Shown piece by piece: positions 1 to 26,395 of a DNA stretch of 26,395 nt (position 1 is its first letter; every line of letters starts with the position of its first letter). Origin of the DNA: Chthonomonadales bacterium (lineage in GTDB: Bacteria > Armatimonadota > Chthonomonadetes > Chthonomonadales > Chthonomonadaceae); assembly GCA_038217285.1 (NCBI GenBank), contig JBBQPO010000053.1, positions 1-26,395 of the forward strand. The letters run 5' to 3'. A model generated the notes under the pieces. The model was not told where the DNA came from and made no database searches. It worked only from the letters and a program-made list of their open reading frames with translations. The position numbers were made by a program, and so were the translations under genes.

Positions 1-1013
1 TTTTCCAGTACGACAGGGGGTACGTCCCGGATCGTATATTTCATTGCGGACAACCCGACCCCGCCCTGTTTCACGTCGTAGACCTGCTCGCCGGGGACGA
101 ACTGCCCGTCTTTGGCCTTCTTTACCGTATCGAAGACGGCGGTATCGATGTGCTTGACCATGCTGGTCAGGACGCTGCCGGGAGCCTCATCATCCTGATC
201 GCGATCAACTCCGATGGCGTAAAAGCCCTTGCCCTTCTCCTTAGCGGCTTGAATCACGCCGAGGCCCGCTTTGCCTGCAGCCTGAAACACGATGTCTGCC
301 CCGTTGCCAAAGAGTTGATTCGCCTGATTTTTCCCTTTGCTGACATCGTTCCAGTCGCCGGTATAAGAGGCCAGAACCTGCTTTTCGGGGTCGAAACCCG
401 CCGCCTTGGCGCCGGCTTTGTAGCCTGCCTCGAACTTCTCGATCAGCGGGATCTGCATCCCGCCGACGAAACCGATCTTCTTCGTCTTGCTGACGGCCGC
501 CGCGACATAACCGGCCAGAAACGAGCCCTGCTCTTCCTTGAACTTCAGAGAGACACAGTTCGTCGCTCCCGCAGGCGCGTTGCCGTCCACGATGGCGAAC
601 TTCACGCCCGGCGACTCGGCAGCGACCTGTTTCAGGGCGTCCTCCATCGCGAACCCGACGGCGATCACAACGTCGTAGCCCTGTGTGGCGAAGGTGCGCA
701 GATTGGAGGTGTAGTCGGCTGCCGACTTCGTCTCGACATACTTAATGTCGTCCGTGCCGAGCCCCAGTTCCTTCTGCGCCTTCTGCAGCCCGGCCCAGGC
801 TGCGGCATTGAACGATTTATCGTCTACACCGCCGATATCGAGCACCAGGGCCGCACGGAAGCGTTTGCCCGCCACAGCCACAGGCTTCGTTCCGTCGGCC
901 GGTTTCGGCGTATCCCCTCCGGTTGTCTCCGACTTGGGGCCGGGACAGCCTGTCAGCCCCACGATGGCCAACAGTCCCATCAGACAGACCGCTCTTCGGG
1001 TGTTCGTTTGCAT
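1..1013 (-). CDS. BMP family ABC transporter substrate-binding lipoprotein (PnrA/TmpC-like, probably nucleoside-binding); 3' end runs off the window
   Basis: Not in the ORF track because there is no stop in the window; translated by hand. ATG at 1013 follows SD GGGAGAGG. Sequence begins MQTNTRRAVCLMGLLAIVGLTGC (lipobox LTGC) and contains BMP motifs GGVDDKSFN, EEQGSFLAG, KIGFVGG, GADIVFQAAG, AIGVDRDQ and LTSMVK. Confidence 0.93.
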   Translation of the reverse strand, partial: MQTNTRRAVCLMGLLAIVGLTGCPGPKSETTGGDTPKPADGTKPVAVAGKRFRAALVLDIGGVDDKSFNAAAWAGLQKAQKELGLGTDDIKYVETKSAADYTSNLRTFATQGYDVVIAVGFAMEDALKQVAAESPGVKFAIVDGNAPAGATNCVSLKFKEEQGSFLAGYVAAAVSKTKKIGFVGGMQIPLIEKFEAGYKAGAKAAGFDPEKQVLASYTGDWNDVSKGKNQANQLFGNGADIVFQAAGKAGLGVIQAAKEKGKGFYAIGVDRDQDDEAPGSVLTSMVKHIDTAVFDTVKKAKDGQFVPGEQVYDVKQGGVGLSAMKYTIRDVPPVVLE

Positions 1014-1086
1014 GCCTCTCCCTTTCGCCTCCGCAGCGTTCTCCTGCAGTTTTAACCAGTCTCGTCTTCAAACAACGGTCGTGCGC

Positions 1087-2769
1087 TCAGCGCATCTTGT
1101 GGATCGCTTCGCCTTTGACATCCAGCGCCGCTTCGCCCATCGCTTCGGAGAGGGTGGGGTGGGCGTGAATCGTCGTCATCAACTCTTCGATGGTCGCTTC
1201 CAGCTTGATCGCGACGACCGCTTCATGGATCATCTCGGTCGCGTAGGGGCCGACGATGTGAACGCCGAGAACTTCCCCGTATTTGCGCTCCGTGATGACC
1301 TTGACCATGCCTTCTTGCTCGTTCAGGGCCATGGCGCGGCCGAGAGGACGGAACGGGAAGCGTCCGGTCATCACGTCGTAGCCCTTCGCCCGGGCTTCGT
1401 CCTCGGTCAAGCCGACGGAGGCCAGTTCCGGCGATGTGTAGATCGGAGCGGGGACCGCGCGATAGTCCATCTTGACCTGATGTCCCATGGCATTTTCCGA
1501 AGCCACGATGCCCATGTGGGAGCCGAGATGGGCGAGCAGCATCTTGCCCGTAATATCGCCGATCGCGTAGATGTTCGGCACCGTCGTTTGCAGATAGTCG
1601 TTTACGACGACGCCTCGCTTCGCCATGGGGCCTTCCGTCACGACCTGAACGCCGACCTTTTCGAGATTGAGGCCCTCGGTAAGAGGTTTGCGGCCCGCTC
1701 CGACAAGCACTACATCGACCTCGATGGTTTTGGTCTCCTGCTCGCCCTGAATGGTGACGATGCGGACGCCATCTTTCTGCTCGACCCTGGTGACTTTCGA
1801 ACTCAGATGGAAACGGATGCCCTGCTTCTTGAGGCTCTTGCGCAGTTCGGCGGCCACCTCTTTGTCGCCAGTCGGCAGGATTTCCGGGGCGATCTCGACC
1901 AGATCCACCTCCGCGCCAAGGCTACGGAACACATAGGCGAACTCCAGGCCGACCGCGCCGGCGCCGATCACGACCATGCGTTTCGGACACTCTTTCGCAT
2001 AGACCGCTTCATCGCTCGTCCAGATACCGTTGCTGCTGATACCGCGGGGATCGAGCGGATCTTTCGCGAGGCCGGGAACGGGCGGCATGATCGGCACGGA
2101 TCCTGTCGCGAGGATGATATTCTTCGCGGTGATGCGCTCGGTTTTGCCGTCGGCGCCCACCACCTCGACCGTATTGGCATCGACCAGCGAGGCCGAACCG
2201 AGGACCGCGCGGACATGATTGCTTTTCAGCAGGGCGGAGACGCCGCCGCGCAGGGTGGTGACGACTTTCGTCTTCCGTTCCATCATCTTGGCGAAGTCGA
2301 AACCGATCTCGCCGCTGATGGTCACGCCCATCACCGCTGCCGTCCGTACATGATGCAGGCGCTCGGTGCTGGCGATGAGCGTTTTGGTGGGGATGCAGCC
2401 CCAGTTCAGACAGGTGCCGCCCCATTCGCTCGCTTCGCGCTCGATACAGACGGTGCGCGCGCCGAGCTGGGCGGCGCGAATGGCACAGACGTAACCGCCG
2501 GGGCCGGAGCCGATAACGACGATATCGGCGTCAAATTCTCCCGTTGGGGACATGCGTGGTTGCTCCTCTGGTTGGTTAGACAGCAGGCGGTCGACAATGT
2601 CGTTGACCTGCTGTTCATCCGGTATTTCCTCTATAATTATAGTACGTCGGGAAGTGTCGGGAAGTATCTCTGCAGGAGGCGGTTCGGCAACTACCTGACT
2701 CTGTTCGTCCGTGGTGAGGGCGGGGCTGGCGTTCTTGGCGGGGCGAGTAACGCGTTTTTTGTCGGACAC
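1087..2769 (-). CDS. lpdA: dihydrolipoyl dehydrogenase (E3) with N-terminal extension
   Basis: FAD-binding GSGPGG, redox disulfide GGTCLNWGCIPTK, NAD-binding GAGAVG, catalytic HAHPTLSE. GTG start at 2769 with GGAGG SD; alternative ATG at 2553. Confidence 0.96.
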   Translation of the reverse strand: MSDKKRVTRPAKNASPALTTDEQSQVVAEPPPAEILPDTSRRTIIIEEIPDEQQVNDIVDRLLSNQPEEQPRMSPTGEFDADIVVIGSGPGGYVCAIRAAQLGARTVCIEREASEWGGTCLNWGCIPTKTLIASTERLHHVRTAAVMGVTISGEIGFDFAKMMERKTKVVTTLRGGVSALLKSNHVRAVLGSASLVDANTVEVVGADGKTERITAKNIILATGSVPIMPPVPGLAKDPLDPRGISSNGIWTSDEAVYAKECPKRMVVIGAGAVGLEFAYVFRSLGAEVDLVEIAPEILPTGDKEVAAELRKSLKKQGIRFHLSSKVTRVEQKDGVRIVTIQGEQETKTIEVDVVLVGAGRKPLTEGLNLEKVGVQVVTEGPMAKRGVVVNDYLQTTVPNIYAIGDITGKMLLAHLGSHMGIVASENAMGHQVKMDYRAVPAPIYTSPELASVGLTEDEARAKGYDVMTGRFPFRPLGRAMALNEQEGMVKVITERKYGEVLGVHIVGPYATEMIHEAVVAIKLEATIEELMTTIHAHPTLSEAMGEAALDVKGEAIHKMR

Positions 2770-2876
2770 GCGGAAGCCTCCTGGCTATTCTATCCACTGT
2801 GGGAAGATGTGTCGGTGTGGGGAGAAGGCCGGCAAATGCCGCGCGTTTCTCTCCAGGCGACCCTGGCACAGCGGTA

Positions 2877-2906
2877 AGTATAGCATAAGCGACAGCGGCC
2901 CGTCAA
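2877..2906 (-). promoter_or_regulatory. sigma70-type promoter for lpdA-bmp
   Basis: Minus strand TTGACG-N18-TATACT with an extended -10 (TGC TATACT). Same architecture as the ilvB promoter at 20762-20791. Confidence 0.7.
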
Positions 2907-2950
2907 CGCGGGGAGAGGGCGTCCTCGACTTCGGCGCGCGTCGGAAGAGA
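2903..2950 (-). repeat. displaced, diverged duplicate of the rbsK 3' end (att-like boundary)
   Basis: Translates as SLPTRAEVEDALSPR* versus the rbsK end SLPTRSEVEAALPVRVTPQN*. Positions 2915-2950 match 5356-5391 at 30/36 nt, and 4 of the 6 differences are synonymous. Confidence 0.8.
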
Positions 2951-3042
2951 AATATGCCCGTCCGCTTCTGTCGCACCCTGGAGCGGCGTAACGCAGTTGA
3001 GGAGACGGAAGCGTTACGTAATGCTTCGGGAGTGGCAATCTG

Positions 3043-3363
3043 ATGCCTCAACCCAAGATCCATGCTTCCAATGCGGCGCGTCAGGCGGCTTTTCGCGCTC
3101 GCCGTGACCAGACCCGTCAGGCGGAGATTGCCGCCAAGGGGTTGCCTTCGCTCCCAATTATTGCCAGTCTGCCTGGGGGGGCGCGTTGGAATGCCTCGTT
3201 CAAAGCGGCTCATGAGTTGATCGCAGGTAGCCTGCGTGAGATGCAGGACTATTGCGAGGATCGCTCTGAGAACTGGCAAGAGAGCGAACGCGGCGAAGCA
3301 CATCAAGAGAAGATCACCTCGGTGGAAAGCGTCTTCGATGCCTTGGGCGATCTACTCTCGTAA
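3043..3363 (+). CDS. hypothetical 106-aa protein, probable IS passenger, with basic N-terminal SNAARQAAFRARR helix and DRSENWQESERGE motif
   Basis: Intact ORF with GGGAG SD. Its ATG overlaps the TGA of an upstream frame (TGATG). It lies ~160 nt from the IS21-like end. Confidence 0.75.
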   Translation: MPQPKIHASNAARQAAFRARRDQTRQAEIAAKGLPSLPIIASLPGGARWNASFKAAHELIAGSLREMQDYCEDRSENWQESERGEAHQEKITSVESVFDALGDLLS

Positions 3364-3522
3364 GGTTCGTCCGGACCTGCTGTTGCGCCCGAGGCGATTT
3401 TCCCTTCGCTCTCGGGCCTGCGGCCCGTTCCCTGCGGCAAAATCGCTGGCTCTGAGCCTGTAGGGACAGTGGCGAGTATTCGGAAAGGAGGCGTCCACAA
3501 CCGTTTCGATTTACCCTCGTAG

Positions 3523-3570
3523 GTGGGCCAATCTCGAATATCGAAGTGGGCCAAACCGGGTTGTCAAAAC
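3523..3570. mobile_element. IS21-family-like terminal repeat region (single end)
   Basis: Two GTGGGCCAA units 23 bp apart (3523, 3546) ending in TGTCAAAAC. Reiterated subterminal repeats are typical of IS21 ends. It abuts the point where the neighbouring transposase homology stops. Confidence 0.6.
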
Positions 3571-3829
3571 CAAGGAGATAGACGCCCTCGGGATCGTAAC
3601 AAAACAACTCGAAGAAGCGCCATTGGATGGCTTCCCAGTCGATCTTGGTATGGAAGAAGCGATGCACGGTGCGGTAGCTGGCTCCTGTTGGGGTCCATCG
3701 GGAGATACCTAACTGAGTGATGCGTCCGGTCATGGCGAGCATGGCCACGACGATAGAATGCAGTTGCCGACAGGAAGTTTTGGTCAACTCGGGTGTAAGG
3801 GCGAGTAAGAGTGGTAAAATAGGAATCAT
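3571..3829 (-). pseudogene. N-terminal fragment (~86 codons) of an IS4/IS701-like DDE transposase
   Basis: MIPILPLLLAL...RQLHSIVVAMLAMTGRITQLGISRW...SYRTVHRFF...VYLL matches the N-terminus of this transposase group as I recall it. It is cut just before the expected first catalytic Asp. The rest of ORF 3314..3829 is read-through into the IS21-like end. Confidence 0.8.
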
Positions 3830-3915
3830 GGGTTTTCGGCCTTCGACAGTTGTTGGATTGGCGTCTACAACTTCGATCCGAAAGCCCTATTCTCATTCAG
3901 GATGCGCCACTCGTT

Positions 3916-3930
3916 TTGGCGAAGGTATTG
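3916..3930 (-). repeat. probable left terminal inverted repeat of the IS4/IS701-like element
   Basis: CAATACCTTCGCCAA on the minus strand, ~100 nt upstream of the transposase ATG. It resembles termini I recall for this group. No partner end is in the window. Confidence 0.55.
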
Positions 3931-4138
3931 GCTTATAGCGAGCATTATCCTGCGGATGTGATCGTCATGCTAATCTCCTGTCTTCCCTTACGCGACCAAC
4001 CCGGAGAAGGCCTTGATCTCTCTTGGACCGAGGTATCTTGAGAAGATCAGGCTGAACAATCTCCGCATATCTTCGAACGTATTGCACCGGGGAATCATAC
4101 TGCGCTCTTGTATTACTGATGTCGTCAACCAAGTATCT

Positions 4139-4462
4139 TCATCGATAAAGGACCAGCACTCTCTCTTTTGGGTCGTCGGTTTTCCGCGACTTTATGCCGA
4201 TTTCAATCTCTTGATCCAGTGCATCGAGGCATTGAAACAGTCGGTCTATTGTAAACCCACTCAAACGTCCACGAACGATGTTGCTGACATCGGGTTGGGA
4301 CAGATTCATACGCTGTGCGGCCTCAGTTTGCGTCCATTTTGCATCGGCTATTAGATGTTCTATGTAGAGAGCGATACGGGCTTTGGCCTGTCGATCACTC
4401 GGATTGGGCAGGCCTAGATCGGCGAAAACGTTACCGCTTCCCTCCTGAATCTCTGGTTCCAT
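4139..4462 (-). CDS. XRE/HTH_37 family antitoxin (HigA-like)
   Basis: MEPEIQEGSGNVFADLGLP...WTQTEAAQRMNLSQPDVSNIVRGRLSGFTIDRL. ATG at 4462 with AGGAG SD. The ORF-track start at 4735 is an overextension. Confidence 0.92.
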   Translation of the reverse strand: MEPEIQEGSGNVFADLGLPNPSDRQAKARIALYIEHLIADAKWTQTEAAQRMNLSQPDVSNIVRGRLSGFTIDRLFQCLDALDQEIEIGIKSRKTDDPKERVLVLYR

Positions 4463-4472
4463 ACTCTTTCTC

Positions 4473-4848
4473 CTATTGCTTTTTGACCCCATAAAGCGCC
4501 TTGTAGTGCTTATCGGCATCACTGAGACGCGATTTGATAGTATTGACATCCTGTTGAGAAGTCCGGATTCCTGATTTGCTCTTCTTCTGAAATGCGTGGA
4601 GCACATAGACGGCTTCTGCAAAACGGACGGTGTATATGCATCTATAGGTGTCGCCATCATAATCGTCCTTGATCTCCAGTACTTTGGCTCCACTAAAACC
4701 ACGAAGGACACTGGCGTTATGAGGCTTGCCCCCAAAATTGCACTTGGAGCAGAGCCTTTCCCACCACATCCTTCACGTCTTCCGGCATTTCTCTTACATC
4801 ATCCCGAGAAGAACCCACCCAGTAAACGGGACGAAGGTTAATTTCCAT
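4473..4848 (-). pseudogene. RelE/ParE superfamily (Gp49/HigB-like) toxin with a +1 frameshift
   Basis: N-part MEINLRPVYWVGSSRDD...LLQVQF and C-part GGKPHNA...DTYRCIYTVRFAEAVYVLHAFQKKSKSGI are in different frames. Total length is 376 nt (3n+1), with the break at TTTTGGGGG (4729-4737). Confidence 0.88.
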
Positions 4849-4870
4849 GCTATCGGTTCCCTTCGACCCA

Positions 4871-4899
4871 ATTATAGCCGATTTACTATAGTTCGTCAA
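4871..4899 (-). promoter_or_regulatory. promoter of the higBA-like module with overlapping palindromic operator
   Basis: TTGACG-N17-TATAAT. Inverted repeat TATAG-N8-CTATA (4873-4890) covers the spacer and -10. Confidence 0.8.
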
Positions 4900-4936
4900 T
4901 GGCCAATGGGATTACTTTCGAAGTCCAACCGTTACC

Positions 4937-4978
4937 TTATACGGGTAGATGAGTATCGAAGAAGTGCTTGGTTGCCAC
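4937..4978 (-). pseudogene. 5' stub of a PIN-domain (VapC-like) toxin
   Basis: GTG overlaps the upstream stop (TAGTG). Reads MATKHFFDTHLPV*, i.e. the hydrophobic-D-T-H start of PIN toxins, then ends. Confidence 0.5.
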
Positions 4979-5197
4979 TAAATATCGATGTCCTCACCCC
5001 GCCATTCGGCGCTCTTGAAATCTTCTTCTGTGAGTGCCTGGAGTTGCGGAAACATGCCGAATATGATCATCTTCGGCTGCATTTCAGTCGCCTCCGGTTC
5101 CTCGGAAATAACCGTCACCTTGTATTTTCCGAGTCTTCGACAGTTTGCTGAACTGCTTGATGAGTTGTTCGGGCGTTCCTTCATAGACGTGTGCCAT
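4978..5197 (-). pseudogene. small acidic putative antitoxin (VapB-like), +1 frameshift
   Basis: GGAGGT SD and ATG at 5197 give MAHVYEGTPEQLIKQFSKLSKTRK. The reading continues in another frame as YKVTVISEEP...FGMFPQLQALTEEDFKSAEWRGEDIDI*. Total length is 220 nt (3n+1), with the break at an A4 run (5125-5128). Confidence 0.65.
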
Positions 5198-5227
5198 GTG
5201 TCTTACCTCCGGTTTCATCTTCTCTCT

Positions 5228-5236
5228 ATTATATCA
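5228..5236 (-). promoter_or_regulatory. extended -10 promoter for the vapBC-like relic
   Basis: TGA-TATAAT ~30 nt upstream of the ATG at 5197. Confidence 0.5.
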
Positions 5237-5328
5237 GGACTTACAGGAGAGAGCAGGGTATTGCCTCCGGCGGTCAGGCCAACGCCTGTTCTTTTCAGGT
5301 CGTTAGATCGATATGCGGCCAGATGAAT

Positions 5329-6273
5329 TTAGTTCTGCGGCGTTACGCGTACTGGAAGGGCGGCCTCGACTTCGGAGCGGGTCGGGAGGGAGGGCTGCGC
5401 GCCCGCTCGCGTGACGGAGATGGCGGCGGCCTGGGCGGCAAACCGGGCCGCCTCGTCCAGCGAACGGCCTTCCGCGATAGCTACCGCGAGTGCGCCCGTG
5501 AAGCAGTCCCCGGCGGCCGTGGTATCGACGGCGGTAACGGCAAAGGCCGGTAGGCGACGAATGCCCGTGCCATCCGCCAGGACACATCCGTTTTCGCCCA
5601 GAGTGACGACAACAGCCTTGACGCCCCGGTCCAGCAGACGAGAGGCCACCGATTCCCAATCAAGGCCGTCGATTGTCTCGTAGCCGAGCAGAGCCGCAGC
5701 TTCGTGTTCGTTCGGTGTCAACACATCGATCTGCGTCAGCAGCGAATCGGGCAGGGGGGCGGTAGGAGAGGCGGGAGCCGGATTCAGGATGACCCGAACA
5801 CCGGCGGCGTGGGCTCGTTGTGCGGCATAGAGGACGGTCTCGACGGGGATCTCCATCTGGAGAAGGACGGCGGACGCGCTTTCGATAGCGGAGAACGCCT
5901 GCTCGACATCGCTCGCCGTGACCTTATAGTTCGCTCCGGACGCGACCGTGATCGCGTTTTGTCCCTTCGCATCGACACCGATCAGCGCGACGCCTGTCGG
6001 TTCTGTCGGGTCGGTTTGCAGGAAGGTGGTATCGATACCATCGGCCTGCAAACCGACCCGGATGGCCTCCCCGAAGAGGTCCGGGCCGACACGCCCTACA
6101 AAGGTGACCTCCGCGCCCAGGCGGGCGGCGGCGACCGCCTGATTGGCGCCCTTCCCACCCGGAATCTGCCGAAACGCTTCTCCCAGGACTGTCTCGCCGG
6201 GAGCTGGAATATGTGCCGAGCGTACAACGAGATCCATATTCGCGCTGCCGATGACGACAAGACGGGGCTTCAT
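5329..6273 (-). CDS. rbsK: ribokinase
   Basis: GSANMD, PGGKGANQAVAAARLG, LNPAP, TPNEHEA and DTTAAGDCFTG PfkB motifs. ATGA overlap with the upstream gene. Confidence 0.95.
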   Translation of the reverse strand: MKPRLVVIGSANMDLVVRSAHIPAPGETVLGEAFRQIPGGKGANQAVAAARLGAEVTFVGRVGPDLFGEAIRVGLQADGIDTTFLQTDPTEPTGVALIGVDAKGQNAITVASGANYKVTASDVEQAFSAIESASAVLLQMEIPVETVLYAAQRAHAAGVRVILNPAPASPTAPLPDSLLTQIDVLTPNEHEAAALLGYETIDGLDWESVASRLLDRGVKAVVVTLGENGCVLADGTGIRRLPAFAVTAVDTTAAGDCFTGALAVAIAEGRSLDEAARFAAQAAAISVTRAGAQPSLPTRSEVEAALPVRVTPQN

Positions 6274-8522
6274 ACCGATCCGGTCTTCCGGGCGGGAACT
6301 GTCTTTCCTGGGTCGCCCTTGAACTGACGGAGGGCTTCCTGTAGGCGATGCAGGGCGTCTTCCGCCCGCTTCACCTCCTGCGGTGGAGCGATCCCTTTGC
6401 CGTAGTAGTAACGGTCATGGAGTTCGGTCAGTTCGGTCAGGGCGGCACCGGCTGCCGAAGCCGCCATCCGAGCGTGGATCATCGTCTCAAACTCGACCGT
6501 CGTCATGTTCGAAGGGCGGACCAGACCGCGTCGGGCGAACAGTTTGATGGCGGCGCTGTACGCGGCGAGGATCGCTGGATTTCGGGGTGGACGGGTGAGA
6601 CCTTTTCTGCCCGGCACTCTTCCAAAGGGCTTGATACGGTCGATCAACTCAGTTTTCACGAGATAGCCGACGAGCAGCACCAGGATCAGCTCGATCACTT
6701 TCGGACCCATGCCCTGCTTCCCCAGCCAGGCCAAGAGTGAGAGGCTCTTCTTCTTCGAGGGGTCGTTTCGGGCGGTGATGTCGGTCGCGCCTGCGGTAGC
6801 ATCGAACGTCACCCATCCGACATTCGGAAAAAAGACCTCCGTCCAGATATGGCGATGTTTGTCTTTCACGATATAGGTATGGGAGCTGGCCTCATCGCCG
6901 GGCAGGAACCCGAGCGCCATACGGGCTGGGATGCCAGCGTAGCGGCACATCATGGTCATGGCCGCGCCGAAGCTGTCGCAGTAGCCCATTTTGGACTCGG
7001 TTAGGAAATAGGCGACTCGATCGCGGTCGCTTGGCGCGGCAGGGGTATTCAGGTTGTACTTGCAGCTCGCACCGATGTTTTGCTGAATGGCCATGACCTT
7101 ATCATAGTTGTTTGTCAGGCCCCTGGTCCACTTAGCAGCCAGGTCCGCCAATACGGGGTTGCTGAACGTCCCGCGCTGGAGGTAGACGCGGGAAATTTCG
7201 TCAGGAATCTGACCTGCCGGAGCGGCGCGCAGTACGTCCGGGGAGGTGGACGGCGCCACCGAGACGACGTCGTACTCGGCATCCGCCTGTAGGGAGACGC
7301 TCGGGTTCAGTGCGCCCACATAGTCCGTCTGAATGTTGAGCGTCTTTATCTCCAGTTCTTTTATCCGGGCGGCTCCATAAATCTGCTTGGAGCCTACACC
7401 CAGTATTTTGAAGTGTTGACGGACCAGCCGACTGCCGTTCATTTTTCGCTCGTCCAGATCCCACCGACCAGGAGAGAGTTGGAAATGCCCCCGTGAGTCC
7501 TGGCTTGCATCCTGGGGCTTATTGGAGTAGCTTTCCAGATACGCCTGTTGTTGTGTCGTGCTCGAAAGGTGCTCGAACTTGGCGCTGTTCTGGAAACTGT
7601 GTCCGGTGTACTTATCAAAGGTTCCGGCGCGCCAGTAGAGGGGCTCGGCGCAATGAACTTCCAGTACCGGGCTATCCGTCGCTGTCACAGGACCGGAGGC
7701 GAGCTCATAGTTGTTTTGTTCGTTGCTGTTGAGGGCACCAGGCACGGACTTTGTGATCGCTCCCCGGATCGCACTTAACGTTCCCTGGGGGAAGAGCCGT
7801 TCGCCGAAGAACTGCATGGGAAGGACCGTCAAACGTGCCAGTATGATTGCGCCAAGAAAACAGCCGACTGCCAGGGCGAACTGGCTGCCGAAGAGGACGG
7901 ATCGCCTTTCCTCCCCCGACTTGCGGAGCGTATTCGCCTGGGTTCGCAGGTAGTTTTCGTGGATCAGCAGAAAGGTCGCCGCGCTAAAAAAGAGGAGGAA
8001 AGCGTTTTGGGCTTCGACCTCCGTTGTCGACGTGCTGACGAGTGCGATCAGCGTCATACCGGGGACGCAGGCGAAGAGCACCGCCGCATTGTTGGTCAAT
8101 GTGTAGGCGTGCAGAATCGCCACCCATGTCAGGGCGATCTGAAGGCTTCGTGAAGGCGAATCGCCACTGGTGGCACCGTGACTGAAGAGCAAGCTGAGCA
8201 GGAAGAAGAAGCCTAGCAGTGTCAGCAGCGGAACCTGCAGCCCACGCAGCGATATCCCGCGCACCCGCAGTATGTAACTCGCGCAATAGCCGCCGGTCGC
8301 CAGCAGGTACGTCAGGATGGCAAAGCCCGAGTCTTCAAGGCTGAAGTTGACGGCGTAGAGCGCGGACAGCGTGACGATGGCGCCTGCAAGATAGAGCCAG
8401 GGGCTGGCAGGGGCATCGCTATCGCTGCGGGTCGTGTCACCTCGCATCGAAACGGAAATGCGTGCTGTGTCGGCCGAGTCCTGTCTATCAGGCGCAGGCA
8501 GCGGTAGATTAGAGACGTTCAC
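6270..8522 (-). CDS. membrane-anchored transglutaminase-like protein (TgpA-like; DUF3488 + TGase + DUF4129-type)
   Basis: Multiple N-terminal TM helices, PLYWRAGTFDKY, and a Cys-His-Asp triad (GYCDSF / HIWTEV / GWVTFDAT), followed by a C-terminal TM and a basic domain. Confidence 0.9.
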   Translation of the reverse strand: MNVSNLPLPAPDRQDSADTARISVSMRGDTTRSDSDAPASPWLYLAGAIVTLSALYAVNFSLEDSGFAILTYLLATGGYCASYILRVRGISLRGLQVPLLTLLGFFFLLSLLFSHGATSGDSPSRSLQIALTWVAILHAYTLTNNAAVLFACVPGMTLIALVSTSTTEVEAQNAFLLFFSAATFLLIHENYLRTQANTLRKSGEERRSVLFGSQFALAVGCFLGAIILARLTVLPMQFFGERLFPQGTLSAIRGAITKSVPGALNSNEQNNYELASGPVTATDSPVLEVHCAEPLYWRAGTFDKYTGHSFQNSAKFEHLSSTTQQQAYLESYSNKPQDASQDSRGHFQLSPGRWDLDERKMNGSRLVRQHFKILGVGSKQIYGAARIKELEIKTLNIQTDYVGALNPSVSLQADAEYDVVSVAPSTSPDVLRAAPAGQIPDEISRVYLQRGTFSNPVLADLAAKWTRGLTNNYDKVMAIQQNIGASCKYNLNTPAAPSDRDRVAYFLTESKMGYCDSFGAAMTMMCRYAGIPARMALGFLPGDEASSHTYIVKDKHRHIWTEVFFPNVGWVTFDATAGATDITARNDPSKKKSLSLLAWLGKQGMGPKVIELILVLLVGYLVKTELIDRIKPFGRVPGRKGLTRPPRNPAILAAYSAAIKLFARRGLVRPSNMTTVEFETMIHARMAASAAGAALTELTELHDRYYYGKGIAPPQEVKRAEDALHRLQEALRQFKGDPGKTVPARKTGSV

Positions 8523-9747
8523 TGGAGATAGCCTCGATTCGTAGTTCCTGTTCCGCGTCTGCCCCCATCACCAGAGGATGAGCCCCAATGCTGAGCAGCT
8601 CCGCAAAAAAGGGTTCCCGCCCGACCGGTCGGCGGCGGGTGGTGTCGAACGTGCAGGGATCCAGATAGACGACCGCGACATCCGCGCCGGTCGCCGTATA
8701 GTGGGCGAGCGCCTCCGGCAAGCCCGGTTCGGTCTGCGAGGTCAAGACGACCAGGCGCGTCCCCGCCGTGAGCTCGCCAACCTGCCGCAGCAGTTCACGC
8801 ACCGGCATGACCGCGTCCGCCTCGACACGGGCCAGGACGTCCAGAAGCAGATGCAGGTGCTCCTGTCCCCGCCCAGTCAAGGTCGTGGGATAGCCCTGCA
8901 ACTGCGGAATGGAGGGCAGAAGGAGGCGTACTTCGGCACCCTGCTGAACGGCCTGCTGCGCCAGATTCGCCACCAGCCGAATCGCGTATTCCAGCGTGGT
9001 CTGCACGCCATTGCCGATATCCGTGCCGTGCATTAGATCGAGAACCAGCACAAGATGCTGAGAAAGTGTTTCCTCGTACTGGATCACCGTCAGGTTGCCT
9101 GTACGCGCCGTCTGTCGCCAGTGAATATGCCGCAGCGAGTCGCCTGCAGCGTAGGCGCGTACTCCGTCCGGTTCCACACTGGAGCCGCGGAGCATCGACG
9201 AAGTCGCCTCCTGCCAACCGTAGCGCTCCGCTCCCAGCGCAGGCAGACGCACCGGAGGGCCAGGCATGGGATAGACGATCAACTCCCCGGCGCTGTGTAC
9301 CCGGCGTGTAAACGCGAAGACGCCCAGCGGATCGATGGCCGTCACGTCGAAGCCTGTGGCGTGATAGACGCCGCGTCGCCGAAAGTGGATGGACTGCAAG
9401 ATACGCGTCGTGTCTTTCGCAGCGACGTTGAAGAGGACAGGCTCCTCCTGCAATGGCGCGATCCAGGCGGGAAACACCTCGCGAATGGAGAGAAAAAAAC
9501 GGGCGACGGGAGAGGGGTTCTCGATGATGTAGCAGACCTCGCTCTCCTCACCCGCCCAGGAATCGGAAGGCATCTCTCGCCGCAGCGTCAGGCCGTTCAG
9601 AGCGTACCATCCCAGCCCATAGGAGATCAGGGGCAGGGTCAGCAGAATGGCAGCCATATAGTAGAGATGACCGGCGTTCAACAGGCCTGCGACAACCAGC
9701 AGGCAGAGCGCACCGAATCCCAGGAATATCCATTTATGGTACTGCAC
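8509..9747 (-). CDS. DUF58 domain protein (vWA-like MoxR partner)
   Basis: N-terminal TMs, RRGVY, DPLGVF, VYP, GVRAYAAGDSLRHIHWRQTARTG, LVLD. Located directly downstream of moxR. Confidence 0.92.
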   Translation of the reverse strand: MQYHKWIFLGFGALCLLVVAGLLNAGHLYYMAAILLTLPLISYGLGWYALNGLTLRREMPSDSWAGEESEVCYIIENPSPVARFFLSIREVFPAWIAPLQEEPVLFNVAAKDTTRILQSIHFRRRGVYHATGFDVTAIDPLGVFAFTRRVHSAGELIVYPMPGPPVRLPALGAERYGWQEATSSMLRGSSVEPDGVRAYAAGDSLRHIHWRQTARTGNLTVIQYEETLSQHLVLVLDLMHGTDIGNGVQTTLEYAIRLVANLAQQAVQQGAEVRLLLPSIPQLQGYPTTLTGRGQEHLHLLLDVLARVEADAVMPVRELLRQVGELTAGTRLVVLTSQTEPGLPEALAHYTATGADVAVVYLDPCTFDTTRRRPVGREPFFAELLSIGAHPLVMGADAEQELRIEAISSERL

Positions 9748-9825
9748 GGTCTCACCTCCGTTCAGTGGAAACGGGCGAATTACATGGGTGGAGCTACTGT
9801 CCGACGTCCCAACAGGGCAAAAAGC

Positions 9826-10785
<960 letters not shown>

Positions 10786-10925
10786 GCAGTTCCTCATCGA
10801 GAAGCCGCCGGAGGCACGGTTCTCATTCGTTGGGGCTTGTTATAGGGTGACTCTATTCAATACGCCATTTATGCCCCGGAATACTGCCGAAATTATTGCT
10901 TTATCGAGAACGTGGAGACAAAAGG

Positions 10926-11825
10926 TCAGTCCGCAAAGTCCTGGGGAACCATGACTTGCAGGGCGCGGGGGCGGATTCCAAACGTCAGTGGGGTTTTTTC
11001 GGCGATCTCTCCGTCCACGGTTACCTTCTGAATAGGAGTTGTCGTGAGCGTTCCACCGGTGGTATGAAACGTGGGCACTTCCACGAGATCGACGTGATGC
11101 CCCCCAGGAAGGTGGAGCGCGAAGCGGACCAACTCCCAGCGACTGCGACTCGCCAACGCGTAGACAGTCAGGTTGCCGTTGGTGATGGCGGCGTCGGGCG
11201 CCAGGGGAAACGGTCCGGCGTGAAATCGACCGTTTCCGATCACGACCTGGATGGTATCGAATGCGAATGTGTGCTGCGGGGTGACCAGCTTGGCGTGAAA
11301 GGGGCGGAGGCGTCGGATGGCGCGCACCAGTGCGAACACGTAGACGAAGCGACCAAGCCTGCGTTTGGCATCGTTGGTCAGCTCCTGGGCGATCAGAGTC
11401 GTCAGCCCTGCCGTGGCGACGGTGAGAAAGTAGTCGCTGCCGGCGAACCCGACATCGACTCCGATAACCTTGCCGGATCCGATGACTTCACAGGCCGTCT
11501 CGACGTTGGCGCCTATGCAGAGATCGCGGGCGAACTGGTTGCCCGTTCCGAGCGGCAGCACCCCCAGCACCGACTTGCTTCCGATGAAGTGACGGGCCAC
11601 GGAGCCCAGAGTTCCGTCACCGCCACCGATAATGACCAGCGGCGTCTCGGCCTTGATAGCGTCCTTCACCGCCTGCACCATGCGTTTGGAGTCCGTGAAA
11701 GGCATCGCCTTTTCGATGACGATGCCATGTTTGGGCAGCGTCGCAATCACGTTGGGGTACCACTCCTGTCCGCGCCGTGATCTGGTATTGACAATAACGA
11801 CCGCTCGTTTCTGTTCCGCTTGCAT
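10926..11825 (-). CDS. diacylglycerol kinase family lipid kinase (YegS/Rv2252/BmrU)
   Basis: VNTRS, GGGDGT, LPLGTGNQFAR, GNGRFHAG, VDGE. ATG at 11825 is preferred over 11885. Confidence 0.92.
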   Translation of the reverse strand: MQAEQKRAVVIVNTRSRRGQEWYPNVIATLPKHGIVIEKAMPFTDSKRMVQAVKDAIKAETPLVIIGGGDGTLGSVARHFIGSKSVLGVLPLGTGNQFARDLCIGANVETACEVIGSGKVIGVDVGFAGSDYFLTVATAGLTTLIAQELTNDAKRRLGRFVYVFALVRAIRRLRPFHAKLVTPQHTFAFDTIQVVIGNGRFHAGPFPLAPDAAITNGNLTVYALASRSRWELVRFALHLPGGHHVDLVEVPTFHTTGGTLTTTPIQKVTVDGEIAEKTPLTFGIRPRALQVMVPQDFAD

Positions 11826-11960
11826 GCTCTTCCCTGTCCCTCGCTTCCCATGGCAATGGTTGATTCCACGTTCCATAGGAAACACGCAGCGGACGGTCGA
11901 AATGTTCCGCGAAGTTCGACGGCGACGGCGGAGCGAGCGACTTCCGGGCCTTGGGACGGC

Positions 11961-13094
11961 CTATTTGGTGTTGCGCAGCATCTGGCGCATTTCGGCCTGG
12001 TTGCCCGCAAACTGAATCGCCTCGTCGTGTGAGATGACTTTCGCCAGCGCCAGCTTTTCGAGAGCCTGATTCATCGTATTCATCCCGAAATGTCCGCCCT
12101 CGCGAATACAGTTATAGAGGTCGACGGTATCGCCGTCCTCGAGCTGCTTTTTGACCATCGGGGAAGCGGTCATGATCTCGACGGCGGGAATGCGTCCCTG
12201 GCCATTGGTCCGGTGTACCAGCCGCTGCGAAGTCACACAGAGCAGCGAAGCCGACAACTGCTGGCAGACTTGGCGCTTCATGTGCTGCGGGAAGCTGTTC
12301 ACGATCCGATCGACGGTCGCCGCCGCCGATGTGGTATGCAGCGTGGTGATGACAAGGTGACCGATCTCGGCCGCCATCATCGCGACATCCATCGTCTCTT
12401 TGTCGCGCAGCTCCCCGATGGCGATAACGTCCGGCGACTGCCGGGTGACGCTGCGCAGCGCCGCTGCAAATGACTGCGTGTCCTGACCGACCTCACGCTG
12501 ATGTACGACGCTCTTACGGTCTCGGAAGAGGTATTCGATCGGCTCTTCGATCGTGAAGATGTTGGCGTACTTGTGCCGATTGATCTCTTCGATCAACGCC
12601 GCGAGGGTGGTGGTCTTGCCGGAGCCGGTGGGGCCGGTGATGATGATGAGCCCCTGCGGCTCCAGTACCAATTTTTTGAGAACGGGCGGCAGCGTCAGCT
12701 CATCGATCGTGAAAGGATGCAGCGGTATAAGCCGCAGCGAGGCGCCCACGGTGCCGCGCTGCATGAAGAGGTTCGCGCGCACCCGTGCCAGGGAGGGGAT
12801 CGTAAAAACGAGGTCGACTTCCTGACGCTTTTCAAGCTCTTTCATTCGCGCTTCGGGATCGTCCATTTCCGCCCCGATGTCGTCGAGGTTGGGAGCCTGC
12901 AGCAGAGTATCGCGGGCAGAACTGAACATGATCTCGTAAGCGAGTTCCCGGGTAGCTTCCGCGCTGATGATGGGCAGTTCCGTCAGTTGCATTCGACCGT
13001 CTACACGCAGGGCCGGCACGGCACCGGCCTTGATAACGAGATCGGAAGCCTTATGTCGAATGGCGATTTCCAACAGTTCATGGATACTGTGCAT
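11961..13094 (-). CDS. PilT/PilU family type IV pilus retraction-type ATPase (divergent)
   Basis: ASDL, RVDG, RVRANLF, Walker A GPTGSGKTTT, TIEEPIEY, QREVG, GELRD, His box GHLVITTLH, SQRL, GMNTMNQ. ATG at 13094 with AAGGA SD. Confidence 0.92.
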   Translation of the reverse strand: MHSIHELLEIAIRHKASDLVIKAGAVPALRVDGRMQLTELPIISAEATRELAYEIMFSSARDTLLQAPNLDDIGAEMDDPEARMKELEKRQEVDLVFTIPSLARVRANLFMQRGTVGASLRLIPLHPFTIDELTLPPVLKKLVLEPQGLIIITGPTGSGKTTTLAALIEEINRHKYANIFTIEEPIEYLFRDRKSVVHQREVGQDTQSFAAALRSVTRQSPDVIAIGELRDKETMDVAMMAAEIGHLVITTLHTTSAAATVDRIVNSFPQHMKRQVCQQLSASLLCVTSQRLVHRTNGQGRIPAVEIMTASPMVKKQLEDGDTVDLYNCIREGGHFGMNTMNQALEKLALAKVISHDEAIQFAGNQAEMRQMLRNTK

Positions 13095-13465
13095 CGTAAA
13101 TCCTTCGGGGATCGATATGGGGAACCAAGAGGCGACGTAGAACACAAAAACATTGCCAACTGTTTGGACTGAACAGGTCGCCGGAATGTTCCCGGTCGCT
13201 GTCGTTTTCCGGACGCCACAGGTATTATAACCTACAATGCCAAGGAGGAGTTATGACAAATATCACACCGGTTTGTCTATTGTCCCAAAACACCGGTGCC
13301 TGCCTGTTGCGCGTGCGTTCCCTTCTTGACATTCCAGAACTATAAACGTTGCACCTATTTACGGTCCGAGGCCATCCATTTCAATTTACGGGAACGAAAG
13401 TTCGATCTCTTCCAGGTTCCAGAATACGCAGAGAGTAGACGAGTAAGAAGAGGAGGGCCGGGAAA

Positions 13466-14071
13466 ATGGCAACGGAAATTTCGGATTTGGAAGTCAGTCC
13501 AGAGGAGTATCTGGTGCGGGAGCGGCAGGCAGAGTACCGGCACGAATATGTTGCCGGGCAGATAGTCGCGATGTCGGGCGCAACGCGCAGACACAATCTC
13601 ATTTCGGTGAACATGACGCGTGAGATCAGTAACAGTTTGAAGGGACGTCCCTGCGAAGTCTATGCCGCCGATATGCGTGTGCGGCTGGAAGGGGCAAGGT
13701 TCTATACCTATCCCGATGTCGTGGCAGTGTGTGGTGAGCCACGGTTCGAAGATGGCGAACTCGACACCCTGTTGAATCCGACTGTGATCGTCGAGACGCT
13801 TTCGCCTACGACAGCAGCCTATGACCGGGGCGACAAGTTTGCCTACTATCGTCAGATCGCCTCCCTGCAGGACTATGTGTTGATTTCACAGGACAGAATG
13901 AGGGTAGAACATTATGTCCGAAACGGAGAGTTCTGGCTTTACAATGCGCTGGACGGTTCGGCGGAGGCGCTGTCTCTGGCTTCGATCAAATGTCAACTCC
14001 CACTCGCTGAGATCTACGACAAGGTCTCCTTTGATGCAGACGAGGAGCCGCCGATTTCGCGGCCTGAGTAA
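13466..14071 (+). CDS. Uma2 (DUF820) family putative endonuclease
   Basis: EEYL..E..AEYRHEYVAG.IVAMSG, YTYPDVV, NPTVIVETLSPTT..YDRGDKF..Y. GGAGG SD. Confidence 0.93.
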   Translation: MATEISDLEVSPEEYLVRERQAEYRHEYVAGQIVAMSGATRRHNLISVNMTREISNSLKGRPCEVYAADMRVRLEGARFYTYPDVVAVCGEPRFEDGELDTLLNPTVIVETLSPTTAAYDRGDKFAYYRQIASLQDYVLISQDRMRVEHYVRNGEFWLYNALDGSAEALSLASIKCQLPLAEIYDKVSFDADEEPPISRPE

Positions 14072-14075
14072 ACCG

Positions 14076-14111
14076 GAGACGTCCGGCCTCGACATGTGGG
14101 CCGGACGACTC
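14076..14111. terminator. GC-rich hairpin between convergent uma2 and leuA
   Basis: CGTCCGGCC (14080-14088) pairs with GGCCGGACG (14099-14107), extendable by GAG/CTC. There is no U-tract. Confidence 0.5.
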
Positions 14112-14133
14112 GAGGCATGTATGGAGCGGGGAC

Positions 14134-15681
14134 TCAGACGTGTTCGAGGGTCTGTTCCTGGGCTGCAGGCGTCATGCGGCTGACGAGCTTGTTCAAGGCA
14201 TGCACGTACGCTTTGCCGCTGGCAACGACGATGTCGGTATGCGCCCCGCGCCCCGTGTATATGTCGTTACCGCGCCGAATGCGGATGGTCACGTCGGCGA
14301 GGGCATCGATGCCCTGGGTCACGGCCTGAATATTGAATTCGATAAGGTCGTTTTCCACCCCCACGATACGGTTGATGGCACGGTAGACCGCATCCACCGG
14401 GCCGGTTCCGTGGCACGAGTCGATGAGTTCACGCCCCTGAGAATCACGGATGCTGACCGTCGCGGTCGGAACGAGTTTGTCGCCGCAGGAGACCTGCACG
14501 TGCAGGAGTTCGTAGGTCTGATGGACGGCGCTGGTTTCGTCCTGAACGATCTTTTCCAGGTCTTCATCGTAGACCTCTTTTTTGCGGTCGGCCACATCCA
14601 GGAAGCGCGTGTAGACTTTCTCGATCTGCTCGTCGGTAAAGGTGTAGCCGAGCACCTCCAGTCGGTGCAGCAGAGCATGACGCCCGGAACGTGCAGTCAG
14701 GACGATCTTGCTCTCATGGATACCGACATCTGCCGGATCGATGATCTCGTAGGTGGACCGCTCTTTCAACACGCCGTCCTGATGGATACCAGAGGAGTGC
14801 GCGAAGGCGTTGGCGCCGACGATGGCTTTGTTTGGCTGAACGAGAATACCTGTCGAGGCGCTCACCATGCGGCTGGTACGATAGAGTTCTTGCGTCACAA
14901 TGCCGGTTTCGCAGTCGTAGATGTCGCGGCGCGTCTTCATCGCCATCACGACCTCTTCCAGGCTGGTATTGCCGGCGCGCTCACCGATCCCGTTGATAGT
15001 GCATTCGATCTGCCGCGCGCCGTTGCGGACGCCCGCCAGCGAATTCGCCGTCGCCATGCCCAGGTCGTTGTGGCAGTGGACACTGATGACGGCCTTGTCG
15101 ATATTGGCGACATGCTCCATCACATAGGCGATCAGCGCCCCGTACTCTTCGGGCGTGGTGTAACCGGTCGTATCCGGAATGTTGATGATCCGCGCTCCGG
15201 CTTTGATAACCGCATCGATGACCTGGCACAGATAGTCACGGTCGGCCCGCCCCGAATCTTCCAGAAAATATTCGACCTCCGCCACATGGTTCCGCGCATG
15301 TTTCACGGCGGCGACTCCGCGCTCCATCGCCTGTTCCCGCGTCAGTCGAAACTTATGTTGTAAGTGGCTATCGGAGACGCCGAGCCCCGTATGGATACGG
15401 GGGTGTACCGCGTCTTTGAGGGCCTCCGCCGCCGAATCGATGTCCTTCTGCACGGCACGGGTCAGCCCGCAGACCGTGGCGTTCTTGATAAGGCGGCTGA
15501 TACCCTGTACGGCCTGAAAATCGCCCGGAGAGGAGATAGGAAACCCGGCCTCGATCACATCCACGCCAAGCCGTTCGAGCTGCCGCGCGATCTCGAGTTT
15601 CTCTTCCACATTGAGGGAAGCTCCCGGCGACTGTTCGCCGTCGCGCAGGGTGGTATCGAAGATGTAGATTCGGTTTGCCAT
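14134..15681 (-). CDS. leuA: 2-isopropylmalate synthase
   Basis: [36 protein letters not shown], and a C-terminal regulatory domain (GTGPVDA). Confidence 0.96.
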
Positions 15682-15708
15682 GGACTTACTCCTCTCGCTT
15701 GCGGCGTT

Positions 15709-16788
<1,080 letters not shown>

Positions 16789-16847
16789 AACGTCTTTGTT
16801 CTCCTTCTTTCGTCTTGTGCGCGCCCTGTTGTTGGGATGTTGGCGCG

Positions 16848-17210
16848 TCACTTCACTTCTGGATTTGGTTCGTCCTGGGACGGAACAGTGGGCGTTCGAC
16901 GCAGCCAGACAGTGTAGCCGAAGCCGAGTGCGGCGCCTACCGCGACAAACAGGGCGAGGTTGATGCCCAGGCCCTTGACGCTGTCCAGGCCGTTCGCGTC
17001 GGTAAGGGCGTTGTAGACGCGCCAGAGCAGCCAGTTCAACGTTCCGAGCAGCCCGATCAGCAGGCCGGTGATCGTGTATTCGCGCAGGTGGTTACGCCGC
17101 CGTCCTAGGACGGTGCCGATAACCAGGCCAGCAATCGGACCGAGTATGGCCAGCATCAGAAACAGTCGCTCCACTGCCGCCAACTCTACAATCTCCCGCA
17201 ACTCGCCCAT
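16848..17210 (-). CDS. hypothetical membrane protein (3 predicted TM helices)
   Basis: Three hydrophobic segments with basic loops. GAAGGA SD. Co-directional within the ilv operon. Confidence 0.8.
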
Positions 17211-17398
17211 GACCAATCCTTCCGGCTAGCCGCCGTCGCGGCCGGTCAAGGGACGTCGTCCCTCACTACGCGCATTCGACAGGAAGCCCTTCAGGCACCC
17301 CAAATCCTTCTTTCCTCCGAAGGATTTCGCCGGGCCGTCCTCTGGACGAAGCGGCGTCAGAACCAGAGTCATCGTGCTTTGCGTAGACAGCATTCGGC

Positions 17399-17950
17399 TC
17401 AGTCGCCATCGCGACCGGAGCGGTTGGCCGTTTTCGCGCCGCGCGCCATGGCGATGATACCGGTACGAACGAGTTCACGGATGCCGTAAGACTCCAGCAG
17501 ATGCGTGATTTTGTCCAGCTTGTCGGTGCCGCCGGTGACTTCGACGATGAATGTCTTGTCGCTCATATCGATGATGCGGCCCCGGAAGATCTCGACGATC
17601 TGCATGATCTCACTGCGGTCTTTAGGCTCGGCATTGACCTTGATGAGCGCGAGTTCGCGTTCGACGGCCGCCGTTTCGGTGTAGTCCACGACCTTGATGA
17701 CTTCCACCAGTTTGTTGAGCTGCTTGGTGATCTGCTCCAGCACCCGGTGATCGCCGCCGACCACGATCGTCATGCGCGAGATCTCCTCTTTGTCGGTCAC
17801 GGAGACCGCCAGAGACTCGATGTTATAGCCTCTCCGGGCGAACAGCCCGGCGACGCGGGCCAGGACGCCGGCGTGGTTTTCCACCAGCGCCGTGATGGTG
17901 TGCTGCTGCTGCAACTGCGCCACTATGGAAGTACTCATCATGTTGGTCAT
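17399..17950 (-). CDS. ilvN: acetolactate synthase small (regulatory) subunit
   Basis: ACT domain LVENHAGVLARVAGLFARRGYNIESL, EQITKQLNKL, ERELALIKV, ELVRTG. Confidence 0.96.
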   Translation of the reverse strand: MTNMMSTSIVAQLQQQHTITALVENHAGVLARVAGLFARRGYNIESLAVSVTDKEEISRMTIVVGGDHRVLEQITKQLNKLVEVIKVVDYTETAAVERELALIKVNAEPKDRSEIMQIVEIFRGRIIDMSDKTFIVEVTGGTDKLDKITHLLESYGIRELVRTGIIAMARGAKTANRSGRDGD

Positions 17951-18025
17951 TCGTCTTTCTCCTCGTTCGCCACAAGCCGGGACGAAGCCCGCCCAGACGG
18001 TCCTGAAAAAACATGGGTTGGCTGC

Positions 18026-18607
18026 CTAGAGATCGAAAGGCGGCTTGGAATCGTCGTCGTCGTCCGGGTCGAGAAGATCGTCGTCGAGGTCGTCGAATGG
18101 ATCGTCGTCCGTTTCGGATATGATCGGACTCGTGATCTCGGAAAGCAGATGCGCGTCCGCCGCAATAAACACGCCGTTGACGCCGCCGAACCCCGGCCAT
18201 GTCATGACGGGCAGTGCCGTCAGGGAGGCGTTCCGATGTCCCTGCGCCTCGGCATAGCCCAGGCAGATAGCATAGTCGAGATGCAGCAGGTCTCGCGGGG
18301 AGAGCGGACAGGCGCTCAACTGTTCCGAGAAACCGGCAGGCAGATCGCCGCTGCCATGATTGGCCTCGGCATACTTTACGAACAGAGGCACGGCCCGCTG
18401 AAAATAGACGTGCGAGAGCGCGGGACGCAGGATCTGCCGAAAATAGAGCCCGCTGCGAATCAGGCAGTGATAGCCTCGCTGATAGTAACGCCACAGTGCG
18501 TCGTGTTCGAGTTCTTCAATTTGCATGGTAGATGTCAGCCTCATCTCGTTTCCGTGCCACGCCTCCGCCGCTTCGTGATCGCACGGCACGGAAACCGGAT
18601 ATGGCAC
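18026..18607 (-). CDS. hypothetical protein with highly acidic C-terminal tail
   Basis: Fills the ilvB-ilvN gap. GTG lies 2 nt after the ilvB stop. 193 aa ending ETDDDPFDDLDDDLLDPDDDDDSKPPFDL. Confidence 0.7.
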   Translation of the reverse strand: MPYPVSVPCDHEAAEAWHGNEMRLTSTMQIEELEHDALWRYYQRGYHCLIRSGLYFRQILRPALSHVYFQRAVPLFVKYAEANHGSGDLPAGFSEQLSACPLSPRDLLHLDYAICLGYAEAQGHRNASLTALPVMTWPGFGGVNGVFIAADAHLLSEITSPIISETDDDPFDDLDDDLLDPDDDDDSKPPFDL

Positions 18608-18609
18608 GA

Positions 18610-20427
18610 TTACCCTTCGGTCGCTTCTTGCGCTATGGCCTGGGTCACTTCCACATACTGCGCCAGGACGGCCTCTTCGTTGGAGAACGACCATTCCGAG
18701 CCATCGGCGTGGACGCTGGCTTTCACCGCCTCCAGGTCGGTGCGGACCATCATCTCGGAAACCGTCTGCCCGGACGGGATCATGGGATAGACGTTCTCTT
18801 CGGTCGGGACGACGCAGTCGATGACGACCGGGCGGTCCATGACAGCTTTGGCCGTGATCAATGCGTCGCGCAGTTCGGCGGACGTGGTGGCCCGGAGGCC
18901 CACGCCGCCGTACGCCTCACATAGTTTAACAAAATCCGGGGACGCTTGCAAGTCTACCTGACTATAGCGCTCCGAATAGAACATCTCCTGCCACTGCCGG
19001 ACCATGCCGAGCGTCCGGTTGTTGATGATGACCGTAATGACGGGCTGGGCATAGACCGTCGCGGTCATCAGCTCCTGAGTCATCATCTGGAACGAGCCAT
19101 CGCCCGACAGACAGATGACCCGCTTGTCCGGGTTGGCGAACTGCGCGCCGATAGCGGCGGGCAGGCCGAAGCCCATCGTTCCCAGTCCGCCCGAGGTGAC
19201 CCACTGGCGCGGGCGGCGGCATTTGAAGTACTGTGCGGCCCACATCTGGTGCTGGCCGACGTCGGTTGCCATGATGCAGTCGTTGTCGAAGATCTCGCCG
19301 ATCTGCTCGATGGCGTATTCGGCGTAGAGCTTACCGTCGTCCGGGTAGGAGAGCGGGAAGCGACGTTTCCATGCGAGGATCGTATCGTTCCATTCGTCCG
19401 CAGGCCGCGCCGCAACGTGTTTGATCAGCTCCGCGAGAATGGCTTTGACGTCGCCGACGATCGGCACATCGGCCTGCATCACTTTCCCGATCTCCGCAGG
19501 ATCGATGTCGATATGGATGATGCGCGCACCGGTAGCGAACTTATCGACATTACCGGTCACCCGGTCGTCGAAGCGCGCGCCGACGGCGATCAGCAGGTCG
19601 GCCTGATTCACGGCGTGATTGGCGTAAGCCGTGCCGTGCATGCCCAGCATACCCATGCTGAGTTCGTGCATCTCATCGATCGCGCCTTTGCCGAGCAGGG
19701 TGGTGGTCGTGAGGATATTGGTCAGTTCTGCGAGCGCGGTCACCTCGGCCTGCGCGCCGCTGGCAATGGCGCCGCCGCCGACGTAGAGGACCGGACGCTT
19801 GGACTCGGCGATGAGCTGCGCGGCCTTACGGATCTGCAGTTCCGGGATCCGTCCCTGCGGAGACGCGGGCTTATAGGACGGGATATTGACCTGCTTATTG
19901 TAAGAGGTCGTATCGAACTCGATCTGATTCTTGCTCACGTCGAGGGGAATATCGACGAGGACGGGGCCGGGCCGACCGCTGCGGGCGATGTAGAACGCCT
20001 CGGCCATCACACCGGCAAGGTCTTCCACCTTCTTGACCAGAAAGTTATGCTTGGTGATGGGCATGGTGATGCCCGTGATGTCGGCTTCCTGAAAGGCATC
20101 TTTCCCGATGGCGGAGGTGCGGACCTGCCCGGTTATGGCGATCATCGGAATGGAGTCCATGTACGCGGTGGCGATGCCGGTCACGAGGTTGGTCGCGCCG
20201 GGGCCGCTGGTGGCAAGGCAGACGCCGACCTTGCCGGTCGAGCGCGCGAAGCCGTCGGCCATGTGGGCCGCGCCCTGCTCATGACGAACGAGGACATGCT
20301 TGATGTCATGGCAGTCGAAAATCGCGTCGTAAATTGGCAGCACGGCCCCACCGGGGTAACCGAAAATATGTGTGACTTCTTCCTGCCGCAGACATTCCAG
20401 CAGAATTTGGGCTCCTGACAGTTTCAT
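18610..20427 (-). CDS. ilvB: acetolactate synthase large subunit (biosynthetic)
   Basis: FGYPGGA, RHEQGA, TSGPGATN, RFDDRVTG, DVGQHQMW, SGGLGTMG, ThDP motif GDGS...NN, GMVRQWQ. AGGAGG SD. Confidence 0.97.
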   Translation of the reverse strand: MKLSGAQILLECLRQEEVTHIFGYPGGAVLPIYDAIFDCHDIKHVLVRHEQGAAHMADGFARSTGKVGVCLATSGPGATNLVTGIATAYMDSIPMIAITGQVRTSAIGKDAFQEADITGITMPITKHNFLVKKVEDLAGVMAEAFYIARSGRPGPVLVDIPLDVSKNQIEFDTTSYNKQVNIPSYKPASPQGRIPELQIRKAAQLIAESKRPVLYVGGGAIASGAQAEVTALAELTNILTTTTLLGKGAIDEMHELSMGMLGMHGTAYANHAVNQADLLIAVGARFDDRVTGNVDKFATGARIIHIDIDPAEIGKVMQADVPIVGDVKAILAELIKHVAARPADEWNDTILAWKRRFPLSYPDDGKLYAEYAIEQIGEIFDNDCIMATDVGQHQMWAAQYFKCRRPRQWVTSGGLGTMGFGLPAAIGAQFANPDKRVICLSGDGSFQMMTQELMTATVYAQPVITVIINNRTLGMVRQWQEMFYSERYSQVDLQASPDFVKLCEAYGGVGLRATTSAELRDALITAKAVMDRPVVIDCVVPTEENVYPMIPSGQTVSEMMVRTDLEAVKASVHADGSEWSFSNEEAVLAQYVEVTQAIAQEATEG

Positions 20428-20453
20428 CTTTGATTATGCCTCCTATAAATGCC

Positions 20454-20484
20454 AAAAAACCCCACGTCCGCAAGGGACGCGAGG
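20454..20484 (-). terminator. intrinsic terminator (attenuator) of the T-box leader
   Basis: Stem CCUCGCGUCC/GGACGUGGGG followed by U6. Its 5' arm overlaps the antiterminator 3' strand (CGUCCCUU). Confidence 0.88.
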
Positions 20485-20736
20485 CTGTTGCTCACGTGGT
20501 ACCACCCTTGTAATCAGCACGCGTTGACGAAACGCGAACGACGGACCTCCGAAGACGTCCCGCTGACCACTTGAAGCGTGATATCGGGCGCGACCCGGGA
20601 AACCTAATGGGGCGGATACGCATCTCGCCTTTTCAGCCGCCTGCTCAGAGGGGAGTTTCTGTGTCTGCTCTTACCGCCTCACACCAACCGGCGGCTCTCT
20701 GAAAAGCATCAGACACGTACTGGCCTCGTCACTGCA
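20454..20736 (-). promoter_or_regulatory. T-box riboswitch, Leu (CUC) specifier
   Basis: GA motif, AGUA/GAA loop, AGAGA box, GGUGUGA distal loop, GAAA-CUC specifier (20653-20655), T-box AAGGGUGGUACCACG (20495-20509), and terminator. Confidence 0.92.
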
Positions 20737-20761
20737 TTACAAATTCGATTTAAGTGAATAA

Positions 20762-20791
20762 AGTATAGCACGAGCACCGTAAGCCTGTCAA
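20762..20791 (-). promoter_or_regulatory. sigma70-type promoter of the ilv-leu leader
   Basis: TTGACA-N18-TATACT with an extended TG, and an A-rich tract upstream. Confidence 0.8.
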
Positions 20792-20838
20792 TGCAAGGTC
20801 CCTAATTTTTTGCTTGTGCGGCGATTGCGATGCCGGGC

Positions 20839-22065
20839 TTACCGAAGAACTATTTTGCGGAGGGCAGCGGCGATATTTTCCATATCCGCGCGTTCCGCCA
20901 GAAGCAGGGTTTGGGGCAGCCAGATGGTGTCGCCGCAGACCTGCTCGCAGACGGGCAGATGCAGGGTCGTGTAGTCGATGAACGGGCCTGCCTGGCACCA
21001 GCGGCCCTCCCTACGCGTCTTACGGCCGAACAGACCCTCTCGATAGAGCGGCACATAGCCGTCGGAGCAGGGGATGCCTTCGGCGTTCAGAGCCTCGATA
21101 AATCCGGGGTAAGTCAGGGCCTCCAGTCGGTCGGCATCGATGCGGAAGGTAAAAAGGTGGTAGGCGTGGGCCGTGATACGCGGGTCGTCGAAAGGCAGTG
21201 AGATGCCGGGGATGGCCGCGAGCAGTTCGCGCAGGTAGAGAGCATTGGCGGTGCGGCGCGCTGTCTGCTCCGGGAGGCGCCGCAACTGTGTGCGCAGCAC
21301 GGCGGACTGGAACTCCGTCATGCGGAAGTTGCCGCCGAGCACCTGATGCCCGTAGCGGCGCCCGCCCCGGATCCGCCCGACATTGATGACCGACCAGGCG
21401 GCGTCCGCCAACGGTTCATTGTTGCTTACCACCATGCCACCCTCGCCTGCATTCAGGTTCTTGCTGGCCTGGAAGCTGAAGGTGCCGAAATGGCCCAGCG
21501 CTCCCACGCGCGTGCCCTTCCACTCGGAGCCGTGGGCCTGCGCGGCGTCTTCGATTACGGCAAGTTGGCGTCGATGGGCGATCTCTAGAACTGCATCCAT
21601 ATCGGCGGGGCGACCGGCAATATGCACGGGAATGATGGCGCGGGTGCGCGGCGTGATCGCGGCCTCGATCTGCGCGGGATCTATATTGAGCGTGTCGGGC
21701 AGAACGTCCGCGAAGATAGGCGTTGCCCCCACAGCCAGTGCGGCGCTCGCAGTCGCGACGAAAGTGTAGGGCGGGACGATCACCTCGTCGCCGCAGCCGA
21801 TGTCGAGCGCGCGGAGGGCAATCTCCAGTGCGGCGGTTCCGTTGGTGCAGACCAACGCGAACTTCGCCTGTTGATAGGCCGCGAACTCCTGCTCGAACCG
21901 GCGGCCCTCCTCGCCTTCGACCCCCCACCATTTTCCGCTCTGCAGCACGGCGAGCAGGGCGCGCTCCTCCTCCGCATCGTAGATGGGCCATGCAGGCCAC
22001 GGAGCGCGCGCGACATCCCGCACCGGAGTTCCGCCTTCGATAGCGAGCCTTTCCCGAGCGCTCAT
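20839..22065 (-). CDS. DegT/DnrJ/EryC1/StrS family PLP aminotransferase (AHBA-synthase-like)
   Basis: NGTAAL, GDEVIVPPYTFVAT, EDAAQAHG, SFQASKNLNAGEGG (PLP Lys), GGNFRMTEFQ. ATGA overlap with the upstream gene. Confidence 0.94.
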   Translation of the reverse strand: MSARERLAIEGGTPVRDVARAPWPAWPIYDAEEERALLAVLQSGKWWGVEGEEGRRFEQEFAAYQQAKFALVCTNGTAALEIALRALDIGCGDEVIVPPYTFVATASAALAVGATPIFADVLPDTLNIDPAQIEAAITPRTRAIIPVHIAGRPADMDAVLEIAHRRQLAVIEDAAQAHGSEWKGTRVGALGHFGTFSFQASKNLNAGEGGMVVSNNEPLADAAWSVINVGRIRGGRRYGHQVLGGNFRMTEFQSAVLRTQLRRLPEQTARRTANALYLRELLAAIPGISLPFDDPRITAHAYHLFTFRIDADRLEALTYPGFIEALNAEGIPCSDGYVPLYREGLFGRKTRREGRWCQAGPFIDYTTLHLPVCEQVCGDTIWLPQTLLLAERADMENIAAALRKIVLR

Positions 22066-23693
22066 GGTCGAACCCCCGTCCAACGGTCACGGAGGGTAAT
22101 CTGGTCGGGCGTCGCGGTCGGCAAGGGAGTCAGGTCGAACCCCAATCCAGCGTAGCCCAGACACTCGGCGAACGGCATCTCTTCGGTAGAGCGCGCCAGT
22201 CGGTTGTAGAGCATGGTCAGATCTTGTCCGGCGACTTCGTTCACGACCGCCCGGATCTCATCTTCCCCGTAACCCGGTTTCGGAGGGGCATGCCTCCGCA
22301 TCAGGAGCCGCATCACATCGTCCAGCGATTTGCGATCTGCGGTCACATGGCGGATCGTCAGGTCGAGGCAGAGGCCGATCAGTTCGCCCTTGTCGTAGTA
22401 GGAGAGCCCGCCGAAGCCCTGGCTGTTCCCCGATTCCCAGACTCGTAGGCTGGCGTCGTCGGCGGAGATCTTCAGGCGCGCCGGATTGGACTGGTGCCCA
22501 CGGATGGCCTGATTGACGTGTGCCAGAAAGCTCTGCTGCGAAACCAGGCCCGCCCGACAGGTTGCGACGTGACTGTAGTATTCGGTGACGCCCTCGGCAA
22601 ACCAGAGGTTACGGGTCGTGGGGGGATGGATGTAGTCAAACGGCCCGAGCACGAAGGGACGGATACGCTTCACGTTCCAGCAGTGAAAGAACTCATGCGC
22701 GAAGAACGGCGCCAGTTGGTTCGGCGATGCCCTGGGCCAGAAGGCGACGCGACAGGCGTTGAGATGTTCCAGTCCGCCGCCTCGTCCATTGACATCGCAG
22801 AAGAAGGCATACTGCGGGTAAGGCGTGACGCCGCCCATAACCTTCGTTTCGGCCTGTACGATGCTCTGCAGCATTGGGATATACGCGTCGTAACTCTTGA
22901 TCTGTTCGGCATGGTCGAAGAAGACGACGCTATGCTTCACGCCATTGAAGACGAATTCGCGAGTGATGATCGCCTCTTTCAGACCGAAAACCAGGGGCGA
23001 ATCGGCAAGGGTGTCGTAGTCCGGCGCGGAGTAGGCGGTGGTTGTGCCCCGTGAGAACGTCGCGGTTTTGAGCGGCGTCACGGCGCTCCAGTCGGGAGGA
23101 AGCTTGAGATCGAGCTCCGTCGCCCAGTCCTTGTGCCCGACCAGGTACATCAGCGCGGCAGGCCCGTTGACGAAGCCCTGCTTCGCGCCTATGGCGACGT
23201 TCTCGCTAAAATAACCCGGCGGCATTTTGGGCAGGGAGTAGGTGACCGTGAGATGCCCGCTTCCGGTGGAAGGGATCGTCCAGGTATTGGCATCCGGATG
23301 TTCGACCTTCACCTCCTGGGCGTTATGGTTCGCATAGACCTTCAGATTCTGCACATAACGCGCGAAGTCCTGACGATGGTAGTCGCCGGGCGACCAGACG
23401 GGAAGCTGCAGCGAAACCGTCTCTGCGCCGGGTGGGGGCGTAAAATCCAGCGTGACGTCCAGATGGGAGTCCTCAAGAACAGGACGCAGCGTGTAGACTA
23501 TCGGCGGCGCGACGGGAGCGCCCCTCTGGCCCCTGGGAAACAACACTGGTGCGCCCAAGGTCCTGCCGGAGTGCGCTCTCTCACCGCCTAGGACGACGAC
23601 CGGGGCCAGGGAGTGACTGGTGATCGCCAGGGTCAGGCCGAGGAACAGACTGAATGCCGTCAGAGGTCGGCGACAGGATGAGATTAGCGTCAT
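22062..23693 (-). CDS. M61 family (glycyl aminopeptidase-like) secreted metallopeptidase
   Basis: Signal-like N-terminus, PVWSPGDY, YDTLADSP, GGLEH, HEFFH, WNVKRIRP, LWFAEGVTEYY, SYYDKG. Confidence 0.93.
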   Translation of the reverse strand: MTLISSCRRPLTAFSLFLGLTLAITSHSLAPVVVLGGERAHSGRTLGAPVLFPRGQRGAPVAPPIVYTLRPVLEDSHLDVTLDFTPPPGAETVSLQLPVWSPGDYHRQDFARYVQNLKVYANHNAQEVKVEHPDANTWTIPSTGSGHLTVTYSLPKMPPGYFSENVAIGAKQGFVNGPAALMYLVGHKDWATELDLKLPPDWSAVTPLKTATFSRGTTTAYSAPDYDTLADSPLVFGLKEAIITREFVFNGVKHSVVFFDHAEQIKSYDAYIPMLQSIVQAETKVMGGVTPYPQYAFFCDVNGRGGGLEHLNACRVAFWPRASPNQLAPFFAHEFFHCWNVKRIRPFVLGPFDYIHPPTTRNLWFAEGVTEYYSHVATCRAGLVSQQSFLAHVNQAIRGHQSNPARLKISADDASLRVWESGNSQGFGGLSYYDKGELIGLCLDLTIRHVTADRKSLDDVMRLLMRRHAPPKPGYGEDEIRAVVNEVAGQDLTMLYNRLARSTEEMPFAECLGYAGLGFDLTPLPTATPDQITLRDRWTGVRP

Positions 23694-24961
23694 GATTTCG
23701 GTGCTCGCAGTCCGGTTGGGAAGAGATGTAAGGTTGTTGGCTCATCGGCGGTCGGGGGAGTCTCCCGCCGCGGAGCCGCCCAGACGAGTTGGCTGCGGTC
23801 TGGAGACCAGTCGCAGTCGGCGCTGCCGATGGTGCCCAACGATTTCACGGAGCCGCCGGGGGCCGCCATCGCGAACACGGCATAACGGTCGCCCTTTTTG
23901 GAAAGACATCCGATTTCGTCGTTGCCTATCCAGACAGGGGCGAAGTAACCCGGTCCGGGAGGGCTCACGCGATGCGCTTTACCGTCTGATCGCCGCCATG
24001 TCCAGACCTCATAGCGCGTGTAGTCGCTTGCGTTCGGTGTCAGCGTAAACGCCAGCGTGGTTCCATCCGGTGACCACACAGGCTGCCCGATCCGCAACGT
24101 GATCGGGCGCTCTCTCCCGCCATGCGGCAAAACGCGGGAGTGATAATCACGGTTCGTGATACGCCAGATCTCTCCGGCGCCCTTTCCGTCCGCACTGCCG
24201 GGCGTGATACGCCGCAGAGTTTCGGTCGGGGCCACATTGTAGGTACGTCGAAGGCTCTGTCGAAAGACGAGCGACGCGCGCTCAGGCTGCGCCGATTCTC
24301 CGTGGAGCGGCTCCCAACTGAGCCAGTCGCTGTCTTCATAGTTATCGAAACGTGGGTGCGTTTCCTGCGGTTTCTGCGCGGTGAGGGGGCGAATACAGAG
24401 ACTGCGCTGGCCATTGATCCCTTCGGCCACAAAGGCCAGATAGCGTCCGTCGGGGGACCATACCGGGGTGTGGTAGTAGTAGAAAACGCTGAAATACCGC
24501 ACCGGATGCACGGCCAGCGGCATGACACGTCCAGAGCGCGTGTCGAACGACCAGAGACTGGTTCCCGGTAAGCGCTCGCCGTCGTCGAACTTAAACCATT
24601 CGATGCGTTCGAAGGCGATACGGCGGTCGTCCGGCGACCAGGCCAGTGTGTCGGGGGAGCAGTAGGTCTCCTGTGTGGACCGATAGGGACGATCCGGGCA
24701 GAGCAGCTCCGATTCCAGAAGCGCGAGCGGCCTTTCCAGGCCGGCGTCTGCCAGATGGAGCTGCATCCGATGGTCGGGGGTCGCCCGCAGGAACGCGATC
24801 TGTCTGCCATCGTGCGACCAGCGGGGGTTGGTGTCCGTATAGAGGCCGACCGGAGAGGGCGGCTGCGGCGGTTGGTCCGCCGTCCCGGCAGGGAGCGGTC
24901 TTACGCACCCCGCTCCGAGAAGGACGGGCACGAACAGCAGGCCCAGCAGGCGTCGTCTCAA
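23690..24961 (-). CDS. TolB/PD40 beta-propeller lipoprotein
   Basis: TTG start overlaps the upstream TGA. MRRRLLGLLFVPVLLGAGC lipoprotein signal. Five WS[PH]D[GDR] repeats. The ORF-track start at 25207 overlaps the upstream gene and is rejected. Confidence 0.85.
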   Translation of the reverse strand: MRRRLLGLLFVPVLLGAGCVRPLPAGTADQPPQPPSPVGLYTDTNPRWSHDGRQIAFLRATPDHRMQLHLADAGLERPLALLESELLCPDRPYRSTQETYCSPDTLAWSPDDRRIAFERIEWFKFDDGERLPGTSLWSFDTRSGRVMPLAVHPVRYFSVFYYYHTPVWSPDGRYLAFVAEGINGQRSLCIRPLTAQKPQETHPRFDNYEDSDWLSWEPLHGESAQPERASLVFRQSLRRTYNVAPTETLRRITPGSADGKGAGEIWRITNRDYHSRVLPHGGRERPITLRIGQPVWSPDGTTLAFTLTPNASDYTRYEVWTWRRSDGKAHRVSPPGPGYFAPVWIGNDEIGCLSKKGDRYAVFAMAAPGGSVKSLGTIGSADCDWSPDRSQLVWAAPRRETPPTADEPTTLHLFPTGLRAPKS

Positions 24962-26395
24962 GGCTTCGCGCTCGGCTGCACGGTCAGCTCCTGAGTGGTG
25001 CTGCTGGGTGCCATAGAGAGGGTAATGACGCCGTCTGCGTCCGCCGTCACTTCGCCCGTGGACGCTCCTTGAAGTGTGTATTTGCCGCCGGGCTTGCCCA
25101 TGACGCAGAGAAGAACTGCGTTGCCGTTCTTCTCGACTGGGCGGAACACCAGGCGCAGTACATCGGTGGAGCGGTCGTACCGGCGGTCGAGCAGGAGCAG
25201 GTTCCATCCGGTGTTGACGCCGCCGACCTGATGATAGGCGGCATGCAGAGCGAGGAGTGTGCAGGCATCGCCGCTGACATCGGTGGCGCCGCAGGCCAGA
25301 CCGGTATCTCCGTCCAGGGCCTCTGGACAGCCATCGGTGCTGATCTGTGCGGCGTGATAGGCCCGCAGCAGATTCTCGGCGAGTCTATGCGCGGTCTCCG
25401 TCTCGCCCAGATCGAGGAGCGCTTTCCAGAGCAGCCAGTTGGTCCCGAAGGCAACCGCTCCATTCCCCGGCTCGTGCGACATATAGCCCGGAGAGGTTTT
25501 CGACACGCTCCGCAGCCCGGCAGCGCTCCAGAAGAGCGTTGGATCCGTCAACTTTCGTATCAGAGCGGTTCGTTGGGCCGTGCTCAAGGCATTGCTGCCG
25601 CTGACGAGAGGCAGCAGACCTGTCAGTTCGTCGTTGAGAACCGGTAACGCGTCCGGAACGGGCAAGACAGGTCGGTTGGTGTATGATTTTCGGGCGGGGT
25701 CCCACAGCGTGGCGTTCATGGCCAGCGCCGCTTCCTCGGCATCGTGTGCGTAGTCGGCGAGCTCGTTGGGAGAGCGTTCCAGCACCGTTGCCATCCGCTG
25801 CAGTAGTCGCGCGGAGCGGATAACGAACGCGGAGTAGTCCGGGCTGAAGGCGCGGCTGGTCGGGCTCTTGAATCCTGCCGCCGTCGTTCCTTTGTCGGCG
25901 TCGATCTCGGGCATGCCGGTTTTCCATGCAAAGAGCCAGGGGTTCGCGCCTGCCCGGCCTGCCGTGAGCAGTTCCCGATACCGTCTGCGCGCGTACGGGT
26001 AGAACTGATCCAACAGCCTGCGGTCGAGGGTCTTCTCGTAAAGTTCCCAGAGGGCGAAGAGATTGATGGGGGCGACCGTCTGCGGGCTTTTGACGGGCGC
26101 TTCCGCATCCCCGATGGTCAGAAACCAGGCGTTCAACTGCGCCGCCGACCAGTCGGGGCGGAGGTCTGCCCACCCGAGCCCGATGAAACCGGCTTCGACA
26201 GGACGATACGCCCCTCGGGTGGCGGGCAGCGGCCACTGCCGCGAAGGAACGCCCACACGCCGCCAGTTATCGAACGGTACATTGGCGTACGACTGTGCCA
26301 GCAGGCGATCAAGGCCGGTGTCGCCGACCGTCGGCTGAACCGTATGATGGGCGCTCAACGCTTTTGTATACGCTCCGTTGCGGGCCGGTTTGCCT
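24958..26395 (-). CDS. MGH1/GH63-like (alpha/alpha)6 glycoside hydrolase domain protein, 5' partial
   Basis: Frame is open to the window edge. WELYEKTLDRRLLDQFYP, MNATLWDP, LTDPTLFWSAAGLRSVSK..P.Y and PEALDGDTG are characteristic of GH63/trehalase-like barrels. Confidence 0.7.
   Translation of the reverse strand, partial: GKPARNGAYTKALSAHHTVQPTVGDTGLDRLLAQSYANVPFDNWRRVGVPSRQWPLPATRGAYRPVEAGFIGLGWADLRPDWSAAQLNAWFLTIGDAEAPVKSPQTVAPINLFALWELYEKTLDRRLLDQFYPYARRRYRELLTAGRAGANPWLFAWKTGMPEIDADKGTTAAGFKSPTSRAFSPDYSAFVIRSARLLQRMATVLERSPNELADYAHDAEEAALAMNATLWDPARKSYTNRPVLPVPDALPVLNDELTGLLPLVSGSNALSTAQRTALIRKLTDPTLFWSAAGLRSVSKTSPGYMSHEPGNGAVAFGTNWLLWKALLDLGETETAHRLAENLLRAYHAAQISTDGCPEALDGDTGLACGATDVSGDACTLLALHAAYHQVGGVNTGWNLLLLDRRYDRSTDVLRLVFRPVEKNGNAVLLCVMGKPGGKYTLQGASTGEVTADADGVITLSMAPSSTTQELTVQPSAKP

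Follow-up and report, generated by a model that had tools for sequence, protein, structure and literature searches.

A displaced ribokinase C-terminus beside lpdA suggests a decayed insertion in the rbsK 3' end of a Chthonomonadales bacterium

Introduction

The closest described parallel to the locus reported here is the icd/e14/icdC structure, which PMC13626634 presents as an element in the 3' end of a gene, with the original end left behind as a pseudogene. Our own measurement on MG1655 gave 153/165 identical nt between icd and icdC, with nine synonymous and two non-synonymous codon differences, and 10/40 nt upstream of the repeat. On a larger scale, PMC12424338 places 43.4% of ~1.75 million mapped islands in coding sequences. 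We analyzed a whole 26,395-nt contig from a Chthonomonadales bacterium (JBBQPO010000053.1, assembly GCA_038217285.1; hereafter the window), for which an initial annotation had proposed an island inserted into the 3' end of the ribokinase gene rbsK.

Results

A duplicated rbsK end

The rbsK gene (5329..6273, minus strand) is intact and encodes a ribokinase of 314 aa whose C-terminus reads TRAGAQPSLPTRSEVEAALPVRVTPQN, followed by the stop. The protein is full-length and family-like, matching PfkB (PF00294) and scoring 360 bits against TIGR02152 (equivalog cut-off 299.65; profile positions 2-297 of 298). A second copy of the rbsK end had been reported downstream, and alignment confirmed it: 2903-2950 (minus) translates to SLPTRAEVEDALSPR and a stop, and the longer stretch 2903-3121 (minus) terminates in TEADGHISLPTRAEVEDALSPR and a stop. 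Identity is 30/36 nt between 2915-2950 and 5356-5391, and 40/51 nt between the distal copy (2916..2966, minus) and the gene-proximal copy (5357..5407, minus; rbsK codons ~290-306). Both copies contain the identical core CCTCGACTTCGG (2923-2934 and 5364-5375), as had been claimed.

This pair was the top-ranked direct repeat within 2500-6400, and the second-best ungapped match of the 36-mer across the whole window reached 22/36. The match is significant, as none of 300 dinucleotide-preserving shuffles attained 30/36 (maximum 24) or 40/51 (maximum 33), and Smith-Waterman alignment of the two 171-nt ends scored 48 against a shuffle maximum of 33 (0/2000). Chance similarity in GC-rich DNA, for which the sole argument is the short length, is negligibly probable given these shuffles and the tail-profile match described below, which lies in frame and runs to a stop codon in the register of the family. 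The differences between the copies had been called mostly synonymous; across the 12 common codons (S to L) we counted four synonymous and two non-synonymous (conservative) changes, an excess that is suggestive and not significant (P ~0.07). The weaker similarity said to extend to ~2971 does continue (12/21 nt), but does not exceed chance when taken alone (521/2000 shuffles).

Comparison with relatives suggests where the second copy came from. The 16 closest ribokinases come from Chthonomonadales (73-83% identity); 11 of them have 309 aa, each of these ending in xxR before the stop, as does P0016, an N-terminally fused (TgpA-fused) ORF. Joining rbsK to the leftover C-terminus at 2903..2950 would yield exactly 309 aa. 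A tail profile of the relatives matched the leftover at positions 16-30, up to the stop (E 9e-6), and the runner-up among 861 six-frame peptides had E 0.19. The leftover keeps S295, L296, P297, R299, and E301 of the ribokinase family, and upstream of codon 295 the family-invariant R289, G291, A292, and Q293 are lost. This step from loss to retention, although not significant (Fisher P 0.059), points to a junction at about 2950/2951. Judged by its register, final R, and stop, which match the 309-aa relatives, the leftover looks like a genuine ancestral-type rbsK 3' end.

Downstream lies lpdA (1087..2769, minus), encoding a dihydrolipoyl dehydrogenase (TIGR01350, 546 bits) with an N-terminal extension of ~80 aa; its homologues have 560-580 aa. 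Ahead of lpdA, at 2877..2906 (minus), lies a promoter-like site, TTGACG-18-TATACT plus a TG extension, identified by consensus match only (10/12). The leftover TGA (2905-2903) sits within the -35 TTGACG, where the initial annotation had placed it. The leftover would imply that the rbsK stop once overlapped the lpdA promoter region, and it would record to the single base how the genes were ordered in the ancestor. For annotation the case calls for caution, as it is easy to overlook a gene stump of 48 nt or a tail extended by 5 codons.

The present rbsK tail, PVRVTPQN and a stop (5329..5355, minus), extends five codons past the ancestral stop, and its nucleotide similarity to the DNA beyond the leftover copy is not significant (1042/2000 shuffles reach the score). 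Its AALPVR aligns with the family AALxxR, and an out-of-frame TAA directly follows the R309 codon, so a one-base shift could equally explain 314 instead of 309 aa; 314-aa ribokinases also occur in the family (P0007 and P0009). The tail, which the initial annotation took to have come in with foreign DNA, may thus not be simply foreign, and replacement is only one possible origin for it. The gene itself looks native, since rbsK and TgpA identities rank ten relatives in similar order.

The inserted segment

The DNA between the repeats (2967..5328, ~2.36 kb) is compositionally foreign. Its GC is ~0.48 compared with 0.60 in the host, its GC3 is 0.48-0.63 compared with 0.71-0.82 in host genes, and its tetranucleotide correlation is 0.455 compared with 0.90-0.95 for host chunks. 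Two parts can be distinguished, one from 2967 to ~3600 (GC ~0.59) and one at ~3600-5250 (GC ~0.48). The left and right arms of the contig have equal tetranucleotide composition (0.942 each), and so give no sign of a chimeric contig.

The segment had been described as consisting entirely of IS or toxin-antitoxin debris, which is only partly the case. The debris includes an N-terminal fragment of a DDE_5 transposase from a truncated IS (3626..3829, minus; PF13546, E 4e-7, profile positions 2-59 of 272 only) and a broken Gp49/HigB-like toxin gene (4473..4911, minus; PF05973, E 2e-15; phrog_2523). The toxin frame 4473-4772 covers only profile positions 25-89 of 90, and the N-terminal part likely lies in another frame (4717-4911) as the result of a frameshift. 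The adjoining HTH_37 (HigA-like) antitoxin gene is intact (4139..4462, minus; PF13744, E 7e-25, profile positions 1-80 of 80), so the HigB/HigA-type pair has a complete antitoxin and a broken toxin. Two overlapping small reading frames at 4978..5233 (minus), with a TATAAT-like box and GGAGG upstream, had no family match in profile searches and are possibly one frameshifted small gene.

Also intact is ORF106 (3043..3363, plus), a member of an unnamed family of ~105-aa helical proteins with 311 representative clusters at E≤1e-3 and 142 at E≤1e-10. Its AF2 model has a pLDDT of 90, and it had no match in Pfam, NCBIfam, or PDB. A near-perfect 20-nt palindrome (3008..3027) lies just upstream. No tyrosine or serine recombinase, or fragment of one, was detected in the 40 stop-to-stop frames of 2785-5328 (Pfam E≤1), and no integrase in the ORFs across the rest of the window.

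Relatives and other rbsK loci

The initial annotation predicted an empty site, with rbsK directly before lpdA, in related genomes. By indirect contig matching, TgpA and rbsK share one contig in ten relatives, and none of these contigs was among those of 120 lpdA homologues. The ten contigs measure 3.1-54 kb (seven of at least 12.9 kb) and come from distant relatives (rbsK 69-83% and TgpA 59-73% identity). The closest lpdA relative (93%, contig 19,581) had no contig in common with any rbsK or TgpA match, and in two Armatimonadota genome loci (L003 and L079) rbsK adjoins neither lpdA nor TgpA and has other neighbors. The empty site was thus not found in these distant and, for the ten contigs, indirectly matched relatives. 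The initial annotation had itself named non-adjacent rbsK and lpdA in relatives as an outcome that would speak against its proposal. A search for further islands flanked by duplicated rbsK ends was also negative, with 0/78 other rbsK loci carrying a duplicated end; these loci are from distant phyla (43-57% identity) with flanks of ≤10 kb, in which inserts >10 kb would be missed.

Discussion

It is probable that an insertion displaced the original rbsK tail. In the course of events that we envisage, a direct ancestor of this Chthonomonadales bacterium would have received a mobile element in the last ~17 codons of rbsK, whose stop at that time overlapped the -35 of the neighboring lpdA. The element would have supplied a diverged rbsK end of its own, which would be why the kinase stayed full length (now 314 aa). 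The original end, giving 309 aa, would have moved 2.4 kb off, persisting untranslated and joined to the lpdA promoter region. The mechanism may have been site-specific recombination between rbsK and an attP that mimics the rbsK 3' end. Internal deletions would later have removed the integrase and most of the element, a decay to which the truncated transposase gene, the GC step at ~3600, and the broken toxin gene would bear witness. By analogy with e14 and phage 21 in icd, such a site-specific insertion by an integrase, decayed since, could account for the locus, and we favor it tentatively. The island-in-rbsK interpretation of the initial annotation is partly supported, by the ancestral-type leftover, the foreign insert with its mobile-element genes, and the full-length kinase. 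It drew no support from the searches for an empty site, an integrase, or other loci, the shortness of the repeat and its identity of only 78-83% count against it, and the data fit both routes that it had offered, site-specific integration and homology-facilitated uptake.

As the chief alternative, DNA of a related Chthonomonadales donor could have been imported by homology-facilitated illegitimate recombination, which we consider rather unlikely. The incoming DNA would have held the donor rbsK, complete with the donor tail and already followed by low-GC DNA, one end recombining by homology in or upstream of rbsK and the other joining illegitimately in the recipient rbsK near codon 290-295, sparing the last codons. 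Such an import would account for the presence of two family-like 3' ends, both complete and with mainly synonymous differences between them, for the sharp loss of similarity upstream of 2951-2966, and for the lack of an integrase; ribokinases of 314 aa also exist in the family. However, it needs a separate earlier event to place foreign low-GC DNA behind the donor rbsK, and the illegitimate junction must land by luck in the last ~60 nt of the same gene. The parallel ranking by TgpA gives no sign that rbsK was acquired, although a donor segment that included TgpA would look identical.

The leftover could instead be what remains of another ribokinase gene, a paralogue or xenologue formerly upstream of lpdA that was deleted, perhaps by the IS, with the present rbsK and tail native and the low-GC DNA between both genes. 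In support, rbsK and lpdA are on separate contigs in relatives, so under this reading the rbsK-lpdA junction would not be ancestral to the order; deletions did take place here, as the truncated DDE_5 element shows, and locus L027 has two full ribokinase genes 9 kb apart. Yet the TgpA-linked rbsK of the nearest relatives, including P0016, is of the 309-aa xxR type, and the leftover tail is therefore the type expected for this very rbsK. The deletion would also have to stop by chance where the repeat with the present rbsK begins, with the ends co-oriented, and overall we regard a second gene as improbable. Very improbable is an assembly artefact joining two related genomes within common mobile sequence, in which case no single genome ever had the rbsK ends at a distance of 2.4 kb. 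In its favor, the window is an entire contig of metagenome type, and the closest relative of lpdA reaches 93% (within a cluster of 25 members) whereas those of rbsK and TgpA do not exceed 83% and 73%, respectively. Against a chimera, the two arms are alike in tetranucleotide profile (0.942 vs 0.90-0.945) and GC3 (0.75 vs 0.71-0.82), the insert lacks any repeat able to mislead an assembler, and an rbsK stump before lpdA would still need explaining.

Should the favored site-specific insertion be correct, ribokinase would join the protein-coding attachment-site genes, as the first such case in the little-studied phylum Armatimonadota. Among published papers, as distinct from the large island catalogues, our literature search found none naming ribokinase as an attB. 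As a more speculative and on balance doubtful extension, the rbsK 3' end could be the attachment site of an undescribed family of integrative elements in Chthonomonadales that mimic the last 17-20 codons, with this island as a decayed member. In a bolder version, the conserved ORF106 family and the upstream palindrome may be candidate integration/excision machinery of such elements.

Other kinds of event resemble the locus in part. Homology-facilitated illegitimate recombination in transformable bacteria combines a homologous anchor with one junction without homology, and here too foreign DNA lies beside a homologous anchor with one non-homologous junction; a junction in the last codons of the same gene is, however, not expected from it. 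To our knowledge, natural transformation has not been described for this lineage. Target-site duplications generated by IS elements measure from a few to ~14 bp, and their two copies start out identical. They share with this locus a direct repeat around an insert with a transposase fragment, and we rejected this origin, as the repeat spans 51 nt at 78% with coding-type differences and the IS stump (3626-3829) is internal, truncated, and not abutting the repeats.

The closest likeness is to e14 and phage 21, which likewise insert in the 3' end of a protein-coding gene, icd of E. coli. In e14/icd, and as proposed for this locus, a copy of the 3' end on the element side completes the gene, and the original end lies at the far side. 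In both, similarity stops sharply upstream; the mostly synonymous differences of e14/icd have a suggestive, not significant, counterpart at rbsK. The two cases differ in scale and content: the e14/icd repeat is 165 nt at 93% and that of rbsK 36-51 nt at 78-83%; e14 measures 15.2 kb and the rbsK insert 2.4 kb; and e14 has intE and xisE, whereas the rbsK insert is without integrase or excisionase genes. The target is icd for e14 and phage 21 and rbsK here, and the rbsK tail, unlike that of e14/icd, runs five codons past the ancestral stop. The mapped islands of PMC12424338 are defined by their integrase together with a reference genome that has the matching empty site, and for the rbsK island we found neither; as in those islands, foreign DNA lies between direct repeats of the target-gene 3' end, and the gene stays whole. 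Since more than 40% of the islands mapped there lie in coding sequences, the kind of event is ordinary, and the rbsK island is a familiar kind of mobile-DNA scar.

A ribokinase C-terminus upstream of lpdA

The window is one entire contig of 26,395 nt, placed in Chthonomonadales by its named homologues, in which a 48-nt minus-strand sequence (2903-2950; the leftover) sits between lpdA and about 2.4 kb of odd DNA (the insert, 2967-5328). The genes around both are all on the minus strand: a BMP/PnrA-type lipoprotein gene cut by the contig end (3-1013), lpdA (1087-2769; TIGR01350, 546 bits), rbsK (5329-6273; TIGR02152, 360 bits against a cut-off of 299.65) and a TgpA-like transglutaminase gene (6270-8522) that overlaps the rbsK start by 4 nt. 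Beyond TgpA come genes for a DUF58 protein and, next, a MoxR ATPase, followed by housekeeping genes (leuA, ilvC, ilvN, ilvB and others). The first part of lpdA (2554-2769, minus strand) encodes ~80 aa that extend the protein N-terminally, ahead of the FAD-binding fold. Many lpdA homologues in Chthonomonadaceae are likewise 545-606 aa long; others are 483-490 aa and start near an internal Met, with a GAGGAG box upstream of that Met.

The minus-strand frame ending at 2903 closes with TEADGHISLPTRAEVEDALSPR and a stop, and rbsK closes with TRAGAQPSLPTRSEVEAALPVRVTPQN and a stop. Among direct repeats in the region, the top one pairs 2916-2966 with 5357-5407 (40/51 nt identical), and its core pairs 2915-2950 with 5356-5391 (30/36 nt identical); the next best match to this 36-mer in the window is 22/36. 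None of 300 dinucleotide-preserving shuffles equaled either value (maxima of 24 for the 36-nt match and 33 for the 51-nt match), and local alignment of the two 171-nt ends, with gaps allowed, scored 48, where shuffles gave at most 33 (0/2000 reached 48). The second rbsK 3' end that the initial annotation had placed at 2903-2950 is real, and its 36-nt match passes the shuffle test that had been suggested for it. The demonstrable repeat spans 51-55 nt. Similarity past the shared AL codons through the stop is at chance level on its own (1042/2000 shuffles reach the score). The weaker similarity thought to extend to ~2971 amounts to 12/21 identical nucleotides, but similarity before SLPTR is by itself also at chance level (521/2000 shuffles).

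The tails of the 16 best ribokinase matches except the window's own (P0002-P0017, 73-83% identity) were compared. Eleven are 309 aa long, and all 11 end in SLPTRxEVxxxxxxR before the stop, as does P0016, whose ORF is joined to the C-terminus of the TgpA upstream; the remaining four are 299, 314, 314 and 318 aa. Window rbsK is 314 aa, and swapping its last 20 residues for the 15 of the leftover gives 309 aa. A profile built on the 30 C-terminal residues of the eleven 309-aa ribokinases, searched against 861 six-frame window peptides, matched rbsK itself (E 2e-18) and then the leftover (E 9e-6, 21 bits) over profile positions 16-30, right up to the stop; the next match had E 0.19. Judged by its sequence, the leftover is a true ribokinase C-terminus, and its type is the one carried by the nearest relatives, because it has the tail of the 309-aa proteins and the profile match reaches the stop. 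The same profile search found no further ribokinase-like sequence upstream of the leftover in any frame.

The P0016 gene call joins the C-terminal DUF4129 domain of TgpA to ribokinase in 493 aa. Repeated insertion behind the odd tails of P0005, P0007 and P0009 was rejected by eye: DASSVTTSR, DASFVSR and GMSLTTH resemble each other and look like subclade variation.

The leftover stop TGA (2905-2903) lies within a promoter-like TTGACG-18-TATACT site that matches 10/12 consensus positions and has a TG extension. The claim that this TGA falls inside the lpdA -35 element holds for its position, the element being a consensus match rather than a proven promoter.

Differences between the two rbsK ends

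Over the 12 codons S295-L306 the 30/36 nt identity comprises four synonymous and two non-synonymous codon differences (S/A and A/D, with residues that occur in the family). The copies had been called mostly synonymous in their changes; the counts lean that way, but the excess is suggestive (P 0.068) and not significant. In the seven codons ahead of S295, the 12/21 nt identity comes with one synonymous and five non-synonymous differences, and a step in identity near codon 295 is likewise suggestive (Fisher P 0.059). The leftover side has lost all of the family-invariant R289, G291, A292 and Q293 and retains all of S295, L296, P297, R299 and E301. This pattern is expected if the piece from 2950 downward evolved within a working gene, and if the cut fell at or just above codon 295.

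The present rbsK tail, AALPVR followed by VTPQN, aligns with the family's AALxxR, and the R309 codon is followed at once by a TAA that is out of frame by one base (5341-5349, minus strand: CGC G TAA). The 314-aa reading thus differs by one base from a 309-aa reading ending in PVR; a one-base shift in a 309-aa end, be it native or brought in by the element, could have produced the 314-aa form. Elsewhere in the rbsK coding sequence, a 54-nt inverted repeat (6007-6060; 27-nt arms, 89% complementary, in perfect register, no spacer) covers the conserved GLQADGIDTTFLQTDP segment.

The insert is composite and eroded

GC content drops from ~0.60 to ~0.48 over 3600-5250. The tetranucleotide correlation with the right arm is 0.455 for the insert (2967-5328), against 0.942 for the left arm and 0.90-0.945 for seven right-arm chunks. 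GC3 is 0.48-0.63 in the insert genes versus 0.71-0.82 in 15 of 16 flanking genes, the exception being a Uma2-family (putative restriction endonuclease-like) gene at 0.63. This gene (13466-14071, GC 0.55), which lies on the plus strand, opposite to its surroundings, with a T2SSE ATPase gene on one side and leuA on the other, may be another small insertion.

Nearest rbsK, the insert holds two small overlapping frames (4978-5233) without family matches. In a Gp49/HigB-like toxin gene (4473-4911, minus strand) the matching frame covers only profile positions 25-89 of 90, and we infer that the gene is broken by a frameshift; its partner, an HTH_37 antitoxin gene (4139-4462, minus strand), is intact. 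A strong promoter-like site, TTGACG-17-TATAAT (11/12 consensus match), lies at 4899-4871. Between the HTH_37 gene and ORF106 is a DDE_5 transposase fragment of only the first ~58 residues. As this stump and the step in GC near 3600 show, the insert is a composite that has been eroded.

At the lpdA-side end, ORF106 (3043-3363, plus strand) is intact, with a 20-nt palindrome just upstream (3008-3027). It is a member of a widespread family, as yet without a name, of ~105-aa proteins (311 representative clusters at E<=1e-3, 142 at <=1e-10; Atlas clusters mostly Chloroflexota) with the consensus MPQPR..A.RQAAYR.R...GLP.LPAI..PG..RW...EM..Y...RSE.WQESERGE. Its predicted structure is a confident model of three long helices (pLDDT 90). 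ORF106 matched nothing in Pfam, NCBIfam or plasmids; its fold had no PDB match below E 1, and its sole PHROGs match was a family of unknown function (E 4e-4). Everything between the two rbsK ends had been described as IS or toxin-antitoxin debris. The DDE_5 stump and the broken toxin gene fit this; since ORF106 is an intact member of a real family and the antitoxin gene is also intact, the description is only partly right.

No integrase or recombinase was detected in the 40 stop-to-stop frames of the insert (Pfam, E<=1), nor a gene for one elsewhere in the window. In or near the insert there was no tRNA or tmRNA and no Rfam match at E<=1, and the insert DNA had no similarity to plasmids or phages.

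Synteny in relatives

A shared contig size (nt) and sources were taken as a sign that two genes lie on one contig. As a positive control, 10 of 14 close TgpA homologues (P0242-P0255) shared a contig with a listed ribokinase (49191, 12981, 46642, 6209, 54064, 16306, 6122, 13385, 25546 and 3134 nt), so the method works and TgpA-rbsK linkage is conserved in at least 10 relatives. Among the 120 lpdA homologues listed (58-93% identity), none matched the contig size of an rbsK or TgpA relative; 7 of the 10 TgpA-rbsK contigs are at least 12.9 kb, with rbsK possibly at a contig end, and multi-member lpdA clusters are represented by their longest contig only, which may hide matches. In two other Armatimonadota, the neighbours of rbsK are AhpC and an amidohydrolase (L003) or an SDR and a CAP-domain protein (L079); neither locus has lpdA or TgpA. 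It thus seems that only this lineage has the rbsK-lpdA junction, and the predicted empty site, an rbsK ending like the leftover before lpdA, was not confirmed. Among the matches listed, the closest relative of lpdA is 93% identical and belongs to a 25-member cluster (P0121), with the next matches at 75-81%; the window's rbsK and TgpA, both singletons, have none closer than 83% and 73%, respectively. Neighbour distances are unequal for the two arms, whose composition is the same.

We searched for further duplicated ends around rbsK loci found with an alignment of 20 close ribokinases (at least 80 fetched, 43-57% identity, two from Armatimonadota). Each locus's own last 16 aligned residues served as the query in flanks of up to 10 kb, with the window as positive control; two of 80 loci ran off their contigs. 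Among the 78 distant loci, the sole match was at L027, and it was rejected as a stump because it is a second full-length ribokinase gene. This absence is weak evidence against rbsK as a recurrent target. In the literature searched, which lay outside the island catalogues, ribokinase is not named as an attachment site.

Origin of the arrangement and comparison with known systems

Since the leftover is contiguous with the region upstream of lpdA, all insertion models require that the direct ancestor had the rbsK-lpdA junction. Composition gives no support to a chimeric contig, the arms being alike (left-arm tetranucleotide correlation 0.942). The leftover could instead be the stump of a second ribokinase gene, which fits the missing rbsK-lpdA synteny; however, in the nearest relatives it is the TgpA-linked gene that has exactly the tail type of the leftover. 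The repeat pattern would equally fit uptake of rbsK and downstream DNA from a related donor, with one junction being illegitimate, but this requires a further, earlier event and a junction placed by luck.

We favour site-specific integration, because the anatomy is like that of e14 in icd: an element carrying an attP that mimicked the end of rbsK would have integrated there, and its integrase would then have been lost by internal deletions. Against this, no integrase trace was found in the insert or window, the repeat is short, with only 78-83% identity between its copies, and neither an empty site (linkage test) nor a sister element (78 rbsK loci) was found. The repeat and the whole rbsK gene match the e14 case, whose icd/e14/icdC structure is described in an excerpt of PMC13626634. 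There, as here, a co-oriented, diverged repeat of the gene's 3' end surrounds foreign DNA and the gene is whole. In E. coli MG1655, we measured 153/165 nt identity between the icd end and icdC, with nine synonymous and two non-synonymous codon differences, and 10/40 nt identity just upstream of the repeat. According to PMC12424338, coding sequences hold 43.4% of the islands mapped, so an insert at the rbsK end is an event of an already known kind.
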